A stretch of DNA of 64,000 nucleotides from a virus (lineage: Duplodnaviria; Heunggongvirae; Uroviricota; Caudoviricetes): IMG/VR virus record IMGVR_UViG_3300027673_000001, positions 18,759 through 82,758 of that record. One strand, 5' to 3'. Positions within the stretch are counted from its first letter, which is position 1. Each line of letters begins with the position of its first letter. A program made the position numbers and the translations under genes. Below are positions 1 to 64,000 of the stretch, piece after piece. The notes below the pieces were generated by a model. It saw only the letters and a list, made by a program, of their open reading frames with translations, searched no databases and was not told the DNA's origin.

Positions 1-1045
1 TGGACACATTAGCCATGATAGCTTTGTATGGGATAACGTACTTCTCAACCTCCGCATAATTCTCATCAAAAGAGATGTAGAAAGTGTTCTTCACCTTGGT
101 GTTGATGGCGTCCTTTTGAAGCTGTTCGATTTCCTTCTGTGTTTGGCTCTCTACAGGTTCTTCAGGATCTTCCTTAGCTTTCTCGAGATTAGCGGGAGAG
201 CTTGTTTCCTCGGGTTGTTTCGCGTCTTCGCTGCTAGACCCACTTTGTTGGTTGTCGTCGGGTTTGTCTTCACTCTCTTCAGAGGTCTTGCTTTGTCCAG
301 ACTCAGACTCAGTGTCTGCCTTTTCTTGTTCCTCTACTTTTTCAGAAGAAGCCGAACCACCAGGGGTTTCTTCGGTGGACTCTTCCTCTTCAGAATCGGG
401 CGCGCCAGCTGGGACTTCTTCTATGGAAGTACCCCCGTCATCTGCGAACTGTGTGTCTGGATTCGACACCATCTCGGGGGTCGTGAGATCAGGCAAGGGA
501 GGAGCCTTCTTCTTGAGATTCTTCAAGTACTCCGAAATGTCTTTGGCGATAGCGACCACTTCCTCGAAGGTTTCTGCTGCCATTGTGCGGGTAGCAAAGG
601 AACGCTCAACTTCATTCAGCCGAATGAACGTAGTATGGTAGAATTTGAAAAAGACATTCAGACGATCAACCATCGACGCCATAGAGAAATCTGCAGAATC
701 GTAGTTCAGAGTTTGGTGGAGTTCTGTGTATGCGCGACTGAACAGTTTGGCAGAGCCAGGGTACTTGACCTTCATCAGGCGCTCGATACGAGCATCCTCG
801 ATGACGTTCACGATACTAAAGATGTTTTTATCGAATAGACGAAAACCATCTGCTGGGGTATAGAGAGCGTGCCCAACTTCGTGCAGGACAAACATCTCGA
901 GCACGTCAGGAGAGAACTTTTCCCAGATTGGAAGAGTCAAGGTACGGGTAACCACATCGAAGCTGGCAGTTGATGTGTTTCTGTATTCTACTTTGAGGTT
1001 CTCTGCGGAGAGCACCTTGGATATGATTTCTAGTGACTTTTGCAT
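1..1045 (-). CDS. HEXXH metallopeptidase-like / CobT-like protein (partial, runs off left edge; not in ORF track)
   Basis: Hand translation from ATG at 1045 (MQKSLEIISKVLSAENLKVEY...) is open to position 1. It has HEVGH (869-883), NVIEDARIE and a long Glu/Ser/Pro-rich linker. Its position after gp46 matches the peptidase-cobS pair of T4-like cyanophages. Confidence 0.75.
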   Translation of the reverse strand, partial: MQKSLEIISKVLSAENLKVEYRNTSTASFDVVTRTLTLPIWEKFSPDVLEMFVLHEVGHALYTPADGFRLFDKNIFSIVNVIEDARIERLMKVKYPGSAKLFSRAYTELHQTLNYDSADFSMASMVDRLNVFFKFYHTTFIRLNEVERSFATRTMAAETFEEVVAIAKDISEYLKNLKKKAPPLPDLTTPEMVSNPDTQFADDGGTSIEEVPAGAPDSEEEESTEETPGGSASSEKVEEQEKADTESESGQSKTSEESEDKPDDNQQSGSSSEDAKQPEETSSPANLEKAKEDPEEPVESQTQKEIEQLQKDAINTKVKNTFYISFDENYAEVEKYVIPYKAIMANVS

Positions 1046-1069
1046 TTCAATTCCTACTGTCTAGCCTAC

Positions 1070-1098
1070 AGTATAACATCGGATTGAATAAAAATCAA
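1070..1098 (-). promoter_or_regulatory. sigma70-type promoter TTGATT-17-TATACT with extended -10 TG
   Basis: Minus strand gcTTGATTtttattcaatccgatgtTATACT, upstream of SD AGGA and ATG 1045. Confidence 0.7.
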
Positions 1099-1337
1099 GC
1101 GATAGAGTGTCGGATGAGACCCAGGATGTTCACTACAATAAAGAAAATGCTCTGCAAAATCAAGGCTTTAGGAGCGTCCTTGGTTTTGTAGAGCAAGTAG
1201 ACTGAGGCTATGGAACTAGCCAGGAACGCAACATAGCCAAGAGCGGCCATGCCTACGTTCATTGCAATGAGAACGCTTCCGGCAGCGGCACCGCCGAAAG
1301 CTACTACGCCAGATATATGGTACAAAACATTTTTCAT
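1095..1337 (-). CDS. small membrane protein, about 3 TM segments, function unknown
   Basis: 80-aa ORF, almost entirely hydrophobic, with its own promoter; fills the gap after gp46. Confidence 0.75.
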   Translation of the reverse strand: MKNVLYHISGVVAFGGAAAGSVLIAMNVGMAALGYVAFLASSIASVYLLYKTKDAPKALILQSIFFIVVNILGLIRHSIA

Positions 1338-1343
1338 ACTCGT

Positions 1344-1372
1344 ATTGTAACGAGTTCATGAATAAATGTCAA
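1344..1372 (-). promoter_or_regulatory. sigma70-type promoter TTGACA-17-TACAAT; probably yields a leaderless mRNA
   Basis: -35 at 1367-1372 overlaps the gp46 TGA; -10 at 1344-1349; only 6 nt separate the -10 from ATG 1337. Confidence 0.8.
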
Positions 1373-3084
1373 GCCTTCATGACACTAAAGTCTCCGGACT
1401 TCTCAAAGGTAACGAGACCACGGAACTTGTCCTGTAGCCCATCGTGGTGTGCTATAGCGAAGACGTTCGTACCTTCATGGGCGAGGGTATTGATCATGTT
1501 GAGTACGATGTCCTGGTTCGTTTGGTCCAAGCGACCTACAAGTATCTCATCCAATATGAGCAAGTTGCACGATGCGCTGTTCTTGAGCTTGGCGATATGG
1601 CGCCACGTGAACAACAGAGCAAGGTCGATCCTGAGCTTCTCACCTTCGCTGAAGTTGCCATAGGTGAACTCATCACGATGCCTGGACTTTATGACCTCAT
1701 TGAACGATTCGTCGAGTTCAAAGTTCACAAACAGTTCTAGGTCATTGAGGTACTTGTTTAGTAGCTTGTTTATGATCGGCAAGTATTCACGAATGATGGC
1801 CGTCTTAATGCCGGTATCCCTGAGCAGAGTGGATGCGTTTTCCTGTAGCTTTCTGCGTTCAGCCAAATCCTTCTTCTGCTTCATTAGGGTTAGGACTTCT
1901 TCAGCAACAACCTTGAGCTCCTTCTTTGGTGTGTCAATATCGCTTGACTTACTCATCAGTTCTGAAAGCTCGAGTGTTAGGTTACCTACATTGCGCTCAA
2001 TGATAGATAGCTTTGCTTCGTTTTCCTTGATAGCTATGATAAGATTCTTATGCTCTTCGACAAGTTCACTGAGGGAAAGTATCTTGTCCTTGAGTAGATC
2101 TCTTCGCTCCTTAAGGTTTGAGAGTATCTCTTCCGACGACTCAATTTTAAGAGTTAGGTCGGAAACCATGGAGTGCTTATGGGTTTCAGAGATAGACTGG
2201 CTACACACAGGGCATTCATCGTTCTCTCTAAAGAACTCAACTCTATCCTTTAGGGCGTCACATTCAGCACTGCCCGCAGCCACTTTCTCCAGGAGTGTAT
2301 TCCTGAAGTTGTTCATCTCAGTAATCTTGGATGTCTTAAGGCTTAATTCTTCTGCCCTGGCGTTGGACTTCTCAATCTCGGCTGTAATCTCTTTTTGTTC
2401 TTCTATAAGTTCGGCGATAGAAGACTGGATCTTTTGTTGAGTCTCGTCTCTCTTTTCCGAGAGGGCCTTGATGAGCCTCTTCAAACCTTCGGCCTTCTCC
2501 ACCTTGGTTTTGATCTCAGTGTCAACAAAAGCCTGAGTATCCTTAGTCTCCTGAACTTGCTGCTTCAGCAAAAGGTTCATGGTACTGAATATGCCAATGT
2601 CGAGAATGTCCTCAATGACTTCCCTTCGACTGCCTGCATTGAGTTGCATAAATGGGGTGTATGCCGTCGAACCTAGGATAACAATCTGGGAGAATGTCTT
2701 GAAGGACATCATCAGTATTTGTTGCTCCAGGACCTTCTGATAATCCTTGACTGCCGCATCTTGCGTTAGGAGCTTGTCATCAACAAAGATGTCAAACTTG
2801 TTGGGCTTCATGCTACGGAGGACACGATACTTCTTACCGTTTAGTTCAAAATCTACCTGAACCTCACACTGCTTTTGATTGATGGAGTTGATTAGTTGAG
2901 GTTTGTTGATGTTCCTGAACGGGCGCCCAAACAAGCCAAAACAAAGGGCATCTATCATTGTAGACTTCCCAGCACCAGACACGCCTTGTATGAGGGTGGT
3001 TGTGTTTCTGTCAAGAAAAAGAGTAGTGCCTGCGTTGCCTGTAGAGAGGAAGTTTTTGTAGAACAGACGGGTAAACTTTATCAT
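1369..3084 (-). CDS. gp46: recombination endonuclease ATPase subunit (SbcC/Rad50-like)
   Basis: Walker A GVSGAGKST, CPVC zinc hook in coiled coil, signature FSEGE, Walker B LLILDE; adjacent to gp47. Confidence 0.96.
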   Translation of the reverse strand: MIKFTRLFYKNFLSTGNAGTTLFLDRNTTTLIQGVSGAGKSTMIDALCFGLFGRPFRNINKPQLINSINQKQCEVQVDFELNGKKYRVLRSMKPNKFDIFVDDKLLTQDAAVKDYQKVLEQQILMMSFKTFSQIVILGSTAYTPFMQLNAGSRREVIEDILDIGIFSTMNLLLKQQVQETKDTQAFVDTEIKTKVEKAEGLKRLIKALSEKRDETQQKIQSSIAELIEEQKEITAEIEKSNARAEELSLKTSKITEMNNFRNTLLEKVAAGSAECDALKDRVEFFRENDECPVCSQSISETHKHSMVSDLTLKIESSEEILSNLKERRDLLKDKILSLSELVEEHKNLIIAIKENEAKLSIIERNVGNLTLELSELMSKSSDIDTPKKELKVVAEEVLTLMKQKKDLAERRKLQENASTLLRDTGIKTAIIREYLPIINKLLNKYLNDLELFVNFELDESFNEVIKSRHRDEFTYGNFSEGEKLRIDLALLFTWRHIAKLKNSASCNLLILDEILVGRLDQTNQDIVLNMINTLAHEGTNVFAIAHHDGLQDKFRGLVTFEKSGDFSVMKA

Positions 3085-4136
3085 AGGCTAATATTCACGG
3101 CTTCGACGTAGAGTTGTTTCATGTACTTTGCCAACTCTGTCCTATCAACATCTACTTGTGACGACTCAATGTAGTGTTGAAGTATTGATTGGGTATCTTC
3201 AATATCAAGGCTTTCGTCCATCTCATCGGATGTCATTTCAGAGACTGACTCCATGACTTTAATGTCATGCGCTCCACAATTGTAAAGCCTATCCATGAAG
3301 TTGTCAAAGGCATAGTAGTCATTCTTCTTTTGAACCACTACCTTAACAAACTTTTCCGAGAAGAGGGAGACGTCAATCCCTCTGTAGTCTGTGTTGGTGT
3401 CATCATAGACGATGCGCTCAAACATTGTGTAGGGGTTTTCGATGAATGTTAGTTCCCGGGTCGACGTTTCGAAGATATGAAATCCCCTAGGGTCTCCGCT
3501 ATCCATGTGAGTAAGCTCATAAGGATTACCCAGATAGTTAATCCTACCCCGGCTAGACCTATGATGATAATGCCCACTAAAAACCATATCGAATCTAGAA
3601 AAGAGATTAGCCTCGAAACCATCGTGTGACTCCATGCCCCTATACATTGAAAACCCAGATATCTCAAGGTGCCCACACAATAGGTCAGCTCTTGAGTTCT
3701 CCAACATAGACATACTCTCATGGTAGTTGTCGGCACATACCCAAGGCAACATCAGGAACTTCGTTCCGTCTACGAGTGTTATGTCCGTTGGCTTGCTTAT
3801 AGGGATGATGTTATCGTAATCCTGCAGGAGAAGTTCTGGAGAGTTGATGCTTAGGCTGTTCCTGAGCGCTATGTCATGATTGCCTACAAGCATATGAATT
3901 CTCACGCCTGCTTCCTTTGCTGCATCAAAGAAGTATTCCTTGCAACGTTTCAGGGAATAGTAGTCAATGTACTTCCTACGGTCAAAGCAGTCACCAAGGT
4001 GTAGGACTTCTGTGATGCCTTCTTCCTTTAGTCTAGGGAAGAATACGTTCCTGTAGAACTTCTCAAAGAAGTCATGAAAGATTACTCTACCTTCTCGGCA
4101 CCCAAAGTGAGTATCTGTTACAAAAGCTATTTTCAT
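3081..4136 (-). CDS. gp47: recombination endonuclease nuclease subunit (SbcD/Mre11-like)
   Basis: Metallophosphoesterase motifs DTHFG, GDCFD, GNHD, GHYH; ATGA overlap with gp46. Confidence 0.96.
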   Translation of the reverse strand: MKIAFVTDTHFGCREGRVIFHDFFEKFYRNVFFPRLKEEGITEVLHLGDCFDRRKYIDYYSLKRCKEYFFDAAKEAGVRIHMLVGNHDIALRNSLSINSPELLLQDYDNIIPISKPTDITLVDGTKFLMLPWVCADNYHESMSMLENSRADLLCGHLEISGFSMYRGMESHDGFEANLFSRFDMVFSGHYHHRSSRGRINYLGNPYELTHMDSGDPRGFHIFETSTRELTFIENPYTMFERIVYDDTNTDYRGIDVSLFSEKFVKVVVQKKNDYYAFDNFMDRLYNCGAHDIKVMESVSEMTSDEMDESLDIEDTQSILQHYIESSQVDVDRTELAKYMKQLYVEAVNISL

Positions 4137-4672
4137 ATTGTGTTGTTATCTTCTTCACCAAGGAACTCGTCAAGAGGAGACTTCACATTCTTCTTGGGCT
4201 TCTTGGCGATACTCTTCTCATAAGCCTCGAAGTCAAAGGAGCTGTTTGACTGGATGAAACTAACAAAGTTCTGGGACATTTCATTGTCATCAAACTCCTG
4301 AAGTTCGAAAGCCTCAAAGGGCATCTCCATAACCAGCTTGTGTTTGATGTAGCTCTGCTTCTTTTCCCTTGCTATACGTCTTATGAAGGCATAGTAACAA
4401 ATCTGCGTGAAGTAGGCAAATGCGTTTGAGGATTTAGAGGAGTCAAAGTTCGTGAGATACTGAAGACAGTTTTCAATGCCGTCGGACACCATCTCTTCTC
4501 GGTATGAGTAGTTGTAGAAGTTGGGCTTTGAAGCAAACCTGTTGGCTATGTCATAGATGCATACACCGATGTACTCAGGGACTCTTTCCTCTGGATTATC
4601 TTTGAGTCTGAGTTTGTACTCCTCAAGGGCCTTTACAAACTCAGCGTTGTTCACATAATGGTTTTTTGACAT
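4133..4672 (-). CDS. gp55: late-transcription sigma factor
   Basis: HYVNNAEF, YSYREEMVSDGIENC and AFAYFTQICYYAFIRRI are characteristic gp55 segments. Confidence 0.95.
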   Translation of the reverse strand: MSKNHYVNNAEFVKALEEYKLRLKDNPEERVPEYIGVCIYDIANRFASKPNFYNYSYREEMVSDGIENCLQYLTNFDSSKSSNAFAYFTQICYYAFIRRIAREKKQSYIKHKLVMEMPFEAFELQEFDDNEMSQNFVSFIQSNSSFDFEAYEKSIAKKPKKNVKSPLDEFLGEEDNNTI

Positions 4673-4697
4673 GGTACTCCTATTGTCTGTTACCTAA

Positions 4698-4725
4698 ATT
4701 ATAACACCATAGGACGTTGTGTCAA
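4698..4725 (-). promoter_or_regulatory. sigma70-type promoter for gp55-47-46 (TTGACA-16-TATAAT, extended -10)
   Basis: Both hexamers are perfect consensus; SD AGGAG precedes ATG 4672. Confidence 0.8.
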
Positions 4726-4733
4726 TGTTTGCT

Positions 4734-4805
4734 TCTTGAATTTGACAGAACGCTTGACATGTCATAAACTAACCGTGTACTGGATGATAATCAACAGGGA
4801 TTATA
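4734..4805 (+). repeat. conserved intergenic element, copy 1 (contains TTGACA-17-TAAACT at 4742-4770)
   Basis: 64/72 identical (7 mismatches, 1 gap) to 58981-59051 by hand alignment. Confidence 0.9.
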
Positions 4806-6297
4806 TCTTATAGTGCTTTATAGAGAACTCTAGTTGCTCTTCCCTGTATTGCTCTAAGCGAGCCTTCATGTGGTTAAGACTAAAGTTACCCTTTGAGTTC
4901 GTAGACAAGTCATCGGCTATATCGAAGAGACGACACATCTCTTTCCCGTCCTTGAGTCTTAAGCCCCTACCTATGGATTGTAGGTTCCTGATTTTGCTCT
5001 TTCCGGGACTAGCAAATATGATGTTTTCTATGCTTGGTATGTTCACACCCGTGGATAATGTCTTGAAGCTAGCCACAACAATGGCGTCATTGTGAGTATT
5101 CAATACTTGCCTTATGCGTTCTCGTTCGTCTACAGAAACTTCGCCCGAGATGTAGAACAAAGGTCTGTCCTCTCCACATACTTCCCTTATCAACTTATGT
5201 AGTGGCTTGCCGTGCTTCTCCACAAACTCAAATAGCACTAGGGTGTTTCCCTTGCAAGCCTTTGCTAGTTTTGCGGTGAAGGCAAGCCTTCTTTTGTGGC
5301 CTATGATGAAGTCCAACTCTTGCCTGTACTCTACTTTCTTGACTAGCTTACGCTCTTCAATTGGGTATTCGAGAACCAGAGTTGTGATTTTGAGGTTCGT
5401 AACCTGACCCCTATCCATCAGTTCCCGTGTTGTAGTGACTACATGGACGGGTCCAAAGCTTCCTTCTAGGGTTAGCTTTGACACCTTTGCGTCTTGAAGT
5501 GTTCCTGTAGTGCCTAATCTGTATTTTGCCCTACGGAGTTTTGTTGCTATTTCCAGAATAGACTTTGAGGCAAACAAGTGAGCTTCGTCTCCGATGTAGA
5601 CATCCCATGCGTCAAGAAGTTTTGACTTGGCGTCTTTCTTTGTGATGGAGTGGATGCTTTGCCATGTAGTAATCAGAACTGGGAGGTCGAATGACTTTTC
5701 CTGCCCACCATAGAGTTTGTGGACGTGTTCGTTGACATCCCATTCGTCTTCCGAAGAATAGTCGTCAAAGTCACTGAACATCTGCTCAACAAGGCTTGTT
5801 GTTGGTACCATAAGAATGATTCTTCTATTGTACCTTAGATGCCAACGGACATAACAATAGATGATGGCAGACTTACCACTGGATGTGGGTGATAGTAGCA
5901 GACCACCGTTATGGTTTATGGCGTGACGTATGGCTTCGACCTGATAGTCACGTAGAGCAATTTTTCTGCCGCCAGTGTGGAGGTTTAGACTATCAACAAA
6001 CTTTTGGACTTCTTCGGTTGTTAGATTGTCTCTTTCGTCAAACGTCTTATCTATGACTGGGTATTCGTTCTTATCTGCGAATAGTCTCACATAGTCAGCC
6101 AAACCTACCGGCAGAGTCTTGCGTCGTATGTCATACATCCTTGCTTTGCCGTCCCAGATTTTGTTCTTGAAGGCTGGCATGAATCTGGCACCAGGGACAT
6201 CAAACGTAAAGAACTCATTCAGTTCCTGTTCGATACCATAGTCGTCAGATGAGACAAATAGCGTCGCTTCGTCTCTTTTCTCGATTGTGATAGTCAT
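4801..6297 (-). CDS. uvsW: UvsW SF2 DNA/RNA helicase
   Basis: SPTSSGKS Walker A, DEAH, TGT motif III, QSIGRGLR motif VI; next to uvsY. Confidence 0.95.
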   Translation of the reverse strand: MTITIEKRDEATLFVSSDDYGIEQELNEFFTFDVPGARFMPAFKNKIWDGKARMYDIRRKTLPVGLADYVRLFADKNEYPVIDKTFDERDNLTTEEVQKFVDSLNLHTGGRKIALRDYQVEAIRHAINHNGGLLLSPTSSGKSAIIYCYVRWHLRYNRRIILMVPTTSLVEQMFSDFDDYSSEDEWDVNEHVHKLYGGQEKSFDLPVLITTWQSIHSITKKDAKSKLLDAWDVYIGDEAHLFASKSILEIATKLRRAKYRLGTTGTLQDAKVSKLTLEGSFGPVHVVTTTRELMDRGQVTNLKITTLVLEYPIEERKLVKKVEYRQELDFIIGHKRRLAFTAKLAKACKGNTLVLFEFVEKHGKPLHKLIREVCGEDRPLFYISGEVSVDERERIRQVLNTHNDAIVVASFKTLSTGVNIPSIENIIFASPGKSKIRNLQSIGRGLRLKDGKEMCRLFDIADDLSTNSKGNFSLNHMKARLEQYREEQLEFSIKHYKI

Positions 6298-6334
6298 AAA
6301 AATACCTAGAGTTTTTGGTCTCTAGGTATATATG
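6298..6334 (-). terminator. intrinsic terminator (10-bp stem plus U5) abutting the uvsW start, with a late-promoter-like CATATATA overlapping its 5' arm
   Basis: Stem 6302-6311/6320-6329, A-tract 6298-6302 on +, CATATATA at 6327-6334. Confidence 0.7.
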
Positions 6335-6335
6335 T

Positions 6336-6773
6336 TCAATTTCCTGCTTTGAACTGTTCCCACTGTATGTGGTTCTTTATGGCCCAATCTCTTCCTTTGA
6401 TTGCTGTAAGAATAGACTCAAGCATAAAGACTACATTCTCCATGTACTCTATTCTGGTGGCTATCTTAACAAGGTCTGGGTCAACATCCAGCTTCTCTGC
6501 CATTTCTGTCTTTAGGGGTTTGATACCCTGATACTGGTTCCAACCTTTTTCTTCGAGCTCTGCCTTGGTCATCTCTCCCCTGAAGTATCTGTTCTTAATC
6601 TCCCTCAGGGACTTGTAGTCATAGGATAGCTTTATGAGTTTACCCTTTGCCTGCATGAGCATTGACAGATACTTCTGGTGAAGGTTTGCTGTCCTTAGCG
6701 TTTCAAGAGTTAGGTCGTTTCTGTTGATGTTACAGTCAACAGCCCACTCTTCGTTGATTTGTTCTATATTCAT
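6336..6773 (-). CDS. uvsY: UvsY recombination mediator
   Basis: Helical 145-aa protein with LHQKYL, YFRGE and IKGRDWAIKNHIQWEQF; between gp3 and uvsW. Confidence 0.9.
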   Translation of the reverse strand: MNIEQINEEWAVDCNINRNDLTLETLRTANLHQKYLSMLMQAKGKLIKLSYDYKSLREIKNRYFRGEMTKAELEEKGWNQYQGIKPLKTEMAEKLDVDPDLVKIATRIEYMENVVFMLESILTAIKGRDWAIKNHIQWEQFKAGN

Positions 6774-6797
6774 AGACGTATGTTACACTGAAACCTA

Positions 6798-7328
6798 TCA
6801 GTTGTCAACAAAGAAGTATGAATAGTGAAGTGTGATGCTTGACTTGGCGTATAGAACGTCCTGGGCTTGTGTAGAGAATCTTATCCCACCAAGAGATGAA
6901 GGAAAACAATCAACAAACTTGAACTTCTTTATGACCTCATTGTTCTTTCCTAGTAGGAACAATGTGGCGTCGGAATAGTTCCTTGGGAGGTCAGCAGAGT
7001 CCTTGAACCCCCTGCTTTGGTTCTCTCTAGTGTATTGTTCATAAGTCTCGGGAAACCCCAGGCCCTGCATCCATTTAAAACACTCCATCCAGTTTTCCAG
7101 CTTGGCGTCAACAGCAAACTCAACTGTTAAGGGCGAGAAGATGATTTTGTCTGTAGGTACTTGGACGTTAACCAAAGGGGTTGGTTGTTCTGTAGGAGGC
7201 AGAGAAATGTCTGGGAGAGTGACTTCCTGCGTAAAGAAGCTCACTAGGGGCATACGTTCTATCTGCAGAACAAAGCCGTTGGGGTTTAGGAAGTTTATAT
7301 CTACGCTTGGGCAGGTTAGGTTGCTCAT
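6798..7328 (-). CDS. gp3: tail tube terminator / sheath stabiliser
   Basis: NFLNPNGF...FFTQEVTLP...FSPLTVEFAVDAKLENW; follows gp23 as in T4-like cyanophages. Confidence 0.88.
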   Translation of the reverse strand: MSNLTCPSVDINFLNPNGFVLQIERMPLVSFFTQEVTLPDISLPPTEQPTPLVNVQVPTDKIIFSPLTVEFAVDAKLENWMECFKWMQGLGFPETYEQYTRENQSRGFKDSADLPRNYSDATLFLLGKNNEVIKKFKFVDCFPSSLGGIRFSTQAQDVLYAKSSITLHYSYFFVDN

Positions 7329-7345
7329 AGGGTATCCTTTCTAAG

Positions 7346-7384
7346 TATGTATAAGACAAGAAACCTCGGTGTTGCCACCGAGGT
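7346..7384 (-). terminator. terminator hairpin after gp23, followed by late-promoter variant TATACATA for gp3
   Basis: 8-bp stem 7363-7370/7377-7384 then TTCTTGTCTT; TATACATA at 7346-7353; SD AAGGA. Confidence 0.65.
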
Positions 7385-7410
7385 AGAAGACTAGTCTATG
7401 CTAGTTTTAT

Positions 7411-7430
7411 TACTCCCCGCGCGGGGAGTA
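7411..7430. repeat. perfect 20-bp palindrome TACTCCCCGCGCGGGGAGTA just after the gp23 stop
   Basis: Read directly from the sequence. Confidence 0.9.
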
Positions 7431-7437
7431 TAGTGCA

Positions 7438-8739
7438 TCACATGATATTATTCACGCGCACCTTCCTGTAATACACGTTGGCATCTGTAGTGAGAGCGCC
7501 AGTTACGTTTGCAGCACCTTGGCTGAATGGGTTTGCCACCATGCCATAACGTGTCTGGAAAGCGATCTTTGGCTGGAAGCTGTTAGGATCAACAGCTCTC
7601 ATCATTTGCAGAGGAACGTAAGGAGCGTAGAACAGACCTGCGTCGGTGCTAGAAGCGCCCTTGTAACCCATCACAAAGAATTGTGGGTTAGCGCCGCCGT
7701 TAGCGGTGTATGGGTCGATGTACACTTTGTACTTGCCATTCAACACACCAGCGAAAGTGGTGGATGTGTCGTCAACAGTCAGACCGTTGTTTGCAGCTAG
7801 TGCAGGAGTGTAGTCAAGAACACCAGCCATTTGGAGAGCGGAAGCAACGTCTGCGGAGCAGATGATGAAGTTGCCGCGTCCACGACGGGTCAATTGACCG
7901 ATCACGTTTGCTTCACGTTCGATCTGGAACATCAGACCCTTGAACTTTTCAACGGACCAACGACCGTTGGCGTCCACGTCGAGGTCAAACACACCAGCGG
8001 TAGCGGTAGTACCAGCTACGGCGCCAGGACGAGCAGTTCTGTAAACTGTACGAACAACTTCACGGTTGATTTCTGCGAGGATTTCAGCGGAGAGGATGTT
8101 GGACAGTTCTGCTTCTGCGTCGATGCCATGAATAGCTCTCATGTCCTGAGCAAGCTCAAGAGAGTATTCAGCCTTCAGCTTACGAGTCTTAGCTTCAACA
8201 GCTACTTTCTCGATGCTGAATGCCATCTGTGCGAAGTCAGGGTTAGCACCACCTGTGCCAAGAGCTTCGCCTTCTGGAGTGGTCATACCAGTACCGGAAG
8301 TGGATGTGCCAGCAAAGTCGAATGCGCCGCTGTGTGTACCAACACCAGAGAAGTCAGTGTCAGCTTCGTTGAAGAGAGCTTCAGGTCCGTTTTGGGCGCT
8401 GTAACGGCTCTTCATTGCGAAGATTAGGCCTGTAGGCTGGGTCATTGGCTGAACGCCACAGATGTCATAAGCGATAAGCTTAGGCATAGAACGACGTACC
8501 AGGGAGATCATCACTGGGTCGAACTTAGCTACACCGCCTGCGTCAGGGAAAGTACCCACGCTGTTTGCTGGTGCATCTTCGTTAAGGATTTGGGATGCCT
8601 TGGACATCTCGCGTTGCTGGTTCTCGAGAAGAACAGCAGTAACTTCCTTACGGTATTGGTCTTGAATGGAAGGAAGACCTTCGTGTTCAAGAACTGGTGC
8701 CCACTTTTTAACTAGGGCTTTGCGGTCGATTTGACTCAT
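7438..8739 (-). CDS. gp23: major capsid protein
   Basis: KKWAPVLEH, TAVLLENQ, VQPMTQPTGLIFAMKSRY, FQPKIAFQTRYGMVANPF. Confidence 0.98.
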   Translation of the reverse strand: MSQIDRKALVKKWAPVLEHEGLPSIQDQYRKEVTAVLLENQQREMSKASQILNEDAPANSVGTFPDAGGVAKFDPVMISLVRRSMPKLIAYDICGVQPMTQPTGLIFAMKSRYSAQNGPEALFNEADTDFSGVGTHSGAFDFAGTSTSGTGMTTPEGEALGTGGANPDFAQMAFSIEKVAVEAKTRKLKAEYSLELAQDMRAIHGIDAEAELSNILSAEILAEINREVVRTVYRTARPGAVAGTTATAGVFDLDVDANGRWSVEKFKGLMFQIEREANVIGQLTRRGRGNFIICSADVASALQMAGVLDYTPALAANNGLTVDDTSTTFAGVLNGKYKVYIDPYTANGGANPQFFVMGYKGASSTDAGLFYAPYVPLQMMRAVDPNSFQPKIAFQTRYGMVANPFSQGAANVTGALTTDANVYYRKVRVNNIM

Positions 8740-8766
8740 TTTGTTTTCCTTTTGGGTTGCTTAAAA

Positions 8767-9804
8767 TTAACGAACCAGTGTAGAGATAGCTTGGACGTAC
8801 TTCTTCATTTCTGCAGGTACTTCCTTCTCTTCTTGGATTGTTTCTTCTGTAAGGATGGAAGCAACTTCCTTCTTTACAGTCTTGTTGCTAAAGTAGTTCT
8901 CACGAATAGTCTGCATCTTGCCTGCAAACGATTCAACATCTTCAAATGCGATTTCTTCAGCCAATGCCTTCAGCTTCTCGGATTCAACATCGCTTAGTCC
9001 ATCACAAGCGCTTTCGATGATGTCTGCCTTAGTGCCTTCGGTAAGGGCTTTGTTAAGCTCTACGTTCAGGGCAACAGCTTCATCTAGCTTGCTGGATAGG
9101 TCTGCAATCTTATCTTCCAGGGAGCCAACAACATCAAACTTCTCTTCTGGAACATCAATGTAATGTTGTTCGAAGAGACCTTTGAGACCGCCGACAAAGG
9201 ATTCAAGAATATCGGATTTCATTCCGGACACAAGGGCTACTTCATTATTTTCAATCCACTGCTCAACCATAAGGGTGAGATATCCATCTACGTTTTCAAC
9301 TAGCTCCTCAATTTTTGCTTCGATAGCCTCAGCTACCATAGCCTCGTTTTGGGCTTCAAGAGCCTCGGTAACACGAGCAACCTCAGCTTTGACTCTGCTG
9401 GTTACAGCAGCTTCAAAAATTGTTTCTGCCTTCTGGCGGAATTCTTCAGTCAGGCCGTCTTCTCCGTTGAACAGAGCAGCAACGTCTTCTGACATATCAA
9501 TAGAGTCATCAGCGATGATTTCTTCGTCGGAAACTTCTTCATCTTCCTTCAGCTTGTCTGCGCTTTCAGGAGCAGTAGCACCTTGAGTAGCACGGTTTGG
9601 CTTCTTGGAAGTACCGCCTTCTGCTTCCTTCTGGTCAACCTTCATGTTCTTCTTGTTAGAAGGCTCATCAGAGCTGCTTTGACCACCGTCCAGCTTAGGC
9701 ATGGATTCAGCGCTCACTGCGTCTTTAGTCACGCGGTTTTCTTCCACGGACTTCATCTTACGAGATTCTTCCAGCAAGCTCTGGATAGTTGCCTCAACAG
9801 TCAT
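8767..9804 (-). CDS. gp22: prohead core scaffold protein
   Basis: Acidic coiled coil with FRQKAETIFEAAV, YLTLMVEQWIENNE and FEQHYIDVPEEK; upstream of gp23. Confidence 0.93.
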   Translation of the reverse strand: MTVEATIQSLLEESRKMKSVEENRVTKDAVSAESMPKLDGGQSSSDEPSNKKNMKVDQKEAEGGTSKKPNRATQGATAPESADKLKEDEEVSDEEIIADDSIDMSEDVAALFNGEDGLTEEFRQKAETIFEAAVTSRVKAEVARVTEALEAQNEAMVAEAIEAKIEELVENVDGYLTLMVEQWIENNEVALVSGMKSDILESFVGGLKGLFEQHYIDVPEEKFDVVGSLEDKIADLSSKLDEAVALNVELNKALTEGTKADIIESACDGLSDVESEKLKALAEEIAFEDVESFAGKMQTIRENYFSNKTVKKEVASILTEETIQEEKEVPAEMKKYVQAISTLVR

Positions 9805-9830
9805 TTTTAGACTCCTTAATTTATACCGAT

Positions 9831-9838
9831 TATTTATA
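9831..9838 (-). promoter_or_regulatory. T4-type late promoter TATAAATA (gp22-gp23)
   Basis: Exact T4 late consensus, followed by SD AAGGAG. Confidence 0.85.
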
Positions 9839-9857
9839 CAACTTTTGATTTCAAGTT

Positions 9858-10514
9858 TTACTTGATGGTTCTCAAAAATTCCCCAAACAGTCTGAGCTTT
9901 TGCTCTTGCAATGCCCTTGCGGACATTCTTCTTACTTGCTTTTGCATCTGTTCTGCCAAAGCCCAGTTTCCGGTGGCTGCATCAAACACCCACTCTTTAC
10001 CTTCCATGATTCCTTCAACCCAGCAATCTATGCCGCTAGGGTCGCTAACCAAGTCAATTGTGTTTAGCTTGAAGTCGTCTTCGACAATCTTTACGCCCGT
10101 CTTTTCAGACACGCTTCCCATGCCTCTTGTGGAAACACCAAAGCTAACGCCTTCGTCGATGAGTCCCTTGGCAATTTTACCCATTGGGAGGGAAGTGAGA
10201 ATCTTTGCGCGACCCATTACGTTGTTGCCTTCCCATACGAGCTTCTCAATGAGATGGGAAGCACGCTCTGGGTTTACGTTAGGATGAGGTGGATGGTTCA
10301 GTTCCCCGAGAGCTCTACGAGCTTCAATCATTGGCATGTAATCCCTGACGGCGTTCTCTAGAACCTTCTTGGGGTAGATCCTACCGTTCCTATTTTTAAG
10401 CTCAGCTTGAGCAAAACAACCTTCGATGTAATACTTCTTTTCGCCTTCTGTGGAGCCTTCCGTAAGTACAGAAACGGTGCTCTCAGTTAGCAATGAGTCG
10501 ATGATGAACTTCAT
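9858..10514 (-). CDS. gp21: prohead core protease
   Basis: KNRNGRIYP, ALGELNHP, GVSTRGMGS, DLVSDPS. Confidence 0.96.
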   Translation of the reverse strand: MKFIIDSLLTESTVSVLTEGSTEGEKKYYIEGCFAQAELKNRNGRIYPKKVLENAVRDYMPMIEARRALGELNHPPHPNVNPERASHLIEKLVWEGNNVMGRAKILTSLPMGKIAKGLIDEGVSFGVSTRGMGSVSEKTGVKIVEDDFKLNTIDLVSDPSGIDCWVEGIMEGKEWVFDAATGNWALAEQMQKQVRRMSARALQEQKLRLFGEFLRTIK

Positions 10515-10525
10515 GTTCTGTTTCC

Positions 10526-10936
10526 TTAGACTACGGGTATGTCGCTACCTGTCTCTGCAGGTCTAATTCTGGTTAGGTAGCCAGACTCTTTTCTCAGTTT
10601 TACGATGAGTTGGGTGTTGGAACCCGATGTAGTGATTGTGATGTCCTCGGTGTTTAGAGTAGAATCAGCAACCCCTCCAAAGTTTTGTAGGTCAACCATT
10701 TCTGGCGCATTTGCTAGAAAGTCCCATAGTTCAACGCCGTCTCTAGACAAAGTGGCAGAACCGCCGCCTTTGCCTGCTACTTGCATAGCAAGGATGTTTA
10801 CCTTAGGAGTTCCGGAGATAACTTCGTTTGCGCCAAGGAGATCAGTAGCCAAGGAGAAGGTTACTGAGCCAGCGGTGCCGTCTACCTTGATAACAGCTTC
10901 GGTGTTGGTTAGCTTTAGAATTCTTTTAGTTGCCAT
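10526..10936 (-). CDS. hypothetical beta-rich virion protein in the head operon
   Basis: 136-aa ORF tightly packed before gp21, with SD; no motif recognised. Confidence 0.7.
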   Translation of the reverse strand: MATKRILKLTNTEAVIKVDGTAGSVTFSLATDLLGANEVISGTPKVNILAMQVAGKGGGSATLSRDGVELWDFLANAPEMVDLQNFGGVADSTLNTEDITITTSGSNTQLIVKLRKESGYLTRIRPAETGSDIPVV

Positions 10937-11447
10937 TTGATGCGCCTAGTATTTTATTGACACATGAAACAAAGGTTTCTGTGTTTTCTGTCATGAAAAG
11001 AAGGAAGTCCTTGTTTTCCCTGATCTCTTTCAGATTATTTAGTTGTTCAAAAGATTTGATGTCCAGCATCACTTTTGATCCGTCTCTTAGTATGAAGTCG
11101 ATCTTTCCTGGGATATCCCTCTCTTCGTGTATCCTTGCAGTTAAGATAACACTGTCAGGGAAGAAAACCTTGTTCTCTACGAGGGAGTAGAACATATCAA
11201 CGACAGATTCTGTTACTCTGTATCTGTCTGATTCCTGCAGAGCTACAACAATCTTTTCCTTGGATACTGAGGTATCCTCTTTGAGTAGGTCCTGTATCTC
11301 CTTGGATATCTTCAGCCCCTCAACATATTCTTTAGCTTCCTTGATTCCTTCGAATTCACCAACAAAGGTTTTTCCAGCCACGAGGCTACCATCGCTATCA
11401 TCAAAGCGATAAACTACACCCCCGTCAAGGAAGCTAACTCTTGGCAT
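10926..11447 (-). CDS. hypothetical prohead-core-associated protein (gp68 position)
   Basis: 173-aa ORF coupled to both neighbours; assignment is positional only. Confidence 0.65.
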   Translation of the reverse strand: MPRVSFLDGGVVYRFDDSDGSLVAGKTFVGEFEGIKEAKEYVEGLKISKEIQDLLKEDTSVSKEKIVVALQESDRYRVTESVVDMFYSLVENKVFFPDSVILTARIHEERDIPGKIDFILRDGSKVMLDIKSFEQLNNLKEIRENKDFLLFMTENTETFVSCVNKILGASNGN

Positions 11448-11448
11448 A

Positions 11449-11628
11449 TTACTCCTCAGTTACCTCGTCATCAGATACAAACATCCCCTTGGCGACAACT
11501 GTTCTCATATCGTCTAGGGCGTCAAGGGCTTTACCTGACATAACAGTATTCAGGGCTTCCATGGAAGCGTCTGCATCTCCGTTTGCCATTGCAATCACCA
11601 TATCTCTAATCTGATCTTTCATTTCCAT
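11449..11628 (-). CDS. small acidic prohead core protein (gp67-like); not in ORF track
   Basis: Hand translation, 59 aa: MEMKDQIRDMVIAMANGDADASMEALNTVMSGKALDALDDMRTVVAKGMFVSDDEVTEE. SD AAGGA; fills the gap exactly. Confidence 0.7.
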   Translation of the reverse strand: MEMKDQIRDMVIAMANGDADASMEALNTVMSGKALDALDDMRTVVAKGMFVSDDEVTEE

Positions 11629-11637
11629 AATGTTTCC

Positions 11638-12105
11638 TTATTGAAGAGCTAGGAAGTCTGTCTTTGTTAGTGCCTTCTCGACGGTGGCTTCCTTTGCCAA
11701 CACCGTCGAGTTTTCAATTTCTGCGAGCGTGAGTGAAGGAGCACCACCGCCAGCAAAGAATGCCTGGGCTTGTACTGGCACCGTGTATTGAACACTTACG
11801 TTAAAGGCGCCAAGAGTTTGAACTACAGGAGTTCCACCACCATCAACAAATAGGTTGCCGGTGATTATCAATGTATGGTTTCCTTCAAAGGGCCTAACTC
11901 TCCAACCATTGGAGAGAAAGAAATAGGATGCCACCAACAAACCGCCACCAATGGGGTCACCACCCACAACCCTGAACGCCGGCAGGAACTGTGAGTTATT
12001 TATTGCCCAGTCTTTCCATCTGGAATAGAGCTCCTGGGCAGATATAGAAACCACACCAGGATCTAGTATGATTCTCAAGTTTGTTGGGTCGAAGGAAACG
12101 CTCAT
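11638..12105 (-). CDS. uncharacterised virion/appendage protein (insertion cassette)
   Basis: 155 aa; QELYSRWKDW...FFLSNGW domain; C-terminal ALTKTDFLAL. Confidence 0.75.
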   Translation of the reverse strand: MSVSFDPTNLRIILDPGVVSISAQELYSRWKDWAINNSQFLPAFRVVGGDPIGGGLLVASYFFLSNGWRVRPFEGNHTLIITGNLFVDGGGTPVVQTLGAFNVSVQYTVPVQAQAFFAGGGAPSLTLAEIENSTVLAKEATVEKALTKTDFLALQ

Positions 12106-12108
12106 TGG

Positions 12109-13482
12109 TTATGCGTTCGCGTAGTTTCTTTCCAGAGGAGCAACCAAGCTAATGTTCTGACCAGTAGCTCTAGTAATTGTAGCCTGTGTTGAAACGTATT
12201 GGCCTGTAGTCAACCCAATAGCAACCACAGTAACCGCTGCGTCCGTACCAGAGGTTCTTCCACCTTGAACGTTGCTGTCATAGTTGAAGCTGAAGTTGAT
12301 TGAACCACCAGTGATGTTTCCTGAGATTGGGTTACCTAGAGAGTCGTTTACTAGAACAGCGCCCGCTTCGCCAAAGTCATTACCTGCGCCAGGCAATGTG
12401 GTGAAGTACATTCTGTAGATAGCAGATCCGTCGTTAACCAAGTTTTGGTTGAATGTGATAGTTCCCGCAGCAACGAATGGGAAGTTTCTTGCTACGTTGT
12501 TCTGGTCAGTGAACGTAATCCTGTTGGTGTCGTTGCTGTTGAAGTTGTCAATGTAGACGCCCTGGGATGTGATAAGAGTATCACCAACGAATCTAAGGAG
12601 AGCATCTGCTGTCTTACCAGTAATGGTTCCTGCGCCTTGGTCGATGTCGCCTGTAGATCTAAGGAGTTGTTGTACCTTGGTGTAAATCTGTTCTGCTGTC
12701 TTACCATCACCGTCGATGATGACTCTGAACGGGTAGTTGATACCACCAATGCTTCTGAGTTGATCAACACCGAAGAACGTTACGTCAATGTTTCCGTAGG
12801 TTGCTGGGTCGGCGGCAATGCCTGCGTCGTCTGTAAGAACCTTAAGGTCAGTACCGTTAGCCAGAGGGAAACGATAAACAATGGTTGTCATCTGCGACAC
12901 ACCAATGTCAGTCAAGTTTGCTGCGGCGTAGGTCTTTTGTTGTTCCCTGGCGAAGATTCTGAAGAATCCTCTACGGTCAAAGTTTCCGTTGGCTGCATCA
13001 CCGAAGATTTGAACAGCTTCGTTTACTGCACCTGGGAAGGCAAAGTCTACTGGTGCACCCAGTGCTTCTTGCTGGAAGTAAGGCTGGTCGAGAGCGCCCA
13101 GGTTACCTAGGGATATGATACCGGCGTATTGTCTTAGAACCGTACCTAGGGCGTTTCTCTCAGTCCATCCAGCCGTTCTGATGGCTTTTCTAGTTGTGTC
13201 GTTTGCTGGCGCCCAGCCGTTGATAAATTCAAACTGTTCAGGCGTAATGGCTTCCATTGGGAATGGGAAGCGAATATACGTTGAGTTGTTCTTCCAAAGA
13301 ATCTTTAGAGCAGAATACAGAGCCTGTCCTGTTGCTCCAGAGGATGTCAGGGTAAGGTCGCCTTGACCGGGAACAAGGGCAATGGTCCTGGCTGTGGTGT
13401 CGATAATCATCTCGTCACCAGGAGTTGACGCCAAGTCGCTGTTTCCGGCTAGGAGGAAGGAGGGGTCTGTTATAAGGCTCAT
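12109..13482 (-). CDS. uncharacterised virion/appendage protein (insertion cassette)
   Basis: 457 aa; QALYSALKILW...FEFINGW N-domain; beta-rich; ends LERNYANA. Confidence 0.8.
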   Translation of the reverse strand: MSLITDPSFLLAGNSDLASTPGDEMIIDTTARTIALVPGQGDLTLTSSGATGQALYSALKILWKNNSTYIRFPFPMEAITPEQFEFINGWAPANDTTRKAIRTAGWTERNALGTVLRQYAGIISLGNLGALDQPYFQQEALGAPVDFAFPGAVNEAVQIFGDAANGNFDRRGFFRIFAREQQKTYAAANLTDIGVSQMTTIVYRFPLANGTDLKVLTDDAGIAADPATYGNIDVTFFGVDQLRSIGGINYPFRVIIDGDGKTAEQIYTKVQQLLRSTGDIDQGAGTITGKTADALLRFVGDTLITSQGVYIDNFNSNDTNRITFTDQNNVARNFPFVAAGTITFNQNLVNDGSAIYRMYFTTLPGAGNDFGEAGAVLVNDSLGNPISGNITGGSINFSFNYDSNVQGGRTSGTDAAVTVVAIGLTTGQYVSTQATITRATGQNISLVAPLERNYANA

Positions 13483-13500
13483 TTCGTTATCCTTTTATTG

Positions 13501-13508
13501 TATTTATG
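13501..13508 (-). promoter_or_regulatory. late promoter variant CATAAATA
   Basis: Overlaps the TAA of the 946-aa gene; followed by SD AAGGA and ATG 13482. Confidence 0.65.
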
Positions 13509-16344
13509 AGTTCTCAAAAACCCTGTCAACGTTTTGTTGAACCGTGAAGGTTTGGGGCTGTGACGAATAAGTTAGGAACTGCTTCAGGGGCTGGAAACCG
13601 TTCGCAAAGACGATGAAGTAACCTTGTTGACCTGTGTTATTGTGTGACGTAGAGAACGAAGCGCTGCTTGTTTCTACGCCTGCAAGCTCTATGGACGTCT
13701 CTGGGTCTGTTCCTACGTAGAATCGAACCTCAGACCCAGGTCTCAAGTTTTCCACTGTTAGCGGTATGCCGGGAAGTGGGTATTGTGTGGCTTTGGAAAC
13801 TGCATCTGTTGTTCCGTCTATCCTGATATAGGAGAGAGAGTTGGACGAGTTTGCCACAGTCACAGTAGCTCTCACTCTTAGTTTGAAACCAACAGATGGA
13901 TCTATAGGTCCTATACCGAAAAGGTTAGCACCTGTAAGAGGAAGCCAAGTTCCGTTGAACCCTGTTCCTAGATCGTACTGGAATTCAAAGGAGTGGTTAC
14001 CTGCGTTTGTGGCTGTTATTGTAGGAGCGGTGTTTGCTAGCCTAGTGTACCCCAACGCATAGTATGGCATTTCCCAGGTTACGCTGTTTCCTACGTTCGC
14101 CATAGCTATGTTGCCTGCGGAGGTCCAGCCGGAGCTTCCAGTGAACACAGTAGACACTTGTGAAGCTGTGGATGGGAGAGGCTCGTTACACGAAATCAAT
14201 ATTCTACCTGTGGTGCTACTTGTGAATGCGTCTTCCCAGTGTCTACCATAAACAGAGTTTTGACCAGTAACGGAGTTTGTCCAAGCACATCCTTTTGGGG
14301 TAATGTTCAGAGCTGCTATGGCTTGAGGTTTATAGGAAAGATCCCAGACGTTGTCAAGAACTACGTTTTGAACGGTGTTTGTCAAAGACAGTGCAGATGT
14401 TCTAGTGGTAGTAACATACACTCTTCTCATTGTGATGTCGAGACTCACAGAAGATAGGAGTATGTTTGCCATTGATGTAGCAGGAACTGTGCCTCCGTTG
14501 TATGGGGCAGAAGGGGACCCCACGTTTCTCATTTCTATTCCTTGAGCTCCTAGTGTGCAGGATAGAATTTGGTTGAAGGGGTGAACGTTAACCAAGTCAG
14601 CAAAAGCGCTGAATCCGTCTATCAAAACGTTGTTCGTTGTGCTGTCAATGTTTATGGCTGGCGTACCGTTAGTTCCTGTGGTTAAAGAACCCAATAGGTC
14701 TGCGTACTTGATATTTTGTAGCGTAGCCCTAGTAACCTGTGATAGTGTAATCCTTCCGCCTATCACAGATACGTTGTTTAAGCTAACGTCAAAACACCTC
14801 AAAAGGTTCATTGGTATTGAGTTTGCGTTTGACCTAGTCTGTGCGGAGGTACTACCAAACATTTCAAACTGGCAATTAGATAAACTGACGTTGGCGCAGT
14901 CGGTAACAGACAGAGTAGCGACGCCGTTACCGTCCGAAAACCTAGATCCTCGAGTGTCGGAAACAATAATACCTGTAAACTGGTTAGCAAACTGTAGGGG
15001 AGCAACAGCGTTGTTTCTTGATATACCTACCGCGCAGTTGTTAATGTTCGGAGCAGTGGCGGTGTTGTTGGCTAGTATCTGGAAAAGAGCGCTATCTTCT
15101 ACGTTGACAGAGAAAGCAGCGTCCGTTCCAATGTGGTTTGCTATTGTTCCTTTTCTTATGTTGACCGCGCCCGCCGCCGTAGTGGTCAGATCCCACCTAT
15201 CACCACCAACACCTTCGCTGATTTGACCAGCCCAAGCGTTGCTGTCGTTAGGGCCTTGAGTTGTTGTGCCTACTATTACGTTTGGTATTCTAACCTTACA
15301 CCCAGCTGCGGGAAGAGCTCCGCAGTTATAAGTTCCTCGGTGTGCGAATTCTATGAACCTAGGTATAGTTGTTATAACCCTACCAGTGCCTGTGGCGTTA
15401 CTGTTTGTGGATACTCTAAATTGTGTATCTGAGTCTATAGAAGACACATACAAGTTATCGTTATCTGCGAAACCCCCGGCAAATACAACAGGAGCGCCAA
15501 TTACCATATCTACAGTGGATATACCGGTAACTATGTTTGAACCGGTTGTTGTAGACCCACCAGTCAGTTGTAGATTTTGGCCAAAGTACTTACCTCTGGC
15601 GTCAGTGGGGATAAAAGACAAAGCGGTGGTGTGCCCAGTCTGCCACCTTGAACCTGCATTGAGCCACCATTCATAAACTCCACTACCTGGTGATGTTTCT
15701 ACTTGGACGGCGGGTATTTCTTCTATGAACGGCAAATAGATTTTTTGGTTTGTGGAGCCGTTGGTTTCTCCTATTTCATACCAGTCTCCCTCTATGGAAA
15801 AACTTCCTAGTCTTGGGATTGTTACGGTGGTTGTCCTTGCCCCTACTATTTGTATCCAGCTTCTTTTGCCTGCATTAGTAGCAACTACAGTAGCTCCGTT
15901 TGTGAACTGAAGTGTTTCGCCAGGGAGGAAATCTCCAGTCTTTGATCTTAACTTAAGAATTCCGGTGGGGGCGAAAGACGCCCCAGGCAAGCTCCTAGCT
16001 ATGTTGTTGAGGGTGAAGTCGGAGTTCAGGGCCGTTATAAGTTCGCCCGTAGCGCCTGACGTAAGACCGGTTATGGTATTGGTGCCCAGGTTTCCGAGAG
16101 TTGGCACCACTCCCGTTGGCGAAGTGTATGGTATCTCCCAGACGTTCCTACCATCGAAAAGAACTGTTCCGCCTGTGGATGCGCCAATTGATATGTTGCC
16201 AAGAACTGCTGCGTTTTGGCCCCATCTAACATCACCATCAATTGTTAAGGAACCACCGTTGATGGTGTATTGTTCGCCATTTAGAAGCCCGAGAACAGAA
16301 GGCGAGTCATGGTTGACTGATGTTGTGACTGTTTGGTTTGCCAT
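13504..16344 (-). CDS. large Thr/Ser/Asn/Gly-rich fibre or spike protein with probable beta-helix and C-terminal Ig-like domain
   Basis: 946 aa; repeated beta-strand pattern; C-terminal LTVENLRPGSEVRFY...QQNVDRVFEN. Confidence 0.75.
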   Translation of the reverse strand: MANQTVTTSVNHDSPSVLGLLNGEQYTINGGSLTIDGDVRWGQNAAVLGNISIGASTGGTVLFDGRNVWEIPYTSPTGVVPTLGNLGTNTITGLTSGATGELITALNSDFTLNNIARSLPGASFAPTGILKLRSKTGDFLPGETLQFTNGATVVATNAGKRSWIQIVGARTTTVTIPRLGSFSIEGDWYEIGETNGSTNQKIYLPFIEEIPAVQVETSPGSGVYEWWLNAGSRWQTGHTTALSFIPTDARGKYFGQNLQLTGGSTTTGSNIVTGISTVDMVIGAPVVFAGGFADNDNLYVSSIDSDTQFRVSTNSNATGTGRVITTIPRFIEFAHRGTYNCGALPAAGCKVRIPNVIVGTTTQGPNDSNAWAGQISEGVGGDRWDLTTTAAGAVNIRKGTIANHIGTDAAFSVNVEDSALFQILANNTATAPNINNCAVGISRNNAVAPLQFANQFTGIIVSDTRGSRFSDGNGVATLSVTDCANVSLSNCQFEMFGSTSAQTRSNANSIPMNLLRCFDVSLNNVSVIGGRITLSQVTRATLQNIKYADLLGSLTTGTNGTPAINIDSTTNNVLIDGFSAFADLVNVHPFNQILSCTLGAQGIEMRNVGSPSAPYNGGTVPATSMANILLSSVSLDITMRRVYVTTTRTSALSLTNTVQNVVLDNVWDLSYKPQAIAALNITPKGCAWTNSVTGQNSVYGRHWEDAFTSSTTGRILISCNEPLPSTASQVSTVFTGSSGWTSAGNIAMANVGNSVTWEMPYYALGYTRLANTAPTITATNAGNHSFEFQYDLGTGFNGTWLPLTGANLFGIGPIDPSVGFKLRVRATVTVANSSNSLSYIRIDGTTDAVSKATQYPLPGIPLTVENLRPGSEVRFYVGTDPETSIELAGVETSSASFSTSHNNTGQQGYFIVFANGFQPLKQFLTYSSQPQTFTVQQNVDRVFENS

Positions 16345-16364
16345 TTAGTTCAAACCCCTAAGGT

Positions 16365-16664
16365 TCATTCTGTAAATTCTGTGCTTTTGATTTGCTGTTG
16401 AAGTTTTTCCACTTCTACAGATAGAGAAGTCACAGCCTTGTTTAGCTGTTTGTTTTCATCTGTCAGCCTTCTGAGGTCATTACTCATTATCAGGAATTGT
16501 GAGCTCAGCTCTTTTATCTTTTCTGCAAGCATCTGATTGTCGATTTCGTCTTCTTTGATTTTCTTTCTTAGCTTTCGAGAAGAGGATATCTCTATCAGAA
16601 TGGACAGTGTTGCAAAGAACAAACAAACTGAAAGGATAATGTTGACCCAAAAGACTATTTCCAT
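16365..16664 (-). CDS. N-terminally membrane-anchored coiled-coil protein
   Basis: About 24 hydrophobic residues, then RKLRKK and a heptad-rich region. Confidence 0.7.
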   Translation of the reverse strand: MEIVFWVNIILSVCLFFATLSILIEISSSRKLRKKIKEDEIDNQMLAEKIKELSSQFLIMSNDLRRLTDENKQLNKAVTSLSVEVEKLQQQIKSTEFTE

Positions 16665-16672
16665 GACTAACC

Positions 16673-17728
16673 TCAGAAGTAAGTATAGGATGTTCTGTCA
16701 TCCCAGGTTTTATTAAAATCGGCAGAACCTTCTGCCCATACGATATTTATGTCGGAAGTAACCTGCTCAACTCTCTTTATCCTCCAAACAGGCGCAGAAG
16801 GCAAGGAACCAGGTACTGCTTCACCTATGTATGTGAAAGAACCGTCAGTGTCTATGAGTTTGTTGTACTGCACTTCTATTCCTGTCTGAATGCCTTGGAT
16901 AAACTCCAGAAGGTCTCTTACTACAAATTTCTTCTTGGAAGAGTCGAATATGAGAATTGCGTTTTCGCTTACTTCCGAAAGTCTCTTGAATTCAACATCA
17001 TCATTATCAAGTATCTTAGCAGAGCCACCTCCCGAAGAACCACCACCAGGGGCTAGGTTCATTAACGTAAGGTTAACCTTTGCTACAAACGCAGAGTGTA
17101 GTTTGGTGTATTGGTCTGTTATCTTATCTATGAATGGCGTTATGTCCGGTGTTACGCCATCAACACCATCGCGCCCATCTTTACCATCACGACCGTCCTT
17201 GCCATCAACTCCGTCGCGTCCATCTTTCCCGTCTTTGCCCGGAGGACCAATAGTACCATCACGTCCGTCTTTACCATCGATGCCGTCGCGACCATCTTTC
17301 CCTGGTGCCCCGTCTTTACCGTCGATTCCATCCTTACCGTCGCGACCGTCCTTACCTGGCGGACCTTCAGGTCCTATAGGGCCTGCTTCGCCATCTTTGC
17401 CAGGGGCTCCGTCGATTCCATCACGACCATCTTTACCGTCAATTCCGTCGCGACCGTCCTTACCTGGCGGACCTTCGGCTCCATCCTTCCCGTCTATTCC
17501 GTCGCGCCCATCTTTACCGTCTTTGCCAGGGGCTCCGTCGATTCCATTTCGACCGTCCTTACCTGGCGGACCTTCGTCGCCCTTTGGTCCTTGAATTCCC
17601 ATGAGTCCTTCGGCTCCATCCTTACCATCACGTCCATCTTTGGGCATGATAGTAGAAACATAGTCAAAGACTTCCTTCTTGAGTTTTTCAAAGAAGGTAA
17701 TGATTATTCCATAATCTAGTGGACTCAT
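16673..17728 (-). CDS. collagen-like fibre protein with C-terminal beta domain
   Basis: 54 uninterrupted G-X-Y triplets (17150-17635); C-terminal YIGEAVPGS...WRIKRV domain; starts 1 nt after the portal stop. Confidence 0.88.
   Translation of the reverse strand: MSPLDYGIIITFFEKLKKEVFDYVSTIMPKDGRDGKDGAEGLMGIQGPKGDEGPPGKDGRNGIDGAPGKDGKDGRDGIDGKDGAEGPPGKDGRDGIDGKDGRDGIDGAPGKDGEAGPIGPEGPPGKDGRDGKDGIDGKDGAPGKDGRDGIDGKDGRDGTIGPPGKDGKDGRDGVDGKDGRDGKDGRDGVDGVTPDITPFIDKITDQYTKLHSAFVAKVNLTLMNLAPGGGSSGGGSAKILDNDDVEFKRLSEVSENAILIFDSSKKKFVVRDLLEFIQGIQTGIEVQYNKLIDTDGSFTYIGEAVPGSLPSAPVWRIKRVEQVTSDINIVWAEGSADFNKTWDDRTSYTYF
17150..17635 (-). repeat. collagen-coding region with internal direct DNA repeats
   Basis: gtccttacctggcggaccttc occurs 3 times and ccaggggctccgtcgattcca twice. 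Confidence 0.85.
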
Positions 17729-17729
17729 T

Positions 17730-19364
17730 TCACTTCTCTAGGTAATTGATAAGGGCTTCTGTGAGTTGTGTTTCTCTTATGGTTTTAATGACCGATTCTC
17801 TAGTTGGTTCTTCCTCTCTGATGAAAGGAGGGTGAGCAGGATTATCAGGTGTTGGTTCTTCATCCGCAGGAGCCTCGCCCATTGGTTGTCCTTCAACAGG
17901 AGGTTTGAACCTATCGTCCATAGTCTTGATTTGTTCTTCAAGCTCTTCGATTTCTTCTTCAGTCAATCTAAGGACCTTGGACTGGACCCACTCTGGACTG
18001 AAGTACTTACCAACATATGCGTCGACTTGTCCGAGAAGAGCAATTCTATTTTGCCATAGCTCTGTTTCCTTCAACTCAACGAAGTTGTTTTCATTGACAT
18101 AGTTGATTGTGATGTGATTGCAAACATCATTCCACTCATCCGCTTTGATGATGTTCTTTGCTATGAGTTGAACTCTAAGTATGTCAAGGAGCAGCTTGGA
18201 GAACTTTGTCCTAAGTCTAGCAACAAACTTGTTGAACCTAAGCTCATCTCTTGTTATCTCGTTTGATCTGCCAAGAGAGAAGTTCTGTTGTGGCAGAAGC
18301 CTCGAGATAGGTACGTTAAGGCTTTGATATAGCTTTTGCTGGAAGTAATTTACATCCTCAAGCTGCCCAAGTGTTTGGCCACCAGGAAGAGTTGTAATTT
18401 CTGTGCCCTTGCCGCCTTCGCGTCTAGGCATCCAGAAATCCTCAAGCATTGACATATACTTTCTATCATCACGAACTTCGCCGGTTGAAGCATCATATAC
18501 AATCTTGTTCTTGTACTTGTTCATGATGTCCGTAACATACTGCTCTGCCTTGAGCTTTGGTAGGTTACCCACATCAATGTAGAACACCCTTCTCTCTGGT
18601 GCTCTGGCTATCCTATAGATTACAGTCGCATCCTCAAGCATTTTCAGCTGGTTAGCTAGCTTAATGGCTTTATGGAGGTAGCTAAACATTAGGTTGGAGT
18701 TCTGGTCATACAGACCAGAAGGAACATAAACAACAGAATCCGTGCTTAGCTTTATGCCCTGAGTACTAGATGCGTCTATGCCTTTTTCGTTATAGATGAA
18801 GAACTCTTCTTGTTTGACTATAACGTCGACATTAGTGGTTGGGTCTTTCTTTTTCTCAACTTTCTTGATTTTGCGAATCTTTCTTGAATCCACAAAGTCA
18901 ATCTTTCTGATACCTTCGCCAGGGCTTTTGGGGTCTAAGTAAATGACGTGGTATTGCCTACCATCGATGTACCAGTTCCTAAAATAGTCATGGGCTTTTT
19001 CTTCGAAGTTCAACAAGGACAGGACTTCATCAAACTCGTCCTGTATCTTCTTCTTGATAGCTGCAGAAACCTTCAACTCTTCCAAGTTGAGTTTTACTAC
19101 GTTGCCTTCGTCATCATAACAGATTGCTTCGTTTGCTATCTCTTCAACAGCGCTGTCTACTTCTGGGAACAAGGAGATTTCCCTATACCTTCTAATCAAG
19201 TCATTTTCGTTCTTGATGGAAGTGTCCATGTCTACTACTTGGGAATAGTAGGCAGCAGCGGAAGAAGAAAGAACTACAGAGCCGTCTTCGGAAGTAGGCG
19301 TGATGACTGAAGTCATCTGCTCTTCCCTCTTCTTTAGGTTTATCTGAAAGCCAAAGATGTTCAT
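17730..19364 (-). CDS. gp20: portal protein
   Basis: IYRIARAPERRVFYIDVGNLPK, MLEDFWMPRREGGKGTEITTLPGG. Confidence 0.98.
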   Translation of the reverse strand: MNIFGFQINLKKREEQMTSVITPTSEDGSVVLSSSAAAYYSQVVDMDTSIKNENDLIRRYREISLFPEVDSAVEEIANEAICYDDEGNVVKLNLEELKVSAAIKKKIQDEFDEVLSLLNFEEKAHDYFRNWYIDGRQYHVIYLDPKSPGEGIRKIDFVDSRKIRKIKKVEKKKDPTTNVDVIVKQEEFFIYNEKGIDASSTQGIKLSTDSVVYVPSGLYDQNSNLMFSYLHKAIKLANQLKMLEDATVIYRIARAPERRVFYIDVGNLPKLKAEQYVTDIMNKYKNKIVYDASTGEVRDDRKYMSMLEDFWMPRREGGKGTEITTLPGGQTLGQLEDVNYFQQKLYQSLNVPISRLLPQQNFSLGRSNEITRDELRFNKFVARLRTKFSKLLLDILRVQLIAKNIIKADEWNDVCNHITINYVNENNFVELKETELWQNRIALLGQVDAYVGKYFSPEWVQSKVLRLTEEEIEELEEQIKTMDDRFKPPVEGQPMGEAPADEEPTPDNPAHPPFIREEEPTRESVIKTIRETQLTEALINYLEK

Positions 19365-19375
19365 GTTTGAATACC

Positions 19376-19418
19376 AAAAAAATAGTCGTAAAGGTTTGAC
19401 CCGTTACGACTATTTATA
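19376..19418 (-). terminator. gp19 terminator (12-bp stem plus U-tract) with late promoter TATAAATA overlapping its 5' arm
   Basis: Stem 19380-19391/19404-19415; A-tract 19376-19382 on +; TATAAATA at 19411-19418. Confidence 0.8.
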
Positions 19419-19437
19419 GTGCCGGAAATCCTAGGGA

Positions 19438-19956
19438 TTAACGATCAGGTTCGAAGAAGTTGTAGTCGAAGGTTACTTCGAATGTTTGGATGTTTGCGTT
19501 ATCATAGGATAGGGTGATAGCACCAATTTCGGTAGGGTACGCATCAAAGAACTTGTAAGTCTTAAGTTGAGCGCCGTTACGGTCAAGTTGAATAACCCTC
19601 AGGTCTACTTGGTAATCAGCTGGGTTCTTAAGACCGTTTGTGGAACCAAAGTTCGCAATGGCATCCTGCCAACGCTCAAATGCGTTCCTAATCAGGAAGT
19701 CGCCGTCGTTGATTACAGTAATAGACCATGGAGCAAAAGTTCTTTCGCCTGCGAAGTTCACTGGGCGACCTCTGTATGTTACAGGAATGTTTGTAACGGT
19801 TACTGCTGGCAGGCTTGTTGCGTTACACAGGAAAGAAGCCGCTCTAGATGCTCCGCCAGCTGCCGCTACGGCGGGGAAAGTAAGTTCGACAGAGAATTGG
19901 TTGGAGCGAGCTCCACCTTGTCTCATCTGTGCTTTGAAGTCGGAGATTGTTGACAT
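19438..19956 (-). CDS. gp19: tail tube protein
   Basis: GGARSNQF, GRPVNFAGERTFAPWSITVINDGDFLIRNAFERW, YKFFDAYPTEIGAITLSYD. Confidence 0.96.
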   Translation of the reverse strand: MSTISDFKAQMRQGGARSNQFSVELTFPAVAAAGGASRAASFLCNATSLPAVTVTNIPVTYRGRPVNFAGERTFAPWSITVINDGDFLIRNAFERWQDAIANFGSTNGLKNPADYQVDLRVIQLDRNGAQLKTYKFFDAYPTEIGAITLSYDNANIQTFEVTFDYNFFEPDR

Positions 19957-19975
19957 TTTTGTTCCTCTTATGACG

Positions 19976-19997
19976 GGGACTGTTTAGGTCCCTTTTT
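19976..19997 (+). terminator. weak hairpin plus U5 on the + strand between gp18 and gp19
   Basis: GGGAC-TGTTTAG-GTCCC-TTTTT; orientation is opposite to the genes. Confidence 0.35.
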
Positions 19998-19999
19998 AA

Positions 20000-21886
20000 T
20001 TAGCCGCCGATTTCTTCAAAGTTCACGCTAGTGCGTGCTGCAATGAAGTTCAGTGTAATGAAGTTGATTGAACGGGCAGGCTTGATGAAGATGTCAGCCA
20101 CGAATCTGTTGGCATCAATCACGTCGCCGGTGTTGTTGGTTTCGTCGCACTTAACTCTGAAGTCAGTGATACCTCTACGTCCCTGAACATCACGCAGGAA
20201 TGGCTCAACCAAAGATCTGAACTGAGCTCTTGTGAACGGGTCGTTGAACTCGAACAATTGGAACTTAGCTGCAATAGCAATAGCCTTCTCGAGAACAATG
20301 AACAGCCTACGAACGTTGATACGGTCAAAAGCTGATGGCTTAGACAAAAGAGTCTTGTCGCCGAAAAGAACTGTACCTTGTCCAGGGAAGGAAACCACTG
20401 GGTTCACGCCGGACTTGTAAAGAGTGTCTCTCGATACTTGGTCTGGGTTGAAGGACAGCTTGACTACGTTCTTGATCTGACCTCTGTTATAACCACCAGG
20501 AGAGAACCATGGATCATCAGTGAAGTCAGTACGGGCACATAGACCAGCAATGTCTGCGTTCAGAGGAACCCAACGATAGACGTCATTGTAACGGTCATAT
20601 TGGTACTTGTAGCCAGAGTCCATTGCCGCGTAGGAAGTCGAAGGAAGTAGGTTACGGTAAGCAACAATTTGGCTTGCGAAAGTCTGTCCTACACCAACAA
20701 TAATCTCTCCAGTAGATGTGTTCTCTGGGGAAACAAAAACCAAGCAGTCCTTACGGGTTTCAGCCACGTTGTTGATAACGAAAGCTGCTGTTGCTGCAGA
20801 AGCCTTACCAAGGAACAACAGACTAATGTCATATGCTTCGGCGTTACCGAAAAGAGCAAAACCATTCTGCTTGTTACCTTCAGTTGCGTTGAAGTCATCA
20901 GCGCCACCAGTTAGTGTGACTGTCAAAGGAGCAGCCAAGCTAGTGAACGTCACAGCAGGACCTGTTTCCTTACCCCAGTCCATACCAGTTGGGTGATCCA
21001 TCCAGTAAACCCACTTAGATGAGTTGTTCAGTACGAACTTGTAGTAGGTGTTAGTGCCGTCTGCTCTACGACCATTGCTTGCCTTGCTCATGAAAGCAAA
21101 CTTCTCAAGGATACCGTTAACGGTTCCTGTGATTACGCCCAGGGCATCGAGAACGATGATATGAACTTCGTCGTCTGCAGGGGCTCCGTCGAATTCGTTT
21201 TCAAAGTCCCAACCGTCAAACGTATCTGCGTCTGCCATGGAGACTTTAACGGAGTTACCAAGAGTGCCTGGATACTTGGCTGCAAACTCACCAACAACGC
21301 CACCGCCGTTTTCATAGTTGACTTCATAGTCAGTGATATTGTTGATCTTGATGCCGCCAACAGTTACCGTCGCTGTAGCTGTCGCGCCAGTTCCGTCTGG
21401 GTCTGTGATTGTGATAGTTGCGGATGTGTAACCGCTACCTGGGTTGGTAATTGTAAGTCCAGTCACAACACCTGCGGTTGATTGAACAGTTACAGTTGCT
21501 TGAACACCGCCTGCTGTCTGAGGAGCAGAAACAGTAGCTACAGGAGCAGTATAACCACTACCGCCTGCTGTCACCGCAACGGATGTAAGGCTACCAGTTT
21601 GAGTAGAAACAGCGTTTCTTTGACCGCTTGTATCAAGCCTAACCAAGAGCAGGTTATTGCTGTAGGAAAGGAAGTTTGCAGCGGAGAAGAAAGACATAGC
21701 TGTGCCATCGTTAGGAGCGCCATATCTTTGCACGAGTTCGTTCTCGCTCGTTACAATAATAGGATCCATAACAGGACCCCAGCGAAACACACCAGCAAAC
21801 GCTCCATTTGAAGTGGATACCGCCGGAACGATGCTAGTGAAATCTTTTTCTGTTACCTGTACGCCAGGGGATAGCATAAACGCCAT
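20000..21886 (-). CDS. gp18: tail sheath protein with an inserted GSGY beta-module
   Basis: SPGVQVTEKD, WFSPGGYNRG, LFGDKT, FDRINVRRLF, IKPARSINFITLNF. Confidence 0.97.
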   Translation of the reverse strand: MAFMLSPGVQVTEKDFTSIVPAVSTSNGAFAGVFRWGPVMDPIIVTSENELVQRYGAPNDGTAMSFFSAANFLSYSNNLLLVRLDTSGQRNAVSTQTGSLTSVAVTAGGSGYTAPVATVSAPQTAGGVQATVTVQSTAGVVTGLTITNPGSGYTSATITITDPDGTGATATATVTVGGIKINNITDYEVNYENGGGVVGEFAAKYPGTLGNSVKVSMADADTFDGWDFENEFDGAPADDEVHIIVLDALGVITGTVNGILEKFAFMSKASNGRRADGTNTYYKFVLNNSSKWVYWMDHPTGMDWGKETGPAVTFTSLAAPLTVTLTGGADDFNATEGNKQNGFALFGNAEAYDISLLFLGKASAATAAFVINNVAETRKDCLVFVSPENTSTGEIIVGVGQTFASQIVAYRNLLPSTSYAAMDSGYKYQYDRYNDVYRWVPLNADIAGLCARTDFTDDPWFSPGGYNRGQIKNVVKLSFNPDQVSRDTLYKSGVNPVVSFPGQGTVLFGDKTLLSKPSAFDRINVRRLFIVLEKAIAIAAKFQLFEFNDPFTRAQFRSLVEPFLRDVQGRRGITDFRVKCDETNNTGDVIDANRFVADIFIKPARSINFITLNFIAARTSVNFEEIGG

Positions 21887-21942
21887 TTTCTTAGTCCTTT
21901 ACGAAGAAGTTTGAAGTTCTCATAGAATTGTCTTCATACTCG

Positions 21943-21950
21943 TATTTAGT
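21943..21950 (-). promoter_or_regulatory. late promoter variant ACTAAATA (gp18-gp19)
   Basis: Intergenic after gp17; the same octamer precedes gp25, gp48, gp4 and the gp13 operon. Confidence 0.7.
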
Positions 21951-21954
21951 GATT

Positions 21955-23598
21955 TCAAATGTTCATAAAGCCGACATCAACAGTTTGCCAACCGTCGTCG
22001 CTGCTTTGATTTCCGTCATGGAAGAAGCCAACAGGCAAAACTTCGTTGTCGATCATCTCAAGTCTGGCTCTATACATACTCTTTCTTATATCTATGTCAG
22101 TCAATTCCTTGAAATACGCCTGGCTTGTCAACCAACCAAATATAACCAAAGTCATAACTAGGTCATCATGGTAGCCGTCGTCAGCGGCATATGAATCCTT
22201 TTGTTCTATGAAAGTAGAAATCTCAGAGATTGTGTTCATATCGTTTACCAGGAGCTTCTGGTTCTCGATGAGGTCCTTTAGCATAGTGCAGCCTATGCGC
22301 TTTGTTTTCTTGTCCTGGAGAACACCCATTTGAGTAGTTCCGCCTCCAAAGCCGCCGGAAACTACTTGACCTTTGGTGTTTCTAGTTACATAGATGATGT
22401 TCTCATACTCAAGTTCATAGTGAAGTATGTGAGGTACTTGTTCTGACTTGTTGATTTCTATGAGAACAAAGGCATCATTGTATTCCTTTGCCAGCTTATA
22501 GATGACGTTGGGATAAACCAATGGGCTTATCTTGTTTGATGAAAAGGATGCAACTACCTTGTATGGTAGCTCGTCTACTCTTATCACCTGGAAAGCAGAA
22601 GAGTCTCCACCGACTCCTGAAGCCGTATCGCAAACCATAACGTAAGCTCCTGGTTTTTCTAGGAGCTTTTCGGCATTCATTGTTCCCTTGAACGGAGCCT
22701 CGAATACCCTCAGCCCTTCTTCTGTTATGTGTATTGGTTTCAGGGCAGCCATCTTTTGTATGGCATCTGGCGATATCAGAGTAGCAGCAGAGCCAAGGAA
22801 GTCCATCAAGACCTCCTGGCGGTACTTCAACGGTCCAAGAAGCTGCTCTTGTTCCTTTGCCCACTTTTCGTCGTGTTCTGGGTGTTCCCAGTATTCGACC
22901 CTAACTGGTTTGAAGCCGTTTATTCCTTGCTCTGCTTCTGTCCAGAACTTCCAGAAGTGGTTCAAGCCCAGAGGCGTAGAAGTGAGGACAATCTTGGTTG
23001 TCTTACCGGCGGAAATTGTCGGGTAAGTAGCAGTGAAGAACTCATCAGCTACGGTATTTGGGATGATAGCTGCTTCGTCGATGTACAGAAAGTTAACGGA
23101 CTTACCACGAATACCCGATGAACTTGTCGCCGCAGTGAAAGCTGCGCTGTTATTCTCGAACTTAATGGAACCTTTGTTCCATTCCACCACGCCCTGCTGT
23201 AGCCACTTCGGTAGACCTTCAATCATAAGTTGCATACGAGACATGATTTCCCGTGCCGCCGACGCCTTGTTAGCGAGAATAGCTACAGTCTTGGAGTCAT
23301 TGAAGATAAGATACCAAACAAGGTATGCAGCCACGGTTGTTGTTTTACCGTGCTGACGAGGAAACATACCAAGCACTCTTCTGTTCTCATGCAGAGCAGT
23401 AATGAAGTTTACCTGGTAGTCGTAGAGTTTGAATGGAATGAGACCGTGGTCAAGGGATATAATCTTGATGTACTTCTTGATGAAGTAGATAGGATCATAG
23501 GTACACTTGACGTATTCCTTGAAGTCCTCTTCTGTGTAAGGGATTGAAACCCCTGCTGCCTTCAGCCTGGGGTTGGCATTATAAAACGGTGCTGGCAT
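21955..23598 (-). CDS. gp17: terminase large subunit
   Basis: Walker A PRQHGKTT, YIDEAA, STPLG, nuclease DTASGVGGD and DDLVM; no intein or intron. Confidence 0.97.
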   Translation of the reverse strand: MPAPFYNANPRLKAAGVSIPYTEEDFKEYVKCTYDPIYFIKKYIKIISLDHGLIPFKLYDYQVNFITALHENRRVLGMFPRQHGKTTTVAAYLVWYLIFNDSKTVAILANKASAAREIMSRMQLMIEGLPKWLQQGVVEWNKGSIKFENNSAAFTAATSSSGIRGKSVNFLYIDEAAIIPNTVADEFFTATYPTISAGKTTKIVLTSTPLGLNHFWKFWTEAEQGINGFKPVRVEYWEHPEHDEKWAKEQEQLLGPLKYRQEVLMDFLGSAATLISPDAIQKMAALKPIHITEEGLRVFEAPFKGTMNAEKLLEKPGAYVMVCDTASGVGGDSSAFQVIRVDELPYKVVASFSSNKISPLVYPNVIYKLAKEYNDAFVLIEINKSEQVPHILHYELEYENIIYVTRNTKGQVVSGGFGGGTTQMGVLQDKKTKRIGCTMLKDLIENQKLLVNDMNTISEISTFIEQKDSYAADDGYHDDLVMTLVIFGWLTSQAYFKELTDIDIRKSMYRARLEMIDNEVLPVGFFHDGNQSSDDGWQTVDVGFMNI

Positions 23599-24302
23599 TA
23601 GAATCCTTCAAGCCATTGCTCCACAATTTCATCTGTAGGGAGATTCTGGGACGCAACATAGTTAAGCTCTGGCTGAGTAAGGTTAGCTTCGACTTGTTTG
23701 ATAACGGAAGTTTCTTTGACTTTGCCGTATAGGTTTGCCTTGGCTGTAAAGTTCAAAGTGTGGACAACCAAGCGCCTAACATCAAGACCACCTTCGAAGT
23801 CGTCGGAAAAAGAGACGCTATTCAACACATAAGGAACATCTGTGATGATGTTTAGAGCAGGGACGGTCCTTAGGGATAGCGTTTGTTCTGGAGCAAAGTA
23901 AGGGAGTATCTGCTCCAAAATCTGCAGGGCATCTTCTTGGTTGTTGGTTGCAAAGTAAAGCGAAAGATCTATGTTGTATGGCACAGGGGTGAGTACTGAC
24001 TCAATGCCTGTTTCATCCGTACACCTTACAGTTTGTGCTCTATTGAGTTTCCTGCTTGGGTCGTAACTATAACCAGTCAACTCAAATGCCAGCCTCGGTA
24101 GAGAGGTTGACGTTCCTGCCCCCTCGGGATTTTGCTCTATGGCTTGCATCCACTTTTGCTTGTTTGAATACGCAATAGGGACTTTGATTTCCTGCTCTGT
24201 CACCCCTTCATTTTGTCTTTCAAAACGAATGTCAGAGAACATAGAGCCAAAACCAACAAGTATTGACCTTATGGTTTTGTGGTAGAATGGTGTTTCTATC
24301 AT
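23598..24302 (-). CDS. gp15: tail sheath stabiliser / completion protein
   Basis: FYHKTIRSILVGFGSMFSDI, KVPIAYSNKQK, LPRLAFE, QILEQILPYFAP. Confidence 0.93.
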   Translation of the reverse strand: MIETPFYHKTIRSILVGFGSMFSDIRFERQNEGVTEQEIKVPIAYSNKQKWMQAIEQNPEGAGTSTSLPRLAFELTGYSYDPSRKLNRAQTVRCTDETGIESVLTPVPYNIDLSLYFATNNQEDALQILEQILPYFAPEQTLSLRTVPALNIITDVPYVLNSVSFSDDFEGGLDVRRLVVHTLNFTAKANLYGKVKETSVIKQVEANLTQPELNYVASQNLPTDEIVEQWLEGF

Positions 24303-24517
24303 AGCTTCTTAACCTCAGTGAATGTGAGGTTTCTTTCCTCTTTCCTTATCCTATCCATCCTTGTCATAAACTTGGCTCCTTCTTCTGAATTGAAAAAGGA
24401 TAGAGCTTCATCATCGCTATCAAATGCTTTCCAGATAGACAGGTTTACTTGCATTTCGTTTTCCGGGGACGCCGAAACTATGATGGTGCCACCTAGGCAA
24501 CGGTAAAAGGTTGTCAT
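24299..24517 (-). CDS. hypothetical protein
   Basis: 72-aa ORF coupled to both neighbours. Confidence 0.6.
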   Translation of the reverse strand: MTTFYRCLGGTIIVSASPENEMQVNLSIWKAFDSDDEALSFFNSEEGAKFMTRMDRIRKEERNLTFTEVKKL

Positions 24518-24518
24518 A

Positions 24519-25682
24519 TTATGGTGCTGATGTTATCACTGAACCAAGATCCAGTTCATCTAGGGAGTTCTGCATGAATATGTAGTCCGTATCAAGACCA
24601 CTCATCAGTAATACCATGGACCTAACTTCAACAGGTGATGTAAGATCAGCTGTCGCGCTTAGAAGCGTTACCCCATCTAAGCTATAAGTCACATTGTCAC
24701 CTATGAAGCTGGCCTCGAATTCGACTATTGACCCTGGAGAATACGTTGCTTCTGGTATGAAGGTTACGTCACCAGATAGGAATGTCGCCCCAAACCCAAA
24801 TTGTGTGGTCACAAAAACGCTACCGTCTGTTCTAAACGAGAATTGAGCAAATATCTCCAGGCTGTTTGGGCCATTCATCAACAACTCGAAAGTAGCAGGA
24901 GCGAACGGGAAAGATGTAAACTGAGCAAAGGGTTTGCTTGTTTGTATTCTATGCCTACTCTTGAATGTCTTCAGGTCAGACACTAATCTTCTATCCGTTC
25001 CAGAAGGAACTCTGAAGTCTATGTTGGTTTGTAGGGTATTATTGTTGTTGGAATCAAAGTAATGCCTCAGCCAGGCTCCGTCTGGTCCACCGCTAGTAAA
25101 CCCCGAAGGTGCAGGTGCTTGGAACACAGACCCAGAAGCCGCTAGGTCCGGAACAACACTAGCAACTGTAGAAAAGTTGTTCAGGAAGTAGAAAGGGCCT
25201 GCCGGTGGAGGCGGCGGTGGTGGGGGAGGTGGAGGCGGCGGTGGTGGAGGAGGTGGAGGCCCGTTGTTATACTGGGCTATCATTGCTGCTATTCTCTGTT
25301 GGAGAGTGATTAACTCAAGCTCTACTTTTTGTGAAGACCAAGTTTGGTTGTTCGCTATAAGTAAATCGTTTATGAGACCGGCGCCCGGCTGGCCAGCGGG
25401 CCCAATATCCCCTTCTGGCCCAGGGTCTCCCGGGTCACCTGGGGGACCCGGTATTAGTCCTCCACCGCCGCCAGGCCCTAGTATGTCTGGAGGGAGAGGT
25501 CTGCCTTCTAGGTCATTAAATGAACCAGTTCTTGCGACAGTGGCGACGGTTAAGTCAGTACCGTCTCCGAGTTCATTGTAAAGATCCTGGAAGTTCTGGT
25601 TTATCTTATCAAAAGCATCCCTGATAAACTCCGCTCTTAGGTCGTTAGGTATGCTACCTACGTTGATTGTTTTCTTTGTCAT
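24519..25682 (-). CDS. gp9/gp10-like N-terminus, short collagen, Pro19 linker, one beta-sandwich domain (paralogue C)
   Basis: INVGSIPND...DKINQNFQDLY; VARTGSFNDL; TWSS; ends LDLGSV. Confidence 0.8.
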   Translation of the reverse strand: MTKKTINVGSIPNDLRAEFIRDAFDKINQNFQDLYNELGDGTDLTVATVARTGSFNDLEGRPLPPDILGPGGGGGLIPGPPGDPGDPGPEGDIGPAGQPGAGLINDLLIANNQTWSSQKVELELITLQQRIAAMIAQYNNGPPPPPPPPPPPPPPPPPPPAGPFYFLNNFSTVASVVPDLAASGSVFQAPAPSGFTSGGPDGAWLRHYFDSNNNNTLQTNIDFRVPSGTDRRLVSDLKTFKSRHRIQTSKPFAQFTSFPFAPATFELLMNGPNSLEIFAQFSFRTDGSVFVTTQFGFGATFLSGDVTFIPEATYSPGSIVEFEASFIGDNVTYSLDGVTLLSATADLTSPVEVRSMVLLMSGLDTDYIFMQNSLDELDLGSVITSAP

Positions 25683-25683
25683 G

Positions 25684-28338
25684 TCAAGGACCTATGTTTA
25701 TTGACCCCAAGTCAAGATCTTCGTTTACGTTCTGAATATAGAGCCCATAGACGTCTACTAGAGTATTTCTGAAGTATAGGTAGTTGATGTCATATACGCC
25801 AGACCAATCATCTGTAATGTTTGCCAATTCAGACTCCCCACCCAATATACCTGGGCCCTTCACGATCAACCTAACCTCTGTATCTGTTCTTTCAATTCTG
25901 ATTGTGAATGGTTGTGGTTCCAGCCCGGAGCTAGTTACACCTACACTTGTAGAAGAACTACCGATGAAGTTCCCAGAAGCATCGTATATGTCAGAGAACA
26001 CTACAAACTCATTGTTGACTGAATCAAAAGTCACAGACAGGTATGTGTAGAATACGCTACCTGATAAAGTCATTTCAAAGATAGGGTCCGTGGAACCAAA
26101 CAGAACCATGTGGTTGAAACCAACGGAGATTTCCATCTCTTTGAAGTTATCAATGTACGCACCGCCGCTACCATCATCTATTGTTATGCTATTTGAACTG
26201 TCAAAAGTGAGGAGGTCGTCTCTTCTATAGGCTCTATAGGTTCCAAAACCATCCACACCACCGGGGAATCCATTGAAACCGCCGAAGTCTCCCCTCATTT
26301 GTACGTCTGGGAGGCCAACCTCAACGTTCACGTTGTTTAGGAACGTAAATTCGGCCTGGCTGAACCCCTCGAAAAGAACCGGCTTAGGTCCCGCGCCAGC
26401 GCCACCAACATACCTAGTCAATCTCTTGGTTAGGTAGTTTTGGTTTAGGTCCATTGCCTTATTGTTGGCGTATATGAATCCAAGGTCCATGGGGTTGGCC
26501 TGAATTTTTATAACCCTAACGTCTAGGTCTGGGATTATCTCGCCAGTCAACGTTTGCTCATCTATGATTTCATTACCCAACCTTAGACGCCAGACAGGTG
26601 TTGTCTGGGAGGCAGACCCATAAACTTCGGACTCAAGTATCTCAAAGAATAGAGATATGTCAACACCGGTCGGGAAAGGTCCGTCTAAGTTCAATGGTCC
26701 ATTGTCGATGGAAGCTATGTTGTTGTATGTGTATTGGTCTATTCTCAGATCTATAGATGCGGATACGTTGCCGCTGTCACCATCACCTGTGATGTTTAGT
26801 GTCAACCCAAAGGAGTCACCTTGCATATCAAGTGATAGGTATTTTACATGGGGAAACGGTTGTGGCCTGAAGAACAGATTAGTATGGAATATCCTGAGGT
26901 TATCTATGACTGGGTTTCCTAGGTTATTTTCTATCCAAAGCCATTCGTCAACGTCGCCGCCATCGCCTGTTACCCAGCCGTCTCCATAGTACTGAACAGC
27001 TCTAATTTCTGTACCTTCAGAACCATAATCTGGCGAGAATGGTGTGGAGTATGCTAGTTGTACGCCGTATGTTGAAACGTCCCCAGTTGGGTCGTCGTTG
27101 GGGTCATTGATATTAGATCTCGGCTTGGTGAATGTTTCGAGCAGAACGGACGAACCATCTGTTGCTATTGGGTTGTCTATCAAGGTTTCGCCAAAAGTAT
27201 ACCCACACACCATATCAATCCGGGAGCCAGCATCAACGTTGAGTGTTATTCTATTCCATTGAAGGTCTGGTTCTGTTATAGACCCCATGAAACTGATTGG
27301 TGTTTGTCTAACATCGTCAATATACAGAATTACATTGTTGTTGGTATAGTCTATCACTAAATCGATATCATGGTATGCGTTTGGTGTTATAGGTAACACA
27401 AACAAGTTCTCGGAAATGTTTGAGTCGCCTATGTCTCCAGACACTGTTATCGTTTGGCTGTTACCAAAGTCCTGAGAGAAGAAGAACTCCAGAGAAACTG
27501 TTAGGCTTATCTTTCTTGTTGGGTCTTGAATGGTTTCAAAGTTAAACGAAAGGTTTCTGAAAAGCCCGTTGTAGGGGTCATCATAGCTTAGGTTTAGTGT
27601 GCCGTCTAAGAAAAACCTAACTCTCCATGTGTCGTTCCCCACAGAAATAGGGACATCGTCTTGACCAGTTGACGGGCTTGATACCGCCTGCACAAAGGGA
27701 GTCATCCCCAGAAGAGTCACCGAATCTGTAGTCAGCTCACCTACAGAGTTTGGAAAAACCAACAAACCCCTAAAATCGTCGAACGTCTTCCATGTTGCTA
27801 TGTCTTGATAAGATATATCGGCTGGTCTATCTTGGTATGCGCCAACATAGGAAAAGTCTTCAAAGAAGGCAGGAAGAGTGCCACCTGTCCCTGTTCCTCC
27901 GCCCGGATCGTAGTTGTCCCAATCGTTTGCTATGGCGTCAAGAACTGCGTTGAGCTCGTCGATTTCAAATTTGATTTTCTCGGAAGACCAAGTTGAGTCA
28001 AGCTCAATAGCGGCATCGTCTAGTTCACCAAATCCAAAAGGACCCGGCGGCCCGTCAGGACCCTTAGGACCAGGAGGTCCTTTGATACCCTTGTTGCCTG
28101 GGAGGAATGTACCGTTACCACCAAAGTCAGGATCACCGTAATCTATGGAGGCTGGCCTATCGTCGATATCGGTGTATTGGCCTGTTAGGGCGACCGTAGA
28201 TACGATTAGCTCCGAACCATCTCCGAGGGCAGAGTATAGCTCGTCGAAGTTTTGGTTGATCTTTGTGAAGGTAGTCCTAAGGTCTTCACCTGTTTTGTCG
28301 TTTGGCTGTTTGCCAAAGTTTAGATCTCTTTTAGTCAT
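25684..28338 (-). CDS. gp9/gp10-like N-terminus, short collagen, three beta-sandwich domains (paralogue B)
   Basis: Likely start is MTKRDLNFG at 28338 (TAATG overlap), not 28353; ends LDLGSI. Confidence 0.8.
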   Translation of the reverse strand: MTKRDLNFGKQPNDKTGEDLRTTFTKINQNFDELYSALGDGSELIVSTVALTGQYTDIDDRPASIDYGDPDFGGNGTFLPGNKGIKGPPGPKGPDGPPGPFGFGELDDAAIELDSTWSSEKIKFEIDELNAVLDAIANDWDNYDPGGGTGTGGTLPAFFEDFSYVGAYQDRPADISYQDIATWKTFDDFRGLLVFPNSVGELTTDSVTLLGMTPFVQAVSSPSTGQDDVPISVGNDTWRVRFFLDGTLNLSYDDPYNGLFRNLSFNFETIQDPTRKISLTVSLEFFFSQDFGNSQTITVSGDIGDSNISENLFVLPITPNAYHDIDLVIDYTNNNVILYIDDVRQTPISFMGSITEPDLQWNRITLNVDAGSRIDMVCGYTFGETLIDNPIATDGSSVLLETFTKPRSNINDPNDDPTGDVSTYGVQLAYSTPFSPDYGSEGTEIRAVQYYGDGWVTGDGGDVDEWLWIENNLGNPVIDNLRIFHTNLFFRPQPFPHVKYLSLDMQGDSFGLTLNITGDGDSGNVSASIDLRIDQYTYNNIASIDNGPLNLDGPFPTGVDISLFFEILESEVYGSASQTTPVWRLRLGNEIIDEQTLTGEIIPDLDVRVIKIQANPMDLGFIYANNKAMDLNQNYLTKRLTRYVGGAGAGPKPVLFEGFSQAEFTFLNNVNVEVGLPDVQMRGDFGGFNGFPGGVDGFGTYRAYRRDDLLTFDSSNSITIDDGSGGAYIDNFKEMEISVGFNHMVLFGSTDPIFEMTLSGSVFYTYLSVTFDSVNNEFVVFSDIYDASGNFIGSSSTSVGVTSSGLEPQPFTIRIERTDTEVRLIVKGPGILGGESELANITDDWSGVYDINYLYFRNTLVDVYGLYIQNVNEDLDLGSINIGP

Positions 28339-29159
28339 TATTCGCCAAACCAATACAATCTTAAGGAAGCTTTCTTGTTATTTAGCGTTAGGTCCATGAC
28401 TCTATAAGTTGGGTCAGGAGAGGCGCCAAACCCATACACCATCAACTGAAAGTATCCAACGCCAACAGAATCTATCTCAAATGATCCTGATTGAACGCCC
28501 CCTGGGAAAGTTCCCGGATCTGAGTTTAGAATGACGAAAGGAACGAGATCGCCTTCACTATGACCAGTAGTTTGAAGAGTCAGTGTTACGAAGCTCTGTC
28601 CTGGGTATATGAATACTTCTGAGTTTCCCGTTGGCACGCCATACTCGTCACTTTCAAACAATGTGTAAGTCGGTGGTCCCAATGGTCTCTCGGGAAAAAG
28701 AATCCTAGTACCATCGGGAACAGGGCCGCCGCCTCCTCCACCGTCAGGAGGCGCTCTGAAGATGGTGTCTGAAAGGTCATCCAGTTCCGTGAATAGGGTG
28801 TTGATTCTAGATGAACTCCAGCTAGTGAAGAACGTTATTAGGTTGTCATCTATAAGATCAAGACCAGGACCACCGGCTGGTCCTGGTGGACCTGGCGGCC
28901 CTGCCGGTCCTTGAGGTCCAGGTGGTCCTATGATAATGCCTTCACCAGAAGAAGACCCAGCCAAGGGGTTTGGGCGGTTTATCAAATCATTGAATGAACC
29001 TGTTCTGGCTACTCTTGCTACCTTGAGATTAGAGCCGTCTGTGCTGAGCTCAGACCATAGTTCGTCGAAGTTTTCCTCGACCTTTTCAAAGGCGTCTCTT
29101 AGGCGATCGCCAGAATCGTCGCCTGGCTCTTCACCTATATTGATTAGTTGTATGGCCAT
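28338..29159 (-). CDS. gp9/gp10-like N-terminus, short collagen, small C-domain (paralogue A)
   Basis: INIGEEPGDDSGDRLRDAFEKVEENFDELW; VARTGSFNDL; SWSS. Confidence 0.8.
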   Translation of the reverse strand: MAIQLINIGEEPGDDSGDRLRDAFEKVEENFDELWSELSTDGSNLKVARVARTGSFNDLINRPNPLAGSSSGEGIIIGPPGPQGPAGPPGPPGPAGGPGLDLIDDNLITFFTSWSSSRINTLFTELDDLSDTIFRAPPDGGGGGGPVPDGTRILFPERPLGPPTYTLFESDEYGVPTGNSEVFIYPGQSFVTLTLQTTGHSEGDLVPFVILNSDPGTFPGGVQSGSFEIDSVGVGYFQLMVYGFGASPDPTYRVMDLTLNNKKASLRLYWFGE

Positions 29160-29803
29160 TATCTTACTACGATGTTAGACGATTCGTCTAGAAACTTATC
29201 ATTGTCACCAAAGCTATCTTGGGTGTCTATGCTAGGGACTTGGTCGACGTCAAATGTCTTAAGGCTTTCGAAGGCATCCACAGCTTCAATTCCAGTATCC
29301 ATTCTCTCGGAGCTGTACTGGAAGAGCTCGATTGTTATTCTCCATGTAGGCATGGAACCTATTGTCCAGAAGTTTGTTGACTTCTCTACGTATCTAAGTT
29401 CAAATAGCTTTCTGGTGAGGGGGAAGTATAGCAGGTCTCCCTCAGCTGGTCTCTCAGGTAGAATAGTCTTCCCAAATCTTTGAACGAGTTCGCCCCATCT
29501 TCTCCTAGACACAACCACTTGGGTTGACTGCTCGACGTAAAGACCAAACTTGGATATGAACTCACCTTGTCCGCCCCAACCTGTAGGGTTCTCAACATAC
29601 ATCTCAATGGGATATGAATTGCTAAAGGTCGACAGCCTATCCTCGCCTAGTATCTCATCCTTGGCTACTAGGGTTCTGGGGATGTAGAAAAACTCCTGCC
29701 CGAAGTTACGAATGGACTCTTCCACAAGGTCCGCGAGGACCATCTGTTCGTTATCAGAACCTTGCGTCTGGTTTTCTGAAGTGAAGTATGGGTTTAGTGG
29801 CAT
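29159..29803 (-). CDS. gp14: neck protein
   Basis: NPYF, ESIRNFG, YIPRTLV, FSNSYPIEMY, EGDLLYFP, ELFQYSSE. Confidence 0.95.
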   Translation of the reverse strand: MPLNPYFTSENQTQGSDNEQMVLADLVEESIRNFGQEFFYIPRTLVAKDEILGEDRLSTFSNSYPIEMYVENPTGWGGQGEFISKFGLYVEQSTQVVVSRRRWGELVQRFGKTILPERPAEGDLLYFPLTRKLFELRYVEKSTNFWTIGSMPTWRITIELFQYSSERMDTGIEAVDAFESLKTFDVDQVPSIDTQDSFGDNDKFLDESSNIVVR

Positions 29804-29806
29804 GTC

Positions 29807-30766
29807 TTATCCCATTATGAAGCCCAAGGGGGCTGATTTATTCTGGAGCTCGTCTTCGAGTCTTTGTATTTCGTTGTCTGCTTCGAGATACATCGCCTGT
29901 CCGTCCAAAACAACACCACCAGGTAGTTGCATATTTTGGAACTTCTTGAGGTTTGTCGCCCATTGCTTCTTAAACAGAGCCTCAACATAGAGTTTCAGCC
30001 AGGGTTCACCGTACATCTTCCTGTTTGTTTCTGGGTCCAGAGCTCTGTAGCATTCAATGATGAAGTAATCATCAGTAGCTAACTTGTTCCAGTTGATTGG
30101 CATATAGAGCTTACCACCGAGTCTGTTGAACTCAAACTGTGGGTATCCGTTCAGCATCTGATCAAGCATAGTCATATGCTGCATAACCATGCTGTAGTAG
30201 AGCATTGACGTATTCGTCAGCTCATACAAGTCATTCAATCTAAGCTGGTACTGAACATCAAAAAGGTTGGCGCTGCTGCTACCTTGTCTAAAAGGTATAA
30301 CTCTGATTACACCATAGATGATATCTGGTATCTCAACGTACTTTCTCTCAGTGTCGCCTTCAACAAAGAAATCAGTTGCTTCCAGAGTAGCTATGGGGTT
30401 TGAACCGCCGCCGCCTCTAACTATTTCTCCAGCCACGAAGTCATAGGCCCCAATGCCCCGAATTCTAATGGTGTTTCCGTCGGAACCTTTCTGGACTGTT
30501 GCTTTTGCTCCAGAAGAAAGACCTATGATGTCTGTGCCTGCCACAAAGTCCGCACCGTTGGTTCCTGTAATCTTTAGCTCAGAAGGAGTGACTTTATGCT
30601 TTAGGTACATCCTCTCTATACCATCGTAGTGGTATAGTTGAAAGTAGGAAATCGCCTCATCGAGTCTATCTTCTAGTTGCTCATCTGCCACGTTAATTTG
30701 CAGAACAGGAGCCCCTAGAGCCCTGAGGGCATACTGTTTCAGACCTTCTCTTGTTGTTACTGCCAT
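29807..30766 (-). CDS. gp13: neck protein / head-tail adaptor
   Basis: LKQYALRALGAPVLQINV, YHYDGIER, WATNLKKFQNMQLPGGVVLDG. Confidence 0.95.
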   Translation of the reverse strand: MAVTTREGLKQYALRALGAPVLQINVADEQLEDRLDEAISYFQLYHYDGIERMYLKHKVTPSELKITGTNGADFVAGTDIIGLSSGAKATVQKGSDGNTIRIRGIGAYDFVAGEIVRGGGGSNPIATLEATDFFVEGDTERKYVEIPDIIYGVIRVIPFRQGSSSANLFDVQYQLRLNDLYELTNTSMLYYSMVMQHMTMLDQMLNGYPQFEFNRLGGKLYMPINWNKLATDDYFIIECYRALDPETNRKMYGEPWLKLYVEALFKKQWATNLKKFQNMQLPGGVVLDGQAMYLEADNEIQRLEDELQNKSAPLGFIMG

Positions 30767-30768
30767 GA

Positions 30769-31095
30769 TTAGAATACCGTAGGAATGATGATTGCCTGTC
30801 CAGACAATATGATGTTTGTCTCGCCTGTTAGGTCACTTACGAAAATAGAATACTGGAAAGTTCCCGGGCTTAGAAGTCTCGTCGAAGCAGACGAGATGGA
30901 AACTCTAACAACACCATTGACTGCATCAAAGATCGTTGTGTTGATAGCGTACTTGGTTGTGGACCCAAAGTACTTTGTGATGAACATTGAGCTGGTGAAC
31001 CCAGTTAGGTCAAGTGGTTCGCCGTCGGAACCTAGAACAGTGATATCACTCTCGAATGTTGAGTTTTGAGTAATGTAGAGGGTTTTGGGTTTCAT
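30769..31095 (-). CDS. small beta-sandwich virion protein (BppU N-terminal-like)
   Basis: LYITQNSTF...PLDLTGFT...GVVRVSISS...T..L.PG...Y pattern; upstream of gp13. Confidence 0.7.
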   Translation of the reverse strand: MKPKTLYITQNSTFESDITVLGSDGEPLDLTGFTSSMFITKYFGSTTKYAINTTIFDAVNGVVRVSISSASTRLLSPGTFQYSIFVSDLTGETNIILSGQAIIIPTVF

Positions 31096-31828
31096 GTTTT
31101 GCTCTTGGTTTATCTTTATTTAGTCTTTGGCTCAGTAAAGTTTGAATCATCTCTGGTATATGCCTGGGTACCTCGATGTGTGAGACGTCATACACCGGGA
31201 TTGGTTTGGGCTCCAGCTTGTATTTTGGGAGTATCTTTGTCATTATCCTCGGTATATGCGCCCTATATGTCAACCTCCCTGTGTTTCTTGACTTCATTAT
31301 TCCTATGGGCTGTTGGTACCAAAAGTAACCGTCTATAGGCACATGGACAGCGCCATGTTTGGAAGCCACGGCCATCTTTATCATCCATTCAACACCCATA
31401 TCATGATCGACGTCACCAATGACGTCCATGACTGCCTCTCTTCTAAAGACGCAAAGGTTGTGAACTCTTGCTGGCGATTCTCTTATGTCGCTGTAAAGAA
31501 AAGGAACCCTAGTTGTTTTGAGCGACAGATCTGGGTACACTCTAACTTCCCTAGTGAAAGCGAGACCTGCACCTGTCTTTTCCAGGGCGTCAACGCAAAG
31601 CTCTATTGCCATGGGGTGTATCTCGTCATCGTCGTCTAGGTATGACGTGAAATCGTCCAGAAGGAGATCAACACCTCTCCTGGACAACCATTCGGGCATA
31701 GTTGGCGTTTCGATTATGACGTGCTTCCCATAAGACGGCAACCCAAGTGAAGCAGAGCGCATTGCTCTTTCCAATTCACTTGGGTTGAAGTTTGCTGTAT
31801 GAGTTAGAAGAGTCAGACTCAAGGCCAC
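31046..31828 (-). CDS. GT-A / family 2-like glycosyltransferase
   Basis: GTG start; Rossmann-like N-terminus; FTSYLDDDD DxD motif (about 31625-31642); EW and HVP..GY motifs downstream. Confidence 0.7.
   Translation of the reverse strand: MALSLTLLTHTANFNPSELERAMRSASLGLPSYGKHVIIETPTMPEWLSRRGVDLLLDDFTSYLDDDDEIHPMAIELCVDALEKTGAGLAFTREVRVYPDLSLKTTRVPFLYSDIRESPARVHNLCVFRREAVMDVIGDVDHDMGVEWMIKMAVASKHGAVHVPIDGYFWYQQPIGIMKSRNTGRLTYRAHIPRIMTKILPKYKLEPKPIPVYDVSHIEVPRHIPEMIQTLLSQRLNKDKPRAKHETQNPLHYSKLNIRE
31117..31124 (-). promoter_or_regulatory. late promoter variant ACTAAATA (neck operon), inside the GT 3' end
   Basis: Lies 21 nt upstream of ATG 31095. Confidence 0.55.
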
Positions 31829-32343
31829 ACCATTACCGGTAATTCTGATATGAATGATTCGACGCTTGAAGGGGGAGCCCTAAGACCAGCCTGAACGTCA
31901 AAGAGTATTTGATATGCGGTAGCATTACATGAGTCCATCCAATTTGCGAAGGCTGCCCCTTCGGCTTGAAAAGGGCCTGGGTAGCCCGCCCTTAGAGCGC
32001 ACGTAAACCGGTTATCATACCTCCTAGTTTGGGCAACAGAATCTAAATACGCATCCAAGGCTCCTTCAAACTTTCTTTTTAGGTTAGCTGCTTGCACTTC
32101 TGGGGGAAGAGCCTCTACAATCCATTGTTCGACCCACACGCCATTATCTAATATAGGGGTTCCAAGAAAACATCTAAAAAGCGCATCATCAAAGTTTGGT
32201 TTCTCTGAAGAATGAACTCTAGCATATCCTAGCTCACTCAAAAGTTCGTCGCTTATCAAAACAGGAATGCTTGAGTTTGGGAACAGACTAATCAGGTCTG
32301 TTATAGAGATTGCTTCTCCATCTGAGATTCTAACTATATTCAT
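31819..32343 (-). CDS. tail fibre assembly / chaperone-like protein
   Basis: C-terminal LDSVAQTRRYDNRFTCALRAGYPGPFQAEG...WP pattern typical of proteobacterial phage fibre-associated proteins. Confidence 0.65.
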   Translation of the reverse strand: MNIVRISDGEAISITDLISLFPNSSIPVLISDELLSELGYARVHSSEKPNFDDALFRCFLGTPILDNGVWVEQWIVEALPPEVQAANLKRKFEGALDAYLDSVAQTRRYDNRFTCALRAGYPGPFQAEGAAFANWMDSCNATAYQILFDVQAGLRAPPSSVESFISELPVMVWP

Positions 32344-33275
32344 CTAGGGCTCCAATATACGCTAGGTGTTTTGTTACCTTCTAATAGAACACAGTGACTA
32401 GGGCTGACAGCCACGGTGCTTAGTGTTGTGGAAAACCCACTCAAAGACTCTCTAGATCTAGAAAAAAGCCTCCAATTGATGGCATCTCTAGTTATAGCAT
32501 AGAAAGGTATAGGCACAAAATACACAGAGATTACTAGAGAGTCCTCAACAACAGAAAACTCCACTTCCCCAACGTTTGTTGGAAAGGGCGTGTTTACAAG
32601 GTTCCAGTTTATTCCGTCTGAACTACTGAACAACCCCTGGTTTAGTTCCCATCTGTAAAACAGCCCATTGAAAAAAACAGTGCCAAAAAACGGTAAAGAA
32701 CCTGAGACAAGTCTAGAAGTCCAGTTTATTCCGTCTGAACTCGTGTAGTACGTATTGGATGTCCGCCCAGAAACCAAAAACAAATCGTTACCAAAAACTA
32801 CTCTTGCTATCCCAATACTGGTGGTGCTTGTAAATCTAGAAGTCCAGTCTATACCTGTTGTGGATGTTGATATTCTAGTTGAAGGCGACGGCCCTTGCCC
32901 ACAAACAGCAACATATAAACCAGCGTTGTCACTGGTAATTGACTGAACTGTGTTGCCACCTAAAGCAAAGCTGCCAGGCGTCCAGTTTATACCGTTTGTG
33001 CTTCTAACAACTAAACCAGAAGATCCTGTTAATCTAAGATTGCCGTCTATGAAGATATTAGAAGACATAGTTCCTCCAGTGTACGATATTGACCATGTCT
33101 TACCATCAGAACTTCTGATTATGTAAGGACTAGCAATAGCTTGGAAAAAAGAGCCGTCCCATATTACATTTTTAGTAGCAGATTCTATAGGGTCTAAAGG
33201 GTATGATGTTCTTGGGAACCATGGGCCTTGTAAAATGTCTGGCCCTATGCCCATTATGCTTCTAACAAAACTCAT
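32340..33275 (-). CDS. BNR/Asp-box repeat beta-propeller (putative receptor-binding or fibre protein)
   Basis: Repeats SSDGKTW, STNGINW, STTGIDW, SSDGINW x2, TRDAINW; likely start MSFVRS at 33275 (ATGA overlap) rather than 33389. Confidence 0.78.
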   Translation of the reverse strand: MSFVRSIMGIGPDILQGPWFPRTSYPLDPIESATKNVIWDGSFFQAIASPYIIRSSDGKTWSISYTGGTMSSNIFIDGNLRLTGSSGLVVRSTNGINWTPGSFALGGNTVQSITSDNAGLYVAVCGQGPSPSTRISTSTTGIDWTSRFTSTTSIGIARVVFGNDLFLVSGRTSNTYYTSSDGINWTSRLVSGSLPFFGTVFFNGLFYRWELNQGLFSSSDGINWNLVNTPFPTNVGEVEFSVVEDSLVISVYFVPIPFYAITRDAINWRLFSRSRESLSGFSTTLSTVAVSPSHCVLLEGNKTPSVYWSPR

Positions 33276-33742
33276 TTCACATCTCTTCCAATATGAAGAC
33301 CAACCCAGGTAACCCCGCCATCTGTGGTGTAGAAACTCAATACATCCCTGCCCGATGCGACTAATGTAGGCGCAACGCCATTCGACCACCTAAGACCAGA
33401 CCACCAGTTTACAATAGAAGAACCTCCATTTGTAAGTTCCAAAATAAAGCTAGCTGATATGCCGTTAGACGGAGCATTAGTCAACGTAAGAGTTGTTGTT
33501 CCTGAAATTGTCTTTGTGTAGTAGCTAGCTAGGGAAAGATCTATGTTCGATCCTGATACATCATGTCTAACCTCTCTAGGAGAGACATAAGTTTTCTGGG
33601 AAATTGTCTGCGCTGCTGTTGTTGTGACCACGTCAGAGGAAAGAATACGTCTCCATCTGCTACCATCCCACTGCCAGGATAGCGAGCCAGATTGGAAGAT
33701 GTCGTTAAGGTTTGGTGATGAAGGAAAATTTATGGCAGCCAT
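33272..33742 (-). CDS. tail fibre domain protein
   Basis: N-terminal FPSSP...WQWDGSRW module plus IDLSLASYYTKTISG...DVLSFYTTDGG domain. Confidence 0.75.
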   Translation of the reverse strand: MAAINFPSSPNLNDIFQSGSLSWQWDGSRWRRILSSDVVTTTAAQTISQKTYVSPREVRHDVSGSNIDLSLASYYTKTISGTTTLTLTNAPSNGISASFILELTNGGSSIVNWWSGLRWSNGVAPTLVASGRDVLSFYTTDGGVTWVGLHIGRDVK

Positions 33743-33744
33743 GT

Positions 33745-35007
33745 TTAGAAATCTGTTTCGACGTACACAGATGCTATTGACATTCCTATAACAGAAGAAG
33801 TTCCACCTACGCTATTCCATATTTGCCAAGTTAGTAACTGAGTTGCCGATGGTATGTTAGCCAATATAGAAGCAGAGAAATATACGCCGTCGCTAAGTCT
33901 TGTAAATCTAATACCTATTTCTGTTGTTCCTGTAGGTGCCGTAAAAATAGCCAATTCGAATAGTTGAGTATTATCTGCGTACGATTTAGGTATTCCGGTA
34001 TCTATTTTTGTCATAGCCCCTGTACCGTTCCTGTGCATGATTTGAAAGTTTGTGTCTGTACTGTCAGTACCAACGCCTATTCCGTTAGTAGCCCATGTGC
34101 TGGGGTCTGTATCTGAAGGAGCTGCTGTGACACTAGTCATACCTGCCCAAAATCTTCGTGTGGAGTTACTTGCTGAACCCCTACTGGGACCAAATCTAGC
34201 TATGAACGTGAACCCACCGTATGGTGTAGACTCTAGACCTATGTGATATTGCAATGCTGTTGATCTAACTCCCGCCACGGCCGTAGTGGCAGCTGTGGTA
34301 ACAGCGTATTCTAATCTTCTTGTTGCTGTGAGTATGTTTGTTGTCGCTATGTTTGCGGATGTAGCTGTGCCTGATGCAGATACGTTCATACCCAAAGTTT
34401 GAACTGTAGTAGAGTTTCCAGGCGGATTAAACCACCCTACCTTGTTTCTAGCTAGGAGGGGCTGTAGAGCACTATCTAAACCAGAGGGCCCAATAAAAGC
34501 AGGTAATACTCGTCCAGCAATTCTTCTGCCAAATAGCCTAACAGTGTCGTTAGGCGGAGCAGAAACAGTTTCTCTGTAAACTAGATCTAGAGGATCCGGG
34601 GCCGAAGGTGGCGTTACCCAACTTGTATCAAAATCTCCGCTAGAATTTTTAGTTAGAACTTGACCAGAAGTGCCCCCAGTCGGCAGGCCAGCCTCGCCCG
34701 CAGGGGAAGAGGATATTTCAACCCATTGAGAGCTTGTTCCGTCATTGTAGTACGTATTCAGAGTCATGTCGTTTGAGTTGACCCACAAATCTCCTACAGA
34801 AGGACTTCCTGGCGGCGTTTCGGAAATAGTTGTTGACGCGCCGCCTCCGCCTCCGCCTCCGCCAACAGCGACCCAAGAAGAACCATTCCAAACTAATGGG
34901 GCATTTTCTACGGTGCTCCAAACCCAAGAAGAGTTACCTGGGGCGGGCGTAGAAGAACCCGCAGAGATGGCTAGTCTAGGTAATTCTCTAAACGTTAAGT
35001 CTTTCAT
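33745..35007 (-). CDS. tail fibre protein with C-terminal lectin-like domain
   Basis: PP...GDLW...YNDGTSSQW module; GLPTGGTSGQVL motif; beta-rich C-terminus. Confidence 0.72.
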   Translation of the reverse strand: MKDLTFRELPRLAISAGSSTPAPGNSSWVWSTVENAPLVWNGSSWVAVGGGGGGGGASTTISETPPGSPSVGDLWVNSNDMTLNTYYNDGTSSQWVEISSSPAGEAGLPTGGTSGQVLTKNSSGDFDTSWVTPPSAPDPLDLVYRETVSAPPNDTVRLFGRRIAGRVLPAFIGPSGLDSALQPLLARNKVGWFNPPGNSTTVQTLGMNVSASGTATSANIATTNILTATRRLEYAVTTAATTAVAGVRSTALQYHIGLESTPYGGFTFIARFGPSRGSASNSTRRFWAGMTSVTAAPSDTDPSTWATNGIGVGTDSTDTNFQIMHRNGTGAMTKIDTGIPKSYADNTQLFELAIFTAPTGTTEIGIRFTRLSDGVYFSASILANIPSATQLLTWQIWNSVGGTSSVIGMSIASVYVETDF

Positions 35008-35041
35008 TGTCTACCCGTATAACAAATATCAGGTATGTATG

Positions 35042-36727
35042 TTAGCCTATAACTGTTACTCTGTATTGGTTTGAAGTAGGCGCAACAGCAAACACAAAGG
35101 TGGCTGTGTTAGTTGAGGCAGCGATCATATCACAGAACACAACCTCGTTGGTTGATACCTCCCTGACAGACATCACAACATCCTGTGTCCCAAGGTTGTG
35201 AGTAACAGTGATTGAAGTAAGGGAACCGTTACCTATAGTCTGGGAAAACTTTCTTGCGACTACAGAGGTATCAATCGCAATGCTATCTGCCGCTACAGAT
35301 ATACCTGTACCTGCACCTACGTTCAGCTGGTTTCCTGTCTTTGTTAGTCCAGCGCCTGCGTCAATCTGGCCAGCGCCACTGAACTGAACAAACGATAGAG
35401 ACGTAGTACCAAGGGTAATTGGGTTTGCTGTTTGGAGCAGCCAACCGCTGTCGGCGTTCGTGGTGCCTTGCTCAACAAACGTGAACATACCAGAGGTAAC
35501 CTTCGCAGAGGTGTCTGCGTCGGAAGCTCTTACCCAAGTGCCGTTTGAACCAGTACCGAGTGTTTGAACAATGTAGATACCGTTTTGGCTACCAGTTGTT
35601 TGGTTCTTTACCAATACCCTATCGTTAGCTGCTAGGGTGATACCATCAACTGAGTTTGGAGCACCACCTGTCAAGTTTGTGATGTTTGCGGTAGTTGCTA
35701 CCCTTACTGATTCCTTGGCGTCAATACCCTGTCTTGCGTTATCAACTGCTGTGTTCACAAACGCAGTGGTAGCAATCTGGGTAGTGTTGGTTCCTGCCGC
35801 TGCTGTAGGAGCAGTAGGTGTACCAGATAGCGCAGGGGAAGTTGCGAACACCAGTGAACCAGAACCAGTTTCGTCGGATATAACGCCTGCAAGCTGAGCA
35901 GATGTAGTAGCCGCAAACTGTGATAGGTTACCTGAGGTAGTTGCCAGACCAGAAACAGCCCCTGTTGAACCGTTAACGGAGGTTACACCGGAGTTGGCTA
36001 TTGTAATAGAACCAGCACCGTTGGTAATTGTGATACCAGTGCCTTGTGTTAGGGTTGCTTTGGTTAGGGTGTTGCCAGTAGTGTTACCGATGAGCAATTC
36101 ACCGTTGACGTATGACGTCTGTCCTGTACCGCCGTTACCTACAGGAAGAGTTCCTGAAACCTGGGAGCCAAGGGATATGGTGGCATCAGTGGTAAAGGTG
36201 TTTGTGCCTGTTCTTCTTACGAAACCGTTAGTGGAAAGACCCTGTATAGCTGCCAAAGAAGCGTTTAGAGCAAAGGTGTAGATCGGGTCACTGGCTGTGC
36301 CTGTTTGCGTAATCGTGAAACCAGCGGCTGGTTGGTTTAGAGTGACGCTCTGAATGCCTGCGCCGGAAACACCGAGAGTCCTTCTAACACCTGTTGAGTC
36401 AATAAAGGATAGGCTTGAACCATCAAACTCAATGGAGCCTGCGTCCCCTACAACAGGGGTTGTCTTTAGGGGACCACTGGTGAGTTTCAATCCACCCGCC
36501 GTTGTTGTACTACCGGGGGCTGTTTCTATTCGTCCGGTGAATGTACCACCGGACTTGAACATATAAGATTCCCAGGAGCTTACAAAAGTTCTAGTTTCGT
36601 TGGAGCCAGTGTCAAAGTAAGTTTGTCCTGATACGGGAGAACCAGGTGCTGTCGCCAGGTTTTGCAATCTAAAGTTCAGGGACTCTAGTTTGTTGTGGTC
36701 AATGCTCGTTAAGAATTTTTGCGCCAT
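35042..36727 (-). CDS. long Thr/Gly-rich fibre protein
   Basis: AVAAAGT-type shaft segments; KESVRVATTANI...DRVLVKNQT...NGIY domain; C-terminal ITVTHNLGT domain. Confidence 0.8.
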   Translation of the reverse strand: MAQKFLTSIDHNKLESLNFRLQNLATAPGSPVSGQTYFDTGSNETRTFVSSWESYMFKSGGTFTGRIETAPGSTTTAGGLKLTSGPLKTTPVVGDAGSIEFDGSSLSFIDSTGVRRTLGVSGAGIQSVTLNQPAAGFTITQTGTASDPIYTFALNASLAAIQGLSTNGFVRRTGTNTFTTDATISLGSQVSGTLPVGNGGTGQTSYVNGELLIGNTTGNTLTKATLTQGTGITITNGAGSITIANSGVTSVNGSTGAVSGLATTSGNLSQFAATTSAQLAGVISDETGSGSLVFATSPALSGTPTAPTAAAGTNTTQIATTAFVNTAVDNARQGIDAKESVRVATTANITNLTGGAPNSVDGITLAANDRVLVKNQTTGSQNGIYIVQTLGTGSNGTWVRASDADTSAKVTSGMFTFVEQGTTNADSGWLLQTANPITLGTTSLSFVQFSGAGQIDAGAGLTKTGNQLNVGAGTGISVAADSIAIDTSVVARKFSQTIGNGSLTSITVTHNLGTQDVVMSVREVSTNEVVFCDMIAASTNTATFVFAVAPTSNQYRVTVIG

Positions 36728-36737
36728 TTTGGCTTCC

Positions 36738-37040
36738 TTAGTTTAGATACGCTTTACCAGAGAACGCGCCAGAAAATGTAAGCGTAACCTGGTTTTCAGA
36801 GTTGTACTCAACTCCACCTATTACCACTGTTCCTGCAGAGTCAACCACAGTTACGGAAGGGAACTTTCCCATGTTGTGCGTCACTGTCCAAATAGCCTCA
36901 GGCACGGCCTGAGTAAACACAAAAGTATCTGAGTAGTTCTCATATGATGGGTACCACTTTGAATTTTGGAATACCCACCTCTTACCTAAGCTATCTGTGA
37001 ATGTCTGGCCTTCAATAGGCGATGATGGAAAGTTTATCAT
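36738..37040 (-). CDS. small fibre-associated protein
   Basis: FPSSP module plus WTVTHNMGKFPSVTVVD...FSGKAYLN domain. Confidence 0.75.
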   Translation of the reverse strand: MINFPSSPIEGQTFTDSLGKRWVFQNSKWYPSYENYSDTFVFTQAVPEAIWTVTHNMGKFPSVTVVDSAGTVVIGGVEYNSENQVTLTFSGAFSGKAYLN

Positions 37041-37048
37041 ATCACTAT

Positions 37049-40000
37049 TTAAGCATTTATAGAGGCAGCCAAGGCAGCATTTCTAGCTGCTTGGATAGAT
37101 TGAGCTTCTATGGTTTCAAGCCTTTGTGATTCCTCAGGTGTTAGCCCAGACACTCCTGTTTCCAATGTATAAGCTCTTCCATAATCCATTTGCACGCCCC
37201 CACCTCCTGGTCTGATAACGGTTGCGCCGTCCGACCTATAGAGTCTGCCACCAGAAACCAGTATAGGGGCTGTGTTTATGTTCTGAATCTTCATATCAAC
37301 TATGTCCACGTTTACACGATAGTTTACAGTATCCTCGGCAGTCATGCCTCCATGGAAGAACCTTATCCCGTCCTCAGTCATCTGGCCGGAGATATACCAG
37401 GCATAACCTCTCTGAACCGTAGTTACGCCGTCTGGGTCGTCAATGTCTATCTCTACGTTAGGAAAGTCCTCTATGAACTCCAGAACCAAATCGCCATCTA
37501 TGCCGTTGGTGTTGTAAACCACATCGTCTACTTGCTCTGCTAGGATCGACCAACCAGATGAGGTTGCTATCGTTCTGTATTGAACTGGTAGTTTTGCTGT
37601 GGCTCCTGATTGGTAGGCGAGCCTAACTCTAACTACGTCACCAGCCGTGAACGTAGACCCCTCAGGATAGTTAAAAGTCCATGAAGAACCTGAGGAAATC
37701 AAGTTGACAACTTCCGTGTTGGTAGTTTGGTTGAAGACTTGGACCCTAGACCCTGGAACGATATTGTTTATGGATGCGGTTGCTTGTTGAACAACAGGTT
37801 GGACAGTAATCGTACCTGGATTGTTGTTTATAAAATCAACATTCTCAGGAATCAAAATAACGAGAACGCCGCCGCCAGATGTGTTTGAGAATTCTATAGT
37901 ACCAGCGAATGTGGATAACGATAGGTCATACGTTCCTTCTGTAGCGAACCTAAATTCGTTACCATCAAAGGACCCTATGATAGTTCCTGGCGTGTTCCAT
38001 TCTATAGTACCGCCTCCCCAAGTCACGGACCCAATTGTTGGTTGAACAACGGTCCAGTTGTCTGTCAAGGAAAGAAGGTTGCCAGCCCTAGTCCAGGGCA
38101 TTTCTTCTGCGATGTTTAGCACGCCCCAGGCCTGGGAGTAATCATAGAGTTTGTTTAGATTATCGATAGTTCCAGGACCGAAGCTAACTCTTCTAGTGAG
38201 GGCATCAATAGTGGCGCCAGTGTAGGCAGACGCTACTGCTTCTGTAGCTTGGGTGTAGACGTTTACTCTACGAACTGGGTTCGCCTCATCAAAAGTAAAC
38301 CCATAGTGACGAACTTTTGTTACAAAAGGATCTATAGGAACACCATCAAAATATACAACGCCGCCTGCTATAGTCTTTGCGCTTGCTGTAAATGACAGAA
38401 CAAAAACACCATCGTTGTCTGTTGTATTGGTAATTGATATATCAAAAGGTTGCCAAACATCTGGAATTGAGCTCGCTGTAAAAGAAACAGTGGTTTGAGA
38501 CAACCCACTTAGAGATACTGTTGGTAAGTTGCAGTCACCAGAATTGAAAAAAGTAGAATCCATTCTTACAGAACCAACAATCCTTACTGTTTGGCCTGCA
38601 GCACAGAGTATTTGTCTAGTGTAAGATTCTGGCCTATTCAAGACTAAGCTTTGGGCGTAAAAACGCATTGCTAGAGATGAAGAACCGTTTCTAAACAAAG
38701 AGTTTTCTCTATAAGCTTCTGCATTCCTGGTAAAGGTTTGGTGTGTTATTCTGCTTCTTTGTTTGTTTAGAAAGGACCATTTTATTGAGCTTTGGTTTGC
38801 TAGCTCGTTATCGCCTTCAAAAATTGTTATCCCATCAGGAATGATACAGTTATCTACAGTTATATCACATACCTGATTTTGAGAGCCGCCCAACCTTACG
38901 AAGTGGTCTCCACCAAATCTTATCTTGTATCCATAAGTAAAACCGCAGTCACAGTTTTCAAACTCTGAGTTCAAACCAGATGCAGCAACCGCGAGAAAAC
39001 AACCAGAGAAAATAGAGTTTGTTATTTTTCCAAAGCCGTTGAACCCAGTACCGGTACCCAGAGGGACATTGGATATCCAAGCGTTGTTTACAAATTTTGG
39101 TCTGCTGGGCCCCCCACCTTCCCCGACAGTATCAAAGAAAGTACTACCTTCATCTACAAGTGCCACTCCTCCAGAGCCAGAAACAGACGATGAGAATACG
39201 CAGTCGTTTGTTTGCACTAGAGGAAGGTTAGAGCTTAACCACCAAGTGAATGATGATTGGTTATTCAGTGTTGTGCACTTGTTGAGTATTAGTGCTTGGT
39301 TCGGAAATATCTGCCCCACCATGTAAATGGGGGTATTGTTTGCTGCCCAACCTAGGCCAGACCCAAACTGCACATTGTCAAACCTAATATTGAAATCAGA
39401 AAACTGCACATTGAATTCCATACCTGAACGCCAAGCAGAATTGAATGAGCGTATCTTCACGTTAGATTCAAAATTGCAAGCTCTTGAGTTGGCTATGTGT
39501 CTATAAGTCAAAGGTGTGGTGAAGGTTATGATGTCTCCCGCCACGGCGTCTATAACCATTTTATCCGAAAAGTCAAATCCAGTAAGAAGGCCTGTTCCGG
39601 ACCCATGCGCTGGCACCAGCCACACAACATCCCCAGGGCGCCAACCATGAGTGGATGTAGAAAGCCTTATTGAAGATGCGCCCGCTTCGGCGGTTTCTAG
39701 AAGAGTGCAGTTTCTCTCTCTTATGTTTGCTCCCGCCATGGTAATGGTTAAAGATCCGTTGGCAGAAGATTGGTTTGATGAGATAGATCTTAAATCGCCG
39801 GCGGTATCCCTTTTGTTAAGTATGAGCTCAAAAGTTATGCCGTCAGGTATTGGGTCCTGTTCATTTCCAAAATCAATAACAGGGTCTAAGCCGGAGTTCT
39901 GATATAGACCCATAACACCCCTGATAGTTAAGGAACTAGAAACAGTTCTGCTAGCTATCAATTTACCACCGAGGTTGATTGATGAGTTACCAAACGTTGA

Positions 40001-40159
40001 GCCGAAGCTTGCTCCATCTCCCCATGTGTAATGCCCGTCTAGGATAACATCACACCAAGGTTCTATAATGACCTTGTCACCCTCAACAGGCACCACCCCA
40101 CCAACCCAAGTCGCAGGGTCTGAAGCCAATCCAGATTGAAAAGATGTGATTGTCGCCAT
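37049..40159 (-). CDS. large spike/fibre protein: G8-like N-terminus, beta-helix, Ig-like and C-terminal domains
   Basis: QSGLASDPATWVGGVVP...DKVII start; beta-helix-like core; INNIVPGSRVQVF Ig-like domain. Confidence 0.75.
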   Translation of the reverse strand: MATITSFQSGLASDPATWVGGVVPVEGDKVIIEPWCDVILDGHYTWGDGASFGSTFGNSSINLGGKLIASRTVSSSLTIRGVMGLYQNSGLDPVIDFGNEQDPIPDGITFELILNKRDTAGDLRSISSNQSSANGSLTITMAGANIRERNCTLLETAEAGASSIRLSTSTHGWRPGDVVWLVPAHGSGTGLLTGFDFSDKMVIDAVAGDIITFTTPLTYRHIANSRACNFESNVKIRSFNSAWRSGMEFNVQFSDFNIRFDNVQFGSGLGWAANNTPIYMVGQIFPNQALILNKCTTLNNQSSFTWWLSSNLPLVQTNDCVFSSSVSGSGGVALVDEGSTFFDTVGEGGGPSRPKFVNNAWISNVPLGTGTGFNGFGKITNSIFSGCFLAVAASGLNSEFENCDCGFTYGYKIRFGGDHFVRLGGSQNQVCDITVDNCIIPDGITIFEGDNELANQSSIKWSFLNKQRSRITHQTFTRNAEAYRENSLFRNGSSSLAMRFYAQSLVLNRPESYTRQILCAAGQTVRIVGSVRMDSTFFNSGDCNLPTVSLSGLSQTTVSFTASSIPDVWQPFDISITNTTDNDGVFVLSFTASAKTIAGGVVYFDGVPIDPFVTKVRHYGFTFDEANPVRRVNVYTQATEAVASAYTGATIDALTRRVSFGPGTIDNLNKLYDYSQAWGVLNIAEEMPWTRAGNLLSLTDNWTVVQPTIGSVTWGGGTIEWNTPGTIIGSFDGNEFRFATEGTYDLSLSTFAGTIEFSNTSGGGVLVILIPENVDFINNNPGTITVQPVVQQATASINNIVPGSRVQVFNQTTNTEVVNLISSGSSWTFNYPEGSTFTAGDVVRVRLAYQSGATAKLPVQYRTIATSSGWSILAEQVDDVVYNTNGIDGDLVLEFIEDFPNVEIDIDDPDGVTTVQRGYAWYISGQMTEDGIRFFHGGMTAEDTVNYRVNVDIVDMKIQNINTAPILVSGGRLYRSDGATVIRPGGGGVQMDYGRAYTLETGVSGLTPEESQRLETIEAQSIQAARNAALAASINA

Positions 40160-40602
40160 TAGAGTTCAGTTTGAGTGACAGAAGCTAGTGTTCCGTCAGG
40201 ATTATACAGGAAAGTTTTGGTTATTGTACTCTTACCTAATCTGAAGTATTGAGTTTCAGATAACACGCCTGCTGTATAGGTAAAGGTTTTGTAATTACCA
40301 GATGCATAGTCTATTCTGGAAACCAACCCACCGGAGTAGGTGAAAGTAGGGTTGGTTTCCTCTATGGTATCTGAAGGAGCCTGGGAACCTGTTAGAACAA
40401 CCCACTGAGAAGAATCACCGTCGTTGTAGAATATACTTATGGAGAGATCTGTAGAGTCCAGCCATAAGTCACCGTTAGACGGCGCTATAGGTGCTGTAGG
40501 CGAGATGGTTATTTGTTTGGTTCCCTGCAGAACAGTGCTGATGTTCTTTATATCAGCACCAACCGCCTGGGCAAAATCAACCAGCCTACTTTCAAGAGTC
40601 AT
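40159..40602 (-). CDS. fibre-associated protein
   Basis: MTLESRL...GADIK N-motif; GDLW...YNDGDSSQW module; YD-like FTYSGG/FTYTAG/YNPDG repeats. Confidence 0.7.
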   Translation of the reverse strand: MTLESRLVDFAQAVGADIKNISTVLQGTKQITISPTAPIAPSNGDLWLDSTDLSISIFYNDGDSSQWVVLTGSQAPSDTIEETNPTFTYSGGLVSRIDYASGNYKTFTYTAGVLSETQYFRLGKSTITKTFLYNPDGTLASVTQTEL

Positions 40603-41168
40603 AGTTTAGCAGTTTCGTAAACAGTAACGAGGTTTCTATCATAGTCACCTACACCAATATTAGTGCAAGCCTGAAGCTGTTGCGTAGGTGTCAGAGATTG
40701 GGGAGCATCAAACCTAACTCTGTTTGCTATTGATGTTGCAATGGTAGTTGCAAAGCTAGGGTCATTACCCAGGGCGTTTGCGAGTTCTTCCAGAGTGTCT
40801 AGAGCGGCGCCCGCTCCACCTATCAATGTATCTATGCGACCAGAAACATATCCTTCGATCCTGTTTACTGACCAAGTTACCGTTGTTGAACCTGTAGCTA
40901 GGTCATCAATTTGAACACCAAATTCTACTTCTGTCCAGTTCGCATTTAGAATACCACCAATGAGAGTCCAGAACTGTCCGGTACTGTTGGTCCTAACCAA
41001 CATACCTTCTTTTCTTCTATCCGCTGTGATTGCGTCTCTTTCTGCTATGTCAGCAACGGGTCTATACCCACCACGACCATAGATGTCGTCCGTTACCGCA
41101 TATGTGTCTAGGGAATCGGTTGGGGCTATAAAGCCACCAACTCTTACTGATCCTGGAATTGTTGCCAT
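40599..41168 (-). CDS. fibre-associated protein
   Basis: GGYRPVADIAERDAITADRRKEGMLV motif; ALDTLEELANALGNDPSFATT motif. Confidence 0.72.
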   Translation of the reverse strand: MATIPGSVRVGGFIAPTDSLDTYAVTDDIYGRGGYRPVADIAERDAITADRRKEGMLVRTNSTGQFWTLIGGILNANWTEVEFGVQIDDLATGSTTVTWSVNRIEGYVSGRIDTLIGGAGAALDTLEELANALGNDPSFATTIATSIANRVRFDAPQSLTPTQQLQACTNIGVGDYDRNLVTVYETAKL

Positions 41169-41178
41169 TTCTTAGTCC

Positions 41179-42252
41179 TTAGGAAGCTACGATGTTGATC
41201 GCTGCGCCGAGTTGGTTAGTTGTTCTGTAAACCCTATAGTCTGTTGTTTGTCCAAATGCATTGGTAACAGAAACGGTGTATGGAGCCTCAAAAGGAACGT
41301 CCAAGTTTGTTGACTGATCCTTGAATGTTGTCAGCAGAGGGAAAGACAGAGGGGCGGCAATGTATTTGAATGTGCCGGAAGCCGCAGGGAAGGTATATGT
41401 AGCAGAAGCAGAGGTCGCTAGTGTTGAAGTAGCTAGAGCTTCAATTTGAGCTTCTGTCAATGGACCGGCAATGGCACTGTTACCGTTATACCTTCTCCAT
41501 CTCCATTCAACTGTAAGGTCTCTCTGGAATGCGTTTGTTTGGGTGTTGGTTGCTCTGATTCTCCAAACTCTAGTTCCTGGACCGTCTGCAGCGTTTCTTG
41601 TCTGTGCGAGAAGTGTACCAGCAAATGAGCCCGTATTTGCTAGCCCAGTATGAACAGCAGTGCCTACAGGGAACTGAATTTCAATGCTGTTTGGTTGTAT
41701 GTTGGAGGCGTTTGTTGTACTCCAAGTGTAGTTGGGGTTTGCTGGGGTGGTTTGACCTATTTCAAGTGTAGCTGTATAGCCCGTAAAGGAGAAAGCACTA
41801 AAGGAGGGAGCCTGATATGGGTACAATAGATCCGTGAACATTTGCTGCCATGTTCTGTCTAGGAATGTCGTACCTGCGGCTATGCCACCAAGTGTTGTAG
41901 GAACGGGTGTTGCATTAGTGTAAACACCCGCCGCACCAGCAGACAATGTGTCAATAGCGGATTTGAGCTCGTTGATTGCAGCAACGAGGTTAGTTTTAGT
42001 GGAAGTATCTAGATCTTCGAGCTCCCCAATTTCGCCTTCGAGCTCGTTGATTGCAGCAACTAGGCTTGTTTGTGAATCCGTGTTAAGAAGAGCCAGACTA
42101 CCCTGGTTACCAAGAACTTCGTTGATTGCAGCAACTAGGTTCGTCTTTGTGGTTGTGTTGAGTGAAGGAAGATTACCTATGGCTATTGTTAGGTTCTTAA
42201 TGTCCTCACCGATGGCTGTAGCAAGAGCTACTAACCTAAGTTCAAGTGTCAT
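41179..42252 (-). CDS. fibre protein with LVAAINE repeats and Ig-like C-terminus
   Basis: Three LVAAINE repeats at exact 75-bp spacing (41971, 42046, 42121). Confidence 0.75.
   Translation of the reverse strand: MTLELRLVALATAIGEDIKNLTIAIGNLPSLNTTTKTNLVAAINEVLGNQGSLALLNTDSQTSLVAAINELEGEIGELEDLDTSTKTNLVAAINELKSAIDTLSAGAAGVYTNATPVPTTLGGIAAGTTFLDRTWQQMFTDLLYPYQAPSFSAFSFTGYTATLEIGQTTPANPNYTWSTTNASNIQPNSIEIQFPVGTAVHTGLANTGSFAGTLLAQTRNAADGPGTRVWRIRATNTQTNAFQRDLTVEWRWRRYNGNSAIAGPLTEAQIEALATSTLATSASATYTFPAASGTFKYIAAPLSFPLLTTFKDQSTNLDVPFEAPYTVSVTNAFGQTTDYRVYRTTNQLGAAINIVAS
41967..42140 (-). repeat. three 75-bp-period coding repeats (core gttgattgcagcaac)
   Basis: Read directly from the sequence. Confidence 0.85.
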
Positions 42253-42255
42253 TTC

Positions 42256-42771
42256 TTACGCCTTTGCTAAAATGTAATAAGCCAGGGGGTCCACAAGGAG
42301 TTCTGGGTTGAAGAGTTTGCCGTCTGTTCCGGATGTCAATCTATTATCTGGGTCTCCAGATAGAAGCATCGTTGTAACTTGAGCAGGAGTGAGTTCTTCG
42401 CTCAACCCAACCCCTGGTGAAATTCTACCTATTATTCTGTCTGTATCTATACCGTCTAGATTGGGAACAGAACCACCTATTGAGATGGTGTTCACTGCCT
42501 CCCATCTTTGGGTGCTTTCGTTGTATCTTAAGAAACTTCCGTCATCCAGAGCTACTAGATCAACATCCCTTAGGTCGGCAAGTCTTTCTGCTTCTGCTCT
42601 GTCTAGTTGAACTGTTCCACTAGGTACGTTATTCGTGATGTTACCCAGAGAGGCATCAGGTGGGTTAACCACCACAACCACATCTGGGTCAACAACAGGG
42701 CCTGTTACGACAGTAGAACCACCAGGGATAGACGAGCCTGGCGGCACACCATCCAATACTATGGTGGTCAT
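42256..42771 (-). CDS. fibre-associated protein
   Basis: LADLRDVD...DGSFLRYNESTQRW motif; C-terminal DPLAYYILAKA. Confidence 0.7.
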   Translation of the reverse strand: MTTIVLDGVPPGSSIPGGSTVVTGPVVDPDVVVVVNPPDASLGNITNNVPSGTVQLDRAEAERLADLRDVDLVALDDGSFLRYNESTQRWEAVNTISIGGSVPNLDGIDTDRIIGRISPGVGLSEELTPAQVTTMLLSGDPDNRLTSGTDGKLFNPELLVDPLAYYILAKA

Positions 42772-42774
42772 GTA

Positions 42775-43509
42775 TTACTCTTCTAGTCTTGCCACTTTTG
42801 CTTCGAGCTCTTTGATGGCTTCGATGAGGACAGCTATGATACCTGAATAGTTCACAGTAAGGTCACCATCCTTTTCACCTACAACGAGATCAGGAAGAAC
42901 AGTCTTGAGCTCTTGAGCGATGACACCATAGGACTTGGTGCCGGTATCTTTCCAGTTAAAGGATACACCCCTTAGGTTTTTCACAACATCCAGAGCTCTA
43001 GGAACTGTATTGATGTTTTCCTTGAGCGTGGCATCAGAAGATTGAACAACCACTGTTGATGTAAGAGTTCCTGTTGATGGGTTGTAGAACAGCTTAGTGC
43101 TTGAAACTCTAGCCGTCTGCATAACACCTGTAGTCTGGTTGTTCGAGAGTACAGGGAAGAAAGTGTTGGCGTTTGTGGTTGTATCGTTAGATAGAACAGG
43201 AATAGGTACATCTGCTGCTGCCAATTGTTGACCAGCAGTTGCTCTACCGTATTGGTCAACTGTAACCTTGGTGTATGTACCTGCAGATACGCCGGAGTCT
43301 GCAAGGGAGAGAGTTCTGTTTGCTGTCAGGTTACCGCCGCCCGTAAGCCCGGCACCAGAAATAATCTGTCTGGAGAATAGAGTGGAAGTATCGTTTGCCA
43401 GACCTTTGAAGTTGGCATCAATCTCAGCCCCAGTCAAGAAAGAACCCTTTAGGGTGTCGGACCCTGGGAGCGTAGGGTTTAGGGAAACTCGATAGGTGAT
43501 GAAAGCCAT
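42775..43509 (-). CDS. tail fibre with C-terminal intramolecular chaperone (peptidase S74-like)
   Basis: SDATLKENI, GVIAQE, VNYSGIIAVLIEAIKEL. Confidence 0.88.
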   Translation of the reverse strand: MAFITYRVSLNPTLPGSDTLKGSFLTGAEIDANFKGLANDTSTLFSRQIISGAGLTGGGNLTANRTLSLADSGVSAGTYTKVTVDQYGRATAGQQLAAADVPIPVLSNDTTTNANTFFPVLSNNQTTGVMQTARVSSTKLFYNPSTGTLTSTVVVQSSDATLKENINTVPRALDVVKNLRGVSFNWKDTGTKSYGVIAQELKTVLPDLVVGEKDGDLTVNYSGIIAVLIEAIKELEAKVARLEE

Positions 43510-43510
43510 G

Positions 43511-43720
43511 TTAATCCTTGTTGTCTATCGTATTTATGATTTGCTGTAGCATTTTCTTTATGGAACCAACATCTTCTTCAAGTTTTTCGAGTCTGCTGGC
43601 TCTTTCTTGCTCTGCTCTCATCCTCGAGAGTTGGGCATCATTCTTTACGACAATACCACCATTGGGAGAGCGAAAATGACCGGGCAGTTCCTGCCCGTCT
43701 TTGTTGACTATGGGTATCAT
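43511..43720 (-). CDS. small conserved virion-associated coiled-coil protein
   Basis: 69 aa; [17 protein letters not shown]...[15 protein letters not shown]; follows the large structural gene. Confidence 0.7.
43531..43538 (-). promoter_or_regulatory. late promoter variant CATAAATA for the fibre operon
   Basis: Inside the last codons of the 69-aa gene; SD AAGGA follows. Confidence 0.6.
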
Positions 43721-46158
43721 GTTGCTAGTATAATCACTCTGTAGTTATCAAGAACAGGTACAATTGAGGGGTCCTGAGTTCTTAGAACTATCTTGATGTC
43801 ATATACGTCAAAGGGTGGTAGGTTGTCGATGCTGAACTCATAGTCCAGGTATTCGTTTTCCCTAACTGAAAGGTTTCTCTCCACAGGGCAGCTCATAAGT
43901 TTCCACTCTAGTTCCCTATGTGTTTGACCAGAGCCAGATAGAGAAGATCTGAAGTAGACTTCGAAGCTACATTCCCTTCTGGAATATGCGCTTACAAAGA
44001 CCCTAGCTCCCTTGGAAACACTAGCCAAAGTGACTGGTTTTGAGATGTACTTTGAAAGTGCAGAACCTCCGCTTGGTAGGAGTTCGGTGTTGAACTCAGA
44101 CATCTGTGCCTGAGCAGCAGCACCGCTTCCACCACCACCGATTAGTTGAACAAATGGGACTTCCCTGAATCCAGAACCTGGGGTGTTGACTGTGATCCCA
44201 GTCACTACACCGCCCGCAACAGTGGCGGTAGCTGTTGCGCCGCTACCCGAACCAGTAATGACCACAGTAGGAGCCGTAGAGTAACCAGATCCAGGATTCG
44301 TCACTAGAATGGATTGGATCGTGCCTGTTGAGTCCTGAGCCTCAATGGTCTCACCATCTTGGTTGTTGATAACGTAAGATACAGTCTCCAGAACTTGCTG
44401 TTCTCTAACGGCCACGAAAGGAGAGGTGTTTCTGTTTGTTGACGTCATCCTGATATTGATATCAGTTGCTGTCTGCCCAAACATTCTTTCTTCTTGGTTC
44501 TCTGGAGACACGATCCAGTTGTTGCCAGGAATCACGTTATTGGAGTTTAGCCTAATGTTTGACTCCTGTCCTATTTGGTAACCAGTACTTGTAGGTCTCA
44601 GAGTGGCTGTCAACTCAGTGTCTGGAAGAACACCAGCTGGAATGATTGGTGTAAAGATGTGGGCTAGTCTGTTAGTACCCACAACAAAAATCGCTTCAAC
44701 GATTGCAGTCAGCTGAGCACCGCTTCCGCCGCCGCCTAGGACCGTAACAGAAGGAGCGCTGATGTAACCTGTTCCGGGGTTAGTGACGTTAATGGAAGTG
44801 ATTACGCCCCCAGTTAGAACAGCAGTAGCTGTGGCACCAACGCCGCCGCCGCCAGAGATAACGATTGTAGGCGCAGATGTATAACCAAAACCTCCGTTGT
44901 CGACTTCAATACTCATTACCGTATTTGTCGAAGCCAAAGTACCTGTAGAAGTCGCAGGAGACAATGCCGAGAACGTAAGAGTATATGGGCTTAGAACAGA
45001 GGTGACTGTGAACTCACCATCAAGACTGGCTGCTGGGATACCCCTGTAAGTTTTACCCGGGAAAGAACCCAGTTTCAACACAGAGCCTACTTCTAGTTGG
45101 TGCTGGTGGTTGAAAGTAACCGTTACGTTTGTGGAACCACTTTCGACGGAGAATTGATCACCGAGAACTAGAATGTCAGATGAGTTTACGGAATAGTTTA
45201 GGTTACCAACCACATTAGTGTCAAACCTTGCTTTCCAGATTCTAAACTTGATATCCTCTGTTTGCTCAGCCGTCCAAGTTACGTTGTTCTCTGATTTGAA
45301 CAAGGAACCGATGAATGGCTGTTCAAATATGGTCTGACCCGTTTCCCTAGAAACTTCGCCTAGCTTTGAAGTCCAAACTTGGTAGCTATTTGAGTTTGCT
45401 GCCAGAACAAAGCAGTAATCCTTGTCTTGTTCAAGATACACTGGCGTATCAAACACAAAGGATGTTGGAACAGATGCATTGTTTGACACGTTAACCTGGG
45501 AAGGATTTAGAGTAGCTTTTGCATACCTATTCACTAGAGTTCTAGCAGGCAAACCTGTTTGAAGTTCTCTAATGTCCAGAGTGACAGGCACTGCATTGTC
45601 CTTACTTTGGAACCAGATATCGATCTTGGTAATGAAGCAACCACCAGTAACACCAAAGGTGAAGAATGATTGCGCCAGGGGGTCACCAGGTGGGGGTGGT
45701 CTGGTGTTTAGGATGTTTGTTGTTATTGTTGTTGTGTTGATGGTAGTAAGAGTTTCTTGGAAAGTTCTCTTAATACCCTCAGTTTCAAAGTCTGCATCTG
45801 CCCCGGAGGTTGTGCTTCCAGGTATAGTCCCTGTAAGTTGGAAAGATGGTGTGTCCTGAACCTTTAGGTTTCTAATACCTGTGTTGAATGTTGCGGGTGG
45901 GCAATGGAAAACAAACCTAGCCTCGCCTTGGGCGTTTGTAATGATTGGTCCGCCCTTAACCCCTCCCTGGGGTGTGACAAACTGAGCAATAGATCTACCA
46001 TCAAAGAAAGCATAGAGCCTTGTTGACGGTCTGGCATTCGTCACTGTTACAGATATGTCTATAGCCCTCATAAAGGCTATAGACGAAACACCCACCAGAT
46101 CAGTTCTACTAATCTGTCTGGTGCTTTGGTTTGTGACTATGTAGGTACCTTCAGACAT
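43717..46158 (-). CDS. large virion structural protein, C-terminal half of a DUF4815/VrlC-type protein
   Basis: FMRAIDI...[40 protein letters not shown]...EDIKF; four GSGY-type modules. Confidence 0.82.
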
Positions 46159-49100
46159 TCTTATCTCCGTTTTGGGTATTTATGCCTGTGTCTTGGAATG
46201 ACTTCATAACTCTAATCAACAAGTAAAGCCCCGTGAATACCACAATGCAACCAAGACCAGCAAGTCTTCCTGCTTTGGCTTTAATCTTAGCCTTTGCGAA
46301 GCGACCAACCACAGAGGAAACAAACTTACCTATCTTCATAAGTTTGGCGCCAATCTTGTTGTCAATGTCTCTCTTACCCATAACGTAAGCCATATGCTCT
46401 GCCCATGGGGTGGCAATCTCATAGGCCCAGCTAGTTGCCCAGTTCTTAGTTCTGGCTTTCTTTTCCTCTGCATCTTTAATCCAGAAGAACATATCAGGAC
46501 CTTCGCCCCTCATCCAGTCAACTACTATCTCGGCCCAAGCATGGTAGCCCTTCATTACTAGGGGTTCTTTTTCTGCTAATAAAGCACCAAATGCCTGGTC
46601 AGCTTCAAACGTAGTTAGATCCATCAGGCCTTTGGCAAAGAGTTCTGTGCAGATGATCTTGCCTCCGCCACCGCCGCCGCCGCCTCCCCCGTCACCGGAA
46701 TCGCCTCCAGGACCACCAGTACCGCCATCCCAAACGTCATTGATCCTGGCAATAGGTCTTGGAGGAGCAATGAACTGGGCGTTTGAACCGGCTGGAGGCG
46801 CCCAGTTCCATGGGCGACGCACAGTAGCCGAAACTGATTCGTTGGTTGTGTTGAACACTCTTGGTAGGTACTCAACTTCAACCCAGTTATCGAAACTAGG
46901 CGTGAGATTCATATCACCGGACCAAACATATACCGCGAATGGGTTTACGTTCGTAACTCTGCTTGACAGGGGTTGTTCAGCAAAAACCACTTCGGTGTAG
47001 GGTAGAGTAGCTATGTCTCCAGTGATTCTGAAGTTGTTTGAAGACGCCGTCCTGACCATAGTGGATTGGGCAACGTCTGTCCTAGGAATGATCTTACCGT
47101 CAGCATAGGTTACGGTGAACTCTTCGCTGTAGATGTCACTGACTTGGTCTGGATTGAGGAAAGTGTCAACAAGGTATCCACTCTTGAAGCGGGTCAGTCC
47201 TGTCGCAGAATCAACAATCTCAAAGTTTACTAGATTGTTTTCTGTTTGGGACAACAAACTAAACTGCTCAAGATTGAAGAGTCGGTCCTCAATTTTACCA
47301 ACGTCTGACATAGTGTAGACGCGGTTCTTTGCTTTGGTAACGCTGATATCGTTAAGAGTTTCTGTGTATGCCTCAACCCTTATAGTAGCCAGAGGCATGG
47401 TTGTCTCTGGAACAACAGGTACTCTTGGCGTATCCGCTGGCTCGCCAGTAACGACGCCGATTCTTCCGTCCTTTGCCACAAAGACAGAGTCTATTCTTGG
47501 GACAAAGTACTGAAGTGAAGTCACGATTCTCGAGTTGAACTGTACCAAGTCTATAGTCCTGGCAGTAGCTACAGAGAACGAACCTGTGTCGCCAATCCTA
47601 GGACGGAAGTCCAGGCAGTTCTTCAGATCATATTCGACACCAGAAGACCTTGAACGATATGTGGGTATTTGAGTCAGATAATCAACGCCTAGAGTTCCTT
47701 CATACGAATCCGCGGAGAAGTAGTCCCCGGATATGTCGTGCTCAAAGTAGTCAAACGTTATGGATACTGCGCCTGCAGGTGCAGCACCTGCGTTAGTGAT
47801 GGAACCAAGAAGGTATGCGTAATCTCTCTGGCCGTTATCCAAACGATATCTTGAAGTAATATCGCCCGTGCCGTCGATAACAGAAACAAGTCTGAAGATG
47901 TCTGCCTTGCCGAGCGATATGGTAGTGGTTGGACTACCAACGTTCAACGTGGTCCTAACTAGAGTTTTGTTCTTTCCTGCCAACCCTTGCTTTGTGACAG
48001 AACAAATCACCGTAAGAGTAGTGGACACTGGACCACCAGTGATTGTTAATTCTGTTCCTGCGGGGTTCAGGGACGCCACGGAAGGAGAAACAACACCAGA
48101 CGCCCCAACGATGAGGATATTACCAGCTTCGATAGGATCGATGGTTTGACCAGACACAGTAACGGAACCATTACCAGAACCGTTAGTAGCAACAACAAGT
48201 TCCCTATATGACTTGTATGTAATGTCTGGGATGTTTAGGGCGTTTCTAACTCTTCTGGTAGAGTCCACAGGAAGTCTAATGATAGAAGCGCTATCTTCGT
48301 TAGTTACGGAGAATACCTTATCGGTGATTGTTCCATTGGCGTTGCTTGTTGCGCCAATGATAGTATCACCTAGCCTAGGAGTTGCGAGGGTATGCGTACC
48401 CTTGTAGACAAACAGAGTAGAAGTGCTTCTAGTCCATCTATGAACGATGGCTCTCCTAACGTTGCTATTGAAGTTTACAGTTTCGCCAACTTGAAAGTCA
48501 ACCACAGTCCCAGGGACAGTCAGTCTCTGAAGGACTCTCATACTTCCTCCAGAGAATCTAACTCCACCAACGTCCTCTAAAGAAGCGCCGGGGTTGAGTG
48601 TTAGGTTGGAGAAGAATAGTTGGTAAACAGCAGCCTGGGAAGCTGGGTCCCCCTCTTGGTAGTCAATGGCGATTACCCTAGCGGATCCTACTTGAGTGGC
48701 AGCACCGTTCGCTGGGTTGGCATCGTTCCAGAGTGTAACTTCTGTTTGCCTTGCGATTGAAGGGAAGCCAAGAAGGTTTGATACAAACAAGTATTGACCA
48801 TACTTAGGCTGAAGGGAAACGTTACTTCTTGTCTTGATGTGGTTTGCTACTCTACCCTTATCGAGTATGAGATCAGTAAAACCTGGCTTCTCAACTTCAA
48901 AACCCTGAATGTAAGCCTTACCTTCTGAAACCCTAGCGACAAACTTGTCTCTGTTTCCTACAGGTGCTGGAAACACCCCGTTGTTTAGGTCAAGTTTAAG
49001 GTGTTCCTTAATGTCAATCTCGAGTCCGTTTACCACATAGTTGCCAGACTCATCGAAAGTTCTTCTGGCTATGCTCTTTTCTAGCTCGTTGTACTTGGGG

Positions 49101-49897
49101 TACCTGGAGTGTTCTTCTAGGTTGCCCTCATTGTATCTCATGATCTCAATGTAATCATCAGTCAGCTCTTCTGAGAGCGGTAGAGATTCGAGAATGAGTT
49201 GAATTCTATGTCTGTCTGCGCCAGGAGCGGCAAAGTTGAAGCTGCCCTGAGCTGGATCAAGGAGAGTCAAATCCTCATCTGCCGTGATAATGTCTTCCTG
49301 AATCCTAAAAACAACTCTAGCTGATGGGGAACTGTCATACTTGTCGATTATAACAGACTGGGGTAGAACAGTAACAAAAGTACCTCGGCAGTAGAACACC
49401 CCACGGTTCACGAACGCCATGGAACCAGTGCCTGTTGGGTCAGTAGTCTGTACCGTAAGAAGAATGTTAGTACCTTCTACCTGAAGAACTTCATCTGGCT
49501 GAAATTCTCTTTCACCATTGTTACCGCCTCTAAGGTAGCTTAGGTAAAAAGTGAGGGGATCAGTAGTAGTTTGAGCTGCAATCTTTCTTACTATGGCTCT
49601 GATGCCCGTAAGAGTGCCCAAAACAATAGAACCTTCAACTTCTTCTAGGTTTTGCGTGGTAGGTTGCAGTTTGACATATGAGGAAGCAAGGTCTGCAAAG
49701 CTGTTACCTGGGATTACAACAGACCCATGCTTAAAGACATGATCGCCAAACTTCTTGATTTGGTCCTGCAGTATGGATTGAAGCTGGGTTAGTTCCCTTG
49801 CTTGTACTGGCAGAGTTGGCTTGAAGAGGATTTTGTGGAAGTTGTTATCTTCGTTAAAATCATCGTAGTATGGGTCAAATGGGAATTGTGAAGCCAT
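46151..49897 (-). CDS. large virion structural protein (DUF4815 N-terminus) ending in a Gly-rich/KIICT/TM domain
   Basis: PYYDDF...[21 protein letters not shown] start; ETFDESGNY-like motif; VNPFAV; C-terminal [10 protein letters not shown]...GYHAWA. Confidence 0.85.
46177..46184 (-). promoter_or_regulatory. late promoter variant CATAAATA for the 813-aa gene
   Basis: Inside the 3' end of the 1248-aa gene; SD GGAG precedes ATG 46158. Confidence 0.6.
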
Positions 49898-49911
49898 TCT
49901 TGTTTACCTAA

Positions 49912-52011
49912 TCAGAATGTTATGAAGGTCTTTATTGTTATGCTCTGTTCTTCGTTGAACTCAAACGGCGGGTCAGACGAAACATACAACAACCTGCCTG
50001 AGTATTTATCCATGTCAAAAGAAGTTCTGGCTTCTGTGGTTATCATCTGTATAGAAGAGTTGTCTATCCTAGTCAGGATACCTAGAGGTATGACTGTATC
50101 TCTATCCAAGGGAAGCAGGGATACAGTATCAATCGTAAAGTCAACCACTCTATATTTGTTGTTCTCAAAGACAAATATTTGGTCCTTGGATAGGAACGTA
50201 GTATCCTGAGCTCTCATGGTATATGTCAGCAAGGAGCTAAGGGAGTTGTATCTTGAACCAGTGAAAATGTTCGTTGGGTTCTTGATGATACCAAAAAGTC
50301 TATAGTCCTGAACAACCTGCTGGGCACTGATGTCGCCTCTTAGGGGAGTGTTTATTACTACAGTGGTACATAGAAGCTCAGATGGAGCGTCCTTACCGTG
50401 CCCACCCACTGGGGGAAGTATGGGATATGCCCTGGCTCTACTTTCCTCAAGTATCTCTTCGTCTGGTCTAGTAGGGTCAATGATAACGATTTCTGCGCTA
50501 GTATAGTCCCTACCAAAGTCTATGACGTTGATTCTCTTAATCTGCCCAAAGACAATCACAGGAGACACTCTAGCCCCAGTGCCGTTACCTCTAACCTCTA
50601 CGGTTGTGCTAGCGGAATACCCAGACCCACCATTTGTAACTTCCACGGCATAGATTGCGCCAGGTATAGCAGTTTGCTCAACAACAGCTTGTCTGCTTTC
50701 AAAGTCAGAGGGAGTGATAACCCCCCTGAGAATTGCTCCAGAGCCAAAGGTAGAGTTTACCGTCAAAATGCTGTTGGTGTAACCAGACCCCGGGTTTTCA
50801 ACGATAACGTCGATGATCTTTTCTTCGTATATTAGGGGACTAAATTGAGCACCTGTTCCATCACCCTGAACAGTTATGGTTGTATCAGTATCTACTGGAT
50901 ATCCAATACCAGGGTCTATGATGTTGGCAAATTTGAGCTCACCACCAAACGCAATGCCCTGCAGAAGAGCCGTTGGGTTACCATAAGCTCCCGCACCCTG
51001 ACCAGTTGACGTAACTACTTCGAGAGTGGGGTTCGCAGAATACCCCACGCCTGGGTCTATGATTCTCGCTTCGAGAATAGAACCATCTATCCTAGAAATG
51101 ACAGGTATAACAATGGCTCCACCCAATACAAAGTTCACGGTGTCTGAGTTATCATAACCAATACCACCGTCTTGAATAGTGATGCCCGTAATCTCACCCG
51201 CCACGTTGGTCACAGCAGACAGTATAGCACCGGCGCCTGTCAGGGAATCAACAGCAACCCTAACACCATTGGTGTAACCAGATCCAGGGTTGACAATAGT
51301 AGCTCCGGTTATTGTACCAACCACGTTGGTGATTAGAGTAGCTACAGCGCCAGAGCCCGTTGTAGGTCCAGATACGTTGATGAAGGTAAGCTGAGCATCC
51401 AAGTAACCAGATCCTTCATTAACAACCGCCACGGAGTCAATGGAGCCATTGTTGTAGAATGTTTCGCTGATTGCTCTCTTAACTGGCATGAATTCAGGAG
51501 AGCTAAACCTAGACCTAAAATATGGAGTTACGGTATAGAGATACTTCCAAACATAACCATCTATGGTGGTGAAAGGATAGAGACTCACAATGTTTGGTTC
51601 TTCGAAGGAAGCGTTTGGTGTTTCACCAAACAAGCTACCGTTGTCAAGACACTTGTAAACATGGTTGTCAGAGGATATGACATAGAAGTTCTTATCTGTC
51701 ATATCGAGAGTATTGTCCCACTTGTCATAGACAGTGTTCTCTGTCCAGACAATTCTTCTAACGGCAAAAGAGATGTCGTTCGGCGAAATCTGTTTCGCAA
51801 AAAGAATCTCGGATCTTATACGTCTGTCTGCCTCAGCCGATACATCAGCTTCAATAGCTGGTGGTTGATCCAAAGATCCTTCGCCACCAACTCCTGTCCA
51901 TGGTTGAGTACCACCTAGGAAGTAGTAGTATTTGGATCTCTGGAATTGCAGGTCATCAAGAAAGAGTTTGGCTAGGTCGCCACCAAACTCCCGACGTATG
52001 GAAATTGCCAT
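49912..52011 (-). CDS. gp8: baseplate wedge subunit (gp8-like) expanded by GSGY modules
   Basis: RRIVWTENTVYDKWD, FYVISSDNHVYKCLDN, DGYVWKYLY, PPVGGHGKD, DYRLFGIIKNP. Confidence 0.85.
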   Translation of the reverse strand: MAISIRREFGGDLAKLFLDDLQFQRSKYYYFLGGTQPWTGVGGEGSLDQPPAIEADVSAEADRRIRSEILFAKQISPNDISFAVRRIVWTENTVYDKWDNTLDMTDKNFYVISSDNHVYKCLDNGSLFGETPNASFEEPNIVSLYPFTTIDGYVWKYLYTVTPYFRSRFSSPEFMPVKRAISETFYNNGSIDSVAVVNEGSGYLDAQLTFINVSGPTTGSGAVATLITNVVGTITGATIVNPGSGYTNGVRVAVDSLTGAGAILSAVTNVAGEITGITIQDGGIGYDNSDTVNFVLGGAIVIPVISRIDGSILEARIIDPGVGYSANPTLEVVTSTGQGAGAYGNPTALLQGIAFGGELKFANIIDPGIGYPVDTDTTITVQGDGTGAQFSPLIYEEKIIDVIVENPGSGYTNSILTVNSTFGSGAILRGVITPSDFESRQAVVEQTAIPGAIYAVEVTNGGSGYSASTTVEVRGNGTGARVSPVIVFGQIKRINVIDFGRDYTSAEIVIIDPTRPDEEILEESRARAYPILPPVGGHGKDAPSELLCTTVVINTPLRGDISAQQVVQDYRLFGIIKNPTNIFTGSRYNSLSSLLTYTMRAQDTTFLSKDQIFVFENNKYRVVDFTIDTVSLLPLDRDTVIPLGILTRIDNSSIQMITTEARTSFDMDKYSGRLLYVSSDPPFEFNEEQSITIKTFITF

Positions 52012-52012
52012 T

Positions 52013-52465
52013 TTAGTTTACAGTCACGTTCCAGTTGATGGTCAGGGTGTCTGCTGCTGCTTTGTTGATGACAGCAAAAGTTGTGCGGCAAAGCATAGTG
52101 CCAGCTGAAGCGTTGTTGAAAATACCAGCTTCAGTAACTGCACCTGTGCCTACGCCTGGGTTAAAGGTGGATGTGTAGGTCACTACGTTACCAGCCGGTG
52201 TTCCTCCTGCTACAGCAAGGGCAACACGGTCAAGTTCAGTACCTAGAGCCGTGTTTGCTGCGTTGGGCGCAACTGCTCCAGAACCAACTGCCATATGACT
52301 CATAACGGCCGTACCGTTACCCGCCATGCGAGACGCGATGTAGTTCTTACCAACAGTAACAACTAGGTTTTGAGCGCGCTGCTCTTTAACGTTACCAAAC
52401 TCATCCTTGAGGATAAGCTCTAGAACGCCTGTCATTTTTATGTTTTGGTCTTCAAATTCTTTCAT
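52013..52465 (-). CDS. conserved baseplate-region protein
   Basis: NLVVTVGKNYIASRM, MAVGSG, GTGAVTEAGIFN, INKAAADTLTINWNVT. Confidence 0.78.
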   Translation of the reverse strand: MKEFEDQNIKMTGVLELILKDEFGNVKEQRAQNLVVTVGKNYIASRMAGNGTAVMSHMAVGSGAVAPNAANTALGTELDRVALAVAGGTPAGNVVTYTSTFNPGVGTGAVTEAGIFNNASAGTMLCRTTFAVINKAAADTLTINWNVTVN

Positions 52466-52468
52466 ATC

Positions 52469-54325
52469 TTACCCCAATCTAAGGAATTGTTCTGTGGTGT
52501 TATAGCTGGTTTCCCAATAATTACCATCAGAGTAGTTGAGCAGCTCGAAGTCTTCACCTGAATCTGCTAAGGAAATTGTTTCACTGGATACCTTATTTAT
52601 GTCAGGCAAAAAGGTATCCTCAGGAAGAAAGTCATCTAAGGTAGGTCTAGTTACAACCTTTGCCTCATTCTCAGGTACATCAACGGTGGATGTGTTTACC
52701 TTTGTGAACTGCTTACTTGTTATGGTAGCAGATGCAATCAACTCTTCTTCTTTGAGTGGCTGAGGGTGTTTTGCTACCGTATCTGTTGCTGTTACGGTTC
52801 TGTTTTCTGTTCCCCTTGTGACGTGTTTGGCGTCGGGGTCTGTAATGATCTGCAGAGTGCTGAGAACCTTTATCATGTCCATGATTGGCTTCAGCGTTAT
52901 GACCTGAGCTCTAGATGTCCTGAAGAAATCGTCCTTGATGATTGTTCTTCCAATCTCTCTGTCGCCAACAGTAATGATTGCTATCTTAGTGAGATCACCG
53001 AAGAACTTTAGACCCGCAGGGTGTATCATGTTCAGGGCATTTCTGTATTCAGAAATACCTACGCTAGTCTCAATGACATAGGAGAATAGTTGGTAGAAGT
53101 AGTTGTCCTGTAGTCTAACTTCTGGAGACGACAGTTGACCTTCAACACCTTGGAAGAATCCAGGGTACCTAACTTCCGGCTCAAAGACATACCTAAAGGT
53201 AGTCTGGGATTCCAGCCATTCGTCGATTGTGAGGGTCTCATCAACCAAAACGCCACCGCCTGCCGACAGTGTGGGTGCTGTTATCTGGGACACTTCTATC
53301 TGAGAAGACCAACCTTGCTCGGCGTAGTTTGCGTGGTAGGAGTTATTGTCTAGAATGTCTGACTCTATTAGGATTTCTTCCCCGAGAGGATCTGTGCTAT
53401 CCTGAATGTTTAGAGTGTAGGTATAAGTGAACTGCTCAGTAAAGGGGTTGAAGTCCGTGATAACTGATTGGATATCAAAGACAGACCCAACTGGCTTGTT
53501 TGGGAAAGGAGATATGGTGTCTAGCTGGTTTTCGATATGCCCTAGGCCATACTCCACTATCCTAGTCTTGAGTACTTCACCATCAGGACCTGTTGCAGTA
53601 ACCATAGCCAAAGTAGGCAACACAGAACCTGGGATAGTGAACACCTGACCTACTTTCCAGAACTTACCCGGTGAGATAATCTCAAGCCTCGACGGGGTCC
53701 TTGTCAAGACACCACGATATAGAAGCGTGCCTTCGTCATCGTTTATGTCGATGGTTTGGTCGTCGTCAAAAGGTACTTGCCTAAAGCTCTTGAAGAAGAA
53801 CTGGTACTTGTTTGCTTCAACTCTCACTATCCTATCTGTAGTTATGAAGAACGTGCCGCTCTCATTCGCTATTCTTAGGGTGACTTCATTCTTATCATCT
53901 AGGGTATAGTTGGTATCTAGGAATCTAGTGTCTAGAGTAATGGAGTTTTCCTGGACCCACCTACCGTCCGACGCTCTAAGAATTGCAGTGTTGGGTTGAT
54001 AAACTACAATGGACTCATTAAAGAATATCCTGAACAATAGCTCAATTGCGTTTACTGTTCCCTTGGCGTCATAGATTTTTCTGATTAACTTAATGAGCCT
54101 TCTATCGTCGACTTTTGCCTTGGGGAACTTACCCGCAAACTCGTCCTTAAGGAACTTGACCAGGTTATCCGCAGAAAGATCAGGGTCTCTAAGAGTTGTC
54201 ACTTCGAGGTTGTACTGTTCGAGGAACTGGTAGTATGACTCCAGAAACTCGATAAACCTTGGGTAATCAGCCTTTACAAACTCCGGAACTTGCCCCGGTA
54301 CTAGACCTCTAGTGAACGTTTCCAT
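52469..54325 (-). CDS. gp7: baseplate wedge initiator (gp7-like)
   Basis: VPEFVKADYPRFIEFLESYY, YDAKGT...LFRIFF, LRASDGRW, LQDNYFYQLFSYVI, HPAGLKFFG; between gp6 and gp8. Confidence 0.82.
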   Translation of the reverse strand: METFTRGLVPGQVPEFVKADYPRFIEFLESYYQFLEQYNLEVTTLRDPDLSADNLVKFLKDEFAGKFPKAKVDDRRLIKLIRKIYDAKGTVNAIELLFRIFFNESIVVYQPNTAILRASDGRWVQENSITLDTRFLDTNYTLDDKNEVTLRIANESGTFFITTDRIVRVEANKYQFFFKSFRQVPFDDDQTIDINDDEGTLLYRGVLTRTPSRLEIISPGKFWKVGQVFTIPGSVLPTLAMVTATGPDGEVLKTRIVEYGLGHIENQLDTISPFPNKPVGSVFDIQSVITDFNPFTEQFTYTYTLNIQDSTDPLGEEILIESDILDNNSYHANYAEQGWSSQIEVSQITAPTLSAGGGVLVDETLTIDEWLESQTTFRYVFEPEVRYPGFFQGVEGQLSSPEVRLQDNYFYQLFSYVIETSVGISEYRNALNMIHPAGLKFFGDLTKIAIITVGDREIGRTIIKDDFFRTSRAQVITLKPIMDMIKVLSTLQIITDPDAKHVTRGTENRTVTATDTVAKHPQPLKEEELIASATITSKQFTKVNTSTVDVPENEAKVVTRPTLDDFLPEDTFLPDINKVSSETISLADSGEDFELLNYSDGNYWETSYNTTEQFLRLG

Positions 54326-56151
54326 TAGATTCTGCTATTTGTGATTTGGAATTTGTTGCCGCTGTAGGCTCTGCCCTTGGTTGATTCATCTGCGATCACA
54401 GATACTTTCAGCAAGCTCAAATCTATCTCTACAGTTTGGTTTAGAGTGCTTACTATGTCCGCGCTGGCAGGAAGACCGTTTATCTTAAAAGTACTGGTTT
54501 CTAGTCTCAGGATGTTTAGGTTATCTAGCCTAAAAGAACCTGTGTTGTAATCAACAGTTCCTATGTTTCCAACGATTCTCCTTATACCTGTCTCGACGGT
54601 CTCTAGTCTTAGAGTACCAAGACCATCGTCGGTTATGACGCAAGGTGTGAGGACATCAGGAACAAAGATACCACTTGAGTTGATAGTACCTGGGATAAAT
54701 GGGTTACCAACTTCTATCCTGTAGTTGTTGACTCTACTGAATACAGGAGTAATTGTCCTATAGAGTCTCATTCTAGGAACAGAAGAGACAAAGGAATCAT
54801 CAACAGATTCAACTATTCGGCTGACGATGGATTGCCTTAGGATTCTATTGAAACGACCCAGCTCATTCTCGTTGTAATCTATGATTGCTTCTGTGACTAG
54901 AGTTCTGAGGGTATCTGGACTCCTACTTGCCACAGTTGTATCATAGTATGCAACCAAGTCTAGTTCTACCTCAATAATGTCGGGGTCAGTAAACTCAGGT
55001 ATTACAGACACAACCTTGTACTGGTTAAGGATAGTTCTTGTGATCTCGTCTTTTTCGTTCAATGAGAGAGTTCCGCCACTGAAAGTTCTTGCGCTTATGA
55101 ATACCTTACCATAGACAGGAGGGTTATTGTTTTCCCCACCCCACACAGCTACGTCCCTGATAGAAGGAACAGTCTTGAGAAGAATAGATTCATAGTCCTG
55201 AGCAGACACAGCTCTGTTCTGGGACGCATAGAAGTTTGGCGCATTGAAGCGAATCTGCTCTATGTCCTCTGGTTCTGAGCCACCTCCAATGGGCGTTCTC
55301 ATCGTGAGGTTTGATACTACTCCGCCGGCAGGGTCGGAACCAGAGTAGGTTATGAGTCTAGTTCCATTTGGCGCAGAACCGCTGCTAACCATATACTCAA
55401 CAGTAACGATGGCGCCGATAGGTGGTCTCTTGCCCACGACACCGTCACCAAATTCAACAGCATACAGCCCATCTAGTTCATTAGTAAAGAACACCGGAGT
55501 GTCGCCATCTGCAGATACTAGACTTTCTGTTGGGAGGTAAACCTGGAAGTTTGAGCTTCCTGGCTGATCCTGAACCTTCACCGTAATGGTTGATGTATCT
55601 ACGTTATCGTTTGGCAACCTTAGACTATTGGACCCGTCGAACTCATAAGTGTTAACGACAGGAGCACCTTCCATCACCCTAACACCCTCGAAGTAATAGT
55701 TGAGGTCTCCCTCGTCTCTACCTGCTGTGATATCTTCTTGGGTGTAGAGGGTGTATCTAACTCCTGAGTTCACTACCTGAAAGGTAGAATACTTTGGAAG
55801 CGTTATGAAGGGAGGTCTCTCGCCTGATTGATCCAGGGGGACACCGGTTACAACAAAGTCAACAACCGTAGAGGCACACCTATATGACCTTGGTGTGTAC
55901 CCAAGGCTTTTCGCAATAGAAACAACAGATCCCCTCCTGCTTGCAGAATCCAGGAACACCTCATTAAGAGCCATGTTTGTGTAGACAGCATTGTAATGGG
56001 TGTTATAAGCCAGGATATCCAGGAGGATGGACATATTGGAGCCCTCGAAGTCAAAGTCCGTGAACTTGTTCTGGGCTCTGAGGAACTCCTTGAAGTTTTG
56101 CTTTATGGAATCAAACTCAAGTTCAGAGATTGATATTCTTCTGTTTGCCAT
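54325..56151 (-). CDS. gp6: baseplate wedge subunit
   Basis: ELEFDSIK, FEGSNMSILLDILAYNTHYNA, FGDGVVGK, SQNRAVSAQDY, GGENNNPPVYGKVFIS. Confidence 0.96.
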   Translation of the reverse strand: MANRRISISELEFDSIKQNFKEFLRAQNKFTDFDFEGSNMSILLDILAYNTHYNAVYTNMALNEVFLDSASRRGSVVSIAKSLGYTPRSYRCASTVVDFVVTGVPLDQSGERPPFITLPKYSTFQVVNSGVRYTLYTQEDITAGRDEGDLNYYFEGVRVMEGAPVVNTYEFDGSNSLRLPNDNVDTSTITVKVQDQPGSSNFQVYLPTESLVSADGDTPVFFTNELDGLYAVEFGDGVVGKRPPIGAIVTVEYMVSSGSAPNGTRLITYSGSDPAGGVVSNLTMRTPIGGGSEPEDIEQIRFNAPNFYASQNRAVSAQDYESILLKTVPSIRDVAVWGGENNNPPVYGKVFISARTFSGGTLSLNEKDEITRTILNQYKVVSVIPEFTDPDIIEVELDLVAYYDTTVASRSPDTLRTLVTEAIIDYNENELGRFNRILRQSIVSRIVESVDDSFVSSVPRMRLYRTITPVFSRVNNYRIEVGNPFIPGTINSSGIFVPDVLTPCVITDDGLGTLRLETVETGIRRIVGNIGTVDYNTGSFRLDNLNILRLETSTFKINGLPASADIVSTLNQTVEIDLSLLKVSVIADESTKGRAYSGNKFQITNSRI

Positions 56152-56537
56152 TACCTAGTCCTCTCCAGGGCGAATTGCACGGTTATAGGTGTTTGTGTGT
56201 TGATGATGTTAAAAATGATGGTAACACCAACTTCATGATTGTCAGGAACGAAGCTTATTTGAATATCCTGAACTTCCACCCTAGGTTCGAAGTTATTGAT
56301 TGTTGTTTGTATCTCGTCCCTAAGCATGGCAACCATACCATAGGAAGGAGTGTCGAAAAGGATGTTATTTACGGAGCTACCAATTTCGCTGTGAAAAGGT
56401 CTCTCGTAGTGCTTAGTTAGGATCAGGTTCTTAACTGCATTCTTTATGGCCTTTTCGTTAACTTGTACAGGTAGGTCACCAGTTGCTGGGTTAGCAATGA
56501 AGTTTAGATCTAAGTCAACGAATTTTCTTGTAGCCAT
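56151..56537 (-). CDS. gp25: baseplate wedge subunit
   Basis: DLDLNF, AIKNAVKNLILT...ERPFHSEIGS, INNFEPRV. Confidence 0.95.
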   Translation of the reverse strand: MATRKFVDLDLNFIANPATGDLPVQVNEKAIKNAVKNLILTKHYERPFHSEIGSSVNNILFDTPSYGMVAMLRDEIQTTINNFEPRVEVQDIQISFVPDNHEVGVTIIFNIINTQTPITVQFALERTR

Positions 56538-56542
56538 AATCG

Positions 56543-56550
56543 TATTTAGT
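56543..56550 (-). promoter_or_regulatory. late promoter variant ACTAAATA, 5 nt before the gp25 ATG
   Basis: ACTAAATA-CGATT-ATG; no SD. Confidence 0.7.
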
Positions 56551-56554
56551 CAGC

Positions 56555-58981
56555 TTACGCTAATCTTGAAATCGTGAATACGTCCTTGCTAATTCTTCTA
56601 TGGTTGTTCATTGTGAAGTTTTGCCTTCTATTGTTCCCTCCGGAGAAGCTGACGTGTATCCAACCGTTACCACCGGGAGTCAAGTATTCGAGAATCAACT
56701 GGTCATATGGAACCAGCTTTTGTACTTGGAGAATCACATCATAGAGTTCTGCTCTAGAAACTCCAACGAAGGAAAGGTCAACTGCCTGTCCTCTCTCGTG
56801 CTGGCTTCTACCTGTGCCATACCTAAAGCAGGAGTTAATCTTGACGTTGGGGAAATTATCCCTGATTGGGTCAATGACGTTCTCTGCAAGGGACTTAAGG
56901 TTACAGAAAATCTGTGCCTCTGTTAGGCCTCCCTGTGCCTTGAGAGGACGACTACCATTGGATGTTAGGTCAGCAAGGTTGTAGTACTTACCCATCCTCT
57001 CACGTCCCGTGAATGTATTCTGGGATGCAGGGATACCACACTCATTGATTTGCTCTTCAACTTGGTTTGGTTCGGGTTTCACTTCTTCTACTACCTCTGG
57101 CTTGGTTTCCAACTGCTCCTTAGTTAGAGCTCCTTGTCTGATCATCTCTTCCTCAAACTCCTCAACAGCAGAGGGGTCATCCTCCGTCACTTCATAATCT
57201 ATTGCCGTCTCTTCCTTCCTAGTTAGAACGTTCAGGGGAGCAGCGGATGACACAGAGGCACCTATGGCACCGATGGTTTGCAGACCAGCCGCAAATCCTG
57301 AGTTCATGTGTATCAAGGGAGCATCCATGGCTATTGTCCCGCCTGCTTTCACGTAGAAGTTACCACCAACAGTCATATCCATATTACCAGCTACATTTAG
57401 GTTTGCGCTGTCATGGATATTAACTGTGGTCTTTCCGTTTATCTGTACATCACAAGTACCGTCAACTCTAAGAGTGTGGGCTCCTTCTACTCTAACATCA
57501 AGAGACCCGATGACATGGACATAACCATTGCGTTCGATGATTGTGTATCCGTCGCCTACAATGAAGTTGACTTGAGTTCCGTTGTGGTCTATCTCAGTGA
57601 ACGTCCCCTTGGTGTGATACATATGGACCCTTTCGCGCCCCTTTGTATCGTCAAACTCCATCAGATGCCCACTCTCACTCTGATAGACGTTGTTGAAAGG
57701 ATACTGGGCATTGTAGGGAGTCTTGGCTTGGTCCCAGGAGCCCTTACCGTTGGCTTTTTCTACACCCACGTGTCTGTTTTGTTCCTTGAGGAAAACTACT
57801 GTCTCGCCTATCTTTTCGTGCCTTGCCAAACGGTTTGTGTCTGGTTCGTTCAAGTGCGAAGCCAGGGGATATTTTCCGTTAGGGTCCTTGAAACCTACGT
57901 TTGGGCTGGAAAACGCTACTTCTGATTCCTCAAAGGAGACCAGATTCCCTTCTCTGATATCTCTGTCAACCTCTGCTGGGTTTGCGTCTCTAATTGCCTG
58001 GGTGTTTTGCAGGGAAACATCCTCGGGGCGGGGAGTGTCTGCTCTGGTGATTTTTGTAGTGAGGGGGTCAGAACCAGCAACCGACCTAAAACCTTCCTTG
58101 TAGTATCTTTCTGTAGTGGTTCCATTGGCGTCTGCTTTGACAACGCCATTATAGAATTGCTTTGCACCACCAGCACCATACAGGTGGGCAGAGGCTATGA
58201 GCCCTGCTTTCTCTGCATCCGACATTGTACCTATAGGTACCCCTATCCTTGTCAGGATTCTGAAGTTGGCGTCTATGTTCTCGGACATAACCAACTCCTG
58301 TATTTCGGGGTTATTCAGGAAGTCTTCTTTGCTTCTTATGCCATTCTTTCCTGTCCAGTTGCTTGCCTCATCGAGACCCCTATTGGAAGTACCCGCCTTG
58401 ACGTAGCCCCTATCCTGTAGCGCCGCAGCGCCGAACTGATACTTTCCCAGATAGTTCAGCTGGTTTACTGCAAGGTAGTTGTTTGAGGATTCGAGCTCAC
58501 CCAATCTAATGGTGACCTTTTTCTTCCAATCCGGGTCAACCAAAGGAGCGGGCGTTTCTGTTGTTACGGGCTCGCCTGTGCCGCTGGTTACAGGTACTCC
58601 AGCACCAGAGATGACCTGGTTAGGTACAGGAACAACGTTATCTCTTTCGAGAATGGAAAACTTCTCAAGGGGAGGGTTAACGCTCTGGGGTATACCTCCA
58701 AGAGACCCTATGATAAAGGGCATCTGTTTTTCTGGGTCCATGAACTGAACAGCTACCCATGTGCCTTCTACCAACCCAACAGGAGCATTACCTATTCCGT
58801 TCATAGCGCCAGATACAGAGGGTTGAATTTTTGCTGCCCAAGGTAGATCTTCTGTAGGTAGTTGAGATTTATCCCAAGTGTGTAGTCCTAGTATTCTAAC
58901 ACGACACCTACCATTTTTCAATGGGTCAAGGCGGGATTCAACAACCCCTAAGTAGAAATCTGGTGAATTAAAATTGTTCAT
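56555..58981 (-). CDS. gp5: baseplate hub spike: OB-fold, lysozyme-like domain, beta-helix, C-terminal M15 Zn-peptidase
   Basis: GVVESRLDPLKNGRCRVRILG...LPWA; ESSNNY...YLGKYQFG; YPFNNVYQSESGHLMEFDDT; SQHERGQAVD...WIHVS. Confidence 0.9.
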   Translation of the reverse strand: MNNFNSPDFYLGVVESRLDPLKNGRCRVRILGLHTWDKSQLPTEDLPWAAKIQPSVSGAMNGIGNAPVGLVEGTWVAVQFMDPEKQMPFIIGSLGGIPQSVNPPLEKFSILERDNVVPVPNQVISGAGVPVTSGTGEPVTTETPAPLVDPDWKKKVTIRLGELESSNNYLAVNQLNYLGKYQFGAAALQDRGYVKAGTSNRGLDEASNWTGKNGIRSKEDFLNNPEIQELVMSENIDANFRILTRIGVPIGTMSDAEKAGLIASAHLYGAGGAKQFYNGVVKADANGTTTERYYKEGFRSVAGSDPLTTKITRADTPRPEDVSLQNTQAIRDANPAEVDRDIREGNLVSFEESEVAFSSPNVGFKDPNGKYPLASHLNEPDTNRLARHEKIGETVVFLKEQNRHVGVEKANGKGSWDQAKTPYNAQYPFNNVYQSESGHLMEFDDTKGRERVHMYHTKGTFTEIDHNGTQVNFIVGDGYTIIERNGYVHVIGSLDVRVEGAHTLRVDGTCDVQINGKTTVNIHDSANLNVAGNMDMTVGGNFYVKAGGTIAMDAPLIHMNSGFAAGLQTIGAIGASVSSAAPLNVLTRKEETAIDYEVTEDDPSAVEEFEEEMIRQGALTKEQLETKPEVVEEVKPEPNQVEEQINECGIPASQNTFTGRERMGKYYNLADLTSNGSRPLKAQGGLTEAQIFCNLKSLAENVIDPIRDNFPNVKINSCFRYGTGRSQHERGQAVDLSFVGVSRAELYDVILQVQKLVPYDQLILEYLTPGGNGWIHVSFSGGNNRRQNFTMNNHRRISKDVFTISRLA

Positions 58982-59051
58982 CTTGAATTGACAAAGTGCT
59001 TGACACGTCGTAAACTAACCGTGTACTGAATGATAATCAACAGGAATTATA
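58981..59051 (+). repeat. conserved intergenic element, copy 2 (contains TTGACA-17-TAAACT at 58988-59016)
   Basis: 64/72 identical to 4734-4805; fills the whole gap between the hub stop and the gp5 start. Confidence 0.9.
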
Positions 59052-60321
59052 AAGACCTAATGATGCTGTCCTTACTAATCTCCATGTTGCAAAGATGGCT
59101 TTCTCTGGTTATGGTATGAGTAAGAGCCGTGATAAGGTACTTACCTGTTAGCATCTGATCAATAATCTCTTCTGAAGAGTCTGTTTCGTTAGTCTTTGAA
59201 TTCTTGTAGGCTGTCATTTCTATAGGTCTTCCTACACTATAGTCCATTCTGCCAAATACTTGAATGTTAGTTGTGAACGCAGAAAGTTGCTTCAACAAGG
59301 CAGTTCTTTCCAGGAAGTGCGTTACTGAAAGTTGGGGGCTGTTCTGGTAGATGTTTCTGTGTATCACAGACATATGAAGGTTTGCCTCAGGTCTGAACTG
59401 AAGTCTCTCGGAATCAAAGCCCTTGTTGGGGTTCAGAGTCGGAGCCCTAGCTAAGTCCTTTGATGCTATGAGGTTCTGGTAGTCCAGTCTTTTTGTTTCT
59501 ATGTCATAACGATATGCCGTACCGCCATAGAAACCAGATTCTACCCTATCAAAGTAGTCATAGAATACAGGCGTTGACATATCAAGAACTGTGCCCCAGT
59601 CCTCTTCTATGTTCTTGCTTTCTCCGGGTCTCCTAGTCTTGGGGTGCCTAAAGAACTTTGCCATTGTGGGGAGTTTGTATAGGCTCTGCAGACTTGCGAA
59701 AACAAATCCTTCGTTGTTTTCGAAGAATGTGTAGGAGGGGTAACCCTCAGTTGATATCGCATCACCGACTAGGTGATATATGTTTTGCGTGGGAGTCCAG
59801 AAATTGCTAGTGTGTATGTTGTTGTTGGCTGTCTCTTCTATGACGGCATTCTTGCTGGTATTAAGTCCAGGATCTGTCCTTAGGAGTGTCCTAACAGTAT
59901 CAGAGATTCGTCCCCTGAATGTTTGGCTTATCCTGGAGTTTACATCCGTGAAAGCTTCAATTGAAACAAAGCAAAGAGATATGACGTTATTCTTGGCTGT
60001 GATAGCTTCGTTGCCTTCCATCTTGTATATGTGGAAGACTTGGTTGCGTTTCTTGTTCCAAACAGCTGAACCATCAGGATGGGGAGTTTCCAAGTCAAGT
60101 ATCAGTAGCTCTTCACCCATGAAAGGCAAGGATTCTGCCAGGGAGTTGGCATCGCTTATGGTGAGTCTACCTGTGATGAAAGGGGACATGATGTCCTCAA
60201 AGATCTCCAGGGACACCATGATGTTCTTAAGGTTTATGCCCTTACCACGAGAATTGATAACCGTTACGCCATCTACTTTTATGGCGCCGGCTTCTATTCT
60301 GTTGTTTGCATCATCTATCAC
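59047..60321 (-). CDS. baseplate hub protein (gp27-like)
   Basis: LEIFEDIMSPFITGRLTISD, YTFFENNEGFVFASL, GKYLITALTHTI; between gp53 and gp5. Confidence 0.72.
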   Translation of the reverse strand: MIDDANNRIEAGAIKVDGVTVINSRGKGINLKNIMVSLEIFEDIMSPFITGRLTISDANSLAESLPFMGEELLILDLETPHPDGSAVWNKKRNQVFHIYKMEGNEAITAKNNVISLCFVSIEAFTDVNSRISQTFRGRISDTVRTLLRTDPGLNTSKNAVIEETANNNIHTSNFWTPTQNIYHLVGDAISTEGYPSYTFFENNEGFVFASLQSLYKLPTMAKFFRHPKTRRPGESKNIEEDWGTVLDMSTPVFYDYFDRVESGFYGGTAYRYDIETKRLDYQNLIASKDLARAPTLNPNKGFDSERLQFRPEANLHMSVIHRNIYQNSPQLSVTHFLERTALLKQLSAFTTNIQVFGRMDYSVGRPIEMTAYKNSKTNETDSSEEIIDQMLTGKYLITALTHTITRESHLCNMEISKDSIIRSL

Positions 60322-61103
60322 AGAAGATCCCTAAAGTTGTTTAGGACAGTGGAGAGTAGGTTCTCATCTATGACCCTGATTGTTCTCTTGAGGTCGTTTT
60401 GTTCTTGCTCTCTGTTGTATATACTTATGGCTCTGAGATTTGGTATGGCGCCCATGTCTATTCTATGGGTCTTTGTGTCCAGTCTCTGGTTTGTGTCCTT
60501 GTAGAAGTACCTCTTGATTTGAATTCCTAGAACATCGTCATAGAAGTTCACGGACATCACAGGTCTGATCTCTACCGTATTGTTGGACCTATTGATGACC
60601 CTAACATCCTGGTTGATATCCACCGAAAGACCGTTGTCTTGCTTGAATTCAACAATGAGAGTTCTTGGAGTAAGACCATAGAACACTTCAAGATATGTGA
60701 TCTCACTATCTACGCTATCGCCTGTGAGCTCACCAATGGATATGTCGGCAAGTATCGAGCTGGAGGAAGCCAGGGATACTAGAGTTGGGTTGTACCTTCT
60801 CTCTACGTAAGTCTCAAACTCAGCTGAACCTAGTGGTAGGTCCTTGGCATAGTCGAACCTATCGTTTAGGAGCATCAGGACCCAATAGTAATCCGGAGAC
60901 CCGTATAGTCTTTCGGACAAGTTTTCGATTGTATCATTCTCTGGTATGTTGATGACATCATACAGAGAGATGTTGTCAAGAACTTCTTTCTTGAACCTAA
61001 CGTTCCTGGTTATATCTACAAGGGAGACAAACTCCGGCTTCTTCCTATAGGAAGGCGGAGATATTTGAAACAGCGTGCTTGGAAAGTTCTGGAAGTATTT
61101 CAT
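60318..61103 (-). CDS. gp53: baseplate wedge subunit with an insertion
   Basis: MKYFQNFP, IENLSERLYGSPDYYWVLMLLN, NDLKRTIRVI. Confidence 0.88.
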   Translation of the reverse strand: MKYFQNFPSTLFQISPPSYRKKPEFVSLVDITRNVRFKKEVLDNISLYDVINIPENDTIENLSERLYGSPDYYWVLMLLNDRFDYAKDLPLGSAEFETYVERRYNPTLVSLASSSSILADISIGELTGDSVDSEITYLEVFYGLTPRTLIVEFKQDNGLSVDINQDVRVINRSNNTVEIRPVMSVNFYDDVLGIQIKRYFYKDTNQRLDTKTHRIDMGAIPNLRAISIYNREQEQNDLKRTIRVIDENLLSTVLNNFRDLL

Positions 61104-62194
61104 TAGAATCCCTGCTCTACAGTTTCCTTAGTGAGGATGGAGAGTTCCTTGAATGTCATTGACACTCTCTGAGCCACTGGCGCACCAGCCTCGTGCTGAG
61201 CCCAAAGACCAAAAGGAGTGTTGTTTATAGTGAGGTTGGTTAGAACACAAGTTGCAATCTTGTTTATCCAGAGGTTTTCTTCTCCCTGGTGGTAGAAAGT
61301 AATATCAAACTCCGAAGGATAAACAAAAGTGTACCTACCCTCTGACTGATATTCGGGGTGCATATGGAACTTCAAAGTACTTAGGATGGCCAATAGTCTT
61401 GCGGACTCTATAACGGACTTTGGGTAGAAGATGTAGTCCATTGTAAAAGTCCTGAATCCCACTCCCCTGAATATTTGCTCTTGCTTTTGGTTGTACGCCA
61501 CACCTGTTAAGGCGCTTATACCTGACGAACCCAGGGCGCTCTGTGTTCCTAGAGACAGAGCAGTGGCTGCGTCAAGTGCGCCTCCTCCTATGTTCTTAAG
61601 GGTAGTGGTGTCTCCTGTAAACGCTGCCTTAACTGCATCAACCGATGCGCCACCCATTCTAAGAGCAGCGTTCAATAGAGCGACACTATCCTCGCCCCAT
61701 TCCATGCTGTAGGGTGTTGTTAGTTCCTGGGGCATGGGTAGCATAATGGCGCTGTCTATTCTCTTTGTTTCCTTAACACCGTTTGCCAATGGTAATGCCG
61801 CGAATCCTCCAGCGGCTACACCCTTAACTCCCGTGGACACTGCGTTGACTGCTGCCCTAGGTCCGCCACCATTGAGATAATCACCTATGCCTTTGACTAT
61901 GCCTGGTATTGCAACCGCGGCACCAACGGATATACCCGCATTTGCTGCTCTCTGAGCCGGGGTGTCGCCTCTTATGTTGGAGTTTTGTGTGTTTGTGAAA
62001 TCTCTTCGATCTCTCTGGGAAATGTCGACAGTCTTGTACCTTGAACTATACCTTGATGTAGTTAGGGTATTGATGTTTATCATCATCCATGAGTCACCAT
62101 ACCTGCTTTGATCTCCAAAGAGATCTTCAGGAAACGTCAGTGACTGGATGTTGTATTTGTTTGCGTTATCTATTCTGTCTAGGTAGCTTGACAT
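61103..62194 (-). CDS. gp48: baseplate tail tube cap
   Basis: LPMPQEL, FRGVGFRTFTMDYIFYPKS, FVYPSEFDI, LTFKE-like end; likely start ATG 62194 rather than TTG 62206. Confidence 0.88.
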   Translation of the reverse strand: MSSYLDRIDNANKYNIQSLTFPEDLFGDQSRYGDSWMMININTLTTSRYSSRYKTVDISQRDRRDFTNTQNSNIRGDTPAQRAANAGISVGAAVAIPGIVKGIGDYLNGGGPRAAVNAVSTGVKGVAAGGFAALPLANGVKETKRIDSAIMLPMPQELTTPYSMEWGEDSVALLNAALRMGGASVDAVKAAFTGDTTTLKNIGGGALDAATALSLGTQSALGSSGISALTGVAYNQKQEQIFRGVGFRTFTMDYIFYPKSVIESARLLAILSTLKFHMHPEYQSEGRYTFVYPSEFDITFYHQGEENLWINKIATCVLTNLTINNTPFGLWAQHEAGAPVAQRVSMTFKELSILTKETVEQGF

Positions 62195-62223
62195 GGCTCT
62201 TTCCAATTCAAAGGAACTTCATG

Positions 62224-62257
62224 TATTTAGTCTGGTTCCCGGGAAAGCCACTAAATA
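62224..62257. promoter_or_regulatory. divergent pair of ACTAAATA late promoters (- at 62224-62231, + at 62250-62257)
   Basis: Both octamers are read directly at the strand-switch point. Confidence 0.75.
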
Positions 62258-62281
62258 ATAAGAAGCATCAATGTGTTACCC

Positions 62282-62737
62282 ATGGCCAGAAAATATCACC
62301 AAGGAAGATTCAAACCCGAAAGACCAGAAAAGTATAGAGGGGATGTAACAAACATCATCTATAGGTCTTCCTGGGAGAAAAGAATATTCAAGTGGGCAGA
62401 TAAAAACCCTGCTGTGCTTGAGTGGAGCTCAGAGGAAATCATTGTACCATACCTCTGTGAGACGGACAACAGAATCCATAGGTACTTTGTGGATATGCAC
62501 ATGAAAGTTAGGGATGTGAACGGCAACGTGTCCACTTACTTGGTTGAGGTAAAACCATATGCTCAGACACAGCCACCAAAACCCAGGAAAAAGCAAACCA
62601 GGGGGTACATAGAGGAAGTAGAGACGTTCGTGAAGAACCAGTCAAAGTGGAAAGCAGCAAAGAAGTTTGCCGAGGACAGAGGGGCAAAGTTCATAATCAT
62701 AACCGAAAGAGAGCTTGGAATTGGCAGAGCAAAGTAA
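62282..62737 (+). CDS. gp4: head completion nuclease (TnsA-like)
   Basis: KYRGDVTNIIYRSSWE, WSSEEIIVPY, HRYFVD, EVKP, NQSKWKAA; likely ATG 62282. Confidence 0.94.
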   Translation: MARKYHQGRFKPERPEKYRGDVTNIIYRSSWEKRIFKWADKNPAVLEWSSEEIIVPYLCETDNRIHRYFVDMHMKVRDVNGNVSTYLVEVKPYAQTQPPKPRKKQTRGYIEEVETFVKNQSKWKAAKKFAEDRGAKFIIITERELGIGRAK

Positions 62738-63326
62738 ATTCTCTAAGATACTAGAGAAGAATAGAGTTGAGCTAGCGCAGCTTCAAGGGAAATCTTCTGG
62801 CTGGTTTGATAGCAAAGTTCTTGCCATGAGGGATGTCAGGGAGATGAGAGCCGAAACTCTCCTAAGGGGAGATGCCGAGAGCAAGGGCAACAGAATCATA
62901 CCTGGTCATATGTATATGTTCCTTTACGATCCAAAGCATAAGGAAACTCTACCATACTATGATATGTTCCCGTTGGTCTTTCCTTTCTCTGCAGAGCCCG
63001 GAGGATTTAGGGGCATCAACCTCCATTACCTAGACTATAGGACAAGGGCTCTATTGCTTGATAGGCTAATGGAGTTTAGGACAAACAAAAGCATGGACGA
63101 AACAACAAGGCTCAGATTGAGCTGGCAATTGCTGTCCGGTCTTTCTAGGTTTGCCATAGCTCAACCGTGTGTAAAGCACTATCTCTACAGCCACGTCAGG
63201 AGCCCATTCAAGGCAGTGAACTCATCAGACTGGGCTACAGCTATGTTGGTGCCAATGGAAAGATTCGCAAAGGCAAGTAGAGCTCAGGTGTGGGCAGAAT
63301 CAAACAAAATCATTAGGAAACCATAA
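62715..63326 (+). CDS. gp2: DNA end protector protein
   Basis: YDPKHKETLPYYDMFPLVF, GFRGINLHYL, PCVKHYLYSHVRS. Confidence 0.94.
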   Translation: MELAEQSKFSKILEKNRVELAQLQGKSSGWFDSKVLAMRDVREMRAETLLRGDAESKGNRIIPGHMYMFLYDPKHKETLPYYDMFPLVFPFSAEPGGFRGINLHYLDYRTRALLLDRLMEFRTNKSMDETTRLRLSWQLLSGLSRFAIAQPCVKHYLYSHVRSPFKAVNSSDWATAMLVPMERFAKASRAQVWAESNKIIRKP

Positions 63327-64000
63327 TGTTCAAGCACGAAGAATTCCTACAGGCAGTCAAGAACGACGGCCTGGCAAAACAGAATAGGTTCTTCATCAAC
63401 ATGGCTCTACCAAACATAGTTGGTGACTCTGCTGTTCTGTTTGGCTCTGCTGGCCAGATGAACAGAAACCTTCATATGTTCTGTAAGTCAGTTGATATTC
63501 CTGGGGTCTCCATCATGTCCCAGGACATTAGAACCCATGGCGAAATATACCATGGTTCTTTCGACAGAGCATTTAGCGGAGCGAACTTCACCTTTTACGT
63601 TGACCGTAACCTCTACATAAGAAAGTTCTTCGATGACTGGGTAAACGCCATACAGAACCCCTTCAATAGGAACATGGGGTATTACAAGGACTACGTCTCC
63701 CCAAACGTTTCTGTCTTGGTTTGTGACAAACAGGACCTAGTGAACTACATGATAGTGCTTTGGGACGTATCTATAAAAACAGTAGGCGCATTGAACTTGG
63801 ACCAAGCATCTTCTGACCCAATGGTTATAGACATAGGGTTTGACTATACCTACTACACCACGTTTGCCATACCCCAAGCAGACACAGGTTACAACGGAGA
63901 AGGCAGTATAGACTCTGCTCTCTACACTACAGGCACAGGCGAGACATACCTTCCCCAGGCAAACAACAGAATAACAACCCTAAACGGTATTCCTGGTAAC
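63326..64000 (+). CDS. gp54: baseplate tail tube initiator (gp54/gp19-like; partial, runs off right edge; not in ORF track)
   Basis: Hand translation from the TAATG overlap: MFKHEEFLQAVKNDGLAKQNRF...CKSVDIPG...FYVDRNLYIRKFFDDW. Confidence 0.75.
   Translation, partial: MFKHEEFLQAVKNDGLAKQNRFFINMALPNIVGDSAVLFGSAGQMNRNLHMFCKSVDIPGVSIMSQDIRTHGEIYHGSFDRAFSGANFTFYVDRNLYIRKFFDDWVNAIQNPFNRNMGYYKDYVSPNVSVLVCDKQDLVNYMIVLWDVSIKTVGALNLDQASSDPMVIDIGFDYTYYTTFAIPQADTGYNGEGSIDSALYTTGTGETYLPQANNRITTLNGIPGN

What the first reader, a model, noticed from the sequence alone, without database searches (positions are those of the whole stretch)
4734..4805. Twin 72-bp intergenic element 54 kb apart, each an antisense-firing promoter beside uvsW/uvsY and gene 5: candidate R-loop origins or conserved sRNA
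Seen: 4734-4805 and 58981-59051 align at 64/72 nt. Both keep two TTGACA hexamers 12 bp apart, a GAC-N2-GTC dyad (perfect TGACATGTCA in copy 1), TTGACA-17-TAAACT on the + strand, and a near-identical 35-nt downstream segment (AACCGTGTACTGRATGATAATCAACAGGRATTATA). Both end exactly on the TAA of a convergent - strand gene. Conservation extends well past the predicted +1, which a plain promoter does not need. Established: T4 origins such as ori(uvsY) are promoter-driven R-loops that UvsW dissolves, and oriE maps to the gene 5 region with transcripts opposite to the late genes. Inference: these are paired replication origins, or a duplicated antisense/small RNA or protein-binding site.
Basis: partly seen in the sequence, partly recalled or inferred. 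Interest (0 to 1): 0.8.

Follow-up and report, generated by a model that had tools for sequence, protein, structure and literature searches.

The report
Conserved backward-firing promoter cassette, three copies
An uncultured T4-like phage and its relatives keep the same ~60-base promoter cassette at three fixed gene junctions, always pointing against the genes and driving no protein, which makes it a good candidate for a start signal of DNA replication or for an early antisense RNA.

Summary
The repeat is real. It has three copies in the complete 162,860-bp genome, not two; the third lies outside the window, upstream of primase gp61. All three lie on the + strand between genes on the - strand: uvsW|gp55, tail gene|gp5 and a terminator|gp61.

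Relatives whose neighbouring proteins are only 41-73% identical carry a homologous cassette at the same three junctions. One 122-kb contig has all three.

The conserved parts, read against the genes, are:
- TTGACA-N5/6-TTGACA;
- a -10 hexamer 16-17 nt from the first TTGACA, whose sequence varies but stays TAnnnT or TGn-AAnAAT;
- a start-site box, CCGTGTACYGG;
- a -10-like GA(G/T)AAT at about +8 to +15;
- about 25 AT-rich bases.

This is the signature of a selected host sigma70 promoter that fires antisense. It drives no conserved ORF and has no RNA fold. It is neither a generic early promoter nor a PeSL.

Its function is inferred. The three sites lie within about 2 kb of the orthologues of the genes that carry T4 oriF, oriE and oriA, and oriE also uses an early promoter antisense to gene 5. 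I put a primer or R-loop origin role at about 0.35-0.4, and early antisense silencing at about 0.25-0.3.

The parts
4742..4805 (+). Cassette copy 1 (core 64 bp; similarity to copy 2 extends back to 4734). It lies between the uvsW stop and the gp55 promoter.
   Evidence: Homologues sit at the same junction in L086, L087, L088, L016, L049 and L005.
4742..4747 (+). -35 hexamer TTGACA of copy 1.
   Evidence: It is TTGACA in 14 of 15 family members; the only variant is TTGACT in this genome's own third copy.
4754..4759 (+). Second TTGACA, 12 nt after the first and 5 nt before the -10. Its role is unknown.
   Evidence: It is kept in 14 of 15 members, at a start-to-start distance of 11-12 nt.
4765..4770 (+). 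-10 hexamer TAAACT, 17 nt after the first TTGACA.
   Evidence: Relatives have TAAAAT, TATCAT, TACAAT, TATACT or TGn-AAGAAT/AATAAT at the same place.
4773..4783 (+). Start-site box CCGTGTACTGG. The predicted +1 is G at 4777.
   Evidence: CCGTGTAC is kept in 11 of 15 members (CCCTGTAC and CCGTGTAA in two; the most distant pair has GTATGTCC). The +1 is inferred from the usual 7-nt distance to the -10 and has not been measured.
4786..4791 (+). -10-like hexamer GATAAT at about +10 to +15; an overlapping GATGAT begins at +7.
   Evidence: GA(G/T)AAT is present in 13 of 15 members, 2-4 nt (5 in this phage and in L120) after CCGTGTAC.
4698..4725 (-). Ordinary gene-strand early promoter for gp55, TTGACA-16-TGnTATAAT (12 of 12), back to back with copy 1.
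4801..6297 (-). uvsW helicase gene. Its stop codon lies inside the cassette, and the predicted transcript runs antisense into it.
4133..4672 (-). gp55 late sigma factor gene, downstream of copy 1 on the gene strand.
58988..59051 (+). Cassette copy 2 (core 64 bp; similarity extends back to 58981). It fills the 65-nt gap between the tail/baseplate gene and gp5. -35 is at 58988-58993, the second TTGACA at 59000-59005, -10 at 59011-59016, the box at 59019-59029, and the predicted +1 at 59023.
   Evidence: Homologues sit at the same junction in L107, L108, L109/L110/L125 and L121/L122/L130/L131.
59047..60321 (-). Tail/baseplate protein gene (PHROG 350). Its stop codon lies inside copy 2.
56555..58981 (-). 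gp5 baseplate hub/lysozyme gene. Its ATG is 6 nt from the cassette's -35 hexamer. It has no Shine-Dalgarno sequence and no promoter of its own.
   Evidence: The same abutment is seen in L107, L108 and L130.

Best explanation
Shown, about 0.85-0.9. Each copy is a self-contained cassette of about 60 bp built around a near-consensus host sigma70 promoter that points against the flanking genes. Read in the promoter's direction it consists of:
- a -35 TTGACA;
- a second TTGACA inside the 16-17-nt spacer;
- a -10 TAnnnT;
- a GC-rich start-site box, CCGTGTACYGG;
- a -10-like GA(G/T)AAT at about +8 to +15;
- about 25 AT-rich bases.

It drives no conserved ORF. It has been kept at three fixed junctions (uvsW|gp55, tail gene|gp5, terminator|gp61) throughout a clade of uncultured T4-like phages.

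Inferred, about 0.35-0.4. Host RNA polymerase fires from the three cassettes immediately after infection. The short untranslated transcripts stay hybridised in the AT-rich stretch behind the GC-rich start box. They then prime leading-strand synthesis, as at the early-promoter-dependent T4 origin oriE. On this reading the three cassettes are the phage's origins. The box shared by all copies would be the part read by a common trans-acting step, such as primer formation or processing, or an origin-binding protein.
For: 1. There are exactly three copies in the complete genome, all on the + strand in regions where genes are on the - strand.

2. Homologous cassettes sit at the same three junctions in relatives whose neighbouring proteins are 41-73% identical. 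One 122-kb contig carries all three (L086, L107, L113). Further lineages carry one or two sites.

3. All 15 unique members score 9-11 of 12 as sigma70 promoters in the antisense direction. The -10 sequence varies but remains a legal -10. The gene strand scores only 6.5-9, at inconsistent positions.

4. They are the only strong intergenic + strand promoters in minus-gene regions. Copy 2 is the only intergenic sigma70-type promoter in the late structural region between about 26 and 87 kb.

5. There is no conserved ORF downstream, no RNA structure and no conserved terminator.

6. An AT-rich stretch (77% against a 59% background) lies at +15 to +40, after a GC-rich start box.

7. [quoted passage not shown] All three cassettes therefore lie within about 2 kb of orthologues of T4 origin-bearing genes.

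8. No MotA or AsiA was detected. An early-mode promoter would therefore be the only T4-type option for an origin promoter.
Against: - There are no transcription, R-loop or replication data of any kind.
- T4 origins share no sequence motif (PMC3016281), so a shared origin cassette has no precedent.
- In T4, the oriA and oriF primers are the ordinary sense mRNAs of genes 56 and uvsY. Here all three transcripts would be antisense to the neighbouring genes, which are early-type at two of the three sites (uvsW, fed from a sigma70-like promoter before uvsY; the gp5 site lies among late genes).
- The AT-rich stretch is only about 25-30 bp. T4's minimal oriF and oriG origins (promoter plus AT-rich unwinding element) are about 100 bp.
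- GC skew shows no inflection at the sites.
- The match with T4 origin neighbourhoods could reflect shared module boundaries rather than shared function.
- The MotA/AsiA searches had no positive control.
- The conserved box and the second TTGACA would fit a regulator binding site on an antisense-RNA promoter equally well.
Confidence: 0.38

Rival explanations
1. Early antisense or 'anti-late' RNA promoters. The same host-RNAP promoters fire early. Their transcripts, or the head-on polymerase traffic, keep the upstream genes silent until sigma70 transcription is shut off. Those genes are uvsY-uvsW, the baseplate operon and a spanin-like gene. The shared start-site box would be the operator of a common regulator that times the shut-off.
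For: - The promoter evidence is the same as for the main reading.
- Each cassette abuts the 3' end of an upstream gene, and the stop codon lies inside it at two of the three sites.
- The upstream genes have late-type functions in T4; UvsW is made from a late promoter (PMC3016281).
- uvsY-uvsW here has a sigma70-like promoter upstream, so an early brake would have something to act on.
Against: - Cis-antisense pairing needs no conserved sequence, so the box shared by three unrelated targets is left unexplained unless a regulator is added.
- At the gp61 site an intrinsic terminator already separates the genes.
- In the late region around copy 2, the crude scan found no gene-strand sigma70-like site in an intergenic gap (only weaker ones inside coding sequence) whose read-through would need silencing.
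- The three targets have nothing functional in common.
Confidence: 0.27
2. A DNA-level protein platform. The twin TTGACA repeats, one helical turn apart, together with the box bind a phage or host protein, or hold a sigma-dependent paused RNA polymerase. This would mark three fixed points on the genome, for example as regulators of the neighbouring promoters or as loading sites. The RNA itself would be unimportant.
For: - The second TTGACA cannot act as a -35 for any -10, yet it is kept in 14 of 15 members.
- A -10-like hexamer with A2 and T6 sits at about +8 to +15 in 13 of 15 members. From my own knowledge, this resembles the sigma70-dependent pause elements of lambdoid PR' promoters.
- The downstream part is uniform within a genome and differs between genomes, as expected if it co-evolves with a trans-acting factor.
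- The gp55 and gp61 sites are back to back with ordinary promoters in several lineages.
Against: - No candidate binding protein was identified.
- The gp5 site has no divergent partner promoter in any lineage, so coupling to a neighbouring promoter cannot be the common role.
- The box is not a dyad.
- The within-genome uniformity is equally well explained by gene conversion between the copies.
Confidence: 0.17
3. Three paralogous genes for a trans-acting small RNA. The conserved 5' end (GUGUACYGG...GAKAAU) would be a seed that pairs with a host or phage target.
For: - Conservation runs past the predicted +1.
- In this phage the first ~29 transcribed nucleotides are 91-100% identical among the copies.
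Against: - There is no Rfam family.
- Fold z-scores lie between -0.1 and +1.2, and RNAalifold predicts no pairs.
- There is no conserved terminator or defined 3' end.
- Only about 15-17 transcribed nucleotides are kept across the clade.
- No partial copy or complementary site stands out elsewhere in the genome.
Confidence: 0.08
4. A recombination or 'mobile regulatory' cassette of the PeSL kind, or a neutral recent duplication of a promoter.
For: - It is a repeated intergenic sigma70 promoter in a T4-like phage.
- The copies within this phage have been made uniform.
- In L086 an extra gene sits next to the cassette.
- A Logan assembly breaks inside the repeat.
Against: - Four features separate it from a PeSL: it has no stem-loop, it points against the genes, it has no SD or start codon after it, and it has three copies at core-gene junctions rather than about 50 in hyperplastic regions (PMC2839356).
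- The three sites are syntenic in relatives whose neighbouring proteins are down to 41% identical. This rules out a recent neutral duplication.
Confidence: 0.05

Closest known systems
Phage T4 replication origin oriE (early-promoter-dependent origin in gene 5)
   Same: - It relies on an early-mode, host sigma70 promoter, not a MotA promoter (PMC3016281).
- Its primer RNA is complementary to the late gene 5 transcript (T4 GenBank note).
- It lies in the baseplate gene cluster, as copy 2 does.
- Short direct repeats with a 12-nt period are associated with it.
   Different: - T4 oriE lies inside the 3' part of gene 5. Copy 2 lies just upstream of gene 5 and fires into the preceding gene.
- T4 has a cluster of 12-nt iterons and the small repEA and repEB ORFs on the antisense transcript. 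Here there are only two TTGACA repeats, plus a TTGAA half-site, and no conserved ORF.
- T4 has no twin TTGAC motif anywhere in its genome.
- Origin activity has not been tested here.
Phage T4 oriF (uvsY) and oriG (34): promoter plus downstream unwinding element, R-loop origins
   Same: - The logic is the same: a promoter followed by an AT-rich stretch.
- The transcript is not needed as a message at the origin.
- Copy 1 lies beside uvsY-uvsW, and UvsW is the helicase that removes such R-loops (PMC3016281).
   Different: - oriF and oriG use MotA-dependent middle promoters. Here the promoter has a true -35, the GCTTGAC motif is only 5-6 nt from the -10 rather than 11-13 nt, and no MotA or AsiA was found.
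- The AT-rich stretch is about 25-30 bp. T4's minimal oriF and oriG origins (promoter plus unwinding element) are about 100 bp.
- oriF's primer is the sense uvsY mRNA. Here the transcript is antisense.
- T4 origins share no sequence with each other, whereas these three copies are paralogous.
PeSL cassettes (promoter-early stem-loop) of T4-type phages (Arbiol et al. 2010, PMC2839356; Comeau et al. 2014, PMC4122927)
   Same: Both are repeated, conserved intergenic cassettes built around a strong sigma70-like early promoter in T4-like genomes, often starting at the stop codon of the upstream gene.
   Different: - There is no stem-loop.
- The cassette is oriented against the genes.
- No SD or start codon follows the promoter.
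- There are three copies at conserved core-gene junctions, not about 50 in hyperplastic regions in front of ORFans.
- Synteny is conserved, rather than showing cassette shuffling.
Lambdoid late promoters PR' (sigma70-dependent promoter-proximal pause)
   Same: From my own knowledge, these have a strong sigma70 promoter, a factor-binding element between -35 and -10, and a -10-like hexamer in the initially transcribed region. The cassette shows all three at the sequence level.
   Different: No Q-type antiterminator or any other partner was identified. The pause is only predicted from sequence. This is a resemblance recalled from memory, not a tested membership.

Membership tests
Host sigma70 (early-mode) promoter | -35 TTGACA and -10 TAnnnT separated by 16-18 bp | tested here: met
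   The hexamers match 9-11 of 12 positions in all 15 unique members, with spacers of 16-17 nt, on the strand opposite to the genes.
Host sigma70 (early-mode) promoter | Selection acts on the hexamers rather than on the surrounding sequence | tested here: met
   The -35 hexamer is TTGACA in 14 of 15 members (TTGACT in this genome's third copy). The -10 varies (TAAACT, TAAAAT, TATCAT, TACAAT, TATACT, TGn-AAGAAT, TGn-AATAAT) but is always functional in form. The spacers differ freely.
Host sigma70 (early-mode) promoter | A mapped transcription start | not testable with these tools
   No RNA data are available. The +1 positions at 4777 and 59023 are inferred from the spacing.
T4 oriF/oriG-type R-loop origin | MotA-dependent middle promoter (MotA box 11-13 bp upstream of the -10) | tested here: not met
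   GCTTGAC lies only 5-6 nt from the -10. No MotA_activ or AsiA Pfam hit was found in the complete genome, although those searches had no positive control.
T4 oriF/oriG-type R-loop origin | [quoted passage not shown] | tested here: inconclusive
   AT content is 77% at +15 to +40 against a 59% background in 14 members. The stretch is only about 25-30 bp, and intergenic DNA is AT-rich anyway.
T4 oriF/oriG-type R-loop origin | A persistent R-loop, or autonomous replication of a plasmid carrying the element | not testable with these tools
   This needs an experiment.
T4 oriE-type origin | Early-mode promoter whose transcript is antisense to late baseplate genes | tested here: met
   This holds for copy 2 and its orthologues. 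The sigma70 promoter is antisense in the gp53 - tail gene - gp5 cluster, and it is the only intergenic sigma70-type promoter between 26 and 87 kb.
T4 oriE-type origin | A cluster of evenly spaced 12-nt iterons, and the repEA/repEB ORFs | tested here: not met
   There are only two TTGACA repeats 11-12 nt apart, plus a TTGAA half-site. There is no conserved ORF on the antisense strand.
PeSL (promoter-early stem-loop) | A stable stem-loop (terminator) within or next to the promoter | tested here: not met
   MFE z-scores lie between -0.1 and +1.2 on both strands, and there are no consensus pairs. Only the gp61 site has a separate terminator nearby.
PeSL (promoter-early stem-loop) | Promoter directed at a downstream gene, with an SD and a start codon | tested here: not met
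   The promoter points away from gp55, gp5 and gp61, into the 3' end of the upstream gene.
PeSL (promoter-early stem-loop) | Tens of copies, concentrated in hyperplastic regions | tested here: not met
   There are exactly three copies, all at core-gene junctions that are syntenic in relatives.
Structured non-coding RNA (any Rfam family) | A match to a covariance model, or a conserved secondary structure | tested here: not met
   No Rfam hit reached a gathering score in the window or in L002. RNAalifold on 13 members predicts no pairs.

The most novel reading that the evidence does not exclude
The cassette is a sequence-defined replicator shared by a whole clade of T4-like phages. On this reading there are three paralogous origins, each driven by an early promoter, and they sit at positions that correspond to T4 oriA, oriE and oriF. 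If so, origin positions have been conserved across the T4 superfamily even though origin sequences have not. The CCGTGTACYGG/GAKAAT box would then be the first recognisable origin motif, marking where a primer forms or an initiator binds, in this group.
Probability: 0.33. Interest if true: 0.8.

Novelty: new variant of a known kind. Interest (0 to 1): 0.62.

Why it matters
T4 is the textbook case of R-loop-primed replication. Even so, its origins share no motif, and the early-promoter-dependent origin oriE is still poorly understood (PMC3016281).

This cassette is short and has clearly separable parts. It recurs at three syntenic sites in many uncultured T4-like phages and drives no gene. That makes the question directly testable with cloned 60-bp fragments: does it fire, does it pause, does it form an R-loop, and does it support replication?

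If it is not an origin, it is still a conserved three-site system of early antisense transcription in phages whose genes almost all lie on one strand. That would be a new regulatory layer for this group.

The motif also gives a practical signature (TTGACA-N5/6-TTGACA ... CCGTGTAC) for recognising the clade in metagenomes.

Tried and rejected
**RNA readings**
- Structured RNA: no Rfam hit, single-sequence folds no better than shuffles and no RNAalifold pairs. Rejected.
- Discrete small RNA with a terminator: only chance-level terminator-like sites 500-740 nt downstream, and nothing beyond codon-level conservation in the uvsW 3' end. Rejected.
- Small peptide: the ATG after the box gives 9-, 29- and 43-codon frames in the three copies and is absent from several relatives. 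Rejected.
- The 184-aa antisense ORF at 59780-60334 is not kept in relatives. Rejected.

**Gene-strand readings**
- Gene-strand promoter: the TATAAT at the far end has no -35, and the best gene-strand scores are inconsistent. The gp5 ATG lies 6-25 nt from the cassette, which leaves no room for a promoter. Rejected.
- Gene-strand mini-terminator (CCG/CGG stem plus U run): a 3-bp stem is too weak. Rejected.
- GAC-N2-GTC dyad: not conserved. Rejected.

**Known promoter classes and binding sites**
- Generic early promoter: rejected, because there are exactly three copies.
- MotA-type middle promoter: wrong spacing, and no MotA or AsiA hit.
- T4 late promoter: (C/T)ATAAATA marks late genes in this genome but is absent from the cassette.
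- By-eye comparison with Fur, Pho, DnaA and IHF boxes gave only partial matches. These consensus sequences were recalled from memory, so this was not a test. Dropped.

**Searches that found nothing useful**
- GC skew: no signal at the sites.
- Exact-pattern scans of IMG/VR with phage-specific patterns: 0 hits.
- JGI metagenome contigs: 0 hits, then 15 hits that are all GC-rich chance matches.
- GTDB genomes: 0 hits.
- BLAST against 50,697 cultured-phage records: chance level only.
- T4 has no twin TTGAC motif.
- The more distant T4-like contigs G004-G007 lack the motif.
- G001 has only the gp55 copy and none at the primase gene.
- Records behind L086 and L087 are not held for whole-record search.
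Full report
**1. Where the window lies**

The window is bases 18759-82758 of a complete 162,860-bp IMG/VR virus record with terminal repeats and 46% G+C. It is a T4-like phage. UvsW, UvsY, gp55, gp47, gp46, gp5, gp53 and gp61 are all recognisable. The closest cultured relatives, cyanophages and pelagiphage HTVC008M, reach only about 44% identity in UvsW. Nearly all genes are on the - strand.

**2.

- Window 4742-4805 and 58988-59051 are 57/64 identical without gaps. With 8 more upstream bases and one 1-nt gap the match is about 65/72.
- A 28-nt piece of the core occurs only at these two sites in the window and in none of 100 shuffles.
- The whole genome has a third copy at 149509-149572 (L002:1501-1564), 92% identical.
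- Profile searches find exactly three copies and nothing weaker.
- Of the 9 variable positions among the three copies, 7 fall in the first 23 nt (the -35 and the spacer). Only 2 fall in the last 41 nt.

**3. Context of the three copies**

All three are on the + strand, between two genes on the - strand.

| Copy | Upstream gene (- strand) | Downstream gene (- strand) | Notes |
|---|---|---|---|
| 1 | uvsW; stop at 4801-4803, inside the element | gp55, late sigma factor, 4133-4672 | A perfect gene-strand promoter, TTGACA-16-TGnTATAAT (4725 to 4698), lies back to back with the element |
| 2 | PHROG-350 tail/baseplate gene; stop at 59047-59049 | gp5; ATG ends at 58981, 6 nt from the element | Fills the 65-nt gap. 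gp5 has no promoter and no SD of its own |
| 3 | 191-aa signal-peptide/spanin-like gene followed by a 13-bp-stem terminator | primase gp61 | Followed by a gene-strand TTGACA-16-TAGACT promoter for gp61 |

**4. Which strand does it work on?**

I scanned the whole genome for sigma70-type promoters.
- About 25 sites of the form TTGACA-17-TA(c/t)AAT lie on the gene strand. These are the ordinary early promoters.
- The three cassettes are the only strong intergenic promoters on the + strand in minus-gene regions.
- Copy 2 is the only intergenic sigma70-type promoter in the late structural region between about 26 and 87 kb, where genes carry (C/T)ATAAATA late promoters.

**5. Comparative evidence decides the strand**

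IMG/VR holds only distant gp55 relatives (50-60% identity), and none matched the first profile. The large protein collection gave closer ones. Their contigs show a homologous cassette at each of the three junctions.

| Junction | Loci carrying the cassette |
|---|---|
| After uvsW / before gp55 | L086, L087, L088; L016, L049 and L005 more distantly |
| Tail gene / gp5 | L107, L108, L109/L110 (=L125), L121/L122/L130/L131 |
| Before gp61 | L113, L114, L115, L120/L126/L129 |

- L086, L107 and L113 are parts of one 122-kb contig, so a second phage has all three sites.
- L087 and L115 come from one sample.
- The neighbouring proteins are 41-73% identical to ours.
- Inserted genes separate the cassette from gp55 in L086 and from uvsW in L016. 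It therefore behaves as an independent module.

**6. Anatomy of the family**

These features come from 15 unique members, read against the genes:
- often a CTTGAA half-site;
- TTGACA in 14 of 15 members (TTGACT in this genome's third copy);
- 5-6 nt, then a second TTGACA in 14 of 15;
- 4-5 nt, then a -10 hexamer 16-17 nt from the first TTGACA. It is TAAACT, TAAAAT, TATCAT, TACAAT or TATACT, or an extended TGn-AAGAAT or TGn-AATAAT;
- 1-2 nt, then CCGTGTAC(Y)GG. The most distant pair has GTATGTCC;
- 2-4 nt after CCGTGTAC in most members (5 nt in this phage and in L120), then GA(G/T)AAT in 13 of 15;
- an AT-rich run, 77% AT at +15 to +40 against a 59% background.

Every member scores 9-11 of 12 as a sigma70 promoter in this direction. 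The gene strand gives 6.5-9, at inconsistent positions. A -10 that changes sequence yet always stays a legal -10, next to freely varying spacers, is what selection on a working promoter looks like. I take the antisense promoter as established at the level sequence analysis allows, about 0.85-0.9. The +1 (G at 4777 and 59023) is inferred from spacing.

**7. What it is not**

- **Structured RNA.** There is no Rfam hit. Folds are no better than shuffles on either strand. RNAalifold predicts no pairs.
- **Discrete small RNA.** There is no conserved terminator. The uvsW 3' end shows nothing beyond codon-level conservation.
- **Coding sequence.** The short frames after the box differ between copies and are missing in relatives. 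The 184-aa antisense ORF is not conserved.
- **PeSL.** PeSLs are defined by a strong early promoter plus a stem-loop, followed by the SD and start codon of the downstream gene, in about 50 copies mostly in hyperplastic regions (PMC2839356). Here only the promoter criterion is met.
- **MotA-type middle promoter.** The GCTTGAC motif lies 5-6 nt from the -10, not 11-13. No MotA or AsiA was detected, although those searches had no positive control.

**8. Evolution of the copies**

- In the promoter part (-35 to +4), copies are 72-95% identical whatever the genome or the site. Our gp5 copy is closest to the other phage's gp61 copy. There is no orthology signal, only pull towards one consensus.
- In the +5 to +27 part, our three copies are 91-100% identical, the 122-kb phage's are 52-65%, and between the two phages identity is 30-48%.
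- The repeat is long enough to break a Logan assembly exactly inside it (L085).

**9. Function (inference)**

An orphan host-RNAP promoter that makes an untranslated antisense transcript has a direct precedent in T4.
- It also states that oriF and oriG consist of a promoter plus an A+T-rich unwinding element in which the transcript forms a persistent R-loop, that UvsW removes such R-loops late in infection, and that T4 origins share no motif.
- The T4 GenBank record places oriF at the 5' end of uvsY. It places oriE inside gene 5, with a 'primer RNA complement of gene 5 transcript'. It places oriA in gene 56, two genes downstream of gene 61.

The three cassettes lie beside uvsY-uvsW, at gene 5 and at gene 61. 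Each is within about 2 kb of the orthologue of a T4 origin-bearing gene. A rough estimate of my own puts the chance of three random junctions doing so at a few percent. Module boundaries could still be a common cause.

Put together, the evidence for an origin is the spacing of three copies round the genome, the absence of any gene to drive, the GC-rich start box followed by an AT-rich stretch, and a box shared by all copies. I therefore rank a primer or R-loop origin role first, at about 0.35-0.4.

Against it:
- there are no functional data;
- the AT stretch is short;
- the transcripts are antisense to the neighbouring genes (early-type at the uvsW site), unlike the sense primers of T4 oriA and oriF;
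- GC skew shows no signal;
- a shared origin motif has no precedent.

**10. Rival readings**

- **Early antisense or 'anti-late' silencing of the upstream genes, about 0.27.** It fits the abutment on gene 3' ends and the late-type functions upstream. It does not explain the shared box without adding a regulator. It is redundant at the gp61 site, where a terminator already exists. It has nothing to silence around copy 2.
- **A DNA-level platform for a protein or a paused polymerase, about 0.17.** It would explain the second TTGACA and the GAKAAT hexamer, which by sequence resembles a sigma70-dependent pause element. That comparison comes from my own knowledge and was not tested.
- **A trans-acting small RNA, about 0.08.**
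- **A PeSL-like or neutral repeat, about 0.05.**

T4 oriE transcripts are also early antisense RNAs.

**11. Distribution and novelty**

- The family was found only in uncultured T4-like phages from JGI, Logan and IMG/VR assemblies.
- The motif is absent from 185,579 GTDB genomes, from T4 and from 50,697 cultured-phage records at BLAST sensitivity.
- More distant T4-like contigs lack the motif.
- A half-complete, more distant relative has only the gp55 copy.
- Earlier notes of this scan describe few-copy conserved cassettes at fixed junctions in other T4-like groups, including orphan promoters upstream of gene 55. Those notes are leads only, not evidence. They suggest the phenomenon may be general.

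I class the finding as a new variant of a known kind: an orphan early promoter of the T4 oriE type, here as a conserved three-site paralogous cassette with extra conserved boxes.

Noticed in passing
L086:2130-2858 (- strand of the locus) and L086:3604-4290: In the 122-kb relative, a 242-aa ORF with weak zinc-ribbon/zf-BED hits lies on the opposite strand, between the cassette and gp55. A SegE-like GIY-YIG gene follows gp55. This looks like mobile-gene insertion right next to the cassette.
   Followed up: partly
window 58975-58990; L107:4820-4840; L108:4815-4836; L130:1310-1335: gp5 has no Shine-Dalgarno sequence in any lineage. Its start codon sits 6-25 nt from the cassette's -35 hexamer, so the gp5 translation start region overlaps the upstream edge of the antisense promoter.
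   Followed up: partly
L120:1245-1285: The gene-strand promoter for primase in this relative (TTGACT-17-TACAAT) ends only 6 nt before the ATG. This suggests a leaderless gp61 mRNA. In our genome, the -10 of the uvsY promoter likewise ends about 6 nt before the called start (window about 6780-6808).
   Followed up: no
L085:1-61 (Logan contig SRR5459766_3350): A 13-kb assembly of the same phage ends exactly inside the cassette. This is a typical assembler break at a repeat.
   Followed up: yes
L127:2650-2720, L128:7365-7434, L132:4049-4120: Three IMG/VR contigs carry TTGACA-N5-TTGACA followed by CCGTGTAACCGGGTGAACCGTGTG. They have no recognisable -10 and no flanking genes shared with this phage. 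This may be a distant or degenerate relative of the cassette, or chance.
   Followed up: partly
window 17148-17642: A long run of 9-nt-period repeats on the - strand, of the collagen-like Gly-X-Y type, lies inside a structural-region gene.
   Followed up: no
window 41969-42177: Three tandem 75-nt repeats (63-73% identical) lie inside a coding region of the tail/baseplate block.
   Followed up: no
whole genome (G000): No Pfam AsiA or MotA_activ hit was found. The phage probably lacks the T4 middle-mode switch, but the search had no positive control.
   Followed up: partly
window 62273 onward (genome 81031-86081): A block of + strand genes starts about 3.2 kb to the right of copy 2. By synteny with relatives these are gp4-like, gp2-like and tail genes, as in the T4 4 | 53 divergence. 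Transcripts from copy 2 would become sense RNA there if they ran that far.
   Followed up: no

Follow-up and report, generated by a model that had tools for sequence, protein, structure and literature searches.

Split VrlC baseplate protein of an uncultured T4-like phage bears a C-terminal module from a large unnamed phage family

The baseplate protein VrlC of an uncultured T4-like phage is almost certainly made as two polypeptides, the second of which continues VrlC with almost nothing lost. The first polypeptide ends in a glycine-rich tether and a module opening with the motif KIICT, which belongs to a very large, phage-borne and unnamed family without prior description. The window, meaning the whole stretch of 64,000 nucleotides analysed here, is T4-like phage DNA from an uncultured source, and all features of the split VrlC locus lie on its minus strand:

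46151-49897, minus strand: ORF1, 1248 aa, with the VrlC N-part, the Gly linker and the KIICT module
46727..49897, minus strand: VrlC/DUF4815 N-part, ORF1 residues 1-1057 (Pfam DUF4815 E 4e-59; phrog_358 E 7e-244; alignment with pf16 gp123 6-967)
46661..46726, minus strand: Gly-rich tether of 22 residues, as read from the sequence
46283..46660, minus strand: KIICT helical bundle, ORF1 residues 1080-1205, starting with the conserved-Cys motif KIICTEL
46208..46264, minus strand: hydrophobic terminal helix of 19 residues, with a basic run (10 residues) before it and one Lys after it
46151..46153, minus strand: ORF1 stop codon TGA, within the ORF2 start region ATGTCTGA
46177..46184, minus strand: CATAAATA, a T4-late-promoter-like box 19-26 nt ahead of the ORF2 ATG
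46165..46168, minus strand: GGAG ribosome-binding site, 6 nt ahead of the ORF2 ATG
43717..46158, minus strand: ORF2, the VrlC C-part as its own gene, 813 aa (pf16 gp123 1016-1407 and 1528-1635; phrog_358 1316-1684)
49912..52011, minus strand: gp8-like baseplate wedge gene immediately upstream of ORF1 (phrog_438 E 1e-92)

VrlC is a core component of two-layered baseplates, where it stands in for T4 gp7, and it is among the few proteins common to pelagimyophages and cyanomyophages, serving as a marker of double-layered baseplates (PMC7029224). The gene order of the window (gp5, gp25, gp6, wedge, gp8-like, VrlC) places VrlC in a baseplate module behind the gp8-like gene, and the succession of gp8-like gene and VrlC is common to the window, Mosig, pf16 and Syn9. 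The N-terminal region of ORF1 matches PF16075 (DUF4815) with E 4.4e-59 and 200.7 bits (cut-off 30). Across the 2056 positions of the phrog_358 profile, ORF1 covers 8-1128 (E 6.9e-244) and ORF2 covers 1316-1684, collinear with ORF1 but in a second gene. BLASTP against pf16 gp123, a single ORF of 1635 aa, aligns ORF1 7-1034 with gp123 6-967 (E 4e-148), ORF2 22-421 with 1016-1407 (E 6e-62) and ORF2 703-813 with 1528-1635. The gap between the halves is 48 residues in gp123 and is spanned by about 44 residues in the window, hence nothing notable is missing between the two ORFs. The original prediction, made from the sequence alone, had proposed that a normally single-chain VrlC is split here and that the segment FMRAIDI...RLYAFFDG continues the same polypeptide. 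Both proposals are borne out, as gp123 and phrog_358 cover both halves and ORF2 resumes on gp123 after the part aligned to ORF1.

In the three cultured relatives examined, VrlC is one ORF each: Pseudomonas phage pf16 gp123 (1635 aa), the protein of Pelagibacter phage Mosig/HTVC008M (2045 aa) and Synechococcus phage Syn9 gp105 (2391 aa). Both window halves are homologous to these single chains at 31-37% identity. The single chains are without the KIICT module, whereas the window chain is cut at the hinge corresponding to pf16 967-1016, with a leash and a foreign domain on its N-half. In the window VrlC is thus not a single polypeptide, as ORF1 stops at 46151-46153 and ORF2 begins anew at 46158. 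Splitting is normal within the VrlC clade to which the window belongs, and almost every one of its nearest metagenomic relatives shows it. The notion that homologues are normally two genes, named at the outset as a possible refutation, therefore fails for the cultured phages but holds for these closest relatives. Across KIICT-bearing relatives, VrlC is cut at no fewer than three different positions.

ORF1 runs through ...ARINDVWD into the 22-residue Gly linker and then the 169-residue domain starting KIICTEL before its stop, and the span first flagged (46151-46740) extends from the ORF1 stop codon back to INDVWD. The linker and domain together make up a foreign insert of about 190 aa, bearing out the suspicion of an insert at the split. 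The ORF2 ATG (46156-46158) and the ORF1 stop (46151-46153) lie within an 8-nt overlap in ATGTCTGA. Translation of ORF2 would restart over the ORF1 stop, behind its own late-promoter-like box and Shine-Dalgarno sequence, and the start signals earlier ascribed to ORF2 are indeed present (CATAAATA at 46177-46184, GGAG at 46165-46168). The motif ATAAATA occurs nine times in the 64-kb window vs 6.6 expected from shuffles, which is no enrichment. All nine copies lie on the coding strand, and five of them fall 19-53 nt upstream of a gene start according to the window's ORF table.

Alternatively, an intron, an intein, a frameshift or ribosome hopping might rejoin the two ORFs, or an assembly error or a pseudogene might account for the break. 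We regard this group of explanations as exceedingly improbable. The GGC-rich repeat of the Gly codons might in principle allow slippage, but the stop at 46624 closes the ORF2 frame upstream of the ATG, so that no single frameshift reads through. The 575-nt insert has no Rfam intron match, the only hit in 45500-47500 being a chance-level HOTAIR_2 (E 0.49), and the module lacks Hint or intein features. An assembly artefact at the junction, raised as a caveat beforehand, is unlikely because the 1248-aa protein is recorded on three contigs and because a relative sharing about 68% identity in the N-part and 59% in the second gene has the same layout (1249 + 814 aa) in two independent assemblies. 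Conservation of the layout and purifying selection in diverged relatives and independent assemblies also argue against this group of explanations.

The KIICT module is predicted to be a helical domain. AlphaFold2 models the 169 residues as six helices with no strand (mean pLDDT 86 and pTM 0.78 for the whole model), and the bundle (residues 1-120) contains helices only, with block averages of pLDDT 87-95. Pfam, PHROG, NCBIfam and PDB gave no match for the module, and the structure-comparison matches include neither a toxin nor a pore-former fold. Across the family it opens with KIICT[KE]L, in which the Cys is nearly invariant, and mostly closes with a hydrophobic helix flanked by basic residues; it is rich in Trp (4.5%). 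The bundle shares 64% identity with the L005 copy, with pN 0.26 vs pS 0.72; its conservation equals that of the VrlC body and synonymous sites are saturated. Such sequence comparisons point to selection on the bundle.

The original prediction had likened the module to a Hint-type auto-processing domain or a CFI-box-CTERM-type tail, neither of which withstood analysis. Hedgehog/Hog and BIL Hint domains resemble it in having a Cys that follows glycines where a passenger protein ends. Hint domains have an all-beta fold, whereas the window module is all-helical in the model. No Hint match was obtained in Pfam or NCBIfam at E <= 0.1, and neither TxxH (block B) nor a terminal HN is evident on reading the sequence by eye. 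The lack of profile matches and blocks, together with the all-helical model, rules out a Hint, intein or Hog identity, and the window's module has no evident self-cleaving chemistry. The Cys described as lying just after the Gly hinge is the fourth residue of the helix-forming KIICT motif, four residues past the glycines, rather than the first after them. GlyGly-CTERM, PEP-CTERM and CFI-box-CTERM signals and tail-anchored proteins share with the module a Gly-rich stretch and, behind it at the very end, a hydrophobic helix with basic residues. CTERM sorting signals are short, about 25-35 residues, and their motif adjoins the transmembrane helix. In KIICT, a conserved folded bundle of about 125 residues stands between Gly hinge and helix instead, and NCBIfam detected no CTERM-type sorting domain.

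True Hint domains do occupy this VrlC end in sister lineages, where Hog-like caps take the place of KIICT, or they sit before KIICT. A Hint domain lies directly ahead of the module in at least six clusters (..VHN-K(K/P)-KIICTKL or VHN-CGGGGS-IICTKL), and Pfam and NCBIfam Hint matches were obtained for the Hint-bearing relatives P0092 and P0223. This releasing domain is present upstream in those six clusters and absent from the window's own protein. A Hint domain before a C-terminal payload is an architecture for releasable payloads, and Zhang and colleagues reportedly described Hint domains as releasing modules in polymorphic toxins in 2012. In some relatives, the Hint domain would free the KIICT module. 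The Hint domains ahead of KIICT and the Hint-type caps in its place lend indirect support to the putative cleavage and membrane tethering during assembly that the original prediction envisaged. The closest split VrlC N-halves include 40 without a cap or with only a short low-complexity tail. In the window's clade, the C-terminal end of the N-half carries interchangeable caps.

The KIICT family comprises at least 1,916 clusters (profile search, E <= 1e-3), and the homologues found include 82 of near-module length and 424 longer ones. The distance from motif to protein end is 150-170 residues in most of 181 motif-bearing proteins, and the profile match ends at most 10 residues from the C-terminus in 263 of 340 representatives. 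The domain always sits at the extreme C-terminal end of its carrier. Linkers ahead of it in other members are poly-Gly, Pro-rich or Cys/Asn-rich. Six genomes were searched: each of the three complete ones has a single copy, as do two of the partial records, and the third partial record has two.

Carriers of the module are diverse, and those identified serve injection or face the host. P0201 (130 member sequences) is a central spike of the gp5 type, encoded at the gp5 locus with gp53 and gp25 on either side, and P0173 is a gp54/gp19-like tube protein adjoining gp48. Further carriers have Gly_rich_2 fibre-like (17/71) or DUF4815 (10/71) domains, or PA14 or Ig modules. In the podovirus HMO-2011, a remote KIICT copy (hhalign 96.6%) forms the end of a 762-aa protein whose gene lies between those for portal and coat. 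One C-terminal module is thus shared by spike, tube and baseplate carriers (P0201, P0173, DUF4815), which is a payload-type architecture. The commonest carrier, about 300 aa long and Cys/Asn-rich, is encoded among non-structural genes next to PhoH, a radical SAM enzyme and a 2OG oxygenase, and is at most a candidate virion protein. On the domain tree, VrlC-attached copies fall in at least four separately supported places, the gp5 and gp54 copies are sisters, and 20 carrier changes contrast with a minimum of 11. The domain thus moves between carriers.

Frequent carrier swaps on the tree, several different VrlC junctions and a commonest carrier among non-structural genes would also suit a selfish or independent cassette. 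Such a mobile module would land in frame at permissive ends of late genes and function on its own as a membrane protein in infected cells, for instance in superinfection exclusion or lysis timing, with the carrier providing expression only. We consider this very unlikely. The family has no free-standing copies, and the two '147-aa' forms inspected proved to be truncated gene calls. Neither a mobility gene nor a target-site signature was seen, and the carriers are spike, tube, baseplate and fibre-like proteins rather than random late genes.

The constant C-terminal position, on proteins that presumably form trimers or hexamers (gp5 spike, fibres, tube), could point to a cap for folding or oligomerisation. 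Having lost the downstream chain that nucleates assembly, the N-half would rely on the module as a registration or chaperone domain, akin to S74 in function and kept, or removed where Hint is present. The other alternative caps at the same VrlC end would fit. Peptidase_S74 chaperone domains are likewise terminal accessory domains of about 150 aa, following a linker on fibrous virion proteins, and can be removed. No match in sequence or fold was obtained between them and KIICT, which lacks a Ser-Lys site and adds a hydrophobic terminal helix. The S74 family (PF13884) gave no Pfam match and no PDB sequence match and is absent from the Foldseek/VIA fold matches, where absence does not exclude the family; no other chaperone family matched. 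The 40 capless or low-complexity N-halves indicate that a cap is not needed for folding, and the hydrophobic tail and 4.5% Trp are left without explanation. A role as folding cap hence seems improbable.

The hydrophobic tail suggests contact with a membrane. The TM-like end noted initially stands, with a Kyte-Doolittle mean of 2.1 over 19 residues and 17 consecutive uncharged residues. The hydrophobic helix lies within the last 50 residues, as in tail-anchored proteins, and membrane association is predicted from sequence. The best 19-residue Kyte-Doolittle window within the last 50 residues reaches at least 1.6 in 202 of 218 family members. A Lys follows 11 hydrophobic residues of the tail in 163/218, hence the tail may be amphipathic or buried rather than transmembrane. 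Some members have clear transmembrane helices with at least 20 uncharged residues. The tail is absent in about 33 of 340 scored representatives, in the HMO-2011 copy, and in P0366 and P0367 (same VrlC site).

The terminal helix has more positive charge on its N-side, as would be expected of a tail-anchored protein with N-in topology. The helix might pin the nascent baseplate to the inner membrane of the producer cell, the module later being cut off or pulled out and absent or idle in the virion. T4 baseplates are membrane-associated, the identified carriers are all baseplate, hub or fibre parts, and a single copy in five of the six genomes would agree with one anchor for each baseplate. A Hint domain immediately ahead of the module could remove it, and the Hog-like Hint caps at the same VrlC end in sister lineages are in line with this. 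Such a tether for assembly would leave the strongly conserved 125-residue bundle and the tailless members without explanation. Most members, the window's included, also lack a cleavage device, and release would have to rely on some other protease. We judge an assembly-time tether rather unlikely.

We tentatively favour a tethered membrane-engaging module, a possible reading that falls short of probable and draws on analogy. The two VrlC halves would reassemble in the baseplate without a covalent link, leaving the new C-terminal end of the N-half as an exposed, host-facing socket where accessory caps would be exchanged by recombination. The KIICT cap would be a membrane-engaging module on a flexible leash, and its likeliest target would be the host envelope at infection. 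The analogy is with contractile injection systems, whose spike and tube proteins bear C-terminal extension domains, as in T4 gp5 lysozyme, in the type VI secretion effectors of the evolved VgrG, Hcp and PAAR kinds, and in the polymorphic toxins borne by MuF. KIICT is likewise one conserved C-terminal module on gp5-type spike, tube-family, baseplate and portal-adjacent proteins, and likewise joined by flexible linkers or a Hint domain. It differs in having no enzymatic or toxin fold and no immunity gene, with delivery only putative. In contrast to polymorphic toxins, the module is conserved and the variation lies in the carrier. The tailless members and the Lys-broken tails count against this reading, as do the commonest carrier of about 300 aa, the lack of any toxin or pore-former fold among the structure matches, and a degree of sequence conservation that a tip in contact with a receptor would rarely show. 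It is more doubtful that KIICT represents a new class of phage tip device, namely a conserved soluble-to-membrane helical domain, leashed on a host-facing part chosen by each lineage (spike tip, tube initiator, baseplate VrlC or fibre), that inserts in the host envelope to lock the baseplate or open a DNA route.

VrlC is a two-gene protein in many uncultured lineages, with the hinge end as a swap site for accessory caps. The KIICT family of about 1,900 clusters has no entry in Pfam, in PHROG or among known structures. With roughly one copy in each genome, and with the central spike among its carriers, it is a concrete and abundant experimental target. The '147-aa hypothetical proteins' should be corrected as truncated gene calls, and the domain deserves its own family entry. 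If KIICT is a tip device, it would parallel effector-tipped VgrG and Hcp on the phage side, filling a gap in phages without a gp5 lysozyme or PAAR tip. The target of the module bears on how aquatic T4-like phages handle membranes, at entry or assembly, and on how structural genes tolerate cutting and capping.

VrlC, a DUF4815 baseplate protein, is encoded in the window by two adjacent genes, ORF1 for the N-part and ORF2 for the C-part. Both come after a gp8-like wedge gene, in the order gp5 (with lysozyme), gp25, gp6, wedge, gp8-like, ORF1, ORF2 and fibre genes. The source record is a complete virus of 162,860 bp with direct terminal repeats, and every feature described lies on the minus strand.

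Features at the VrlC split in the window
46151-49897, minus strand: ORF1, 1248 aa
43717-46158, minus strand: ORF2, 813 aa
6 nt upstream of the ORF2 ATG, minus strand: GGAG
19-26 nt upstream of the ORF2 ATG, minus strand: CATAAATA box

VrlC/DUF4815 occupies ORF1 residues 1-1057 (PF16075, E 4e-59; phrog_358, E 7e-244). ...INDVWD is followed by a Gly-rich stretch of 22 residues; the last 169 residues of ORF1, which open with KIICTEL and end in ...NV, are here called the KIICT module. The ORF1 stop is overlapped by the ORF2 ATG (ATGTCTGA). The window has nine copies of ATAAATA, all of them on the coding strand, a total not above chance (9 observed vs 6.6 expected). Five of these copies (window 9831, 13501, 19411, 43531 and 46177; minus strand) are probably T4-type late promoters given their location 19-53 nt upstream of late-gene starts. 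ORF2 also contains two pairs of repeat modules at residues ~400-490 and ~600-690 (window 44089-44361 and 44689-44961) with the motif G-GY-(S/T)-(S/T)-AP(T/S)V...G.GA.A.A. Matches to many 'virion structural', 'baseplate wedge' and 'Hoc-like' PHROGs identify these as decorative repeats common to T4-like aquatic phages.

Comparison with the single-ORF gp123 of phage pf16 shows the split to be genuine and clean. ORF1 residues 7-1034 align to gp123 residues 6-967, while ORF2 residues 22-421 and 703-813 align to gp123 1016-1407 and 1528-1635. The 44 unaligned window residues correspond to a 48-residue gap in gp123, hence the inserted material consists of the linker and the 169-aa domain and nothing more. 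VrlC of phage Mosig (2045 aa) and gp105 of Syn9 (2391 aa) are single chains too, at the equivalent genomic position. A relative (L005/L006) has the identical layout of 1249 + 814 aa in two independent assemblies. Synonymous sites between the window and L005 are saturated (pS 0.72-0.81), and the inserted bundle (pN 0.26, 64% identity) is about as conserved as the VrlC body (pN 0.23, 68% identity). The terminal tail retains hydrophobicity at an identity of only 31%. Judged by these substitution patterns, the inserted segment is a translated domain under selection. Rejoining at the RNA level through an intron or RNA element was discarded, as an Rfam search was negative and no intron model matched. 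Frameshift read-through from ORF1 was likewise discarded, because the frame of ORF2 has a stop at 46624, upstream of its ATG. The two VrlC halves would most likely come together again non-covalently. The region had no megablast match among cultured phages, and neither the split nor the module is mentioned in the literature searched on DUF4815 and VrlC. The arrangement varies two known themes: structural genes that are split, and accessory domains borne at the C-terminus of spike or baseplate proteins.

Searches of Pfam, PHROG and NCBIfam assigned the module to no family, and a sequence profile search of the PDB found no relative. An AlphaFold2 model from a 40-sequence alignment (pLDDT 86, pTM 0.78) predicts helices at residues 3-9, 15-31, 33-50, 64-93, 102-123 and 132-163. 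Foldseek of this model against the PDB returned nothing at E <= 0.001, BFVD only uncharacterised phage relatives, and the ESM Atlas only unnamed viral clusters below 0.9. The best hits of a VIA-wide fold search were the helical NEL E3-ligase domains of SlrP, SspH1 and IpaH (Z 6.8, 5.9 and 4.0), an identity that was dropped since the scores fall within the quoted helical-bundle noise and the module has no CxD motif. The original observation of a VrlC split by an insert with a TM-like tail was borne out, and the proposed Hint-like or sorting-signal chemistry was not. A Hint or intein nature was rejected, since Hint domains are all-beta and the predicted model is all-helical, and no Hint profile matched. 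A short CTERM-type sorting signal was set aside as NCBIfam gave no match.

KIICT is a large domain family without a database entry. Homologues in a 90%-identity collection comprise 82 near-length and 424 longer proteins, and at 50% identity the family counts 1,916 clusters at E <= 1e-3 and 1,040 at the stricter 1e-10. The opening motif reads KIICTKL in 169 of 181 motif-bearing proteins, with Cys replaced by Ala once, and is located 150-170 residues from the C-terminus in most. The Cys column is invariant in an alignment of 71 clusters, and Trp content is 4.5%. In 263 of 340 proteins no more than 10 residues separate the end of the match from the C-terminus, and the remainder have divergent hydrophobic tails. 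The best 19-residue tail window reaches a Kyte-Doolittle score of at least 1.6 in 202 of 218 members, and in 163 of the 218 a Lys follows 11 hydrophobic residues. Uncharged tail residues number 17 in the window's subfamily and at least 20 in some members. The tail is absent in ~33 of the 340 proteins. A tether to the inner membrane of the producer cell during assembly, as originally proposed, is the nearest rival to the reading we prefer and would draw on the same hydrophobic tails; we regard it as unlikely.

Free-standing 147-aa KIICT proteins turned out to be shortened gene calls in the two cases inspected, with KI[IV]CTKL in frame upstream; a run of N interrupts one gene, and an inverted join in the scaffold interrupts the other. 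In the metagenome scaffold L008 (4900-5000) the poly-Gly-coding repeat is present as its reverse complement directly before GGKIVCTKL, and the opposite strand has a gene call of 803 aa. This orientation may be due to a mis-join of the scaffold or to a genuine inversion at the low-complexity repeat.

Almost all of the VrlC N-halves closest to that of the window (40-70% identity) are split; they measure 985-1313 aa and end in a variety of caps.

C-terminal caps among the window's nearest VrlC N-halves
None or a short low-complexity tail: 40 proteins
Module of ~100 aa, (F/W)ARDLGL(V/I)D...INFWQSR: P0373, P0376, P0358, P0369, P0378, P0395, P0397, P0399
KIICT-family domains, with or without hydrophobic tail
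KI(I/V)CTAMNE.YGF variant, C-terminal ~130 aa: P0344, P0363, P0384
Hog-like Hint then ~85 helical residues, C-terminal 220-260 aa: nine proteins (P0342, P0345, P0347, P0350-P0352, P0354, P0364, P0386)

The split is the ancestral state in this clade, and the hinge end of VrlC is a swap site for caps. Proteins with the (F/W)ARDLGL(V/I)D cap have no precomputed Pfam family beyond DUF4815. The KI(I/V)CTAMNE.YGF variant opens with poly-Gly and the motif and goes on with ..EVGYH.LFLP.V..; its similarity to the KIICT profile is confined to the first ~35 positions, which points either to very remote kinship or to a KIICT head that is a separate unit. The Hint caps lack the terminal His-Asn (..VYNLWL.GD.TY.VNG..TTSI) and resemble Hog, in which a Hint is joined to an adduct-recognition tail. 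A role of KIICT as a folding or oligomerisation cap, to be set against the 40 N-halves with no cap or a short tail, seems doubtful.

Carriers of the module extend well beyond VrlC. The gp5-type spike P0201 (130 member sequences), encoded between gp53 and gp25-gp6, combines an OB domain, a short repeat region, a PPPPPSGGGG linker and the module, and the gp54/gp19-family tube protein P0173 adjoins gp48. Carriers in the 71 clusters include Gly_rich_2 (17), DUF4815 (10) and Hint-type (4) domains, as well as PA14 and Ig modules. A Hint domain is fused directly before KIICT in at least six clusters (...VVHN-K-KIICTKL; once VHN-C). The commonest carrier is a ~300-aa protein with a Cys/Asn-rich linker, encoded immediately after a radical SAM gene and between PhoH and 2OG-Fe(II) oxygenase in 28 of 29 loci. 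In L069 (6107-9891; also L020-L066) this cassette reads PhoH, radical SAM enzyme (483 aa), ~300-aa carrier, two small ORFs and 2OG-Fe(II) oxygenase, and the carrier comprises an N-terminal 55 aa, an NCNCNCS stretch and the module. Identity across loci is 71-100% for the enzymes and 24-66% for the small ORFs. The adjacency of the Cys/Asn-rich stretch to a radical SAM enzyme suggests that the enzyme would cross-link the linker in a thioether-type manner, as in RiPPs.

Among 50,697 phage records, tblastn of the module found only SynMITS9220M01 gene 028 and, weakly, gp49 of Puniceispirillum phage HMO-2011, an abundant marine podovirus. The remote copy (RVICTELYKQG..., hhalign 96.6%, without tail) ends gp49, a 762-aa protein (L092:5069-7357) encoded between portal and scaffold/coat genes, a position similar to that of MuF/SPP1 gp7-type head proteins. 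gp49 has no Pfam or PHROG match, and the HMO-2011 paper says nothing about it.

VrlC fusions with KIICT are cut at differing sites. In Mosig coordinates, the window class is cut at ~1275/1376, a 1770 + 730 aa class at ~1417/1427 and L089 at ~1416-1500/1531, and L075 and L048 differ again. In a quick search of a domain-only tree, copies on VrlC occupy no fewer than four positions with separate support, gp5- and gp54-borne copies are sisters (98% SH-aLRT), and carrier changes number 20 against a minimum of 11. A semi-autonomous cassette would also move among carriers; we consider this explanation improbable. A single copy is present in each of three complete genomes and in each of two partial records, whereas a third partial record has two. 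The two-copy record, G003 (that of L051), is the sole multi-copy record among six searched, with KIICT-domain genes at 20723-21223 and 23107-23619, ~2 kb apart, in open frames of 589 and 342 aa.

We suggest that the KIICT bundle, with its usually hydrophobic end, would be tethered flexibly to those parts of the injection machine that face the host, sometimes preceded by a putatively self-cleaving Hint. By analogy, the module may tentatively be seen as a membrane-engaging device that would act on the host envelope at infection.
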